DNA of 41,426 bases, taken from a virus. Taxonomy: Duplodnaviria > Heunggongvirae > Uroviricota > Caudoviricetes. Each line of letters opens with the position of its first letter. Position 1 is the stretch's first letter. The stretch lies in IMG/VR virus record IMGVR_UViG_2711768022_000004; one strand, 5' to 3'. Shown piece by piece: positions 1 through 41,426 of the stretch. Below the pieces are notes generated by a model. That model saw only the letters and a list, made by a program, of their open reading frames with translations, made no database searches and was not told the origin of the DNA. The position numbers were made by a program, and so were the translations under genes.

Positions 1-412
1 GTTTCACCTGCTGATTATCGGCATCACCCCACGCCATATGCGTTTGTGCTGTGACAGATTTTGCCAGCATGACTACCGGGGACAGGCGGCCCAGTGAGTC
101 GGGGCCAGCATTCCAGATACGACCATTCCATTCAAACGTGAACGGCTTCGCCTCCTGTTCTGTGCGCCATGCTTCAATTTCCTGACGTCTGGCCTCTCTG
201 GCCGCTTCCAGCATTTCTGGTGTCACAGTGAATGGGGCTATCTCACCCCATTTGCCACTTTGCAGTTCCTGCCAGATTCGCTGACCCGTCGGTGCGACAT
301 CATCAGCGGTGGCTGTGTAGGGGACTGCCTGGTCCCTGTCGTCAAAAAAAACGTCACAGTCTACTGCGCCACTTTCGGTATAACGGGGATTAATGATTTT
401 TTTAATTTCCAC
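1..412 (-). CDS. phage protein, partial (3' end lies beyond window start); directly downstream of a tail-fibre gene, possibly a tail-fibre assembly/chaperone protein
   Basis: Minus-strand open frame starting GTG 410-412 with GAGGA Shine-Dalgarno 7 nt upstream, 10 nt after the stop of the 423-1595 ORF; translation begins MEIKKIINPRYTESGAVDCDVFFDD; no confident family match. Confidence 0.4.
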   Translation of the reverse strand, partial: MEIKKIINPRYTESGAVDCDVFFDDRDQAVPYTATADDVAPTGQRIWQELQSGKWGEIAPFTVTPEMLEAAREARRQEIEAWRTEQEAKPFTFEWNGRIWNAGPDSLGRLSPVVMLAKSVTAQTHMAWGDADNQQVK

Positions 413-422
413 GGTGCATTCC

Positions 423-1595
423 TCACGATGTGCGAATAAAAAGCCCGGGCATTGCGCCAGAGACATGAGCATCCGGCACCCCGGACAGGGCGCTATATGA
501 CCCCGGTAATGAATGCTCTGAACATCCCGTAATGAAAAATTGTGGGGATGCTATATACGTTCCGGTGGGAGTACTGGGCACTGAAATCCCCACCGGTCCC
601 AGTCGTGAGCCTCTGTATGACTGCCCCCTGACAAGTCTGATGACTTTATCACCGTCAGCTTCTCCCTGGTACGCAGCAATAATCAGCCCGCCAATGTCAG
701 GGTCTCCCCATCTGTTGCAGACAGAGCTCGCCACGATTCTGTAAATAATATCTTCTGTGGTTATATTTATTTTCACCCAGCCAGTCAGTCTGGATATGGG
801 CCAGTAGCAGTAGCGGGTGTGATAAATGGGGCCGTTAATGCCGTAAAAAGTAAGGGATTTGGCTCTGTACCTCGGTTCTGTTGTCTCAGGGCGTGCATCA
901 GTCCACCGGATGCTGAGCACCCCTTCAAACCGTGTGTCGGGTATGATGATGTCGTAGGGGCCAGCAACGGAATATTCACCTGGCAGCGCATTCCTTACCC
1001 AGGCCAGGAAATCACTCTTAGTGTCAAAACGGATAACATCTTCAGGCAGAAAAGCACACCCAAAGCCGAATGCGCCGGGTATCGCCAGACGGCCTTTTGT
1101 CCGGTCGTAAATGTCGCTCTGTGCTTCCATCGTGGCCGCACTTTTCAGCCCCAGATTATCCCGGGACTTCTGTTGTGCCTTTTCGCCTGCTGCTGCGATT
1201 TCAGACAGATGGTTAGCCGTTTTCAGAGTGCCGGTCAGCGCAGCATCAATGTCATTTTTGGCCTGCTCTGCTGCGCGGGCATAACCTGCGGCTGCCGCCA
1301 CATCCTGCGCCGTCTGCTGTGCGTTTCCGGCTGCGGCCCCGGCGCTCTGCTGCGCCTGCGCCACCATTTCCTCAAAGCGTTTGACGACATCCGGTTTCAG
1401 GTCGCCCTCATCAGGAGCAATCAGAAAGTCATTCAGCGTGCCGGGCTTTGAGTCGTCGTATACAGCAATGTCGCCAACGTTGTACTCGTTGTGCCAGCCC
1501 GGTTTCAGATACACACCATATTTTCCAGTCCGCGCATGGAAACAGTATTCACCATCGTTTCCTGTCATCACATCAGCAACAGTGTGCATCACCAC
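423..1595 (-). CDS. phage tail fibre protein fragment, 5' end apparently truncated by the adjacent IS66 end
   Basis: 390-aa ORF with Ala/Gln-rich coiled-coil segment (AQAQQSAGAAAGNAQQTAQDVAAAAGYARAAEQAKNDIDAAL) typical of fibre shafts; listed start is GTG and the frame stays open upstream across the IS terminus at 1612. Confidence 0.5.
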   Translation of the reverse strand: MVMHTVADVMTGNDGEYCFHARTGKYGVYLKPGWHNEYNVGDIAVYDDSKPGTLNDFLIAPDEGDLKPDVVKRFEEMVAQAQQSAGAAAGNAQQTAQDVAAAAGYARAAEQAKNDIDAALTGTLKTANHLSEIAAAGEKAQQKSRDNLGLKSAATMEAQSDIYDRTKGRLAIPGAFGFGCAFLPEDVIRFDTKSDFLAWVRNALPGEYSVAGPYDIIIPDTRFEGVLSIRWTDARPETTEPRYRAKSLTFYGINGPIYHTRYCYWPISRLTGWVKINITTEDIIYRIVASSVCNRWGDPDIGGLIIAAYQGEADGDKVIRLVRGQSYRGSRLGPVGISVPSTPTGTYIASPQFFITGCSEHSLPGSYSALSGVPDAHVSGAMPGLFIRTS

Positions 1596-1611
1596 TTCCG
1601 GGGTGTTTACC

Positions 1612-2207
1612 GTAAGCGTGCAGCAAGAACCGTATTGACGGGAATGTGTTATTCAGTCGGCAGTGCTACGCGCCAGGGGAGCAGTTCGCCGACCCGGTTT
1701 ATCGGCCAGTCGGCTATGACGTCAAGGACATAGCGGAGGTAGCTTTCTGGCTCCACTCCGTTCAGTTTGCACGTCCCGATCAGGCTGTACAGCAGCGCTC
1801 CCCGCTCTCCTCCATGATCCGAACCGAAGAACAGGTAGTTTTTGCGGCCCAGACTGACCATCCGCAACGCATTTTCAGCGATGTTATTGTCCGCCTCAGC
1901 CCAGCCATCATCTGCATAGTACGTCAGCGCCGGCCACTGGTTCAGGGCATATGCGAACGCTTTCGCCAGTTCTGAGTGTCGCGACAGGGTTTTCATCTTT
2001 TCACGCAGCCAGCTTTCCAGGGATTTCAGCAGCGGTTTCGTTTTCAACTGACGTTCGGCAAGGCGCTGTTTCAGCAGGAAGATGTCGTCAGAAGAGATGT
2101 CGTTCATAAGCCCGTATTTTACCGGGCTTATTCTGTGACAACCAGGATAAAGAGATTTACAGCATGGTCAGGGAGGTCAGCAGCCGCTTAGGCTGTCTAT
2201 AGCGCGG
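1612..2207 (-). mobile_element. IS66-family insertion sequence, right-hand portion (terminal repeat plus 3' end of transposase gene)
   Basis: GTAAGCG at 1612-1618 resembles IS66-family terminal repeats (from memory); transposase C-terminal fragment 1649-2107; frame open upstream to about 2167. Confidence 0.55.
1649..2107 (-). pseudogene. IS66-family transposase (TnpC/orf3) C-terminal fragment; about 1 kb of 5' coding sequence absent
   Basis: 152-aa translation contains IAENALRMVSLGRKNYLFFGSDHGGERGALLYSLIGTCKLNGVEPESYLRYVLDVIADWPINRVGELLPW, matching the conserved C-terminus of IS66 transposases; no N-terminal part in the window. Confidence 0.75.
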
Positions 2208-2213
2208 CGATTT

Positions 2214-2280
2214 TTTTGATACCGATTTGCATTTCATTTGATACCGCTGAAAAACGCCGATACGCAACTTATTTGATACT
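2214..2280. repeat. prophage right-end transposase-binding repeats (attR-like)
   Basis: Three direct copies of the core TTTTGATACC / ATTTGATACC / ATTTGATACT at 2214-2223, 2236-2245, 2271-2280, in inverted orientation relative to the copies at the other end. Confidence 0.55.
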
Positions 2281-2325
2281 AAATCGGCGCTTTTCTTTTG
2301 AGTTTTAGAATGAGTTTTTAAGCGT

Positions 2326-3063
2326 TCATTCACTCTCTTTCAAACCAGTTTTAACTGTTTGTGGTTTTGGGTAAGGCTGGACTTTGAATAGCTTTGTGTT
2401 AAGGCGTTTTCTGGCTCTCTTGTCCAGAAACCGGATGTAACGAAACTGACGGAATTTATGAACACTGGCTCTGTCGATATTAGCCCGCAGATGTTCACCT
2501 CGCTGTCCTCCTCGTTTGATTGCATTCTTGCAAATCTCGTGATACCACTCGCCATCAAGTTCATAGAATGTTGTTTCATGACTGCCTACATAATCAAAAT
2601 TGCTTGCCTGGTACACGACACCAAGACAGCCACAACGCTCATCTGCAAACGACTGAACCCACTGCACCTGCGGATAAAGTTGTCTGATTAGTTTGAGCGC
2701 GTAACTGATTGCCCTTGATTCGGAGTTTCTCGGCATACAGTCATGCAGCCATAACCGGTTAAGCTCCATATATTCGCGGTTCTGCGTGCCAGTTACGACG
2801 CGTGCACCATTGTTTGGATTAAGGGCATAACCCCATTGCATTACGCCAACCAGCTCCCGTTCTGAAAATATGCCCAGATGAAGGTAGGAATTATTTACGA
2901 AACGATGGCTGTAATGTTTATTGACGACGACCAGCCGGGCCAGCCAGCAACTTATTGTCTCAACCCGTAACTCACGGGAGCCATAACCGACGATATTGTC
3001 GTTATAGTGAATAAGTTCAGGCGTGCTGATGATACGGGATGTAACTTGCTTTCTGTTCCCCAC
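2326..3063 (-). CDS. mom: Mom-like DNA modification protein (start uncertain; GTG at 3063 assumed, frame open to 3258)
   Basis: Immediately downstream of and overlapping a Com-like zinc-finger ORF at the prophage right end, as in Mu; about 245 aa if started at GTG 3061-3063. Confidence 0.6.
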
Positions 3064-3217
3064 GACAGGATTTCCTTGTGTATGTGGGGTGCTCTGTGGC
3101 GCTCTGAGATGTGATTTGATTGAGGGTTTTACAGCGCGGACATTTAACTTCCAGATAACTGAAGCTGGCTCGTGCCAGTAGCTTGTTACAATGTCGGCAC
3201 CGTATGTTTCGATACAT
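3017..3217 (-). CDS. com: Com-like zinc-finger translational activator of mom
   Basis: [35 protein letters not shown] has the C-x2-C...C-x2-C pattern and resembles Mu Com (IRCKNCNKLL...RCPRCK); AGGAGG Shine-Dalgarno upstream of ATG 3215-3217. Confidence 0.7.
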
Positions 3218-3260
3218 GGCCGCATAACCTCCTGCTTTGTTGTTGATATCTTTATCACTC

Positions 3261-3350
3261 AATCGATCGACAAAAACGATCGATTTGATTTATTTAATTG
3301 ATACAACAAATAACACGAAATGTCATTAGCGAAAATTTATGAGTTTGATC
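3261..3350 (-). promoter_or_regulatory. candidate mom-operon promoter/regulatory region with GATC cluster
   Basis: Perfect 9-bp inverted repeat AATCGATCG(N7)CGATCGATT at 3261-3285 carrying two GATC sites (3265, 3278), third GATC at 3347; lies 45-130 nt upstream of com start. Confidence 0.35.
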
Positions 3351-3473
3351 ACTAATTTTAAACGGTGCTGTAACGCATAAGTGCTGAATGATTGTACATT
3401 TGAATACCGCAAAGCAAACAAATCAACTAATTTATAGAAGTCAATTGGTTAATTGCCAGCGTAAGAGGCTGCT

Positions 3474-3767
3474 ATGGACAATCATGTAACGACGAGAAAT
3501 CGAAAAATGATTGAAAATGCGGAAATCTATAATGATTATTTTTCCGATTATTCAGATGCCTGCAAATACAGTTCGAGTGCGGGAGAGTTCATATGCTTCA
3601 ACTTTTTTATTAAATCTTATGTTTTTCCTCCACAGCAAGAAGATGGAGGTGTGCCACCTCCTGAAATCACTTTGCACCGTATAGCCTCCGTCTCAATGAT
3701 GGAGCAACAGGCTAATGAGCTGTATAGCATTCTGGGAACGATTCTACAAAAGCGTGAATCGGACTAA
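3474..3767 (+). CDS. hypothetical protein (cargo gene, opposite strand to the operon)
   Basis: 97-aa ORF with AAGAGG Shine-Dalgarno; embedded in AT-rich DNA between com and the esterase-like gene. Confidence 0.45.
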   Translation: MDNHVTTRNRKMIENAEIYNDYFSDYSDACKYSSSAGEFICFNFFIKSYVFPPQQEDGGVPPPEITLHRIASVSMMEQQANELYSILGTILQKRESD

Positions 3768-3934
3768 TGATACCGGTTCATTTGCCTGCCCGGATGGGGA
3801 AGCAGGATTGACTGCTCCATAAGCAGCTATATTTCTGAATACGAAATACTATCCAGCGATTACATATGGCTGGATAGCGGCAAAGATGTTTTCATTAGTG
3901 TCAAACCGGCAGAGGACACCACCGGTTTGTATTG

Positions 3935-4189
3935 TTACATCATGGTACTGTCAGTTCCGGGCTGAGCCGGGTCTGGTTGCTCTGGCTGCGCGTCGGTTTT
4001 CGGCTCATTATCAGCATCACTGGCCGCAACTGCTGGCCCAATAAGTTTTGCCAGCACTTCATCAACGTAAGTGTCGATTTGTGCCTCAAAATCCTTGCGG
4101 ACCTGCGCTTTCAGCAACTTATTTACTTCACCGGAATACAGTGCCTGTTTTACCAGGTCTTCAGTGACGGTGCCTTTAATTTCTGGCAT
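3935..4189 (-). CDS. hypothetical small protein with acidic Pro/Gln-rich C-terminus
   Basis: 84-aa ORF with strong GGAGG Shine-Dalgarno (reverse complement of 4195-4199). Confidence 0.5.
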   Translation of the reverse strand: MPEIKGTVTEDLVKQALYSGEVNKLLKAQVRKDFEAQIDTYVDEVLAKLIGPAVAASDADNEPKTDAQPEQPDPAQPGTDSTMM

Positions 4190-4224
4190 GTATATCCTCC
4201 TTATGCGGGAATAAAGCCCTGCAA

Positions 4225-4407
4225 TCAGGGCTGGGTCGGGTCTTTTGGGAGCGGAGTTACCTGCGCTGTTTTACTGAGTTTTTCAGCTGCTGCGTCCTCA
4301 ATTTTGCGGCGAACATAATTTCTGATGGCCTTATAACCACCACTCACCAGATATAACGCACATACTGCCGTGCAGAAATACAATAAAATAAGCTGTAAAA
4401 ATGTCAT
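4225..4407 (-). CDS. small membrane protein (single predicted transmembrane helix followed by a charged tail)
   Basis: 60 aa from ATG 4405-4407: MTFLQLILLYFCTAVCALYLVSGGYKAIRNYVRRKIEDAAAEKL; GGGAGGG Shine-Dalgarno upstream. Confidence 0.5.
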   Translation of the reverse strand: MTFLQLILLYFCTAVCALYLVSGGYKAIRNYVRRKIEDAAAEKLSKTAQVTPLPKDPTQP

Positions 4408-4422
4408 TATCCCTCCCAATTA

Positions 4423-4449
4423 TTGACATGGTGTTGACACCGGTAATAT
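4423..4449 (+). promoter_or_regulatory. candidate sigma70-like promoter on the plus strand
   Basis: TTGACA at 4423-4428 (second TTGACA at 4434-4439) and TAATAT at 4444-4449; spacing 15 bp, suboptimal. Confidence 0.3.
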
Positions 4450-4503
4450 CTGTTAGGTAAAAAGGTGCACTGCATTTTTTGCTTTGGATATAACGATCTT
4501 TTT

Positions 4504-4544
4504 GCCGCCGGTTTCTTGTTTTCCCTTACCGGCGGCATTTTTTT
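4504..4544 (+). terminator. rho-independent terminator (plus-strand orientation)
   Basis: 9-bp GC-rich stem GCCGCCGGT / ACCGGCGGC around a 15-nt loop, followed by T7 run at 4538-4544. Confidence 0.6.
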
Positions 4545-4551
4545 ATCCTGC

Positions 4552-6606
4552 TTACGCGTTATTCACTTCCACCACGATACTGTCAATCAGTACCGGGTAA
4601 GTCGCATTTTTAGTGATATCGGTCACGCGCAACTTGTCTGCCGTAAACGTGCCGACCGGAGACTGCGACAGCATGAATGGTGTCCCGTCCTTACCATCAA
4701 TGACCGGCGTCACCTCAATACTGTTGTTACCGGCAAAACGGAAGCCCAGCGTATGCCATTCGTTATTAAATGCGCCGAATGACCCCAGCTTCGTGTTCTG
4801 CGCCGTGTTTCCTTTGTGATACATCACGTTAAGGTCTGTGGCATCGCTCTGTACGTAGAACGATGCCAGCAGGTTATGACCGGCATTTCCTTCCAGAGTA
4901 ACCCCTTGCGGCAGGGCAGAAACCGGCCAGTACAGCGCCAGTGCGTACTGATTAGCCGTAAGCGCGCCATCGAGTTTAAAACGACAACTGACAAGACCAC
5001 CTTTACCCAGCAGGTCCGCACCATTACCAGCATCATGCTCAAGGTACCAGGGGGCTCTTCCTGTTTCCTTGGTCAGTTTCATTGCCTTACCCCCGCTGGC
5101 TCCGGCATCATCCACGATTTGAGCCTTGCCACCTCCGGCAGCCCAACCCTGTGGTGTCAACCGTCCTTCAGACTCAGATGCCCGGTAAGCAAATAGCGTA
5201 CTCATCGTCGTGGTGTCTGCGGGTGGCGTGGACGGTTTTGATGGTGTATCAGGTGACGGCTTCTCATCCGGTGGTGTCACGGTCTGCCCACGCATCAGTT
5301 CAGCCGTGCGCCCTGCATGGAGCATAATAGCTGAGGCCAGACGGTCTGAAATGACGCCCCTGCGTGCCCATGAGCTGAAATGGCTGTCACGCTGTGTCGA
5401 AACAAAACTGCCCTGGGTTCGGGATGCTGCACCGTAATACCCGACAGCCACAATATCCGGGTCTTCCGCCGGAGCATTCGTTGGCGTGCTCTGTCCATTC
5501 TCATCCGTCAGGAACGGTACAAAGAAAATTTTCTGTGCTTCCTTGCCTTTGTAGCCACCGTATACTGCCTCATATTTATCGGTGCCAGCGTTTTTCCAGT
5601 AATACGTGGTATCACCGCAAATCCACGGCACCGTGGTGGCATTTCCACTCACGCACTGCGCAGCAAGCGGAGCCAGGTCAGTTCTGAACTGCTGAACCAT
5701 GGCCGTGAATAAACTATTATGCTGCTGGCTTCCTGAGGCAAGGTCTGCCTCTCCCTGCATCCAGACCACAGCCAGAAGTTTGTTTTTCGGGTTTTTCGCC
5801 AGCGCGACTTTGGTGCGGCTTACCAGGTCCTGATACAGAGGTTTACCGGCCCCCCAGCGTGAAGAATCAGCGGAAGCACCGCTGGCCTCACTGAATGAGC
5901 CGTCGGCTCCAGTGGTGAATGCTGACCCGCCACGACAACAGGGCACCAGAAGTATCCCGGCATTCTGTGGGATATAGGGAAGCAGTTTTTTGGCAATATG
6001 CAACCCCTGACCGACAGTCCCGTACTGGCCTTTTGCCAGATCAGCTTTCGGGTGGTTTATCCCGCTCATATCCTGAACATCATGCAGGCAGTGGTCTGCC
6101 GGAATGATGTCGTTGTATGTACACGACGTACCGTTGGGCGTTACCGTACTGCGGCGTGCCAGTTGCTTAATGCGTGGGTCCGGGCGGTCAAACGAATCCG
6201 GTAACGGCAGCCCCTCGCCGTAGGCCATGCCATTTGACTGACCCGCGAGAATGACAACAAAGTAATATTCCGGCTCTGAACTGCTGCCATTCGTGCTACC
6301 GGAAGGCCCGGCGTTATCCGGTGCATTCCAGTCGGAGGGCGTGAGCGTTCCGGCCACGTCAGATGTGATTGGAATGATGCCAGTCACGCCTGAACTGGTG
6401 ATTTCTGCACTGGGATTACCGGATACCGGCATTACCCATAATGGCTCTTTCGTGCTGAAGCGGATCACGCAGTCTGCGAAGGTGATCCCCCCTTTATTAC
6501 CCGAAGGGCGGAAAGGGCTTTCAATAAATGCCACCGTGCCACCGGCAACCTTGACTGAAAACTCTCCGGGCATGGCGGAGAGCATTTTCCACTTGGAGTC
6601 TGACAT
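4552..6606 (-). CDS. SASA/SGNH-type carbohydrate esterase-like protein (sialate O-acetylesterase-like), prophage cargo
   Basis: 684 aa; VVILAGQSNGMAYGEG resembles the GQSNM motif of sialate O-acetylesterase-type domains; no obvious signal peptide; sits between invertase and com-mom. Confidence 0.55.
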   Translation of the reverse strand: MSDSKWKMLSAMPGEFSVKVAGGTVAFIESPFRPSGNKGGITFADCVIRFSTKEPLWVMPVSGNPSAEITSSGVTGIIPITSDVAGTLTPSDWNAPDNAGPSGSTNGSSSEPEYYFVVILAGQSNGMAYGEGLPLPDSFDRPDPRIKQLARRSTVTPNGTSCTYNDIIPADHCLHDVQDMSGINHPKADLAKGQYGTVGQGLHIAKKLLPYIPQNAGILLVPCCRGGSAFTTGADGSFSEASGASADSSRWGAGKPLYQDLVSRTKVALAKNPKNKLLAVVWMQGEADLASGSQQHNSLFTAMVQQFRTDLAPLAAQCVSGNATTVPWICGDTTYYWKNAGTDKYEAVYGGYKGKEAQKIFFVPFLTDENGQSTPTNAPAEDPDIVAVGYYGAASRTQGSFVSTQRDSHFSSWARRGVISDRLASAIMLHAGRTAELMRGQTVTPPDEKPSPDTPSKPSTPPADTTTMSTLFAYRASESEGRLTPQGWAAGGGKAQIVDDAGASGGKAMKLTKETGRAPWYLEHDAGNGADLLGKGGLVSCRFKLDGALTANQYALALYWPVSALPQGVTLEGNAGHNLLASFYVQSDATDLNVMYHKGNTAQNTKLGSFGAFNNEWHTLGFRFAGNNSIEVTPVIDGKDGTPFMLSQSPVGTFTADKLRVTDITKNATYPVLIDSIVVEVNNA

Positions 6607-6682
6607 CGTCTTTTCTGCCTGTTTCTGAATTAAACAGAGTCAGAATAGCGACCGCTGAAAAATATGTGTTTTGCGGAAATTC

Positions 6683-6711
6683 AAAAAAGCGTCACGGTAC
6701 TTTTGGTGACG
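6683..6711 (-). terminator. rho-independent terminator overlapping the invertase stop codon
   Basis: On the minus strand, stem CGTCAC / GTGACG with 10-nt loop followed by CTTTTTT; invertase stop codon lies inside the stem. Confidence 0.5.
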
Positions 6712-7258
6712 GAGCTGGTGAGGCAGGAAAATAACGATAAAGGGTGGAAAGGCCAATATCAAATATCAGTGCGATTTGTTTACGGGACTCGCCATTAGCC
6801 AGCAAACGGGCGATTTGCTCCCGCTCTTTCTCTGTCAGTTTCTGAGGTCTGCCGCCATGACGCCCCTGAGCACGGGCAGCAGCAAGACCCGCGCGTGTAC
6901 GTTCAATAATGAGTTCCCGCTCCATTTCCGCCAGCGCGCCCATTATATGGAAAAAGAAACGTCCCATGGGAGTGGATGTATCAATATTGTCCGTAATGCT
7001 GCGGAAGTTAACGCCGCGTTGCCGGAGTTCTTCTGTTAAAAGGACAAGGTGCTGCATACTGCGTCCAAGGCGATCCAGTTTCCAGACCAGCAGGGTATCC
7101 CCTGGCCGGAGTCGCTTTAATGCGCGTTTAAGTCCGGGACGCTCCCTTGTCTTACCGCTTATTCTGTCTTCGAAAAACAGCTCACATCCTGCACATTCCA
7201 GCGCATTTCTTTGTAGCGCCGTATTCTGGTCATTTGTTGACACCCTGATATACCCAAT
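6692..7258 (-). CDS. gin: serine DNA invertase (Gin/Pin/Cin/Hin family), 5' end runs into the assembly gap
   Basis: Translation IGYIRVSTNDQNTALQRNAL...GDTLLVWKLDRLGRSMQHL...PMGRFFFHIMGALAEMERELIIERT is near-identical in pattern to Gin; frame continues upstream of the listed GTG start into the N-run. Confidence 0.85.
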   Translation of the reverse strand: MGYIRVSTNDQNTALQRNALECAGCELFFEDRISGKTRERPGLKRALKRLRPGDTLLVWKLDRLGRSMQHLVLLTEELRQRGVNFRSITDNIDTSTPMGRFFFHIMGALAEMERELIIERTRAGLAAARAQGRHGGRPQKLTEKEREQIARLLANGESRKQIALIFDIGLSTLYRYFPASPAPSPKVP

Positions 7259-7488
7259 NNNNNNNNNNNNNNNNNNNNNNNNNNNNNNNNNNNNNNNNNN
7301 NNNNNNNNNNNNNNNNNNNNNNNNNNNNNNNNNNNNNNNNNNNNNNNNNNNNNNNNNNNNNNNNNNNNNNNNNNNNNNNNNNNNNNNNNNNNNNNNNNNN
7401 NNNNNNNNNNNNNNNNNNNNNNNNNNNNNNNNNNNNNNNNNNNNNNNNNNNNNNNNNNNNNNNNNNNNNNNNNNNNNNNNNNNNNNNN
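7259..7488. other. assembly gap (run of 230 N); true length unknown
   Basis: Literal N characters in the sequence. Confidence 0.99.
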
Positions 7489-7489
7489 G

Positions 7490-7660
7490 GGAGCAGAGAA
7501 CAGGCAGGTAATGTACGGTGGGGCATATTACTCTGCGTACGGTAATGTTATGGCAGGCCTGCAGATTGACAGTAAAGTTGATGCTTCAAACGATTTTATA
7601 GCATTCAGACCCCTGCAAAAATTAGTCGGAGGTACATGGATTACGGTATCTCAGTTATAA
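7490..7660 (+). CDS. alternative tail-fibre variable C-terminal segment (Sv'-like), 5' part lost in the gap
   Basis: Plus-strand frame ending ...FRPLQKLVGGTWITVSQL at 7660; ending resembles the C-terminus of the minus-strand fibre (...[10 protein letters not shown]); followed by a tfa gene on the same strand. Confidence 0.6.
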   Translation, partial: GAENRQVMYGGAYYSAYGNVMAGLQIDSKVDASNDFIAFRPLQKLVGGTWITVSQL

Positions 7661-7711
7661 ATAGTCAGTAAATAATATATTTTAAAACAGATTTATTTCC
7701 AGGAGGATTTT

Positions 7712-8233
7712 ATGGAACTAAAAAATATAACCCGTTATTATCCTGAAAATATGCCATATGGTAATAATGTTCAGTATTTCCAGAGTGAAGATGGTAAGGA
7801 TTTCTACGAATCCCTGCCATTATTCACCAAAAAATATAAACTTTGCATAACACCTGACAGCGGCGTTATCTGCTCAATATCACAGGACGCCTCGGCGCTG
7901 TATCCTGCGGGGTTTTCTGTGGTTGAGGTCGATGAACTCCCTGAAGGCACGGATATTTCAGGAAACTGGAAGTTTGATAATGGCATAATCTCCCGTATTC
8001 CGGTTAACTACGCAAGAAAACTGGAAGCAATGCGCCAGTCATATCTTAATCAGGCATATGAAAAAATTAATGACTGGAGAACGGAGCTACAACTGGGCAC
8101 CATCAGCGATGAAGACAGAGCAGCACTTACCCAATGGATGGCATACATCAGTCAGGTGAAGAAAATGGAACTACCCGCCATTAAAACAGAAGCTGAATTT
8201 AACGCCATTAAATGGCCTGAGCAGCCACAGTAA
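7712..8233 (+). CDS. tail-fibre assembly protein (P2 G / Mu U-like)
   Basis: 173 aa; DASALYPAGFSVVEVDELPEG and the C-terminal ISDEDRAALTQWMAYISQV region resemble P2 gpG-type chaperones; AGGAGG Shine-Dalgarno. Confidence 0.8.
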   Translation: MELKNITRYYPENMPYGNNVQYFQSEDGKDFYESLPLFTKKYKLCITPDSGVICSISQDASALYPAGFSVVEVDELPEGTDISGNWKFDNGIISRIPVNYARKLEAMRQSYLNQAYEKINDWRTELQLGTISDEDRAALTQWMAYISQVKKMELPAIKTEAEFNAIKWPEQPQ

Positions 8234-8236
8234 TAA

Positions 8237-8256
8237 AGAAGGCCGGAAGGCCTTCT
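8237..8256. terminator. hairpin between convergent tfa and fibre genes (possible bidirectional terminator)
   Basis: AGAAGGCC-GGAA-GGCCTTCT perfect 8-bp stem in the 31-bp gap between the two stop codons; flanking U-runs are weak. Confidence 0.4.
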
Positions 8257-8264
8257 GAATATCA

Positions 8265-9146
8265 TTATATACTTGCAGCCGTCACCCATGCTCCATTTAA
8301 CAGATACTGCAACGGCCGGTAATACACGCCGCCGACGTTATCTGCCGTATTCTTACCGACATCCTGTACTTTAATTCCGGTAAGAACATTGCCGCCCCCC
8401 AGATTCAGATCCCAGCTTTCCCATGTTCCGGGCATATGTGCGGTCACCGACCCCAGTCTTATGGCGGTTACTGTTCCTGATGAGATAGTGATATCCTGCG
8501 TCCCGTCAAAGGGAACACCATTAATTGTGTGGGCATTTGCCAGCCTGTTCGCGGCAACGGCGGTGCCGTCCGATGGCAGGGCATTCGCCGCCCTGTTTAC
8601 CGTTTCCCGTAAACCGACGTTATCGATAAAAGCCCCTTTATCCGGAATGTCTGCGCCGTTCTGCTCCCTGCGCAGGTAACGGTTATCACCTTCGCTTTTG
8701 CTGTAAACATCCAGATTATTACGGGCGGTTCCCTTATTCTCCAGGTCGGCGAGATTCTGATCCTTCGCCAGGGCATTAACGTCAGCGGGACCAAGACTGT
8801 TTTTTGTGGCAAGCGTCCCCAGACCAAGATAACCACGGGCCAGACGCTGGGCCTCCGCACCGGCATCAGCAATTTCTTTCAGGTTATTTTTCCGGGAAAA
8901 GGCATTCGCAGCGATAATGGCTTTAATGGACAGCGTAAGCTGGTTTAACTGCGCCTTATCCGGCTGAATACTGGCTTCAGCCAGAATATTCAGCAGTTCG
9001 GCCTGGAGAATATTCAGCCAGTCCTGACCAATCCAGCTGATACCTTTTTGTCCGTCACCTTCGGTAAACCAGGTGGTGGTATTACTCTGCGCCGGTGCCA
9101 GCGCAGGCATATTCGCCACGCCGGAATTATTATCAACATGAAACAT
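8265..9146 (-). CDS. tail fibre protein (constant N-terminal part plus currently expressed variable C-terminal part)
   Basis: 293 aa; N-terminus [18 protein letters not shown]...[30 protein letters not shown] typical of Mu S / P2 H-type fibres; contains the gix-like site. Confidence 0.8.
8604..8629. other. gix/hix-like crossover site for the serine invertase, inside the fibre gene
   Basis: TTCCCGTAAACC-GA-CGTTATCGATAA: two 12-bp half-sites in inverted orientation around a 2-bp core, resembling gix (TTCCTGTAAACCGAGGTTTTGGATAA, from memory); falls at fibre codon about 173. Confidence 0.55.
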
Positions 9147-9706
9147 TAAATAGTCTCCTCTTCATGGCTGTTTGCATAAACGTAAATAAACGTCTGCCAT
9201 GCAGGCTTATAACGGTTCAGAATACATTCCAGCGCACCGCCTTCATAAATACGCAGCGGCGTGAGAATATCATCCAGCACATTCATATTCCGGTAGCCGG
9301 TTTCACTGTTAATCGTGACAATACTGACCCACTGCGAATCCGGTGAGGGCTGAATGTCAATCTGATAACCAAACTCCGCCGCAAACCGGATATAAAATTC
9401 ACGGTTCAGCGAGGGCTTCATCCGGTATTTATTTCCGGCATAACGCTGTCGCTCCGTGAGGGTGGCTCCGGCCATATCACACTCGGGAAGCCCGAGATAA
9501 CGCTCCCAGTCTTCCAGCAGCAGGCGCGACGTGTCAGGGAAACGCTCGGCAAGCAGCTGTTTACCCGTCCAGGATACACGCGCTGTCGAATGACTGAGGC
9601 CCAGACATAATGATGCCAGTACGGATGACGGACGCTTGTCCCATGCCAGCCCGTCAGGCAGTAACTGCAACAGGGCGCGCTGATGCGGGGTCAGGGTTAC
9701 AGCCAT
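9146..9706 (-). CDS. tail/baseplate protein (Mu gp48-like)
   Basis: 186 aa; position between baseplate J-like gene and tail fibre. Confidence 0.55.
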
Positions 9707-10779
9707 GTGATTTCTCCTACCGTCAGCAGCTCACTGTCTCCCGCCTGAACTGACGTCAGCGGACTGCGCACTTCAAAATCCTCCAGATTTTTCACCCCTG
9801 CCACCGCCCGCCAGAAAGACGACGGCAGAACCAGACCGCCGGGCCGGGATTCGTTATACAACAGGTCGGTCAGCGCCTGTTTTACGGCCGCCTGATTCTC
9901 CGGTGTTTTCGGGATGATCCTGATGCTGAAGGGCACCGGCTTATTGGTCAGTTTAAACACGGTCACCGTCGGCCCCAGAGGCTGTCCGACAGGCTGGCCG
10001 GTCGCCGGATCATCATGACTGCGGATATAATCCGCCACCCGCTGAACATCACCGTCACCGGGGAAAATATCCGGGTTATTATCCTGAACAAACGTTACCC
10101 CCACGCTGCCCGCCTGCGGCCATTCCGGGCGGCACCATGCCCGCGTCACGCCCGGCACTTCACGCGCCCAGCGTTCAAAATCATACTGCGTGCCGCCGGA
10201 CGGTGGATTCTGCACCCGGAAAACCAGACGGGAAAGCAGCTCCGGCACGGTTTCCACATCCGCACCACCGGTGATCCCCGTTCCGGTCACCGTGGCCGTC
10301 TGGTTGATCCCCGCCTGCGGTGTGATAAATGTCAGTTTTGTCCCTGCCGGGGCATTCCCCGCACGACCGGCACTTTCGGCTTCCACACTGACATTCAGCG
10401 TACCGGCCTTACCGGTCAGGGAGGTGGTGATACGGTAAACCACGCCATCACTTCGCTGGAGAAGCACACCTTCCTTGATCCCCGCATCCGTGGTCAGCAT
10501 CAGCTGAACCGGCCCGTCCCCCCGAGAGGCAGGCTTACGCATGACGCCCCAGAATGCACAGTGTTTCAGCAGTTCGGCTTCATCGGCTTCGGTCGGGATG
10601 ATCTGACGCGCAATCCAGGCCAGATGCTCATGCTCCTGAGCAGATAACCCTGCCTGAGCGTAAGCAATGGCATTCAGGGTGGTTTCATTCACACCCGGCT
10701 GCGAGCCGGGCAGGCGCTGGCTGATATCCTGCTGTGTCTGCGTGATTAACTGTGCCAGCGGTAAAGGCTGATAAGGCAT
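9697..10779 (-). CDS. baseplate J-like protein (Mu gp47-like)
   Basis: 360 aa; size and position in baseplate cluster. Confidence 0.6.
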   Translation of the reverse strand: MPYQPLPLAQLITQTQQDISQRLPGSQPGVNETTLNAIAYAQAGLSAQEHEHLAWIARQIIPTEADEAELLKHCAFWGVMRKPASRGDGPVQLMLTTDAGIKEGVLLQRSDGVVYRITTSLTGKAGTLNVSVEAESAGRAGNAPAGTKLTFITPQAGINQTATVTGTGITGGADVETVPELLSRLVFRVQNPPSGGTQYDFERWAREVPGVTRAWCRPEWPQAGSVGVTFVQDNNPDIFPGDGDVQRVADYIRSHDDPATGQPVGQPLGPTVTVFKLTNKPVPFSIRIIPKTPENQAAVKQALTDLLYNESRPGGLVLPSSFWRAVAGVKNLEDFEVRSPLTSVQAGDSELLTVGEITWL

Positions 10780-11216
10780 TACTCCCCCTTAAGATCAGCA
10801 TAAAAAATCATGGGCCTCACTGAACCATCAGGCAGGGTTATGCGCACCGAAAGCGCCAGCCGCGCGTGTCCCACACGTTCTGCATGACAGACCACGGATG
10901 ACGCCACGCCATCCTGACTGAGCCAGCCCAGCGCCTCATCCGCGTAAGCACGGGCACGGCTTATCACCGAGGCCAGCGTTTTTTCCCGGCTGAGAAGCCA
11001 CAGACGGGAGCCAATGGGGCGCGGGCGAAAACTGTCTCCCCACCATCCCCGGCGGTCGCGCGTACCGTCAGGGATTTCATCCGATGCCAGCGCCCGGCGG
11101 TCAGTAAACAGCGAAATCAGAACGGCCGTCAGCAGACTGTCATCCGTCAGCAAGTCGGCACCGTTCAGTTGCAGCGAACCGCACCCCTGATCCCATACAA
11201 TTGCAATATCAGCCAT
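10779..11216 (-). CDS. baseplate wedge protein (gp25/W-like); start set at internal ATG 11214-11216
   Basis: MADIAIVWDQGCGSLQL...; ATG overlaps the stop of the upstream gene by 8 nt; listed longer ORF start lies inside the upstream gene. Confidence 0.55.
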   Translation of the reverse strand: MADIAIVWDQGCGSLQLNGADLLTDDSLLTAVLISLFTDRRALASDEIPDGTRDRRGWWGDSFRPRPIGSRLWLLSREKTLASVISRARAYADEALGWLSQDGVASSVVCHAERVGHARLALSVRITLPDGSVRPMIFYADLKGE

Positions 11217-11823
11217 TCTCCGGCGCTCCTGTCTTACTGCCTTTGCCGTTATCCTGATGCACATGGCCGGAATAGGTGATCCCGGCAATAACGGCATCAG
11301 ACATCGTGAACAGCCCGTCTGATTTACCTGTACCATCAAGCACGAAATTACCCTTAACATGCAGGTTTTTATCCACCGTCACATTGCCCGTAAAGGTGGC
11401 CTCCGGCGTATCCACCCGCATCCCCTCATCGGCGTAAATCTCCAGCATTTTGCATGTCACAATAATGCGACCATCCTTTGTTAACCGTATCCGGTGCCCC
11501 TCATGGTGATACACCCCCGTATCTCCGGCTGTGAGTCCGGTCGGGCGGCTGCGCCGGTCTTCCACCACAAGCACCACAGTCTGATCCCGCTGTCCGCCCA
11601 GACAGGCAAAAAAGGTTTCCGCACCCGGCAGGGGAACGCTGATCTGCCCGTACTGCTGGGGACGCTCCACATCATCAAAGGTTTCGCCGTCCATGCCGGT
11701 GAGCTGCACATTCTGCATTTTCAGTTCGTCATGTGTGCCGGTCAGAACGCCCCGGCCAAACAACAGGCGAATACCGCGCGTTACCGGGGCAATCAGGCGG
11801 CTGAACACTTCATCATTCATCAA
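11209..11823 (-). CDS. baseplate spike/hub protein (Mu gp45-like)
   Basis: 204 aa; position in baseplate cluster. Confidence 0.55.
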   Translation of the reverse strand: MMNDEVFSRLIAPVTRGIRLLFGRGVLTGTHDELKMQNVQLTGMDGETFDDVERPQQYGQISVPLPGAETFFACLGGQRDQTVVLVVEDRRSRPTGLTAGDTGVYHHEGHRIRLTKDGRIIVTCKMLEIYADEGMRVDTPEATFTGNVTVDKNLHVKGNFVLDGTGKSDGLFTMSDAVIAGITYSGHVHQDNGKGSKTGAPENG

Positions 11824-12937
11824 AGCTGATCCCCTGTTTTTTCATCTGCTGGCGAATAAAGGCATCAACATCGTCACCGGAACCACCCCGGCCCTTACTG
11901 TCCGGCTCTGCCGGAACGATAAAGCCGTCACGCGGTGCCAGTACCAGCCGGGTGACTTCCCCGTTATGTTCATCAAGTAAAAACTCCACCTGACAGACCA
12001 GCAGTTCAGTCTGTTCTATACCGAAACGCAGGGCTGAAACACCGGTCAGCAGATTGACATCCCATAACCGGCCATCATCCCGGAACCAGCCACGCACGGT
12101 GGCAGAAAACCGTTCTGAACGGGCAATCGCACGGCGCATTTCACGCAGGGCACGCTGCCGTGCACCGGTGGTGTCTGTCTGTTGATCGGCGAGGATGATT
12201 TTCGACCGGTAGCGGCCGATCTGCTCATCACTGATGACGCCCACAGGTGCTGCCAGACGGGCGGCGGATTCGCTGTCTCCCCGTTTGCCACCACCGCGCC
12301 CGTGTCCCCGGACACGGTATTCGCTGTATCGTCCTCGCCAGTCCGTGTTGTAATCGGCATCAAGCAGGTTATCTCCCAGCACCAGTCTGTCCGTCTGCTG
12401 GCTTCCTGCCTGGGTGAACACCAGATCGCCGTCAGCATTACTGGTCACCAGCACCCCGCGATGCCGGGCAGCACGGGTCAGCGCATCCGCCACGGTTTCT
12501 GAGTTTTCCAGCGTAAAAGAGCTGAAGGGGCGTGCAGCCGTGTCGTCGTTAACCTGCCAGCGCACGGCTATCCCGAAGGGCGCACATAAATCTGCGGCAA
12601 TCTGTGCCAGCGTCCGGTTGCGCCACTGGCTGCCGGGATGGATGGCGGCACAGTCCACCAGGTCGCCGGTTTTATCCCGACCGCTGATGCTGATCTGATG
12701 ACGGGTTGCACTGATCCGCTGACTGACCTGATCCAGCCAGCCACTGATGACCGTCTGCCCGTTAATTCTGAGCGTCAGGGACTGACCGGTTCGCAGGGCT
12801 GAGGGGATGCGCTCACCGGGCAGCATCAGCCCCAGTTCAAACGACCCGGCCAGATGCTCCAGCGAGCGACGGACGCTGACCGTCAGCCAGCCGGAAAAAA
12901 TACTGCCACCGATATACAGTTCAATCCTGCTGCTCAC
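11813..12937 (-). CDS. tail protein (Mu P-like)
   Basis: 374 aa; follows the N-like gene. Confidence 0.55.
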   Translation of the reverse strand: MSSRIELYIGGSIFSGWLTVSVRRSLEHLAGSFELGLMLPGERIPSALRTGQSLTLRINGQTVISGWLDQVSQRISATRHQISISGRDKTGDLVDCAAIHPGSQWRNRTLAQIAADLCAPFGIAVRWQVNDDTAARPFSSFTLENSETVADALTRAARHRGVLVTSNADGDLVFTQAGSQQTDRLVLGDNLLDADYNTDWRGRYSEYRVRGHGRGGGKRGDSESAARLAAPVGVISDEQIGRYRSKIILADQQTDTTGARQRALREMRRAIARSERFSATVRGWFRDDGRLWDVNLLTGVSALRFGIEQTELLVCQVEFLLDEHNGEVTRLVLAPRDGFIVPAEPDSKGRGGSGDDVDAFIRQQMKKQGISFDE

Positions 12938-14279
12938 TGATCACCTCCACGCTGCGGCCACCCGGAACAAAAACCGGATCGGGGATATTGTTTCTGCGGA
13001 CAAAATACTGCCAGCGACTGCTGTTGCCGGTGGCACGGTACAGCGTGACCAGTGCCGGTTCGGTGGTGCGAACCATGACCTGAAAAGCACCGGGAAGATG
13101 CACGCTCCGTGTGGTTAAATCTTCTGTCAGCGCAAGCCCTGCATCACGTAATGCAAGGGCAGTCCCGGTATAGCCCTGTGCGGACAGATCCAGCACCTGT
13201 TGTTCCATGGCATCGCTCAAATCCCGGTTGATACGCTGCACATCAGCAGAACTTTCCAGCCAGGCCAGTCCGCCCGAACGGTCAGTATCCTGAACGTGCG
13301 TCGTATTCTGCCGGATGACCTGATCCAGCAGTTTTCCGAGCGTCTGTGCCTGCGACACCAGGGTTGCACTCTGCATCACGCTCCGCAGCAGACGGATATT
13401 TTTCTGTGCCGCAGGCGTCAGGCCAATCAGGCGCTGTGGATCATCCTGTTCGCTGAGGGTGTAACGCAGGGAGGAAAGTGTGCGGTACAGCTGCGGCATG
13501 GCCTGCTCTGCCATGCTGTCACGGTTTGTGGTCAGGCTGCCGGACGGCGTTCCGGCTTTTCCGGTCAGAGACAGGGAAGGATCGCCGGGCAGCCCGGTCA
13601 GCACGGCAAACATTCCGGCCAGCGATTCAGCCATGCGACGGGGCGCATTAATCAGGGCGGCGGCATTGCCTTTCAGGGCAGTAAAACTGGCCGTAAAGGC
13701 ACTGATATCCTGCACAATCCCCATCCCCGAAACGGCATTCTCCAGTGCATCAATCTTATCGCTGATGGTGTCGGTCATGGCCTGTACATCATGCAGACCG
13801 TCTGAAATCACCGTCCAGCCGTCTGAAAGCGTGTTAAACAGCTGATTCATTGCTGAGCCGCTTTTCTGCTCCAGCGCAGCTGCCGTATCTTCTGCCACCG
13901 CAGGGGCGGTATCGTCACTGGCGGGGATCACGTTGATCGTGAACTCAACCGTTCCCTGCTCGCTGGCGTTATAACGGCTTTCAAAGCTGTTTATCAGCAC
14001 GTTTAACGTGCCGTAATCCGGGTGCATCAGTTCACCGGCACCGGGTGCACGCAGCGCATCACGCAGGCGGCTTCGCTGTGTCTGAAGATCGTCTCCGGTC
14101 ACCAGAACCGTGAATGTGAACTCCGGGAGTTTTGGCCCCAGATCATCCGCACCGCCGCTTTCACGCAGTGGGTATTCACGGCGCACAATGTTACGTCCGC
14201 CCCGTTCCCGCTGCTCCTGATAAACCAGGAACGGTACGCCACGAAAGGAGCCACGCCCCGGCGTGTCAGTAGAGGCCAT
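12921..14279 (-). CDS. Mu N-like tail protein (DNA circularisation protein family)
   Basis: 452 aa; immediately downstream of tape measure gene as in Mu. Confidence 0.55.
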   Translation of the reverse strand: MASTDTPGRGSFRGVPFLVYQEQRERGGRNIVRREYPLRESGGADDLGPKLPEFTFTVLVTGDDLQTQRSRLRDALRAPGAGELMHPDYGTLNVLINSFESRYNASEQGTVEFTINVIPASDDTAPAVAEDTAAALEQKSGSAMNQLFNTLSDGWTVISDGLHDVQAMTDTISDKIDALENAVSGMGIVQDISAFTASFTALKGNAAALINAPRRMAESLAGMFAVLTGLPGDPSLSLTGKAGTPSGSLTTNRDSMAEQAMPQLYRTLSSLRYTLSEQDDPQRLIGLTPAAQKNIRLLRSVMQSATLVSQAQTLGKLLDQVIRQNTTHVQDTDRSGGLAWLESSADVQRINRDLSDAMEQQVLDLSAQGYTGTALALRDAGLALTEDLTTRSVHLPGAFQVMVRTTEPALVTLYRATGNSSRWQYFVRRNNIPDPVFVPGGRSVEVISEQQD

Positions 14280-16323
14280 AGTTCCCTCCGTTCCAGACGT
14301 TCACATCCAGGCCATGCTGTGCGGTATCATCCACATCAATACTGCGCGCCCGCCAGCCTTCAGGGGCAACAAGCTCCACCCGTGCGGCGGTTTTCGCGGT
14401 GGCCTGTCCGCCGTTTTCGTCACTGCCGCCACGCAGTTTCTGCCAGGCCTGCGTCAGCCAGCCCCCCAGATAATCACCGAGATAGCTGCCCACCGTGGAA
14501 CCAATGGCAACCCCGACCGGACCGGCAGCCGCCCCCAGCGCGCCACCGGCGATACTTCCGGCAAGGGAACCCACGGCACCGGCTTTATCGGCTGCACTGG
14601 CGCTGCTGTCCAGCAGTACAGGAGCCGCCATGGCACCGGCCCACAGGGCACCACCACCCAGCCGACCGGCACCACGGAACAGCCCGGCAAAACGCCCCAG
14701 CCCCATGCGGTTTCCGGCCGCCGTTAGCAGACCACCGGCACGGCTCATCATACGACCGAAGAAGCCCTGTTTACCGGCACTCTCCGCCAGTTGCTCACCG
14801 GCAGTCACGACGGTCGTGACACCCCGTCCACGTCCGGGGCCGCGTTTTTTACGGCCGCGCACGGTTTTGCCGTCACCGCTGACCACCACATCCCCGCCAC
14901 CTGAGGCCAGGCCACCCGCAGGCCAATTGGTGACCAGCACGGGCTGAACGGCAGCCGGATTTACCCCGGTAAGGAAATTCAGGAACCGGCCAGCGCGTCC
15001 GGGCTGCGTTCCCGGTACAGTGGTCTGCGGTTTGCGGAAGGGCGACGTCAGCACGGAGGTCATCGCCATGCCATAGCGTAAGGGGGTTGCGCCGAGACGT
15101 AATGCCCCCGTCCCCGCAAACCTGAGCACCTTCAGCGCACGGGAGGCGAGATACATATACATCAGGTACTTTGCGGCGGTCTGCGCACCCTGACCAATGC
15201 GATCCAGCGCATCGCCATAACCGGCGTCGCGCAGTGCCTGAAGCGTTTCCCTGACTTTCTGAATGACCCGGTAAAAGCCGGTCGCAGCGTCTCTGGCATA
15301 CTCAAATCCCTGATTCAGGGCTGAGGCCGTCTGTGTGGCCAGCTTATCCTGTAAGCCGCTTTTCTGTGCCGCATCAGCATAATCCAGAAAGCCTTTCAGG
15401 CTCTTTTTCAGGCTGTCAAACGGTCCCTTTGCCATCACCTCGCGGGCAAATCCGTCCCAGACATCGCCCATCATGGACGTCATTCCCGTCCAGGAATTCA
15501 TGGCGTTTTTCTGGGCACCTTTTGCCTGTTCGGCCATCACCTGAAATAACAGGCGAATGCTGTCCGGTCCCAGTTTTCCTTTCTCGCCTTTCTCACGGAT
15601 GATCTTCTGGTTTACACCCAGCTTATCGGCCAGCAACTGGTAAACGTTAATCCCGTATCCGGTCAGAATATTGGCGTCCGCTGCCTGGATACTCTGGCGG
15701 GCAAACATCTGTTTGAGTTGCAGGGACGCACCCTGTGCATCTGACAGTGACCAGCCGTGATAGCCGCCCTGATCCTGAAGCATGGTAATAAAGCGACGGG
15801 CTTCCCTGTCACTCATACCGAACCCGCGACTGGAGGCGTATTCCTGCATAACCCCCGCCAGCCCCCAGGTGGTGTCTTTGGCGTTCTGTACCGCCCAGGC
15901 TTTCACTGCTTCCGTTTTTGCCGTATCGCCATGATTAATGGCGTTGAGACGCAGAATATAGTTCTCCATCTCTGCGGCCGGGCGGATAAAGGCTTTATTA
16001 AACCCGTAGACCGCAGCCCCTCCCGCCAGCATCCCGTAAAGGTTGCTTATCCGCCCGATGGTGCCGGTAATGCTGCCCTGAAGGCGGTCAAAATCTGACG
16101 TCACCGTGCGGATACTGCCACGAACACCGGCAAGCGTTCGCTGCATACGGGAGCCGACAAGTTCTGTCTCCTGACCGGCACGACGTGCTGCATTTCCAAG
16201 ACCACCCAGCCCCGTCCTGCCGGAACGGGAGAATGCCCCCAGCTCCTGTGACCACTGGCGGGATTTGGCAGAAATATTGCCGAGTAAATCGACAATCAGG
16301 GAGGCTTTCAGGTTTTTTGCCAT
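14266..16323 (-). CDS. tail tape measure protein
   Basis: 685 aa, Gly/Ala-rich C-terminal part; located after tail tube and chaperone genes. Confidence 0.75.
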   Translation of the reverse strand: MAKNLKASLIVDLLGNISAKSRQWSQELGAFSRSGRTGLGGLGNAARRAGQETELVGSRMQRTLAGVRGSIRTVTSDFDRLQGSITGTIGRISNLYGMLAGGAAVYGFNKAFIRPAAEMENYILRLNAINHGDTAKTEAVKAWAVQNAKDTTWGLAGVMQEYASSRGFGMSDREARRFITMLQDQGGYHGWSLSDAQGASLQLKQMFARQSIQAADANILTGYGINVYQLLADKLGVNQKIIREKGEKGKLGPDSIRLLFQVMAEQAKGAQKNAMNSWTGMTSMMGDVWDGFAREVMAKGPFDSLKKSLKGFLDYADAAQKSGLQDKLATQTASALNQGFEYARDAATGFYRVIQKVRETLQALRDAGYGDALDRIGQGAQTAAKYLMYMYLASRALKVLRFAGTGALRLGATPLRYGMAMTSVLTSPFRKPQTTVPGTQPGRAGRFLNFLTGVNPAAVQPVLVTNWPAGGLASGGGDVVVSGDGKTVRGRKKRGPGRGRGVTTVVTAGEQLAESAGKQGFFGRMMSRAGGLLTAAGNRMGLGRFAGLFRGAGRLGGGALWAGAMAAPVLLDSSASAADKAGAVGSLAGSIAGGALGAAAGPVGVAIGSTVGSYLGDYLGGWLTQAWQKLRGGSDENGGQATAKTAARVELVAPEGWRARSIDVDDTAQHGLDVNVWNGGNYGLY

Positions 16324-16326
16324 GGG

Positions 16327-16521
16327 TTACTGCTTCGTTCTGAGAATTTTTTCGGTCTGTCGGCAGTGCCGGTAAAGCTGCGATAAGGGGAGGTTAAGCG
16401 CCCACTCCGGGCCGCTTTTTGTCACCATCCCCAGCACAATTGCGGCTTCTTCAATCTGATCCCGGCACTGCATCTGGTCGCCCCCGTTCAGCGACCAGCT
16501 TTCCGGCCATCGCGGAATCAA
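16327..16521 (-). CDS. possible frameshift extension of the tail assembly chaperone
   Basis: 64-codon open frame in the +1 frame relative to the chaperone, overlapping its last 70 nt and ending 4 nt before the tape-measure start; listed start is a non-ATG codon. Confidence 0.35.
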   Translation of the reverse strand: MIPRWPESWSLNGGDQMQCRDQIEEAAIVLGMVTKSGPEWALNLPLSQLYRHCRQTEKILRTKQ

Positions 16522-16927
16522 GCAGGCTTACTGCCGCCATCAGTCGGGAGAGATCGCGCTCGCTGAGCTGTCCTATCTGACGCGGAGACAATGGCCCCTC
16601 AATCTGGCCGACAGCGGCAATCTGACGGCGCAGCAGCGCAATGCCGCGCAGTGCCGGTGAGGCCACAAGAACCGGACCGTTTCGGGTTTCCATAAGACGC
16701 TCGGCCTCGCTCTCCGCATCAATGCTGTCTTTTGCCGTCAGTTCGCGGAAGGTGACGCGGTATTCACGGGATTCCCCGAACGGCAGACCGTCGAGCAGAT
16801 CCACATAGCCGTTCGCCAGTTGTTCAGCCAGCCCGGCGGTGCGGGGATCGCCGTCTTCAAGTGCATCCCGGATAGCCTCCATCACGGCCTCGTCAGAAAC
16901 CGCCGTTTTTTTCTTACGTGTGCTCAT
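16451..16927 (-). CDS. tail assembly chaperone
   Basis: 158-aa acidic protein between tail tube and tape measure genes. Confidence 0.6.
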   Translation of the reverse strand: MSTRKKKTAVSDEAVMEAIRDALEDGDPRTAGLAEQLANGYVDLLDGLPFGESREYRVTFRELTAKDSIDAESEAERLMETRNGPVLVASPALRGIALLRRQIAAVGQIEGPLSPRQIGQLSERDLSRLMAAVSLLDSAMAGKLVAERGRPDAVPGSD

Positions 16928-16941
16928 TACATTTTTCCTGA

Positions 16942-17307
16942 TTACTGGACACGGGTACTGGTGGCGCTGGCGAACTTCGCGGAGATATCACCACCACCGT
17001 CAAGCGAGGCCGGTTCACTGCTCCAGGCCTTCGTCATCATGTGGACTTCACCGGTATCGGCCACGAACTCAATCGTGACCGCAGTCCAGGTGTTGATTTC
17101 ATCGGCAGCCGGTGAACCTTCTCCGCCCGCCGGGAATTTACAGTCCAGCGTCGCCTCACGGGGTTTCTCGCGATAGCCGTAAACTTTCGCGCCTTTCACC
17201 ACTTCACGCTCAAAGCCGGACGGGGAGAACGTGGCCCCCTCAAGGGTGTCGTACTCCTGCCCGTTCACACGGATGGTGGCCGTGCCCTGATACTGTTTTC
17301 CGCTCAT
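16942..17307 (-). CDS. tail tube protein
   Basis: 121 aa, directly downstream of sheath gene. Confidence 0.65.
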   Translation of the reverse strand: MSGKQYQGTATIRVNGQEYDTLEGATFSPSGFEREVVKGAKVYGYREKPREATLDCKFPAGGEGSPAADEINTWTAVTIEFVADTGEVHMMTKAWSSEPASLDGGGDISAKFASATSTRVQ

Positions 17308-17315
17308 GCCTTACC

Positions 17316-18818
17316 TCACAAAATGAAACGGATCTGCGCGGCCATGAAGCGGAACTGGTTAACCAGATCCGGTGTACACATCACATCCAGACGGTTACGG
17401 TCTTTTGTGTTGCGCTCCACGAGCAGATTCTTTTTAAAGGTGTCCAGATTTTCGACCAGTCCCAGATCCACCCATTCTTCCCCCAGCGAAATTAACTGAA
17501 GTTTCATGATCTCCGGTGTCACGATATTCTGACCGGCACGAACGGGCGTCCCGTCATCAGCCAGTTTATGGCGCGGAAAACGCTGCGTGATAAAGGTGCG
17601 CAGGGAATAACGCAGATATGACAGGGTGTAGATGGTTTCCACATCCAGATAGCTGGGATCGATTTCGCCGTATGCATTCTGACGGTACATCGTCACCTGA
17701 CGTTCAATCTGCACCACATCCGCGGCCGCGACGGTCACCGTGGACATGCCGGTATAAAGCAGGCTGTTTCGCTCTTCCCGCGTCAGACGATCCGGTGCTT
17801 CAGGTGCCATACGGGCAGGCAGCGCCAGTGTCTGTAATGGTCGGGCCGGATCCGTTGACAGGGAGGGCGCACAGACCGCACAAATGGAGGCAGCCCAGAC
17901 ATAATCCGGCTCTGGTGCTTTAGGAATAGAAGTGCAGGTAAACAGGAAGTCATTACGGGATTCACCAAAACTGGTTGCCGTACCGAAGGTGCCGGTATGC
18001 GCCATCCAGACCATACCGTCCGACATTTTTACCGGTCCCCAGCGTTTCAGCAGTTCATCCGCCAGAATTTTGAGATTTGCCGCATCCTTATAGGGCATGA
18101 CGATGTAGTTGTACTGACGATTCCCCATCCCTGAGACGCTACGGGTGATATCGGGGTTTGTTGCCTTCTGTGTTGGCGCGACGAGCTCCAGCGTAAGACC
18201 GGCCGGTGTAGTTTCACCGTCATAATAGTTCACCCGTAAATCATGAGCTGAGCATTCACCGATAAAGCGGGCGTTAACCCCCATGCTGCCTTTAAGTCCT
18301 TCAGCATTATCACCACTGACTTCAGCTGCGATAGCAGTGAATGGCGCATCAGTGTCAGCGTTAATGACCTTAGCCAGCTCTTCCACAAGCTCTTTACCTT
18401 TTTTCCCCTTACTGACGGGCAGGAGGTAACGGCGACCGCCGATGTAAACACTTAACACCCCGTCTGCCAATGCTGTTCCAATGATATTCATCACGCATGC
18501 CCTGGACTGACCTGTTCCAGCCCCCTGTGCAATGGCATATAACTCTGTGTCAGGGTTAATGGCGATAAATTCCTCTACCATCAGTGCAATCATGGAACCT
18601 CGCCCCCAGAGTTCTCTTGCTTGTGAAGCTCGGGTAATACGTACTGGTACATCAAGCTGACCGCGCCCCTGAATGGTAGTGTCTTTCATTGCAGCCTGAC
18701 CAAACAACAGTACCGCCTGACGCTGTGGTGGAGTGCCGGTCACGGCCATTGAATTATTGATTTCAATCTGTACCAGCGGAATGCGATTGTTATCGCCGAT
18801 ATAATCAAAGTTAATCAT
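17316..18818 (-). CDS. contractile tail sheath protein
   Basis: 500 aa; position ahead of tube gene. Confidence 0.75.
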   Translation of the reverse strand: MINFDYIGDNNRIPLVQIEINNSMAVTGTPPQRQAVLLFGQAAMKDTTIQGRGQLDVPVRITRASQARELWGRGSMIALMVEEFIAINPDTELYAIAQGAGTGQSRACVMNIIGTALADGVLSVYIGGRRYLLPVSKGKKGKELVEELAKVINADTDAPFTAIAAEVSGDNAEGLKGSMGVNARFIGECSAHDLRVNYYDGETTPAGLTLELVAPTQKATNPDITRSVSGMGNRQYNYIVMPYKDAANLKILADELLKRWGPVKMSDGMVWMAHTGTFGTATSFGESRNDFLFTCTSIPKAPEPDYVWAASICAVCAPSLSTDPARPLQTLALPARMAPEAPDRLTREERNSLLYTGMSTVTVAAADVVQIERQVTMYRQNAYGEIDPSYLDVETIYTLSYLRYSLRTFITQRFPRHKLADDGTPVRAGQNIVTPEIMKLQLISLGEEWVDLGLVENLDTFKKNLLVERNTKDRNRLDVMCTPDLVNQFRFMAAQIRFIL

Positions 18819-19096
18819 CAGGACGTCCCCTTATCTGATGCTGCGGTTTTTTCAGCCACCGCCGCAGTTTTTTCTGCTACCGCTCCCGCTGGTTTTGCCG
18901 CCGCGCCGGTATTAGCAGTTGTGGCAGCCGGGGCAGGCTCCGCCGTTTTATCCACCACAATGACGTCGCCATCATTAAGACGGCGGCACCAGAACGGAGT
19001 GAAGGGTTTCTCTTCCCCGTCCTGAGAGAGCGGAGTCATCGTGTCGGGATCGCGGATCAGGCATCCCGGCGCAGGTTTAATAAAAATGGTTGTCAT
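18818..19096 (-). CDS. hypothetical phage protein (Mu gp38-like), Ala-rich repetitive C-terminus
   Basis: 92 aa; AAKPAGAVAEKTAAVAEKTAAS repeats. Confidence 0.5.
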   Translation of the reverse strand: MTTIFIKPAPGCLIRDPDTMTPLSQDGEEKPFTPFWCRRLNDGDVIVVDKTAEPAPAATTANTGAAAKPAGAVAEKTAAVAEKTAASDKGTS

Positions 19097-19099
19097 CTG

Positions 19100-19663
19100 T
19101 TATTCCTCTGACAGTCCGGCGTTTTCACCGGCGGCAGTTGCACCAGGCAGACGGATGTGTGCCTTAAATTCCGGCGTGCCTTCCGGTTCGGTAAAGGTTT
19201 CGTAATGGCGCAGGAAATCATCCAGCGAGCTGATATCCGTCAGCGGGTCGATCATTTCCTCGCATGAGAAATACAGGGCGTACATCACGGCACCGCTGCC
19301 TGCCTGCGTTTCGGTGTAACCGTTGACCGCCTTTTCAAAGTAAAGCGGTGAGGTTTTTTCTGCTCTGAAGCCGTCCAGCACGGTAATCAGGCGGGCCACA
19401 ATCTGATAAAGCCCGGGACGGCTGACCTCACGGCCATTGAGCATGTCGCCGATGACGTAGAACACCCAGTGACTGACCAGACGCCCACGGGTACGCCCTT
19501 CACCGGCACCCAGCCAGGCAACATAGATAGCCGGGGCGTTAATCAGCATGGTGCGCAGTACGCTGTCGCTCCAGTCGCCGGGATGTGTGTCAACAGACAC
19601 CAGTTCATTCCCGAAATACTCACGGATACGGGCGATGTACGCCTGCTCGGTTTCCGTAATCAT
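19100..19663 (-). CDS. phage head-tail region protein (Mu gp37-like)
   Basis: 187 aa; synteny. Confidence 0.5.
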   Translation of the reverse strand: MITETEQAYIARIREYFGNELVSVDTHPGDWSDSVLRTMLINAPAIYVAWLGAGEGRTRGRLVSHWVFYVIGDMLNGREVSRPGLYQIVARLITVLDGFRAEKTSPLYFEKAVNGYTETQAGSGAVMYALYFSCEEMIDPLTDISSLDDFLRHYETFTEPEGTPEFKAHIRLPGATAAGENAGLSEE

Positions 19664-20079
19664 ATAAAGCCCTTCTGGTTGCGCCCGAACACCGCCGCAT
19701 CAGACTGCACCTGCGGTAAATCCCCGGATTCAGGGGCCGCACCGTCTGTATCCACGCCGACCGGCACGTTACCGTTCATGACATCTTTCAGCCAGGCCAG
19801 CGCCTCACGGTAACGGTCACGCGCCTGATCGGATGCCCGCTGATCGCACAGGTAATAAAAGGCAATCGTGCAGCAATGCTGAACAAGGACCGCCGGAACC
19901 ACCGCCAGCGGCAGCGTGTAACGGGAAGACAGATAGCTGTCGATAAGGGCAGACGCGTCCGTCAGTGCCCGGTTCAGCTTGCGCGTGTCCGGTTCATCCG
20001 AACGGGGCACGGCCAGTAATGGCCTGAGCAAATCCTCGCGGTAACGTGCCCGCATATCGGTTTCGGTGGCGTAATTCAT
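19660..20079 (-). CDS. phage protein (Mu gp36-like)
   Basis: 139 aa; synteny after major head gene. Confidence 0.5.
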   Translation of the reverse strand: MNYATETDMRARYREDLLRPLLAVPRSDEPDTRKLNRALTDASALIDSYLSSRYTLPLAVVPAVLVQHCCTIAFYYLCDQRASDQARDRYREALAWLKDVMNGNVPVGVDTDGAAPESGDLPQVQSDAAVFGRNQKGFI

Positions 20080-20435
20080 GCGCGCGCCTTTTTCGCCTGT
20101 CTGGCGTTATTGCCGGTCTTTTTCCGGGGAGCATCCTGTACGGTTTCGGCTTCGGCTAAATCTGCACCGGTCTCTGCATGAACCACACCCGCCACGGCTC
20201 CCGCATCATCACCAGGCGTCTGTAGTATTCGTACAGTGAGGCATGGCTCCGCTTCCAGTCGGGCAAGCTGCTCCGGGGTGACGTCAACCTGCTGGCGTCC
20301 CCGCATGAACAGGAACCCCGCACGACGAAAATGCGTACGACTGCAACGCACTTCTGCCAGTACCGTGACAGGACTGTCACCACTGACCTGAAGGCCTGAA
20401 TCATCTGTTGCTGCCACAGTGTGATGTTCATTCAT
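20076..20435 (-). CDS. hypothetical phage head-region protein
   Basis: 119 aa; basic C-terminus; synteny. Confidence 0.45.
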   Translation of the reverse strand: MNEHHTVAATDDSGLQVSGDSPVTVLAEVRCSRTHFRRAGFLFMRGRQQVDVTPEQLARLEAEPCLTVRILQTPGDDAGAVAGVVHAETGADLAEAETVQDAPRKKTGNNARQAKKARA

Positions 20436-20478
20436 ATTTGCCCTCCGCAGGGGCCGGGCCGTAAGCCCGGCTCACCGT

Positions 20479-21426
20479 TTACAGATAATCCGCGACAACC
20501 AGCTCCAGCTTGCCCTTCATCTCGTTAGAGACTGTGGCGTTACCGTCTGCGAACAGCTCGCGCTCCAGCAGCTGCACCGCCTGTTTTTCCAGCGAGGTGG
20601 GGACAACAATATGGGTGGGTTTGATGCCGAGTTTGCGGCCACCGTCAGCCTTAAAGTCACGCATGGCTGACCAGCCGTGCCACAGCGCATCCAGCGTCAG
20701 CGGTGACTGCATCATGTAGGCCATCTGCCAGAAGCCGTAGCCCACATTGCGACGGGCGGAAGCACCGAACACAAACTCGTTATCAGTAAACGCACGGCCT
20801 TCATCGACTTTTGTCTGGGCAACCAGTTCGGCTTTGCGGCGATCCTGATAAATCAGCGGTTTTACCGCGCGGGAGCAGTCAAGCAGATACCAGGCCGGGC
20901 CGCTGTAATCCGCCTGTGCACCGACAGAGCCGGTTTTTGCCACAAACATATTGCTGACCATCTGTGCATCACCGGAGCCATCCACTTTGGGGTAAACAGG
21001 GTGTTCGGTATCAAAGAAGTTCTGGCCGTCATAGCAGGCCGCATTCAGACCATCACGCAGTGCAGCAAAGACCAGTTCATCCGGTTGTGCCGCAGCGGCA
21101 CGACCCATTTCCTGGAATAACGGGGAGTAGATGCCGAGATTGTCGTCTTCAAAGTCATCGCGGCTAATGGCAACGGTGCCTTCAAAGGTTTTGTTCACGA
21201 TGGCGTAGCCATAGGCTTTCATCTTCTCGATGACGCGGGAGCCGATCCACTCACGGAACTGCGGGAACTGCCCCAGCCAGCCGTAGGTGTTGGATTTCGA
21301 GGTGGACGGCACGGTCATCGCAATTTTCTGGTACTGCGACGGAGCCATGGACATCCCGGCCTGAAAATCAGAACGGTAGCCCGTCATCAGGGCGGTGATC
21401 ATCGCCGGTGTAATCGGGGTAGGCAT
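20479..21426 (-). CDS. major capsid protein (Mu T-like)
   Basis: 315 aa; follows protease/scaffold gene. Confidence 0.75.
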   Translation of the reverse strand: MPTPITPAMITALMTGYRSDFQAGMSMAPSQYQKIAMTVPSTSKSNTYGWLGQFPQFREWIGSRVIEKMKAYGYAIVNKTFEGTVAISRDDFEDDNLGIYSPLFQEMGRAAAAQPDELVFAALRDGLNAACYDGQNFFDTEHPVYPKVDGSGDAQMVSNMFVAKTGSVGAQADYSGPAWYLLDCSRAVKPLIYQDRRKAELVAQTKVDEGRAFTDNEFVFGASARRNVGYGFWQMAYMMQSPLTLDALWHGWSAMRDFKADGGRKLGIKPTHIVVPTSLEKQAVQLLERELFADGNATVSNEMKGKLELVVADYL

Positions 21427-22559
21427 TATTGCATTTCCTCTTTCATTTTCAGGAACTCGGCTTCGGTTTTACCCAACAGACGTGCGGCGGCGATATCTTC
21501 AGCCGACAGCACAGCGGTGGCGGTCTTTTTATCCGGCACGGTTACGGTGTCGGTCTGAAGAGTGGTCAGAGCCGCAACCGGCTGGCGGGCGTCAAGCTGT
21601 GCAGAAAGTGCCGCGACGCCAATCTGTTGTCCGAGTCCTTCCATGTATCCGCGTTCGCTTTTGAAAATGCGTCCTTCGGACTCGGCCTTATCCAGCAACT
21701 GCTCCAGCGTGGTGCTGCCGTGTTGTGCCGACAGCGCGGCATATTCGGTACGCAGGGCGTTATACGTCTCAACGGGCACATATTTCGTCAGATCAATAGT
21801 GCCGCCAGTTGGTGTGCCTTTTGCGGTTTCCAGTTCTGCCGACAGGCTGGCAACCTGCGTTTTCAGGGTGTCGTGCGCATCCGCACGGGTTTTGATCCCG
21901 GTAAGGGCAGACAGCGCCGCCGTGCCCAGTTCCGGTGTAAATTCGTCACCGTCAGCCACGGTCAGACCGAGCGCCGTCAGCAACTGGCGTAATTGCTCAT
22001 TCATGGGGGATTGCTCCTGAGAAGGGGAAACGACATAGAGATCATCAGCACTGAGTGCCGCGACAGGGTTCATACCCGTAATACCCGGATCATTCGTCAG
22101 GGAAGCCATGCGCAACAGGTAGGGTTCCCCGGTGTCAGCGAAATAATGCATATATGCAGACAGATAGGCATATTCACGGTCATCAATATGTTTTTGTGCC
22201 TGTGGTGTCCATTCAGGTTTAATGAAAATCCCCTGACCCTCACGCCATTCGATGTTTTCCGGCTTAACCCATCCTGCAGCAATAGCCTTGAATCCGTTTT
22301 TCTGCGCATTCACGGAGTGATGGTCATAATCAATCAGTAACGGCTGATGCAGGGCGGAAAGCCCGGCTTTCATCCGGTTACAGGCGGATTCGTTAATCAG
22401 CCAGCCTTCAGTCGGTTTTTCCGGGCGACCGTCACGGGCCTTTACCCGACCGGCTGGCAGTAACTGACACCATCCGTCGCCGGATGCAGTCAGCGAAGCT
22501 GAAAGCACGGCTAAACCGGAGGGGCGATTTGCGTCTTTTGGGTGATTTTCTGTCTTCAT
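21426..22559 (-). CDS. head maturation protease/scaffold protein (Mu I-like)
   Basis: 377 aa; Ala/Leu-rich coiled-coil C-terminal half typical of scaffold domains. Confidence 0.65.
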   Translation of the reverse strand: MKTENHPKDANRPSGLAVLSASLTASGDGWCQLLPAGRVKARDGRPEKPTEGWLINESACNRMKAGLSALHQPLLIDYDHHSVNAQKNGFKAIAAGWVKPENIEWREGQGIFIKPEWTPQAQKHIDDREYAYLSAYMHYFADTGEPYLLRMASLTNDPGITGMNPVAALSADDLYVVSPSQEQSPMNEQLRQLLTALGLTVADGDEFTPELGTAALSALTGIKTRADAHDTLKTQVASLSAELETAKGTPTGGTIDLTKYVPVETYNALRTEYAALSAQHGSTTLEQLLDKAESEGRIFKSERGYMEGLGQQIGVAALSAQLDARQPVAALTTLQTDTVTVPDKKTATAVLSAEDIAAARLLGKTEAEFLKMKEEMQ

Positions 22560-22736
22560 ACCGGCAGCATAAGCCGGGTATTTTTGGGGCTGGTTTTGCG
22601 GGACTTCAGAAAGTGCTGACAGGGGGGGAATGAGAAAGGCGCTTCACGCAGATTTTAAAGCCCGTTAAATACAGGTTAGAAAATCACGACACGCGCCTGA
22701 AGGGGGTAAGGTAATACGTTTGCATACCTTAAACCA

Positions 22737-23210
22737 TTACGGCGTTTCTGTGGCCTTTTTAAAGCGTTTTCTGATTTCGTCCATGATCTCCTGTTCTGCC
22801 ACCTGATCAAAGCCCATATACGGACGTGCGCCAATGGCCGCCGGTCCCGGTGGCATACCAGGCAGGCCACCCCACTGATGAATGGCTGCATAAGGTTCAT
22901 TTGATCCAATCAGCGCCCAGGTATCGCCATAATCCGTGGTCAGGCGGCGGGCCAGATCGCCGTTCAGCGTCAGGATTTTGCCGGGCGTGTATCCCTTACG
23001 GGTACGCCACTCACGGTAAGGATCTGACCAGTCATGCCAGCGTTCACCATCCGGCTCTTTTTCCTGCTCAAACGCCATTTCTGACGATGACAGAAGACTC
23101 GCCGCCACACTGCGGGCCAGGTCTTTTCCGCCGCCCACAAACTGAAGCCGGGCAAACACTCGCTGGAGACGCGTAACGTCAACAACGACAGCTGCATCAA
23201 TGGATGACAT
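22737..23210 (-). CDS. virion morphogenesis protein (Mu G-like)
   Basis: 157 aa; between F-like and I-like genes. Confidence 0.6.
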   Translation of the reverse strand: MSSIDAAVVVDVTRLQRVFARLQFVGGGKDLARSVAASLLSSSEMAFEQEKEPDGERWHDWSDPYREWRTRKGYTPGKILTLNGDLARRLTTDYGDTWALIGSNEPYAAIHQWGGLPGMPPGPAAIGARPYMGFDQVAEQEIMDEIRKRFKKATETP

Positions 23211-23331
23211 ATTGCCTCCGCATAAAGGATGAATATAAAATAAACAGGCGGTCAGTGTACGCTTAACTGGTAAAGTCGGTGCCTGCCTCCGGGTGGATCA
23301 TGTATGCGGGTTCGACCCCCGCCACTGACCG

Positions 23332-24663
23332 TTAATCAATTTGTCCTTCCAGCACCTCAAGCATTCCGCCCCGGATATCCGATTTCAGCTTATCCATATT
23401 GATAACCCGGTAAGCATTCACAATCACATCCAGTTTGTCGGGCTGACGTTTCAGACTGTACGGTGCATTAACGGCAATCTGCACACTGCCATCCTGATTT
23501 TCCACGATATACATCAGATTGTTGTGCCGTTTGTCCCACAGTACCGCTTTTGGCCTTGCCAGCATTGCCGGTAAGCGCCCGAAGTCCTCCGGCGTCAGAG
23601 CGATGCCGTCATTCTGATGTTTCACACTGTCCGCATGGAGCACATTTTTACCGCTCATCGCCAGCAGGCGGGCCGGTGGCGTTCCCGTCCGGCTTTCCAC
23701 TGCCTGCGCAATGCTTTCAGTCATAAAGCCCAGCGTGCGGATATCGTTACCACCTCGCCGGGTCTGCATGATGTTTTTTGCCCAGATGCGGAACGCCAGC
23801 TGCCGCTCCGGGCTGTTGTTCATCTCCTGAACCACCATTTCCCGTAACGCCGGGCTTTTCACCTCGATCAGTTTGCGGATCAGCGCCTGGTCTGTGCCGA
23901 ACGCTGCCGAGCCGGGGTTATATGACCAGCCCACATCCGGTGTCATGGTTCTGGCGCCATCTGAATATGTGGTCACCGGCATTTCTCTGACTTCTCCGGT
24001 CTGTTTATCCACGCCAGCCTCAACATTGCGGGTGGAGAGATGATCCTCACCGGATGAAACGGATAACCCCATTGCATCCAGACGGGCCTGAGACAATGGC
24101 CGCACACGGCAGCGGCAGTTCCAGCCATTGGGCGGGTAGTGTGTTTTCCAGAACGGATCGTCATAGCGGAATACCAGACCGTTAAGGGCGGAATGCGACG
24201 GGCGGGTACGGCTGTCCATGACCGCCACATACTGCCAGAACGGATGCGTGTCCGTGTTGTTCATCATCTGCGTGTAACGCCCGGCATTGTAAGCCACACG
24301 GGTGTTCACGTTGTAAATCAGCGCCAGACGACGGGGACTGCCCTGCTGCACTTCTTCCGCGTTACCGTCGCTGTCCACCACAATCTGCTTTCCCCACCAT
24401 CCCAGCTTTTGCAGGCGTGGCGTCAGTGTGCGGATAAATTCTTTCTGTGAAATCCCCTCATCAATGGCCCGCTGCACTTCGGCCTGTAATGTGGTTACCA
24501 CATCCAGCCGTGCCGTTTTTGCTGCCGTGAATGAGCGGGCATGAACATCCGCGTCTGTTTCGAACCAGTTCCAGCTGATATGCGCCCCTTTGGCGCGGAA
24601 GTATGCCACCGTCTCTTTTGAGGGAAGCGTGGCGGCATAACCTAAATCAATCCCCTGAGCCAT
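23332..24663 (-). CDS. minor head protein (Mu F-like)
   Basis: 443 aa; immediately downstream of portal gene. Confidence 0.65.
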   Translation of the reverse strand: MAQGIDLGYAATLPSKETVAYFRAKGAHISWNWFETDADVHARSFTAAKTARLDVVTTLQAEVQRAIDEGISQKEFIRTLTPRLQKLGWWGKQIVVDSDGNAEEVQQGSPRRLALIYNVNTRVAYNAGRYTQMMNNTDTHPFWQYVAVMDSRTRPSHSALNGLVFRYDDPFWKTHYPPNGWNCRCRVRPLSQARLDAMGLSVSSGEDHLSTRNVEAGVDKQTGEVREMPVTTYSDGARTMTPDVGWSYNPGSAAFGTDQALIRKLIEVKSPALREMVVQEMNNSPERQLAFRIWAKNIMQTRRGGNDIRTLGFMTESIAQAVESRTGTPPARLLAMSGKNVLHADSVKHQNDGIALTPEDFGRLPAMLARPKAVLWDKRHNNLMYIVENQDGSVQIAVNAPYSLKRQPDKLDVIVNAYRVINMDKLKSDIRGGMLEVLEGQID

Positions 24664-26236
24664 CCAGCATCCCCTTCATTTCCGCAGCAAACATGGCATC
24701 ACTGAGCAGCGTCATCAGGCGGGAATCATCCATTTCACGGTAAAGGGCAGGCAGGTCTGCCAGTGCCTCCGCCAGCCCCCGCGTTCTGATGACATCAATG
24801 ACCGGCTCCAGCACCGGATCGATGGCCTCCTGTAAGCGGCGGGCAGGCACCGCGTCCCCCATGTCGTCCAGTTCATCACGCGGCGTGTTTTTCGCTTCCG
24901 GCAGTCGGGCTGAAAGCGCCGTCTGTTCTGTCTTTTCCTGTTTTTCCGGTAGCGTTTCCCTGTCAGGCATGGCCGGTTCATTACTGCTCTGACGGACACG
25001 GAATATGGCTTCACCGGGCGTGGGCTGTGGAATACCGGTCTGATCCCGTACCCAGGGATCAGGAATATCCATCCCCGCACTGAGTTGCATCACCGCACTG
25101 GCTATTTTGGTGATATCCCCCGGTTCTTTGGTCTGGAAACAGATACGCGGCAGGCGACGGATATCAATGGCGTGGGCGGTGTTCAGGGCATACAGCGGAT
25201 ACACCAGATCGCGGTTCAGGGTTGCAGCCAGCTGGCGTAAATCAGAATCCCTGATTTCCCGGCGCACCTCGTTATGCACCTCACCCAGCGAGCGCGCGCC
25301 TTTGTCTCCGGCTTCTGTGGTCAGCGTGCCGCCGAGTATTGCTTTGGAGATGGAACGCTCACCCCACGAAATCATGGTTTCAAACGGATCGGCCTGACCG
25401 TTCGCTGCCGCCTGAAACTCCAGCGACATCCCGGCCGGGATGATCCCGCCTGTACGTCGCCCGATATCCATCACCGCCCGCATCAGGGCACTTTTCTGCT
25501 CCGGTGTTGCCCCGGACGGGTATTTCCCGACCTTCATTGGCAGGCCGTACACCTCCAGAAATTCCGCCAGATCGCGCACGGAATAGTTTTTGAAAATGAA
25601 CGGCCAGATAAGCGTTCTGACAAGCCCCGTCGCACCACCGTAGCCGGTGCGTGAACGCGACTGATGCACTATCCAGCCAAAGGGCTGAAACGCCACCCCG
25701 GCATGGCTGCCGTCACGCAGCCGCAGTTCGCTCAAATCATCCGGGTTAAGGCAGAAATGCCCGCTGTCACGCCAGCGGATGGCGCGGATGATGTGCATTT
25801 TACCGAGCATCCCGTGCTCAATTTCCATGCAGGAATAGCCCTTCAGGATGGCATCCGTGGCGTCAAACAGCATGGCATCAAACCAGTCTGCGGAATGCAG
25901 ATATTCGTCGAGCATTTCCGCGTCCTTTTTCTCATTCGCGCTGGCGTTCGGTGGCGGCTCAATACTCCATGGCACCCCCTGAATGGCAAGACGTCGCTTG
26001 CCCAGCTCCGCAAAAAGGTGGGTGTCCTTTTCTTCAATATCAGCGGCCAGATCGGACTGGGCAATCAGATCGCCACGTTCAGCCCCGCGAAGGCACTGCG
26101 CCGCCCGGTTCGGGGTGATACCCGAAGCCGGATGTTCAATATAACGGCTGGCAATCTGCGGAATATCCAGCGCGGCACTCTGCATCTCCGGGTCAAAGGA
26201 GAAAGGTTTTCCGTCAGTATCAATGATGCGTCCCAC
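24647..26236 (-). CDS. portal protein (Mu gp29-like)
   Basis: 529 aa; follows terminase large subunit gene. Confidence 0.75.
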   Translation of the reverse strand: MGRIIDTDGKPFSFDPEMQSAALDIPQIASRYIEHPASGITPNRAAQCLRGAERGDLIAQSDLAADIEEKDTHLFAELGKRRLAIQGVPWSIEPPPNASANEKKDAEMLDEYLHSADWFDAMLFDATDAILKGYSCMEIEHGMLGKMHIIRAIRWRDSGHFCLNPDDLSELRLRDGSHAGVAFQPFGWIVHQSRSRTGYGGATGLVRTLIWPFIFKNYSVRDLAEFLEVYGLPMKVGKYPSGATPEQKSALMRAVMDIGRRTGGIIPAGMSLEFQAAANGQADPFETMISWGERSISKAILGGTLTTEAGDKGARSLGEVHNEVRREIRDSDLRQLAATLNRDLVYPLYALNTAHAIDIRRLPRICFQTKEPGDITKIASAVMQLSAGMDIPDPWVRDQTGIPQPTPGEAIFRVRQSSNEPAMPDRETLPEKQEKTEQTALSARLPEAKNTPRDELDDMGDAVPARRLQEAIDPVLEPVIDVIRTRGLAEALADLPALYREMDDSRLMTLLSDAMFAAEMKGMLDGSGD

Positions 26237-27903
26237 TACCAGCCCCCCCGATCAAATTCATGATATGCCTCATCGTCATCACGATAACCGCCCTCCATTG
26301 CCCGCGACCGCTCCTGTAGCGCCTGACAGGCTGATTCATCCAGGATGAAGCCCTCCATGTATGACGCCCGGTTTGCCATACAGAGCGCCACGGCAAAATC
26401 ACCATGGCGGCGGGCGTTCGCAGCCGTTGCGTTCTGGTCCTTCGTGCGCCCCTTGTCGATTTGCGGGATACCATTCACTACCTTCACATGGCGCAAATCA
26501 TCAAGCGTGGTCTGATGGCGGGCGACGAGGATATTCTGATCTTCAAACTCGGCTTTCAGTTTTGGCATCCACTCGCCGTACCACTTCGGCGACAACATCA
26601 CGCAGTCGATGATGTCCGGGCCAAAGGCCAGCAGTGCGGCCTCTGCCAGATAGCCGCCGTTACCGGTGGCGTCGAACGCCGCACCGACCAGCGCCGGAAC
26701 GCGGGTCAGGATGTACATCATCACCTGTTCCTGCTGGGCATACGGCAGGTTGCGCAGCTCCACGCGAAACACCTCGCGCTTTGCCAGGGATTCGGTGATT
26801 TCCAGCAGCACAAAGCAGGACAGGTCACCGGTGCGGGCAAAGTCTTCCCCGAAGCTGAAGCGGGAACGGGGATTTAATTTCTCTAAAAGCGGTTTTAAAT
26901 GTTCTTCACACCAGGTTAAAACTTCCGATTCACGCAGCCATGCGGCACGGCTGATGAAGTTGTCCGGGGCTTCAAACGTCAGAATCGGGATGTCGCGGAT
27001 CATCGCCATTTCAATAAGCGCGTGGGGGATATAGGCACCGCCGGATTTTTTCGGGATACAGCCGTATTCCTCGTCGGCATCCTCACGGGTCGGGGCGTTT
27101 TTGTAGAGATCATCACGCCATTTCTGCTCGCTTTCCGGTGACCATTCCTGATCGGTGACGTAACAGATACGACGGTACAGCCCGTCCGCAATGGCATCAT
27201 CCAGGGTTATGCGGTGGACGCTGTAATCCTTGCGCCCCTCGCGGGCTTCCTGAATGTACTGATTAAACAGATTATCGACGCCGTTATGCGTGGAGATAAT
27301 ACGCACGCGCGCGCCCCACATAGTGAGCGCCATTGCCGCCTTGAGAAGCTCATCCAGTGACTCGTGGAACGCGGCTTCATCAATCACCACATCCCCCTGA
27401 AGGCCGCGCAGGTTTGACGGACGGGAAGACAATGCCTGAATTTTGAATCCACTGTTCGGAAAGCGGATCATGTAGGTCAAAATTTCTTCTTTTTTATCCC
27501 GATCCCAGAATGTCTGCTCATACACATCAGCATCTGCCAGCTGGTTAAAGGCACGGGAGAACAGCGCGCAGGCAGAAATATATTCCAGCGCCATCTCCTG
27601 CTTTGATCCCACATAAAACACATTGCGGCCACCACGACGCTTCGGTTTTGCAGCAGTAATGACGTTACGCCCGGCTTCCGCCCAGGTAAGACCGGTGCGG
27701 CGGGATTTCTCCGCGATGCAGACCTGACTTTCATCTGCAAACCAGCGGGCCTGATAATCCAGAAACACCGGCATATCACCGGGCAAATCAAGGCTGTCCG
27801 GCACATCCACGCCCAGCAGGGCTTTTTCACCTGACAGATCAATTTTGCGGGGAGGCGTCATTTGCATCAGTGAAGGCGACGTTTCTCTGGCTTTGTTCAT
27901 CAT
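26236..27903 (-). CDS. terminase large subunit
   Basis: 555 aa; position between small-terminase-like gene and portal. Confidence 0.75.
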   Translation of the reverse strand: MMNKARETSPSLMQMTPPRKIDLSGEKALLGVDVPDSLDLPGDMPVFLDYQARWFADESQVCIAEKSRRTGLTWAEAGRNVITAAKPKRRGGRNVFYVGSKQEMALEYISACALFSRAFNQLADADVYEQTFWDRDKKEEILTYMIRFPNSGFKIQALSSRPSNLRGLQGDVVIDEAAFHESLDELLKAAMALTMWGARVRIISTHNGVDNLFNQYIQEAREGRKDYSVHRITLDDAIADGLYRRICYVTDQEWSPESEQKWRDDLYKNAPTREDADEEYGCIPKKSGGAYIPHALIEMAMIRDIPILTFEAPDNFISRAAWLRESEVLTWCEEHLKPLLEKLNPRSRFSFGEDFARTGDLSCFVLLEITESLAKREVFRVELRNLPYAQQEQVMMYILTRVPALVGAAFDATGNGGYLAEAALLAFGPDIIDCVMLSPKWYGEWMPKLKAEFEDQNILVARHQTTLDDLRHVKVVNGIPQIDKGRTKDQNATAANARRHGDFAVALCMANRASYMEGFILDESACQALQERSRAMEGGYRDDDEAYHEFDRGGW

Positions 27904-28148
27904 GCTTTACCTGTCAGAATGCTTTTGATTCGGGACTCAAGCTCTTCAGTCATCACGTCCACGCCGCTCAACTCATCAGTGGCAGCCTCTGCCAGCAGCG
28001 AATGCAGTTGTTCCAGGGATATTTCCCCGGCAATGCTGAGTTCAGTCAACTCACGACATACCTTTATGGTTTCAGGAGGTAACTGTGTTGCAAGACTGAA
28101 TGCTTTCTGATGGGCACTGCTCATCAGTGAGCGGTTATCTGTTGCCAT
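27900..28148 (-). CDS. small protein sharing its C-terminal 26 residues with the upstream gp27-like protein
   Basis: 82 aa ending TDELSGVDVMTEELESRIKSILTGKA, against ...TDELRGVDGMSEQIEFRIRQMLLGKA at the end of the 28159-28740 product. Confidence 0.5.
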   Translation of the reverse strand: MATDNRSLMSSAHQKAFSLATQLPPETIKVCRELTELSIAGEISLEQLHSLLAEAATDELSGVDVMTEELESRIKSILTGKA

Positions 28149-28158
28149 GATTCACCTC

Positions 28159-28740
28159 CTACGCCTTACCCAGCAGCATCTGCCTGATACGGAATTCGAT
28201 CTGCTCGCTCATGCCATCCACGCCGCGCAACTCATCGGTGACCGCATTCGCCATCTCTTCAGCAAATGCGGCCCGGATTTCTTTTTCACGCTTAATGCTG
28301 CGCTCGGCGGCACTTTCTGCACGCTGTGCCGACAGGAGGATGTCCTTAATAAGGCGCATATCCACATCGCTGTCGCTGTTCAGGGATTCGGTGGCGGCAC
28401 GCAGACGGCGGTACATCAGGGCACGGGACATCTCCAGAATCAGTGCCGTGGTTTCACCGGTCGGCTTATCCCCCAGTTCGGCCATCATGGCTTTTGTCTG
28501 CTCGCGTAAATCACGCAGATTACGGGCAATCAGCTCATTACGGGAGGCTTCCCGGCTGATGGCCGCCGGTGAGAGCTGCTGCTCTTCCGGCAGACCTGCT
28601 TCACGGATCAGACGGTTGATTTCCTCGCGGATCTGGACCTGCGTCAGACGTTTTTCACGCAGCATTTCCAGCAGCGGCTTACGGATGCTGTCGGGGAGCA
28701 AATCCACCTTGCGTACACGGCCACGCGCTGGCTTATCCAT
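28159..28740 (-). CDS. putative terminase small subunit / DNA-binding protein (Mu gp27-like)
   Basis: 193 aa, basic N-terminus, coiled-coil; directly upstream of large terminase. Confidence 0.5.
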   Translation of the reverse strand: MDKPARGRVRKVDLLPDSIRKPLLEMLREKRLTQVQIREEINRLIREAGLPEEQQLSPAAISREASRNELIARNLRDLREQTKAMMAELGDKPTGETTALILEMSRALMYRRLRAATESLNSDSDVDMRLIKDILLSAQRAESAAERSIKREKEIRAAFAEEMANAVTDELRGVDGMSEQIEFRIRQMLLGKA

Positions 28741-28742
28741 CG

Positions 28743-29033
28743 TTACCCCCTTGCGCGTGGTTTCTTCACACCCGGAACGGTGGCGCGGCCTTCCGCCACA
28801 TCCTGACCCCGGCCGGTCAGTTCAGCGATGAAATAACCGTTAACAAGCGTGCGCTTACGCACCAGTCCCTGCTCGGCAAGCCAGGCAATGTGGGTATGAA
28901 CGGTGTCGCGGGACACGCGGTGACCGTAATCATCCAGGCAGTCCTGAAGCACGGATTCGCCCAGTTCGCCGTTGTAATCCGCCAGCGACCGCAGAATGAC
29001 AAGACGCTGATCTTCAGTAATGAAATCACTCAT
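28743..29033 (-). CDS. hypothetical phage protein, possible winged-helix fold
   Basis: 96 aa; synteny. Confidence 0.4.
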   Translation of the reverse strand: MSDFITEDQRLVILRSLADYNGELGESVLQDCLDDYGHRVSRDTVHTHIAWLAEQGLVRKRTLVNGYFIAELTGRGQDVAEGRATVPGVKKPRARG

Positions 29034-29337
29034 TGTGTTTTTTCCTTACAGCCTGCTCCAGCAGCAGTTCGTTCTGATGGGAGACGGATTTCAGGGTGGC
29101 ATTGGTGGCCTTAAGCTCACCGCGCAGGGTGGTGATTTCGATATTGAGTCTGTTCACCTCCTGCTGCGTGGGCAGGCCGGAAATCCGGCTCTCCACCCGC
29201 TCAACCCGGTCGGAGAGTTTTTCAAAGGCCTCGCGGGGGACAAAGGTTTTGCGCATCAGCGCCATGAAGATCCCCCCGGCTGTGGCCGTTGCCGACAGGA
29301 TCGGCACGACATAATCTTTAACGATGCTGACCCACAT
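29026..29337 (-). CDS. membrane protein with N-terminal transmembrane helix and coiled-coil (holin- or releasin-like candidate)
   Basis: 103 aa; hydrophobic segment VVPILSATATAGGIFMALM near N-terminus; located in lysis cluster. Confidence 0.4.
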   Translation of the reverse strand: MWVSIVKDYVVPILSATATAGGIFMALMRKTFVPREAFEKLSDRVERVESRISGLPTQQEVNRLNIEITTLRGELKATNATLKSVSHQNELLLEQAVRKKHNE

Positions 29338-29545
29338 GACCGGCCTCCATGATGTTCTGGCAGTTCACACAACGGATGGCATCCGGCACGGCAACCAGAC
29401 GGGCAGCCGGAATGTCACCCCCGCAGTCCGCGCATACACGCCTGCCCGGTGTCTCCGCCACCCGGCGCTTACGTGTCAGCCGGTCACAAAGGGCGCGTTC
29501 TGTTGCACGCTCCATGACTGCCTGAGCACAATCTGAATCATCCAT
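29318..29545 (-). CDS. TraR/DksA-family C4 zinc-finger protein
   Basis: From ATG 29543-29545: MDDSDCAQAVMERA...CADCGGDIPAARLVAVPDAIRCVNCQ, four Cys in C-x2-C...C-x2-C spacing; AAGGA Shine-Dalgarno. Confidence 0.6.
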   Translation of the reverse strand: MDDSDCAQAVMERATERALCDRLTRKRRVAETPGRRVCADCGGDIPAARLVAVPDAIRCVNCQNIMEAGHVGQHR

Positions 29546-29555
29546 ACCTTTTTCC

Positions 29556-29927
29556 TTACTTCGTCTTTCCTGCCGGAACAGCAGTCGTTCCGGCCATATC
29601 AGTAAATTCATGCTGTCGCTGTGTCTCCAGACGGCGGATGCTGGCCTTGTCCACGTTGCAGTTTTTAATCACCGCCAGCAGTTGCAGGTTGTAAGTGACC
29701 GATGCACCAAACGTGAACGGCTGCGGCGCGGGAGGGACCAGGCAGTCAGCCAGCCATTCAGCGGGGATCGGCACCGGCTTCACCGGCACGTATTTCACAG
29801 ACGGCCCGCCGCACCCGGTCAGCCACATCATCAGGCACAGGCACAGCGGCAGCAGGCACCGTTGCCAGTGACCGGCGGACAATGCTCTGCTGTTCCTCGC
29901 TGTGCTGCATGTTCTGCTGTTTTTCAT
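29556..29927 (-). CDS. o-spanin-like outer-membrane lipoprotein (start uncertain)
   Basis: Lipobox L-T-G-C (LMMWLTGCGG) followed by Pro-rich region; overlaps the 3' part of the i-spanin candidate in another frame. Confidence 0.5.
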   Translation of the reverse strand: MKNSRTCSTARNSRALSAGHWQRCLLPLCLCLMMWLTGCGGPSVKYVPVKPVPIPAEWLADCLVPPAPQPFTFGASVTYNLQLLAVIKNCNVDKASIRRLETQRQHEFTDMAGTTAVPAGKTK

Positions 29928-30258
29928 TCGTGGCCGCCTTGCTGATTTGTGAAATGAGTTGCAGGGTGCGTTGCTGGTTTGCCAGCACCAGACGGGCTTC
30001 GTCCCGTTCACGCACAAGCACATGATTATTGTCCTCAAGGCGCTGCGTCTTCTGGTGCATTCCCCATACCACGGCAGCCAGCACGCTCATCACCCCCAGC
30101 GCCGCCATACAGCCTCCGGCAATCAGGGCCGGTAAGGGATTGTTCACCGCAGACACAGCACACCCCGCAGCAGCACAACGGCACACAGCAGCGCAATCAT
30201 GAGCGGTCGCCAGAAGCGGTTCAGACTTTCGGCAAATCGTAACGACATAACCATTCAT
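29758..30258 (-). CDS. i-spanin-like inner-membrane protein (start uncertain)
   Basis: N-terminal hydrophobic helix (LIAGGCMAALGVMSVLAAVVWG) followed by Gln/Arg-rich coiled-coil; overlaps endolysin 3' end. Confidence 0.5.
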   Translation of the reverse strand: MNGYVVTICRKSEPLLATAHDCAAVCRCAAAGCAVSAVNNPLPALIAGGCMAALGVMSVLAAVVWGMHQKTQRLEDNNHVLVRERDEARLVLANQQRTLQLISQISKAATNEKQQNMQHSEEQQSIVRRSLATVPAAAVPVPDDVADRVRRAVCEIRAGEAGADPR

Positions 30259-30721
30259 CCGCCGAACGGCGGGCCTCAAGACCGGGGAGTTTTACCCCCT
30301 TTGAATAAATCCAGCGGATATACTGCTTACAGGACGCGGGCATCTGCCCGGCATTGATAAGGCGCAGGAGCGTGGAGTTGCGAAAGTTCGTTTCACCGGC
30401 CCAGAAAATCCAGGAGGCCAGCGCCACCGTCTGACCACGGGTAAGCGGCACCTGAACATGACGATCGATAGCCGCAAAGGCCCATTTCATGTCCTTTTCC
30501 AGCAGCTCCAGACACTCTTCATCAGTTTTTGTCATCCCCGGTTTCACATCCGGGCCGGTATGGCCGTAACAGATGGTGGGGGTGCCGGTGGGATCAATGT
30601 ACGTGGTGTTTTCTTTCCCTTCCCAGTAGCCGGTGTAGTGCGTGGCAATGGTGAACGTCCCGGCTCCGGCCAGAACAAGGGCAATCAGCTTTTTACGCAG
30701 GGGTGCGGGGAGTTTTGGCAT
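30221..30721 (-). CDS. endolysin, T4-lysozyme type with N-terminal signal-anchor-release (SAR)-like segment
   Basis: Catalytic spacing E-8-D-5-T in YWEGKENTTYIDPTGTPT; Gly/Ala-rich hydrophobic N-terminus LIALVLAGAGTFTIATHY. Confidence 0.75.
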   Translation of the reverse strand: MPKLPAPLRKKLIALVLAGAGTFTIATHYTGYWEGKENTTYIDPTGTPTICYGHTGPDVKPGMTKTDEECLELLEKDMKWAFAAIDRHVQVPLTRGQTVALASWIFWAGETNFRNSTLLRLINAGQMPASCKQYIRWIYSKGVKLPGLEARRSADEWLCRYDLPKV

Positions 30722-30722
30722 T

Positions 30723-30760
30723 GTTACGCTGTCTCATGGTGTTCTCTGAGTCAGCGTAAC
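30723..30760. promoter_or_regulatory. 9-bp inverted repeat immediately upstream of endolysin start
   Basis: GTTACGCTG (30723-30731) ... CAGCGTAAC (30752-30760), 20-bp spacer; ends 2 nt before the lys ATG. Confidence 0.3.
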
Positions 30761-30792
30761 CGTGAGGAAAAGGGGGCAGGATTTGCGGAATA

Positions 30793-31215
30793 TCAGAAAA
30801 GCCGTGGCTGCGTGCGTTCCTGATGCAGGCGACGCTGGTTGCGGATAACGGAGTAAATCTGCGTCTCTGACATCTGGTAGTGGCGGCGCAGGGTTTCAAT
30901 TTTTTCGCCCTGGCTCCAGCGGGAAAAAATTTCATTATTGCGCAGTTCGGTGAAAAGGGATTCACCGACCGGGAGATAATAACCACGCCCGCCCATGTAC
31001 CCGGCCTGTGCGGCTGCAACCTTACGGGCAAGCATTCCCGCCTGAGCAGGTTCAATCCCCTGACGGTGCAGTTCAGCACTGATCACATCAACCAGGTCCC
31101 GCAGCGTGCCGGGCCAGTTCTTTTTCAGCTCATCATCAGGAATATCATCCAGACGGTCAATCAGCGCGTGCAGCTGTTCGCTGTCACCAAACATGCTCAT
31201 CTGTGTTTCAGCCAT
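30793..31215 (-). CDS. mor: Mor/C-family transcriptional activator
   Basis: 140 aa; N-terminus MAETQMSMFGDSEQLHALIDRL resembles Mu Mor (MTEDLFGD...); directly after gemA-like gene. Confidence 0.65.
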   Translation of the reverse strand: MAETQMSMFGDSEQLHALIDRLDDIPDDELKKNWPGTLRDLVDVISAELHRQGIEPAQAGMLARKVAAAQAGYMGGRGYYLPVGESLFTELRNNEIFSRWSQGEKIETLRRHYQMSETQIYSVIRNQRRLHQERTQPRLF

Positions 31216-31285
31216 ACCCGCCTCCGGTCATCATTACACAGGGCAAGTTTAAAATAAAAATCCCGCGCTGTGGCGGGATTTGGGG

Positions 31286-31798
31286 TTAACGGGGGAATGA
31301 TTTTTCATACAGCCTGCAAACACGCTCATAACTCATCACTGCACGTTCCGACATATCCAGGGCTGCCAGCATTTTGCGGCGGTGCCAGCGTTTGAGACGC
31401 TCCAGCACATCAGAGGCCAGCGCGGGTTGTTGCTCCAGCCACTGCCAGTTAGCCACACCTTCGCCGTCGTTCTGCGCGGCCGTCTGCGATTTCACCCAGC
31501 GGTTAAGGGCCGTTTCCCCGCCATCAGAGATAAATCCCTGCCGGTGCATCACTTTCCAGATGGCGCGAATTTTGGCGGTCACCGTACCCGGTTTTAAGGC
31601 CCGGTTAACCGGCTTCTGACGCACTTTAAAACCGCGTTTTTTGAAAACATCCAGCACGCGGGATAACTCACCGGGTGACATATCACGGCAACTGGATTTG
31701 CCGGTGGCTGCCAGCAGCGCGGATGTATAGGTATCATGGTCAAGCTGTAGATCGCGTTTTGCGACATGTATTAAGGTAATCAGGGAAGCGCGATTCAT
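31286..31798 (-). CDS. gemA: GemA-like regulatory protein (Mu gp16 family)
   Basis: 170 aa; MNRASLITLIHVAKRDLQLDHDTY... resembles Mu gp16/GemA; precedes mor. Confidence 0.6.
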   Translation of the reverse strand: MNRASLITLIHVAKRDLQLDHDTYTSALLAATGKSSCRDMSPGELSRVLDVFKKRGFKVRQKPVNRALKPGTVTAKIRAIWKVMHRQGFISDGGETALNRWVKSQTAAQNDGEGVANWQWLEQQPALASDVLERLKRWHRRKMLAALDMSERAVMSYERVCRLYEKSFPR

Positions 31799-31810
31799 TA
31801 TCGTGGCTCC

Positions 31811-31840
31811 ATAAAAAATGGGCGGTGTTACCGCACCGCC
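31811..31840 (-). terminator. candidate rho-independent terminator/attenuator just upstream of gemA
   Basis: On minus strand GGCGGTG-CGGTAA-CACCGCC followed by CATTTTTTAT; 12 nt later GGAG and the gemA start. Confidence 0.45.
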
Positions 31841-31868
31841 ATGTCAATTAACATAAAAGGAAAAATCT

Positions 31869-32108
31869 ATGTCAGATATAAAAAATGCACTTGATGTTGC
31901 CGCATTCACAATGGCTGGAAATCTTATGGTAACCCTGTTCGATAAGGGGCTGATTTCCCGTGAGGAGGCAATACATATTATCAATCTCGCTCAAAAAAAC
32001 TCTACCCCGGAAAATGCAGAAGATATCCAGGATGGCTCATATATTAATACCGACTGGCATTTCGACAATCTCCGGGCCTGTATGGGGATTACCGCTGAAA
32101 AAGATTAA
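31869..32108 (+). CDS. hypothetical protein encoded opposite to the early operon
   Basis: 79 aa; AAGGA Shine-Dalgarno 7 nt before ATG; AT-rich; 3' end overlaps convergent minus-strand gene by 20 nt. Confidence 0.4.
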   Translation: MSDIKNALDVAAFTMAGNLMVTLFDKGLISREEAIHIINLAQKNSTPENAEDIQDGSYINTDWHFDNLRACMGITAEKD

Positions 32109-32376
32109 AAATTTTTGCATAATGTTCAGATGTAAGAATTGCTGAACCATCAACACCGAGCCTACGGCGAACGTATTCCTCGCGGGCTATTTTATTATCC
32201 AGAGATACAGCATCCTTAATCAGGTTAATCTCCCGCTCCATTATCAAAAGGGCTTCTCTGGCTGCAAGATTTTCTTTTATCGCATATTCGATAATGTCCC
32301 GCATACGTTCAAGCATGCCGATTTTAGCCAGTTCTTCGTCGATAGATTTAGGCGCAAATTTGATTTCTTTTTCCAT
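32089..32376 (-). CDS. hypothetical coiled-coil protein (start set at ATG 32374-32376)
   Basis: MEKEIKFAPKSIDEELAKIGMLER...; GAGGA Shine-Dalgarno; listed longer ORF starts at GTG. Confidence 0.5.
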   Translation of the reverse strand: MEKEIKFAPKSIDEELAKIGMLERMRDIIEYAIKENLAAREALLIMEREINLIKDAVSLDNKIAREEYVRRRLGVDGSAILTSEHYAKIFNLFQR

Positions 32377-32377
32377 A

Positions 32378-32521
32378 TTATTCATCCTCACAATTTATAC
32401 ATGCAGTGTCGTCGCCCATATCGCAGTGGTTACATTTTATCTCACCACAATGTGGGCACTCTTTCAGATACTCCGGGTCCTCATTTCCACAGGTGGGACA
32501 TTCAACAATTTGCTCATCCAT
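32378..32521 (-). CDS. small Cys-rich zinc-ribbon protein (47 aa), not in the supplied ORF track
   Basis: MDEQIVECPTCGNEDPEYLKECPHCGEIKCNHCDMGDDTACINCEDE; ATG overlaps upstream stop and its stop abuts the next ATG. Confidence 0.5.
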   Translation of the reverse strand: MDEQIVECPTCGNEDPEYLKECPHCGEIKCNHCDMGDDTACINCEDE

Positions 32522-32846
32522 TATGTATCCCCTGTAATTCCGGCAAGGCCGAAAGATGGCACCAGTGCGTCACCTGTCCGTCCTCATCTTCAAGGCAGGC
32601 TCCGGTTTCTTCATCAATAAAAAAGCCTTCATACCCCATATGGCCGATGCGCAGTTCCTGTTGGTCACCATACTGAACAATCAGCACGACAGCCTCCATA
32701 TCAGGCGGAAATGCGTCATCCAGTGAATGCCAGGGATAACCGCGCAAATCCCCGAAATAAACGCCGGTCAGCGTTCCGCCACAGAGCGGCATTCCGGCGG
32801 CACACACAAGAGGTTCATCTGATTCAACAAATAAGGTCGTTATCAT
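32514..32846 (-). CDS. hypothetical early-region protein
   Basis: 110-aa ORF, acidic. Confidence 0.45.
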   Translation of the reverse strand: MITTLFVESDEPLVCAAGMPLCGGTLTGVYFGDLRGYPWHSLDDAFPPDMEAVVLIVQYGDQQELRIGHMGYEGFFIDEETGACLEDEDGQVTHWCHLSALPELQGIHNG

Positions 32847-33394
32847 GGCGTTAACTCCCGTAATACAGCGTCCTCGGCAGTCCGGCGACGGTAATAAACT
32901 GCGTGAGCAGAATGTTCAGATATTCCAAACTTTTCGCCAATTTCCCGGAATGACAGACGGCGTGGGTAATCGGAATCACGCAGCTCACGTATAAGACGTA
33001 CATCATCATCAGATATGCGCGTGCCGGGGCGTAACTCTCCGCACTTTGTTAATCCAGCACCAATCATTCCTGCCCGACATCTGACAGAATCTTTATTACG
33101 TCCGAGATATTCTCCCATTTGCTGGCAGGTCATTGTTCTGGCATTTTTTCGAATAAACTTATCTTCATCAGGTGTAAATCTTGGGTGTTTATATTTCAGT
33201 AACTCCGGGTATGAACTGCGCAATACACCAGTCCGGTTATATACAGCCCAGACAGTTCTTTTTATTCTGGCAGCAATATCCTTAACCGGGGTGGATGAAT
33301 AAAGCGCAATCAGCAGCGCATCTTCTTCAGGTGTCCACGGACGGACATGAGCGGGGGCGCGACCTTTTAGTCCCATGGGTTGTAATTTCATCAT
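32843..33394 (-). CDS. DNA-binding protein with three tandem GcrA/SANT-like helix-turn-helix repeats
   Basis: Repeats WTPEEDALLIALY...IAARIKRTVWAVYNR; FTPDEDKFIRKN...MGEYLGRNKDSVRCRAGMIG; DDDVRLIREL...IGEKFGISEHSAHAVYYRR. Confidence 0.45.
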   Translation of the reverse strand: MMKLQPMGLKGRAPAHVRPWTPEEDALLIALYSSTPVKDIAARIKRTVWAVYNRTGVLRSSYPELLKYKHPRFTPDEDKFIRKNARTMTCQQMGEYLGRNKDSVRCRAGMIGAGLTKCGELRPGTRISDDDVRLIRELRDSDYPRRLSFREIGEKFGISEHSAHAVYYRRRTAEDAVLRELTP

Positions 33395-33397
33395 GCA

Positions 33398-33913
33398 TCA
33401 CCCCCTGACTCGCTTTTCAGCAGCATAAAACTCATCAGACAGTATTTCGGTCATTTTCTGTTTTGCGGGTTTTACGCCGCACTGAAGGTAAATCACATCG
33501 TCAACGCAGAACCACTTCACAGGGCCAAACAGGATTGCCGAGAAATCAATACCCAACCAGAACAACAGCGCATCGGTTCTGGCATACGTGACGGGCGAAT
33601 ATTCACGCCACAGACTGTTCAGTTCATCAGAGGCAACACGCAGGGTTTTAGGGATACGTGATGTGCGCGGTGTGCAGCTCCAGCCATTCGACGCAGTCGG
33701 TTTTCGCCATAAGTCGCGATGAAAAGGATATTTGTCCTCCGTAAAACGCAGTCCCTTAAAGTAAAATCCACTGATACCGGATACAAATACCGACCGGCAC
33801 GCAACATTCAGCACGGCCTCAAGGCGTTTTGCCTCATCCTTAACTTTCTGGCAGTCCTGCTGGTATTTTTGCCACGCAGCCAGCGCGGAAGGGTTTGATG
33901 TTTTAAAGAACAT
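33398..33913 (-). CDS. hypothetical early-region protein
   Basis: 171-aa ORF, tightly packed in operon. Confidence 0.45.
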   Translation of the reverse strand: MFFKTSNPSALAAWQKYQQDCQKVKDEAKRLEAVLNVACRSVFVSGISGFYFKGLRFTEDKYPFHRDLWRKPTASNGWSCTPRTSRIPKTLRVASDELNSLWREYSPVTYARTDALLFWLGIDFSAILFGPVKWFCVDDVIYLQCGVKPAKQKMTEILSDEFYAAEKRVRG

Positions 33914-34446
33914 TACGCCACCTCCGCAGATATCCCGGCAGGCGCTGCTGTCCGGTCAACAATCAGGTAGCGCAGAACATGTTCAGTGATATTCCAGCCG
34001 CTTAAACCGCAGATAATGACGCCCAGGCGTATGTCGATATACGCCATCACAAACTGGGGCACGCCTTCTTTCATGGCCTGCTCATCAACTTCAGCCACCA
34101 CATAAACGGTTTCACAGGTCAGAACGCCCTGAGCAAATTCCCACGCCATCGACGGAATATCATGCCCCTCAATCCATGGCAGGGATTTTCTGAAGCCGCA
34201 CCACTGAACATCATCAGCCGCAGATTCCTGGCTGCATTTGCGACGAACCGGCTGCACCGGGCGGGGACGCGGAATATCATAAAAACCGTTACATTCCGTC
34301 AGCACGCCTGCATCAACCGCATCACGCAGAAAATAAACCATGGAGGATGGCGGCATATTCATTTTTTCAGCCAGTACACCGCAGGTCAGGCGGCCATAAA
34401 TACACAGCCAGTTTTTAACCCCTTCAAGCACTTTTGCATCAATCAT
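33913..34446 (-). CDS. hypothetical early-region protein
   Basis: 177-aa ORF. Confidence 0.45.
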   Translation of the reverse strand: MIDAKVLEGVKNWLCIYGRLTCGVLAEKMNMPPSSMVYFLRDAVDAGVLTECNGFYDIPRPRPVQPVRRKCSQESAADDVQWCGFRKSLPWIEGHDIPSMAWEFAQGVLTCETVYVVAEVDEQAMKEGVPQFVMAYIDIRLGVIICGLSGWNITEHVLRYLIVDRTAAPAGISAEVA

Positions 34447-34591
34447 GATTTATTTCCCCACCACATTATTAATGACGATATAAACGTATTTCATATTTCT
34501 TAACCCTTATTTTCTGTTTTCAGGCGCAAGCAGTCCCCTGACGCGAGCGCCATAATTAAAATGAAGTGATATTTAATTGATTAATGCGGTG

Positions 34592-35122
34592 TTATTTATT
34601 CAGTCCGGCGTCCTGTTCAAAAGGCTCGACATAAAAACTTTCAGCGCCTTTATTCACCTTGATACCGGCAATGCCTTTCACAGCATCCGGCTCCGCCAGG
34701 ACGGCTTCCTTGTTCACTTCCTCTTTCGTGCGGATGAAACGCTCAAGCCCCATACGGCGCAGCATTTCAATCACACCTTCCACATCACGGCTGACGCTGC
34801 ATGATGGCGTTCCCAGCCGCCATGACACCGTTCCGGTGGTCAGATTGGCTGTTTTGGTTTTGCCGCCGTTCGTCAGCTCATCACGGTTGGTTTTGCACCA
34901 GTCCTGAATCCCTTTAAAAAGCACTTTGATTTGCTTTTTAAGATTTTCAATCTGCGGCGTATAACGGGCGGTGATTTCTGCCACTTCGTCATTCATCGCC
35001 GTTTCCAGGCGCAGCGCCTCTCGCTGAATATCTCCCAGGGTGCGGATATCACGGCTGACTTCTTCCCGGGTCTGCGGTGCCGCCTCGGCTGCGGCCTTTA
35101 ATTTTGTAACGCGTTTAGCCAT
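34592..35122 (-). CDS. gam: Gam-like host-nuclease inhibitor (DNA end-binding protein)
   Basis: 176 aa; LRLETAMNDEVAEITARY...NRDELTNGGKTKTANLTTGTVSWR...RFIRTKEEVNKEA...FEQDAG closely resembles Mu Gam. Confidence 0.8.
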   Translation of the reverse strand: MAKRVTKLKAAAEAAPQTREEVSRDIRTLGDIQREALRLETAMNDEVAEITARYTPQIENLKKQIKVLFKGIQDWCKTNRDELTNGGKTKTANLTTGTVSWRLGTPSCSVSRDVEGVIEMLRRMGLERFIRTKEEVNKEAVLAEPDAVKGIAGIKVNKGAESFYVEPFEQDAGLNK

Positions 35123-35133
35123 TTTGTTTTTCC

Positions 35134-35427
35134 TTATTGCAGTGTGCCTGATGCTTTATGCACGCGGTGGCGTTTAATGATGGCATCCGCTCCAAAAGAC
35201 TGTGCAGATGCCTGAAATTCCGCTGAGAGAAACTGAATAATTGCAGGACTGTGATACTGGAGAATACTTGCATAAACGTCACAGAGTGACGTCGGCCTGT
35301 TATCCGTATCACGTTCTGTTTTCACATCCACTCCAATCTTTTCATGCACTTCAACACAGTCATTGCCTGCCAACTTTTCGTCATGCGAAACATGATTAAA
35401 TTCAAAAATAACGCGTACTTTGCTCAT
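35134..35427 (-). CDS. hypothetical small protein, paralogue B of a tandem pair
   Basis: From ATG 35425-35427: MSKVRVIFEFNHVSHDEK...; shares MSKV-R-IFE N-terminus with upstream gene. Confidence 0.45.
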   Translation of the reverse strand: MSKVRVIFEFNHVSHDEKLAGNDCVEVHEKIGVDVKTERDTDNRPTSLCDVYASILQYHSPAIIQFLSAEFQASAQSFGADAIIKRHRVHKASGTLQ

Positions 35428-35431
35428 GGAA

Positions 35432-35704
35432 TTACCCCTGTTGATTAAATTCATTACCGTTAATAACCCCGGAAGCCATGCCTCTGTCTTTCATGAATGC
35501 ACTGGCTTTCATTGCCACAAACTCTGCGAAGTTTCTGCTTTCTGCCAGCATAACCACCCCAAAAATCATGGCGGGTCCATTATCTTTCTTCTTTATTCCG
35601 GTTGAACGTATATCCAGACTTACCCCTCTGTGCGTGCTGCCATCAGAGTTTTTGCAGATAACATCTTCCTTGTATTCGAAAATAATGCGTACGACTTTAC
35701 TCAT
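35432..35704 (-). CDS. hypothetical small protein, paralogue A of a tandem pair
   Basis: MSKVVRIIFEYKEDVICKNSDGSTHRG...; AT-rich. Confidence 0.45.
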   Translation of the reverse strand: MSKVVRIIFEYKEDVICKNSDGSTHRGVSLDIRSTGIKKKDNGPAMIFGVVMLAESRNFAEFVAMKASAFMKDRGMASGVINGNEFNQQG

Positions 35705-35982
35705 CCTCTGGTCCTCGTTCTGTTTGGATAACTGACCCGGCGTCTAACCTCACGGCAGAACCGAATCATGGCATTAAAGGCTTCTTCCTCCGTCACCGCT
35801 TCCGGTATCCCCGGAACCAGTAACTGCTCCTGTTCATCACGTCCATGACGCGCCATAACCTCAATCACATGCCGTACCGTGGCAGGCTTTCCGGCAACTA
35901 TCGGCAATGCACCTTCCGGCAGGACGTAACCAAACTCAATAAGACCACTCGACCACGCCCATGCAATGAGATTTTTTTTCAC
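35701..35982 (-). CDS. hypothetical early-region protein
   Basis: 93-aa ORF. Confidence 0.4.
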   Translation of the reverse strand: MKKNLIAWAWSSGLIEFGYVLPEGALPIVAGKPATVRHVIEVMARHGRDEQEQLLVPGIPEAVTEEEAFNAMIRFCREVRRRVSYPNRTRTRG

Positions 35983-35983
35983 C

Positions 35984-36250
35984 TCACACCTCCCAGTAAA
36001 CCGTGCAGCCGCTGATGCGGGTGGCCTTCACACGGCGGCGCAGGCCGTTGGTCTGTATGGTGATTTCAATTTCACCGGTTCCCTGCACGTTGCCTACCGG
36101 CGGCGTGGTTTTCAGTGCAAAACGTTGCGGATAGCGCTTACTGCGTTCCAGTACCGCACCGGCAAGTTCGGTCAGACGGCGCGCGCTGTTCAGGGAGTCG
36201 AATAAATTCATTTTGTTACCGCAGGATTGCATATTCATATAACACCTCAT
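35984..36250 (-). CDS. hypothetical early-region protein
   Basis: 88-aa ORF; start uncertain. Confidence 0.4.
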   Translation of the reverse strand: MRCYMNMQSCGNKMNLFDSLNSARRLTELAGAVLERSKRYPQRFALKTTPPVGNVQGTGEIEITIQTNGLRRRVKATRISGCTVYWEV

Positions 36251-36478
36251 TTAGCTGACTTGTTTCGCACCAACAGAACGGCATATTCCGCTGTAAACTT
36301 CTGTCGCACCTTCGCGATCAAGTCCGGCAGATATCACCATTCGTGTGCGGTCATTAAATTCAAAAAGTAAATCGCCACATTCTTTATTTTCGGCCAGTGA
36401 AATCACCTTCACGTTATCGAAATTAACCAGGTAAAAGCGTCCGTAAATATCAGGAATATTAAATACCGCCATAATCAC
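36251..36478 (-). CDS. hypothetical early-region protein
   Basis: 75-aa ORF overlapping the B-like gene end by 4 nt. Confidence 0.4.
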   Translation of the reverse strand: MIMAVFNIPDIYGRFYLVNFDNVKVISLAENKECGDLLFEFNDRTRMVISAGLDREGATEVYSGICRSVGAKQVS

Positions 36479-37416
36479 ACCTGTGAGAGTAATTCAGGGT
36501 TGGTATAAACCTCTTTAAAGGCCGCATTAATATGTTTTTCTGTCAGCGCCGCGCCTTCACCGCTGGCGGTGAGCCACGCCTGGTTAAGCGTATGTGTCAG
36601 AACGCGTAACGCTCCCGGCTTTTCAGCGATAGCCTGCATGACGGCCAGCTCGGCCTCACCACTGATCCCCCACGCCATGGCAATGGCCAGCACATCCGCC
36701 TTTTTGGCCTTGCGAAGTTGTTTTGTACGGGCAAGACGGCTGAACAGGCGCGATAAATCATCAAAGGCGCGGCGTCCACCTTTAAACAATCCGCGCGGGT
36801 TACCAATAAGCACCATCCCGATCCCCGTGGCGTCCTGAATTGCCCGGAGTTGCTCCAGACCGTCAATACCAAGATGATCCGCCTCATCCACAATCACCAG
36901 TCCACGCGTTCCCATCAGGCGACGGCGGATGGCGCGGGATAATGCCCCTTTGTTCGCGCGGGTGTAATCAATCCCCAGCGCATCGGCCAGCTCCAGCAGA
37001 CACTCCGTGACGCTGGAGTGCGCGGGTGACAGGGTGATCATCCAGGTGTTTGGTTGCTCCTGGCAGTAATTACGGGCAGTGGCCGTTTTACCCACACCCG
37101 GTACGCCCACAATAACGTTAATACAGCCCATCAGGCGAACCGCCTGAAACAGTGCGCGCAGCTCCTGGACTGTCTGAGTTTCCACAAACTGCGGCGGTTC
37201 CGGCAGTGCGCTTTGTTTATTCCAGTTCTCATACCAGGAGCGCAGGGAAGCAGCCACAGCAGCGTTATCGCCTTTATATTTTCCCTTACGGAAAGCCGAT
37301 AATGTGCCGTCGGAAATTCCCGCCTCTCTGGCGATGGCATACTGCGTCAGTACGCCGCCATCAATAAGTTCATCAATGGTCTTGATTACATCGTTAATAT
37401 CGGTCATATTATTCAC
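36475..37416 (-). CDS. MuB-like AAA+ ATPase (transposition target-DNA activator)
   Basis: 313 aa; Walker A GVPGVGKT; N-terminal HTH-like region; directly downstream of transposase. Confidence 0.8.
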   Translation of the reverse strand: MNNMTDINDVIKTIDELIDGGVLTQYAIAREAGISDGTLSAFRKGKYKGDNAAVAASLRSWYENWNKQSALPEPPQFVETQTVQELRALFQAVRLMGCINVIVGVPGVGKTATARNYCQEQPNTWMITLSPAHSSVTECLLELADALGIDYTRANKGALSRAIRRRLMGTRGLVIVDEADHLGIDGLEQLRAIQDATGIGMVLIGNPRGLFKGGRRAFDDLSRLFSRLARTKQLRKAKKADVLAIAMAWGISGEAELAVMQAIAEKPGALRVLTHTLNQAWLTASGEGAALTEKHINAAFKEVYTNPELLSQV

Positions 37417-37489
37417 CTCGCTTGAGACAGCATTCTCCGAGACTGAAACCTCAAATAACCTGAGTCACCCCTCGGGTTATTTTTTTATT

Positions 37490-39577
37490 TCAGGCCAGCG
37501 GATCACTTTCTTTTAATTTCGCTTCGAGCAGTTGCAATCCCCGCTGGAAATTACGCTCGTATTCTTCATCAGGTTCATCGTCAGCGACCGGTTGCTGAAC
37601 GGTCACCGTATTACCCACAGGGCGGTATATGTTTTCCAGCCAGGGCTCCTGCGGCTTGTGCTCCAGCACGTTGACAACCTCATCCTCGGCATCACGGATT
37701 TTTTCCTCTGCGCGTTTACGCATGCCTTTAAGGCGCTGCTGCTGTTTGTAGTATTCCGCGCTGACAGGGAAGGCTTCGCGTTTATTGCCGTCCCATACCG
37801 CCTCGCAAATCACGCTGCCATCCGGGCGGCGCACGGTAATTCGTTCGGCATCATGAATGTCATAGCTGATAAGTACCTTACGGCCATGCTCGTCACGCAG
37901 CTCGGGCGCGTAGTAAATATTATTCAGCCAGCGTATTTCACAGCGTCTTACAGGGCGCTCCACCATCGGCCGGAACATATCCCGCAGTTCAACATCGGAC
38001 AGCCATTCAATTTCCGTGTCCTCTTCCGCCAGGCGTTTTTTTCTGAACTCCGCCGGGCTGTAATGTTTACCGTTCGGCTTCATGGGTAATTCATCGTGCG
38101 GCCGGTTGTTGTACCACTCAACACCGTCACGAATGGCATCAATCAGTTCAGACCAGGACGGTAAATCACGCATCGCTGACTGCTGCCGGGCGTTCAGCCG
38201 TTTGCCCTGTTGCAGGGCACTGAATGCCGAGCGTAAATCGCGGTTGGTTTTACGTAACGTCTCGCGATCTGCTCCTTTCCCGAAATAGGTGCGGTATTTA
38301 CGGGCTATGCGCATCGGTAATGTGCGGTTAAGCCGTTCGATAATGCCCCGTCCCTGCGGATTACCGGCAATCCCTGTCGGGTGATTAATCCCCAGTCGTG
38401 GCAGTATCCCCACAATCTCCTTATCCAGGACGTCGGCGGTTTCCCCGGAGCCATTATCCGAGTAATACAGAAACGGTTTGCCATGATGGCGAATACCGTG
38501 CTGTATGGCACCGGCTACGGCGAAAACATTTTCAGCCAGGTCAAGGCTCCAGCCCACCACAAAGCGCGTGCCACCGTCGATAACAAAGGTCACTTCCGGT
38601 GCGAATGGCCGCCCGTGAACCGGGTGCGCGCATTTCAGCTTCATGCCGTGACCGTCACCAATCCAGACATAATTCACCGGCATTCTGGACCAGTCGCGGC
38701 GCGTGAATCCCTCAAGCTGACGGTATTCACTGCCAGTTACCCGGCCTTTTTGTTTCACCACTTCCGGCAGTTTCTTCATTGCGCGGCGAATGGTGTCATA
38801 AGAGGGCATGATATCGAGCATATAAGGCTCATCAGCGTGCCGGTGCTGCCATTCAGCAACAAAATCCTCGTAAGCCTCGGTCATTGGTCGGCCGTTTGAC
38901 TGGCGATACTGCGCCAGAAATTCGGGCAGCCAGTTAATATCTTCGGCTTTTATTTCCTGGCGTTTACCCGGTGCCAGTAAAAGCAGGCGTTCAGCGGCGT
39001 TCTGTGCCTTGTTAAAGGCCGCAATCCAGCGTTTCAGCGTGATTTCACTCAACGCGCGGCTGTTTCCCTTTTTGGCGTTCGCCGTCTCAACCATTGCCAC
39101 AATGCGCTCGTCCAGTTGTGATCGTGCCAGGCTGTTAACGAGGAACCGGATAGCTTTAGCGCAGCTGAAACCGGGTTGTTGCGTGAATTTCAGCACCTCA
39201 CTGACGATCGCAATGCGTGCGTCTGCCACCTGGCGCTGGTTTTCAGTCAGGGCATTGAGGCGTTCGACCATCAGTTGTGGTGATCCGCGATATGCCTCCA
39301 CCGCATCAACCACGGCAGACGAGCGTCTGGCCTTTGTCACCACCGGAGCCGGTGATTCATCGGCTTTTTGCGTCATCAGTTGCAGGGCATAACGTTCGCG
39401 TAATGCCTGCTGTGTCACTTCAGGTAAACAGTCAATGCTGTATTCAAAACCTTTAGCGCCTTTCTTGCGGCGTCTGCTGGTTTCGCTGGTTGCATACTTC
39501 CTGATTGAATAGCGAACGCCTTGCTCCGTTCCCGGCATCCCCGGTAATCCAACCAGTTCTTTAACTGAAGCAAACAT
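37490..39577 (-). CDS. MuA-like DDE transposase
   Basis: 695 aa; between ner-like and B-like genes; N-terminus MFASVKELVGLPGMPGTEQGVRYSIRKYA parallels MuA N-terminal DNA-binding domain. Confidence 0.8.
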   Translation of the reverse strand: MFASVKELVGLPGMPGTEQGVRYSIRKYATSETSRRRKKGAKGFEYSIDCLPEVTQQALRERYALQLMTQKADESPAPVVTKARRSSAVVDAVEAYRGSPQLMVERLNALTENQRQVADARIAIVSEVLKFTQQPGFSCAKAIRFLVNSLARSQLDERIVAMVETANAKKGNSRALSEITLKRWIAAFNKAQNAAERLLLLAPGKRQEIKAEDINWLPEFLAQYRQSNGRPMTEAYEDFVAEWQHRHADEPYMLDIMPSYDTIRRAMKKLPEVVKQKGRVTGSEYRQLEGFTRRDWSRMPVNYVWIGDGHGMKLKCAHPVHGRPFAPEVTFVIDGGTRFVVGWSLDLAENVFAVAGAIQHGIRHHGKPFLYYSDNGSGETADVLDKEIVGILPRLGINHPTGIAGNPQGRGIIERLNRTLPMRIARKYRTYFGKGADRETLRKTNRDLRSAFSALQQGKRLNARQQSAMRDLPSWSELIDAIRDGVEWYNNRPHDELPMKPNGKHYSPAEFRKKRLAEEDTEIEWLSDVELRDMFRPMVERPVRRCEIRWLNNIYYAPELRDEHGRKVLISYDIHDAERITVRRPDGSVICEAVWDGNKREAFPVSAEYYKQQQRLKGMRKRAEEKIRDAEDEVVNVLEHKPQEPWLENIYRPVGNTVTVQQPVADDEPDEEYERNFQRGLQLLEAKLKESDPLA

Positions 39578-39579
39578 AA

Positions 39580-39810
39580 TTACGCGACCTTACGAATGTA
39601 GCGGCTGGGCCAAATCTCCTCGGGCGGCACCCCCAGGCATTCCGCGATAATCCCCTCATACTTGGGAACATGGCGGTATACCGCGTTGTACAGATTGTTC
39701 TGACCCACGCCAGCTTTACGGGCCAGCGCCCTCATGCTTCCTTCTCTGGCTCTGACTTCCCCCAAAATTCTTTGAGGATGCCAATCAGGCTTAACTTCAT
39801 TTCTCGCCAT
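39580..39810 (-). CDS. ner: Ner-like DNA-binding regulator
   Basis: 76 aa; DWHPQRILGEVRAREGSMRALARKAG...EEIWPSRY resembles Mu Ner (DWHRADVIAGLKKRKLSLSAL...EVIWPSRY). Confidence 0.8.
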   Translation of the reverse strand: MARNEVKPDWHPQRILGEVRAREGSMRALARKAGVGQNNLYNAVYRHVPKYEGIIAECLGVPPEEIWPSRYIRKVA

Positions 39811-39995
39811 GATTCATCTATCCTAAAAAGTTACGAAATTTGATAACTAAACTTAGTTATCAAGTTTGATATAAGTATTGATCCACTTCTGCTTCATGTA
39901 AAGCAAAAAAAACATCTTTCTTTTGTCTATTGTGGATCAATGGTTGCTGACAACACTAAAAGTTAATAATTTCAAATTGATAGGAAGAAAAGAAA
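39811..39995. promoter_or_regulatory. divergent early promoter/operator region between ner and repressor genes
   Basis: Palindrome TTGATAACTAA-AC-TTAGTTATCAA (39840-39863); inverted pair ATTGATCCAC (39877-39886) / GTGGATCAAT (39932-39941); repeated TTGATA half-sites. Confidence 0.55.
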
Positions 39996-40541
39996 ATGAA
40001 CAAGCAAACAACAACATCTCTTTCTTTTCCTGGTGGTAGAAAAGAAAGCATTGCTGAGCGTCTGAAAAGGCTGATTGGCTCCCGCAGCGTCAGAGCTGCA
40101 GCAAGAGATTGGGGGCTTTCATTTTCAACACTAAACAATTATCTGTCTCGTGGCACTGAGCCATCCTTAAGTGTCGCCCTTCAGATTGCGTCTATCGAAG
40201 GAGTAAGTGTTGAGTGGCTATGTGGATTCAGTGATGCATCACAAGTGAATCGGTGTGAGATCAAGGAAAATCAAGATGAAAGCAAGAAGATAATTATGAC
40301 GATTATCAGCGCACTTGATGAAAAAGACTTAGAGCAGCTATCGAAAAATTTGGTTCTGAATGGAGCCAAGTACTTAGCTCGGTTGTTAGAGCCTGAAAAT
40401 CAAGATCTAATCCGCTTAGAAGGAAGGAAAAGAATAGCTGCATTACAGCTTGAAGGTATGTCTGACGAACGCGTCAGAGAGATTTTGGAAGAAACTGAGA
40501 GAAGTCGCAAATCTAACGCGGTAGAACCAAAAGCGGGTTAA
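39996..40541 (+). CDS. prophage repressor (CI/Mu c-type, N-terminal helix-turn-helix)
   Basis: 181 aa; LKRLIGSRSVRAAARDWGLSFSTLNNYLSRG is a helix-turn-helix; transcribed toward the prophage end, divergent from ner-A-B, as in Mu. Confidence 0.7.
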   Translation: MNKQTTTSLSFPGGRKESIAERLKRLIGSRSVRAAARDWGLSFSTLNNYLSRGTEPSLSVALQIASIEGVSVEWLCGFSDASQVNRCEIKENQDESKKIIMTIISALDEKDLEQLSKNLVLNGAKYLARLLEPENQDLIRLEGRKRIAALQLEGMSDERVREILEETERSRKSNAVEPKAG

Positions 40542-40610
40542 TAGCATTAGCCCGCATTTTGCACTATATCGAGTATTTCGCATTGTTTGGAACGCCTTAA
40601 AAGACTAAAA

Positions 40611-40777
40611 CCACAGTATCAAATGAGTTGCCGATTTTATAATAAATGACTAATTATTGCACAATCGGTATCAAATAGACCTTATCCGCACATCTAGCCA
40701 TCACCTGTTTTATTTCAGTATCTTACAGGTGATTTCACCTCCTTTCACTAAACCCCTTGTCGGTATCAAATGATTCA
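40611..40777. repeat. prophage left-end transposase-binding repeats (attL-like)
   Basis: Reverse complements of ATTTGATAC(C/T) at 40615-40624, 40667-40676, 40762-40771; terminus reads TGAATCATTTGATACC inward from 40777. Confidence 0.55.
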
Positions 40778-41098
40778 CCTGGTTATATGTCGCCAGTCGA
40801 TACCTTCCAGCAGCATCGCCAGCTGCGCCTGTGTAAGGAACACTTTGCCATCACGGGCTGACGGCCAGGCGAAGCGCCCACGCTCCAGCCGTTTGGTCAG
40901 GAGGCACAGTCCGTCACTGGTGGACCACAGCAGTTTAACCTGACTGCCGCTGCGGCCCCGGAAAATGAAAACATGGCCGGACATGGGATCGTCTTTCAGC
41001 GCCGTCTGTACTTTCGCAGCCAGGCCGTTGAAGCCATTTCTCATATCGGTGATACCGGCAACCAGCCAAATTTTGATCCCGGAAGGTAACGGGATCAT
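40775..41098 (-). CDS. IS66-family accessory protein TnpB (orf2)
   Basis: MIPLPSGIKIWLVAGITDMRNGFNGLAAKVQ...GSQVKLLWSTSDGLCLLTKRLERGRFAWP matches the conserved IS66 orf2 product. Confidence 0.85.
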   Translation of the reverse strand: MIPLPSGIKIWLVAGITDMRNGFNGLAAKVQTALKDDPMSGHVFIFRGRSGSQVKLLWSTSDGLCLLTKRLERGRFAWPSARDGKVFLTQAQLAMLLEGIDWRHITR

Positions 41099-41426
41099 CG
41101 CTTCAGTTCCTGTATCAGCAGAGTCAGGAGCTTTTCGCTGACATTGCCATTGAAGCGGAGCGTCCCGTGCCGGAACGTTACCTCACAGCTGATACTGAGG
41201 GTTTTCGGGTCCTCTGCGAGCGATTCTGGCTGTTCGGCAGCTGCATCGAGAGTCACAGGAAGTAGCTGGGGGCTCTCTGAAGAAGGTAATAGCTGAGGTG
41301 TACTGGCAATAGCGGACACTACCATTTGTTCTTTTTTTAAGCAGCCATCTGATGATATTTTTCCCTGAAGGCTGCCGGGGAGATATTCCCCAGACGAGAG
41401 TGACGACGCTGACGATTGTAGAAAAT
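41095..41426 (-). CDS. IS66-family accessory protein (orf1), 5' end beyond window
   Basis: Frame open to window edge; overlaps orf2 start by 4 nt as typical for IS66. Confidence 0.6.
   Translation of the reverse strand, partial: FLQSSASSLSSGEYLPGSLQGKISSDGCLKKEQMVVSAIASTPQLLPSSESPQLLPVTLDAAAEQPESLAEDPKTLSISCEVTFRHGTLRFNGNVSEKLLTLLIQELKR

What the first reader, a model, noticed from the sequence alone, without database searches (positions are those of the whole stretch)
35134..35704. Tandem pair of divergent small paralogues in the early region
Two adjacent AT-rich genes encode 90-97-aa proteins with the same N-terminal signature (MSKV-R-IFE-F/Y) but divergent remainder. In Mu-like phages the region between B and gam holds host-takeover and anti-defence genes; duplicated, fast-diverging small genes there are candidates for such functions.
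Basis: inference. Interest (0 to 1): 0.45.

Follow-up and report, generated by a model that had tools for sequence, protein, structure and literature searches.

The report
Duplicated small early gene, Mu-like prophage
Two neighbouring small genes in the early operon of an E. coli Mu-like prophage are real, diverged copies of one gene that related transposable phages carry once in the same place, just before gam; what the gene does is unknown, and it matches no characterised protein.

Summary
Window 35134-35704 (- strand) contains exactly two CDSs: ORF-A (35432-35704, 90 aa) and ORF-B (35134-35427, 97 aa). Both are low-GC (43% against 53.5% for the window) and start MSKVVRIIFEY / MSKV-RVIFEF. 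Homology extends beyond the N-terminus: profile-profile comparison gives E=1.9e-8, 95% probability, over 64 columns.

The family is tiny, about a dozen 50%-identity clusters among 1.84 billion representatives. In every context examined it lies in Mu-like transposable phages, in one slot: after kil (and g93 where present) and immediately before gam or DUF3164. Five divergent relatives carry one copy. Only the E. coli lineage has the tandem pair, where it co-occurs 1:1 with gam in 232 of 5,426 complete genomes. ORF-B resembles the single-copy genes; ORF-A is the divergent copy.

Both are under purifying but relaxed selection (dN/dS 0.34 and 0.44; gam 0.10, B 0.05). Their alleles are mosaic between otherwise near-identical prophages.

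AlphaFold2 (ORF-B, pLDDT 84) predicts a long beta-hairpin plus two helices, with no informative structural or sequence match.

The function is untested. My best guess is a non-enzymatic accessory binding protein of the host-takeover or anti-defence type. This is an ordinary uncharacterised phage accessory family, of modest interest.

The parts
35432..35704 (-). ORF-A: 90 aa, pI 9.25, GC 42.9%. This is the divergent paralogue (phrog_4107, unknown function).
   Evidence: ORF and sequence. PGAP CDS WP_000049428.1. phrog_4107 at E=1.7e-54. dN/dS 0.34. 15-21% identity to all other family groups.
35134..35427 (-). ORF-B: 97 aa, pI 6.27, GC 43.5%. This paralogue is closest to the single-copy genes of other Mu-like phages (phrog_2230, unknown function).
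   Evidence: ORF and sequence. PGAP CDS WP_000049310.1. phrog_2230 at E=1.8e-38. 28% identity to the nearest single-copy group (out1; 21% to the other two). AF2 pLDDT 84 with strands 4-21 and 24-39 and helices 48-58 and 60-77. dN/dS 0.44.
35672..35704 (-). 5' patch of ORF-A (first 11 codons, MSKVVRIIFEY), nearly identical at DNA level to the 5' end of ORF-B. It encodes the first beta-strand.
   Evidence: DNA alignment. L044 has the ORF-A leader fused to an ORF-B allele, consistent with recombination through this patch.
35398..35427 (-). 5' patch of ORF-B (first 10 codons, MSKVRVIFEF), the counterpart of the ORF-A patch.
   Evidence: The family-wide V-I-F-x-F motif gives the only invariant or nearly invariant columns of the superfamily alignment.
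35701..35982 (-). Upstream gene g93 (phrog_1518, which carries the untested family label 'host nuclease inhibitor'). Its TGA stop overlaps the ORF-A ATG (ATGA), which suggests translational coupling.
   Evidence: The overlap was read directly from the sequence.
34592..35122 (-). Downstream gene gam (PF07352), starting 11 nt after the ORF-B stop. The family always sits immediately upstream of gam or of DUF3164.
   Evidence: Pfam E=5.5e-42. Contexts.
35984..36250 (-). Kil-like gene (phrog_2679). It forms the upstream boundary of the conserved slot in relatives that lack g93.

Best explanation
SHOWN. ORF-A and ORF-B are two real genes in the early (Pe-type, semi-essential) operon of an E. coli Mu-like prophage, tightly packed with their neighbours. 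They are tandem paralogues of a small protein family that, wherever its context was examined, lies in Mu-like transposable phages. The ancestral state is one copy in a fixed slot: after kil (and g93 where present) and directly before gam or DUF3164. The E. coli lineage carries two copies. ORF-B keeps the ancestral sequence type, and ORF-A has diverged strongly.

PREDICTED. Each encodes a soluble protein of about 10 kDa with a long amphipathic beta-hairpin packed on two helices. What is conserved across the family is hydrophobic core. The hairpin tip, the loop and the C-terminal tail vary. No conserved polar residue pattern suggests catalysis.

INFERRED. The proteins act stoichiometrically by binding another macromolecule, probably as dimers formed through the exposed sheet edge. 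They provide a dispensable, accessory early function. Low GC, allele mosaicism and relaxed constraint place them, together with g75, in the variable accessory part of the early operon. The most likely class of target is therefore a host factor (host takeover, or counter-defence alongside kil and gam). On this reading, the duplication let the two copies diverge towards different targets or target variants.
For: Real genes. PGAP annotates both CDSs. dN/dS is 0.34 and 0.44, with a constrained core (0.10-0.30) and near-neutral loops and tails (0.7-0.95). The pair is kept in 232 of 5,426 complete E. coli genomes at 275 places, matching gam (232 genomes, 274 places).

Operon packing. g93 and ORF-A overlap by ATGA, ORF-A and ORF-B are 4 nt apart, and ORF-B and gam are 11 nt apart. 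Promoter- and terminator-like sites in the stretch scanned (34400-36600) were no more frequent than in shuffles, and none lies on the - strand within the pair.

Paralogy. hhalign gives E=1.9e-8, 95.4% probability, over 64 columns. The full-length alignment is colinear.

Narrow family. An exhaustive profile search found 19 hits at E<1e-3 among 1.84e9 representatives, several of them spurious repeat proteins.

Fixed slot, single copy elsewhere. This holds in L003, L004-6, L008 (Citrobacter braakii), L046 and L047.

ORF-B is the ancestral-like copy: 28% identity to the nearest single-copy group, against 15-18% for ORF-A to any of them.

No catalytic signature. Only I7 and F8 are invariant or nearly so across the superfamily.

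Accessory character. GC is 43% against 53.5%. Alleles are 57-100% (ORF-A) and 59-100% (ORF-B) identical and freely re-assorted, while B, kil and gam stay mostly 93-100%. Derivatives missing or breaking one copy were seen in individual genomes or contigs (L044, L045, P0030, frameshifted P0052/P0061/P0063).

The Mu SE region is dispensable, contributes to host killing, and is largely uncharacterised (PMC3325207, PMC3820752).
Against: No functional evidence of any kind exists. There is no similarity to any characterised inhibitor, anti-defence protein or defence component.

dN/dS gives no credible evidence of positive selection. The one regional value above 1 (ORF-B codons 1-11, 1.51) rests on very few substitutions. 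Raised synonymous divergence shows that much of the variability comes from recombination between old alleles.

Strict adjacency to gam or DUF3164, and universal retention with gam, fit a phage-internal role equally well.

Dimerisation and the binding mode are inferred from a monomer model only. The ORF-A model was poor (pLDDT 53.6).

Mu itself has no clear homologue; gp7/E6 is only a marginal match.
Confidence: 0.45

Rival explanations
1. Phage-internal auxiliary factor. The protein works with the product of the next gene (Gam or DUF3164), or with the transposition and replication machinery, for example in protecting or processing Mu DNA ends. It would not act on a host defence or takeover target.
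For: The family always lies immediately upstream of gam or DUF3164, and in L003 its CDS overlaps the called gam start by 26 nt. It co-occurs 1:1 with gam in E. coli genomes. The neighbour g93 belongs to a PHROG labelled 'host nuclease inhibitor'.
Against: The downstream partner switches between two different Pfam families (Gam PF07352 and DUF3164) while the small gene stays. A specific partner should co-evolve, yet gam is 93-100% conserved beside ORF-B alleles only 59-60% identical. Mu has Gam but no clear homologue. Constraint is relaxed compared with gam and B.
Confidence: 0.22
2. Small dimeric nucleic-acid-binding regulator of early or middle gene expression, or of Mu DNA. It would use the long beta-hairpin as a DNA- or RNA-binding arm.
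For: ORF-A is basic (pI 9.25). A long beta-hairpin is predicted. The gene lies in an operon that also encodes regulators.
Confidence: 0.1
3. Both copies do the same job. The duplication is a neutral or dosage event, or a relic of recombination between two phages that each carried one allele, with no functional divergence.
For: The near-identical 30-nt 5' patch allows unequal recombination. A one-copy derivative (L044) and an in-frame A::B hybrid (P0030) exist.
Against: The copies share only 17% identity and differ in charge. Both are kept in about 97% of the loci. Each has its own constrained core.
Confidence: 0.15
4. The N-terminal similarity is chance or reflects only a shared translation-initiation context, or the ORFs are not functional genes.
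For: Outside the first 11 residues the pairwise signal is weak: 228 of 5000 shuffles reached the observed score.
Against: Profile-profile comparison gives E=1.9e-8 over 64 columns. Bridging single-copy relatives align along their whole length. dN/dS is below 1 and the genes are retained across the lineage.
Confidence: 0.03

Closest known systems
PHROG families phrog_2230 and phrog_4107 (both 'unknown function')
   Same: ORF-B matches phrog_2230 at E=1.8e-38 and ORF-A matches phrog_4107 at E=1.7e-54, each along the full length.
   Different: PHROGs keeps them as two unrelated families with no function. Here they are linked as one superfamily with a fixed genomic slot.
Phage Mu gp7 (E6, 87 aa, phrog_10252), a hypothetical protein between kil and gam
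   Same: Similar length. The N-terminus, MAKVIIEIK, is of the same strand type. It lies in the same B-to-gam interval. Three weak colinear matches were found: phrog_2230 at E=0.009, hhalign at E=0.0018 over 71 columns, and 14 of 2000 shuffles reaching its profile score.
   Different: hhalign probability is only 15%. It was not found by tblastn or by the exhaustive profile search. In Mu, gp8 and gp9 separate it from gam. Its function is also unknown.
Characterised Mu semi-essential-region genes kil and gam
   Same: Same operon and expression class. They are small accessory early proteins that act on host functions. The SE region is dispensable and contributes to host killing (PMC3325207).
   Different: There is no sequence relationship. 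The window has its own Kil-like gene (phrog_2679) and its own Gam (PF07352).
Two-layer alpha/beta dimerisation domains (M20 peptidase dimerisation domain, ACT domain)
   Different: The scores are in the range of generic fold analogy, sequence identity is 4-15%, and the topology is simpler (beta-beta-alpha-alpha). This is not evidence of homology or of shared function.
Small early-operon host-manipulating proteins of Pseudomonas Mu-like phages (for example Tip, Aqs1). Recalled from memory, not tested here.
   Same: The same kind of gene: short ORFs downstream of the transposition genes that bind host proteins.
   Different: No homology is claimed.

Membership tests
phrog_2230 / phrog_4107 superfamily (small early protein of Mu-like phages, unknown function) | Full-length profile match | tested here: met
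   E=1.8e-38 for ORF-B and 1.7e-54 for ORF-A. The two families are linked by hhalign at E=1.9e-8.
phrog_2230 / phrog_4107 superfamily (small early protein of Mu-like phages, unknown function) | Position in a transposable-phage early operon, after kil or g93 and directly before gam or DUF3164 | tested here: met
   Seen in the window and in L003, L004-6, L007, L008, L046 and L047.
Mu gp7/E6 family (phrog_10252) | Significant sequence or profile similarity | tested here: inconclusive
   gp7 matches phrog_2230 at E=0.009. hhalign gives E=0.11-0.26 with single profiles and E=0.0018 at 15% probability with A9 against A6. 14 of 2000 shuffles reached its score.
Gam / host-nuclease inhibitor (PF07352) | Match to the Gam profile | tested here: not met
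   No Pfam hit at E<0.1 for ORF-A or ORF-B. The adjacent 176-aa gene is the Gam.
Kil (septation inhibitor) families | Match to Kil PHROGs or Pfam | tested here: not met
   Only the 88-aa ORF at 35984-36250 matches Kil PHROGs.
Known anti-restriction or anti-defence proteins with Pfam models (Ocr, ArdA, KlcA/ArdB, various Acr) | Sequence similarity to a described family | tested here: not met
   No Pfam or NCBIfam hit at E<0.1-1. No PDB sequence hit at E<10. Dedicated anti-defence HMM sets (dbAPIS, AntiDefenseFinder) were not available.
Known anti-restriction or anti-defence proteins with Pfam models (Ocr, ArdA, KlcA/ArdB, various Acr) | DNA-mimic character (strongly acidic surface) | tested here: not met
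   pI is 9.25 for ORF-A and 6.27 for ORF-B.
Known anti-restriction or anti-defence proteins with Pfam models (Ocr, ArdA, KlcA/ArdB, various Acr) | Demonstrated inhibition of a defence system | not testable with these tools
   Requires experiments.
Defence-system components (PADLOC) | Match to a defence-protein model | tested here: not met
   No PADLOC hit at E<1.
Type II toxin-antitoxin pair | Two small adjacent genes from different families, matching toxin and antitoxin models | tested here: not met
   The two genes are paralogues of each other. Neither matches a TA model in Pfam or NCBIfam. Relatives carry a single copy.

The most novel reading that the evidence does not exclude
The family is a new class of small beta-hairpin/two-helix inhibitor proteins specific to Mu-like phages. 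It neutralises a host defence or DNA-repair factor early in infection or induction. The E. coli lineage duplicated it, and ORF-A neofunctionalised, so that the two copies cover two targets or target variants. The mosaic allele pool would then reflect diversity in the host targets.
Probability: 0.2. Interest if true: 0.55.

Novelty: new member of a known kind. Interest (0 to 1): 0.3.

Why it matters
The semi-essential early region of Mu-like phages has been called 'largely uncharacterised' for decades. This analysis merges two orphan PHROGs into one slot-specific family and shows which copy is ancestral. It gives a confident fold model and shows that the genes are conserved yet variable accessory genes. 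That makes a compact, testable pair of candidates for host-directed early functions in a prophage present in about 4% of complete E. coli genomes, including Stx-phage-carrying strains. Without a phenotype, it remains one of many uncharacterised small phage accessory families.

Tried and rejected
Searches of the two proteins that returned nothing:
- Pfam, NCBIfam and PADLOC.
- A PDB sequence search with the family profile, no hit at E<10.
- tblastn against 50,697 phage records, which found only two Stx-phage records carrying an inserted Mu-like phage.

Structure:
- AF2 of ORF-A with a shallow alignment was unusable (pLDDT 53.6).
- Foldseek against BFVD and PDB gave nothing below E=0.06. The weak PDB hits to pore-forming-toxin stems only reflect the long hairpin.
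- AFDB50 was not available.

Other attempts:
P0073 gave no viral locus.
- The link to Mu gp7/E6 stayed inconclusive after four tests.
- Rfam and promoter/terminator scans of the region showed nothing above chance.
- Literature searches by WP accession, DUF3164, Mu SE region and anti-defence terms found no characterisation of these proteins.

Ideas considered and rejected: a toxin-antitoxin pair, a DNA mimic, chance N-terminal similarity, and decaying pseudogenes.

Full report
**What is there**

The window is an E. coli Mu-like prophage read on the - strand. The gene order is:
- transposase A, 37490-39577
- B, 36475-37416
- a 75-aa gene, g75, 36251-36478 (phrog_3375)
- a Kil-like gene, 35984-36250 (phrog_2679)
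- a 93-aa gene, g93, 35701-35982 (phrog_1518)
- ORF-A, 35432-35704 (90 aa)
- ORF-B, 35134-35427 (97 aa)
- Gam, 34592-35122 (PF07352, E=5.5e-42)
- gp11-like and gp12-like genes

The finding's coordinates delimit the two CDSs exactly. NCBI's pipeline annotates the same two CDSs as hypothetical proteins in a 100% identical locus. The genes are tightly packed. The g93 stop overlaps the ORF-A start (ATGA). ORF-A and ORF-B are 4 nt apart, and ORF-B and gam are 11 nt apart. Promoter- and terminator-like sites in the stretch scanned were no more frequent than in shuffles, and none lies on the - strand within the pair. No Rfam family matches. Both ORFs are 43% GC, against 53.5% for the window and 52-55% for B, kil, g93 and gam. 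g75 shares the low GC.

**Is the similarity real?**

The pairwise signal is modest. BLASTP gives E=6e-4, 22% identity over 76 aa. In the local-alignment test, 1 of 5000 shuffles reached the observed score. Without the N-terminal 10-11 residues, 228 of 5000 did. At DNA level about 27 of the first 30 aligned bases are identical, and identity then falls to background.

Profiles settle the question. hhalign of the two E. coli families gives E=1.1e-5. An exhaustive profile search recovered distant single-copy relatives. Adding them to the ORF-B side gives E=1.9e-8, 95.4% probability, over 64 columns. A 23-sequence alignment of both families plus the bridging sequences is colinear end to end. The two genes are paralogues, and the homology is not confined to the N-terminus.

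**How wide is the family, and where does it sit?**

The word-indexed searches returned only E. coli proteins. An HMMER scan of 1.84 billion cluster representatives found 19 proteins at E<1e-3. Several of those are spurious repeat proteins, which leaves roughly a dozen real clusters of 87-100 aa. The phage database holds the genes only in two Stx-phage records that carry an inserted Mu-like phage.

Every context recovered is a transposable-phage early operon with the gene in one slot:
- L003: kil, g93-like, X, gam, with X overlapping the called gam start.
- L046: kil, X, gam.
- L008 (Citrobacter braakii ATCC 51113): B, g75, kil, g93, X, DUF3164.
- L004-6: kil-like, X, DUF3164.
- L047: kil, X.

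All five carry a single copy.

Only the E. coli lineage has two copies (window; L007; 35 of 37 IMG/VR loci). ORF-B is 28% identical to the nearest single-copy group. ORF-A is 15-21% identical to every other group, ORF-B included. ORF-B is therefore the ancestral-type copy and ORF-A the divergent one. ORF-A arose either by in-situ duplication followed by rapid change, or by tandem capture of a distant allele. The data do not distinguish these.

**Population behaviour**

In complete E. coli genomes the pair occurs in 232 of 5,426 genomes at 275 places. This lineage's gam occurs in 232 genomes at 274 places. The pair is more diverged, mostly 90-95% nucleotide identity against 95-99% for gam.

Across 37 IMG/VR loci, B, kil and gam are mostly 93-100% identical in protein to the window. 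ORF-A alleles fall at about 100, 94, 91, 87-89, 80 and 57%. ORF-B alleles fall at about 100, 97, 94, 82 and 60%. These alleles occur in many combinations.

dN/dS over all allele pairs:

| Gene | dN/dS |
|---|---|
| ORF-A | 0.34 |
| ORF-B | 0.44 |
| gam | 0.10 |
| B | 0.05 |
| gp11 | 0.17 |

Within the two ORFs, the first strand and the helices of ORF-A (0.10-0.11) and the helices and hairpin of ORF-B (0.30-0.35) are constrained. Loops and tails are nearly neutral (0.7-0.95). The one value above 1, ORF-B codons 1-11 at 1.51, rests on very few substitutions (pS 0.026).

Synonymous divergence at the pair exceeds that of flanking genes in the same prophage. In L023, for example, dS is 0.35 for ORF-A against 0.015-0.02 for g93 and B. 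Much of the variability is therefore exchange of old alleles, not only fast protein evolution.

Occasional derivatives lack one copy:
- In L044, g93 and ORF-A are missing and the ORF-A leader is fused to an ORF-B allele, consistent with recombination through the shared 5' patch.
- P0030 is an in-frame hybrid, A(1-49)::B(80-97).
- Frameshifted forms also exist.

Together these data show real, selected but dispensable accessory genes.

**The protein**

There is no hit in Pfam, NCBIfam, PADLOC or PDB sequences. PHROGs lists both families as 'unknown function'. AF2 on ORF-A with a shallow alignment failed (pLDDT 53.6). With the 23-sequence superfamily alignment, ORF-B folds confidently (pLDDT 84, pTM 0.68). 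The model has strands 4-21 and 24-39 forming a long hairpin, then helices 48-58 and 60-77 and a disordered tail. The low-confidence ORF-A model shows the same hairpin-then-helix order.

Strand 2 is amphipathic. The residues conserved across the family are hydrophobic, and only I7 and F8 are invariant or nearly so. There is no catalytic signature.

**Relation to Mu itself**

Mu has five genes between B and gam: kil, gp6, gp7, gp8 and gp9. None is found by tblastn with ORF-A or ORF-B. Mu gp7 (E6, 87 aa, MAKVIIEIK...) gives three weak but colinear signals:
- phrog_2230 at E=0.009.
- 14 of 2000 shuffles reach its score against the superfamily HMM.
- hhalign of a gp7 alignment against the superfamily gives E=0.0018 at 15% probability over 71 columns.

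I treat gp7 as a possible remote relative, not an established one. The literature describes the SE region as 14 ORFs of mostly unknown function. It is dispensable, and its deletion restored cell viability after infection with a replication-defective (MuBam) phage (PMC3325207, PMC3820752).

**Interpretation**

These points are shown:
- The two genes are real, tightly packed paralogues in the early operon.
- The family is narrow and specific to Mu-like phages.
- The slot before gam or DUF3164 is fixed.
- Relatives carry a single copy.
- Selection is relaxed but purifying.
- Alleles are mosaic.
- A beta-beta-alpha-alpha fold is confidently predicted, with no informative homologue.

These points are inferred. 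The proteins are non-enzymatic binders, probably dimeric. They provide an accessory early function, most likely directed at a host factor (takeover or counter-defence). The duplication allowed functional divergence.

The main rival is a phage-internal role linked to Gam or DUF3164, or to transposition. The invariant adjacency favours it. Three observations weigh against it: the downstream partner changes family while the small gene stays; gam stays conserved beside highly diverged ORF-B alleles; and Mu manages without a clear homologue.

A DNA-binding regulator, a functionally redundant duplication, and chance similarity or non-genes are less likely, for the reasons given under rival explanations.

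**Verdict**

The functional suggestion (host takeover or anti-defence) remains a reasonable but untested positional inference. This is a new, small, slot-specific member of the class of uncharacterised accessory early genes of transposable phages. It deserves modest interest unless a phenotype is found.

Noticed in passing
window 1649-2107 (-) and 40775-41098 (-): An IS66-family transposase C-terminal fragment and an IS66 Orf2/TnpB gene flank the prophage on either side. This suggests the Mu-like prophage inserted into an IS66-type element. A 'prophage tail fibre N-terminal' ORF at 423-1595 lies beyond it, consistent with the Stx-phage records annotated as carrying an inserted Mu-like phage.
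   Followed up: partly
window 2326-3258 (-): The Mom-family protein is 310 aa, and the Pfam Mom domain covers only residues 96-298. That leaves an unexplained N-terminal extension of about 95 aa.
   Followed up: no
window 4552-6606 (-): A 684-aa ORF with a SASA (sialate O-acetylesterase-type) domain and DUF6645 lies next to the Gin-like invertase (6692-7243). It may be an esterase-bearing tail fibre or receptor-modifying protein.
   Followed up: no
window 36251-36478 (-): g75 (phrog_3375, unknown function) shares the low GC (41.7%) and hypervariability (75-99% aa identity) of ORF-A and ORF-B, among prophages whose B and kil are mostly 97-100% identical. It is a second variable accessory gene in the same operon.
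   Followed up: partly
window 35701-35982 (-): g93 belongs to phrog_1518, which is labelled 'host nuclease inhibitor' (untested). In about 9 of 37 related loci only about 24% of it is matched, so it appears to be replaced by another gene there. In L007 a 139-aa ORF sits upstream of kil instead.
   Followed up: partly
L044 3402-3794; protein P0030: Two natural rearrangements occur between the paralogues. In L044, g93 and ORF-A are missing and the ORF-A upstream leader is fused to an ORF-B allele. P0030 is an in-frame ORF-A(1-49)::ORF-B(80-97) hybrid joined at a shared 'FG'.
   Followed up: partly
L008 4303-4941; L004 5275-5913: In Citrobacter braakii and in a metagenomic Mu-like phage, gam is replaced by a DUF3164 gene at the same position while the upstream small gene is kept. 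DUF3164 may be a positional analogue of Gam.
   Followed up: no
window 35984-36250 (-): The Kil homologue is the second gene after B here. In Mu, kil is the first gene after B. The local Pfam copy did not detect it, although precomputed annotations list PF26843 Kil_protein for its relatives.
   Followed up: no
E. coli genomes: Some genomes carry up to 4 copies of this prophage type, for example 3 places in strain JE86-ST05. One copy lies on a plasmid.
   Followed up: no
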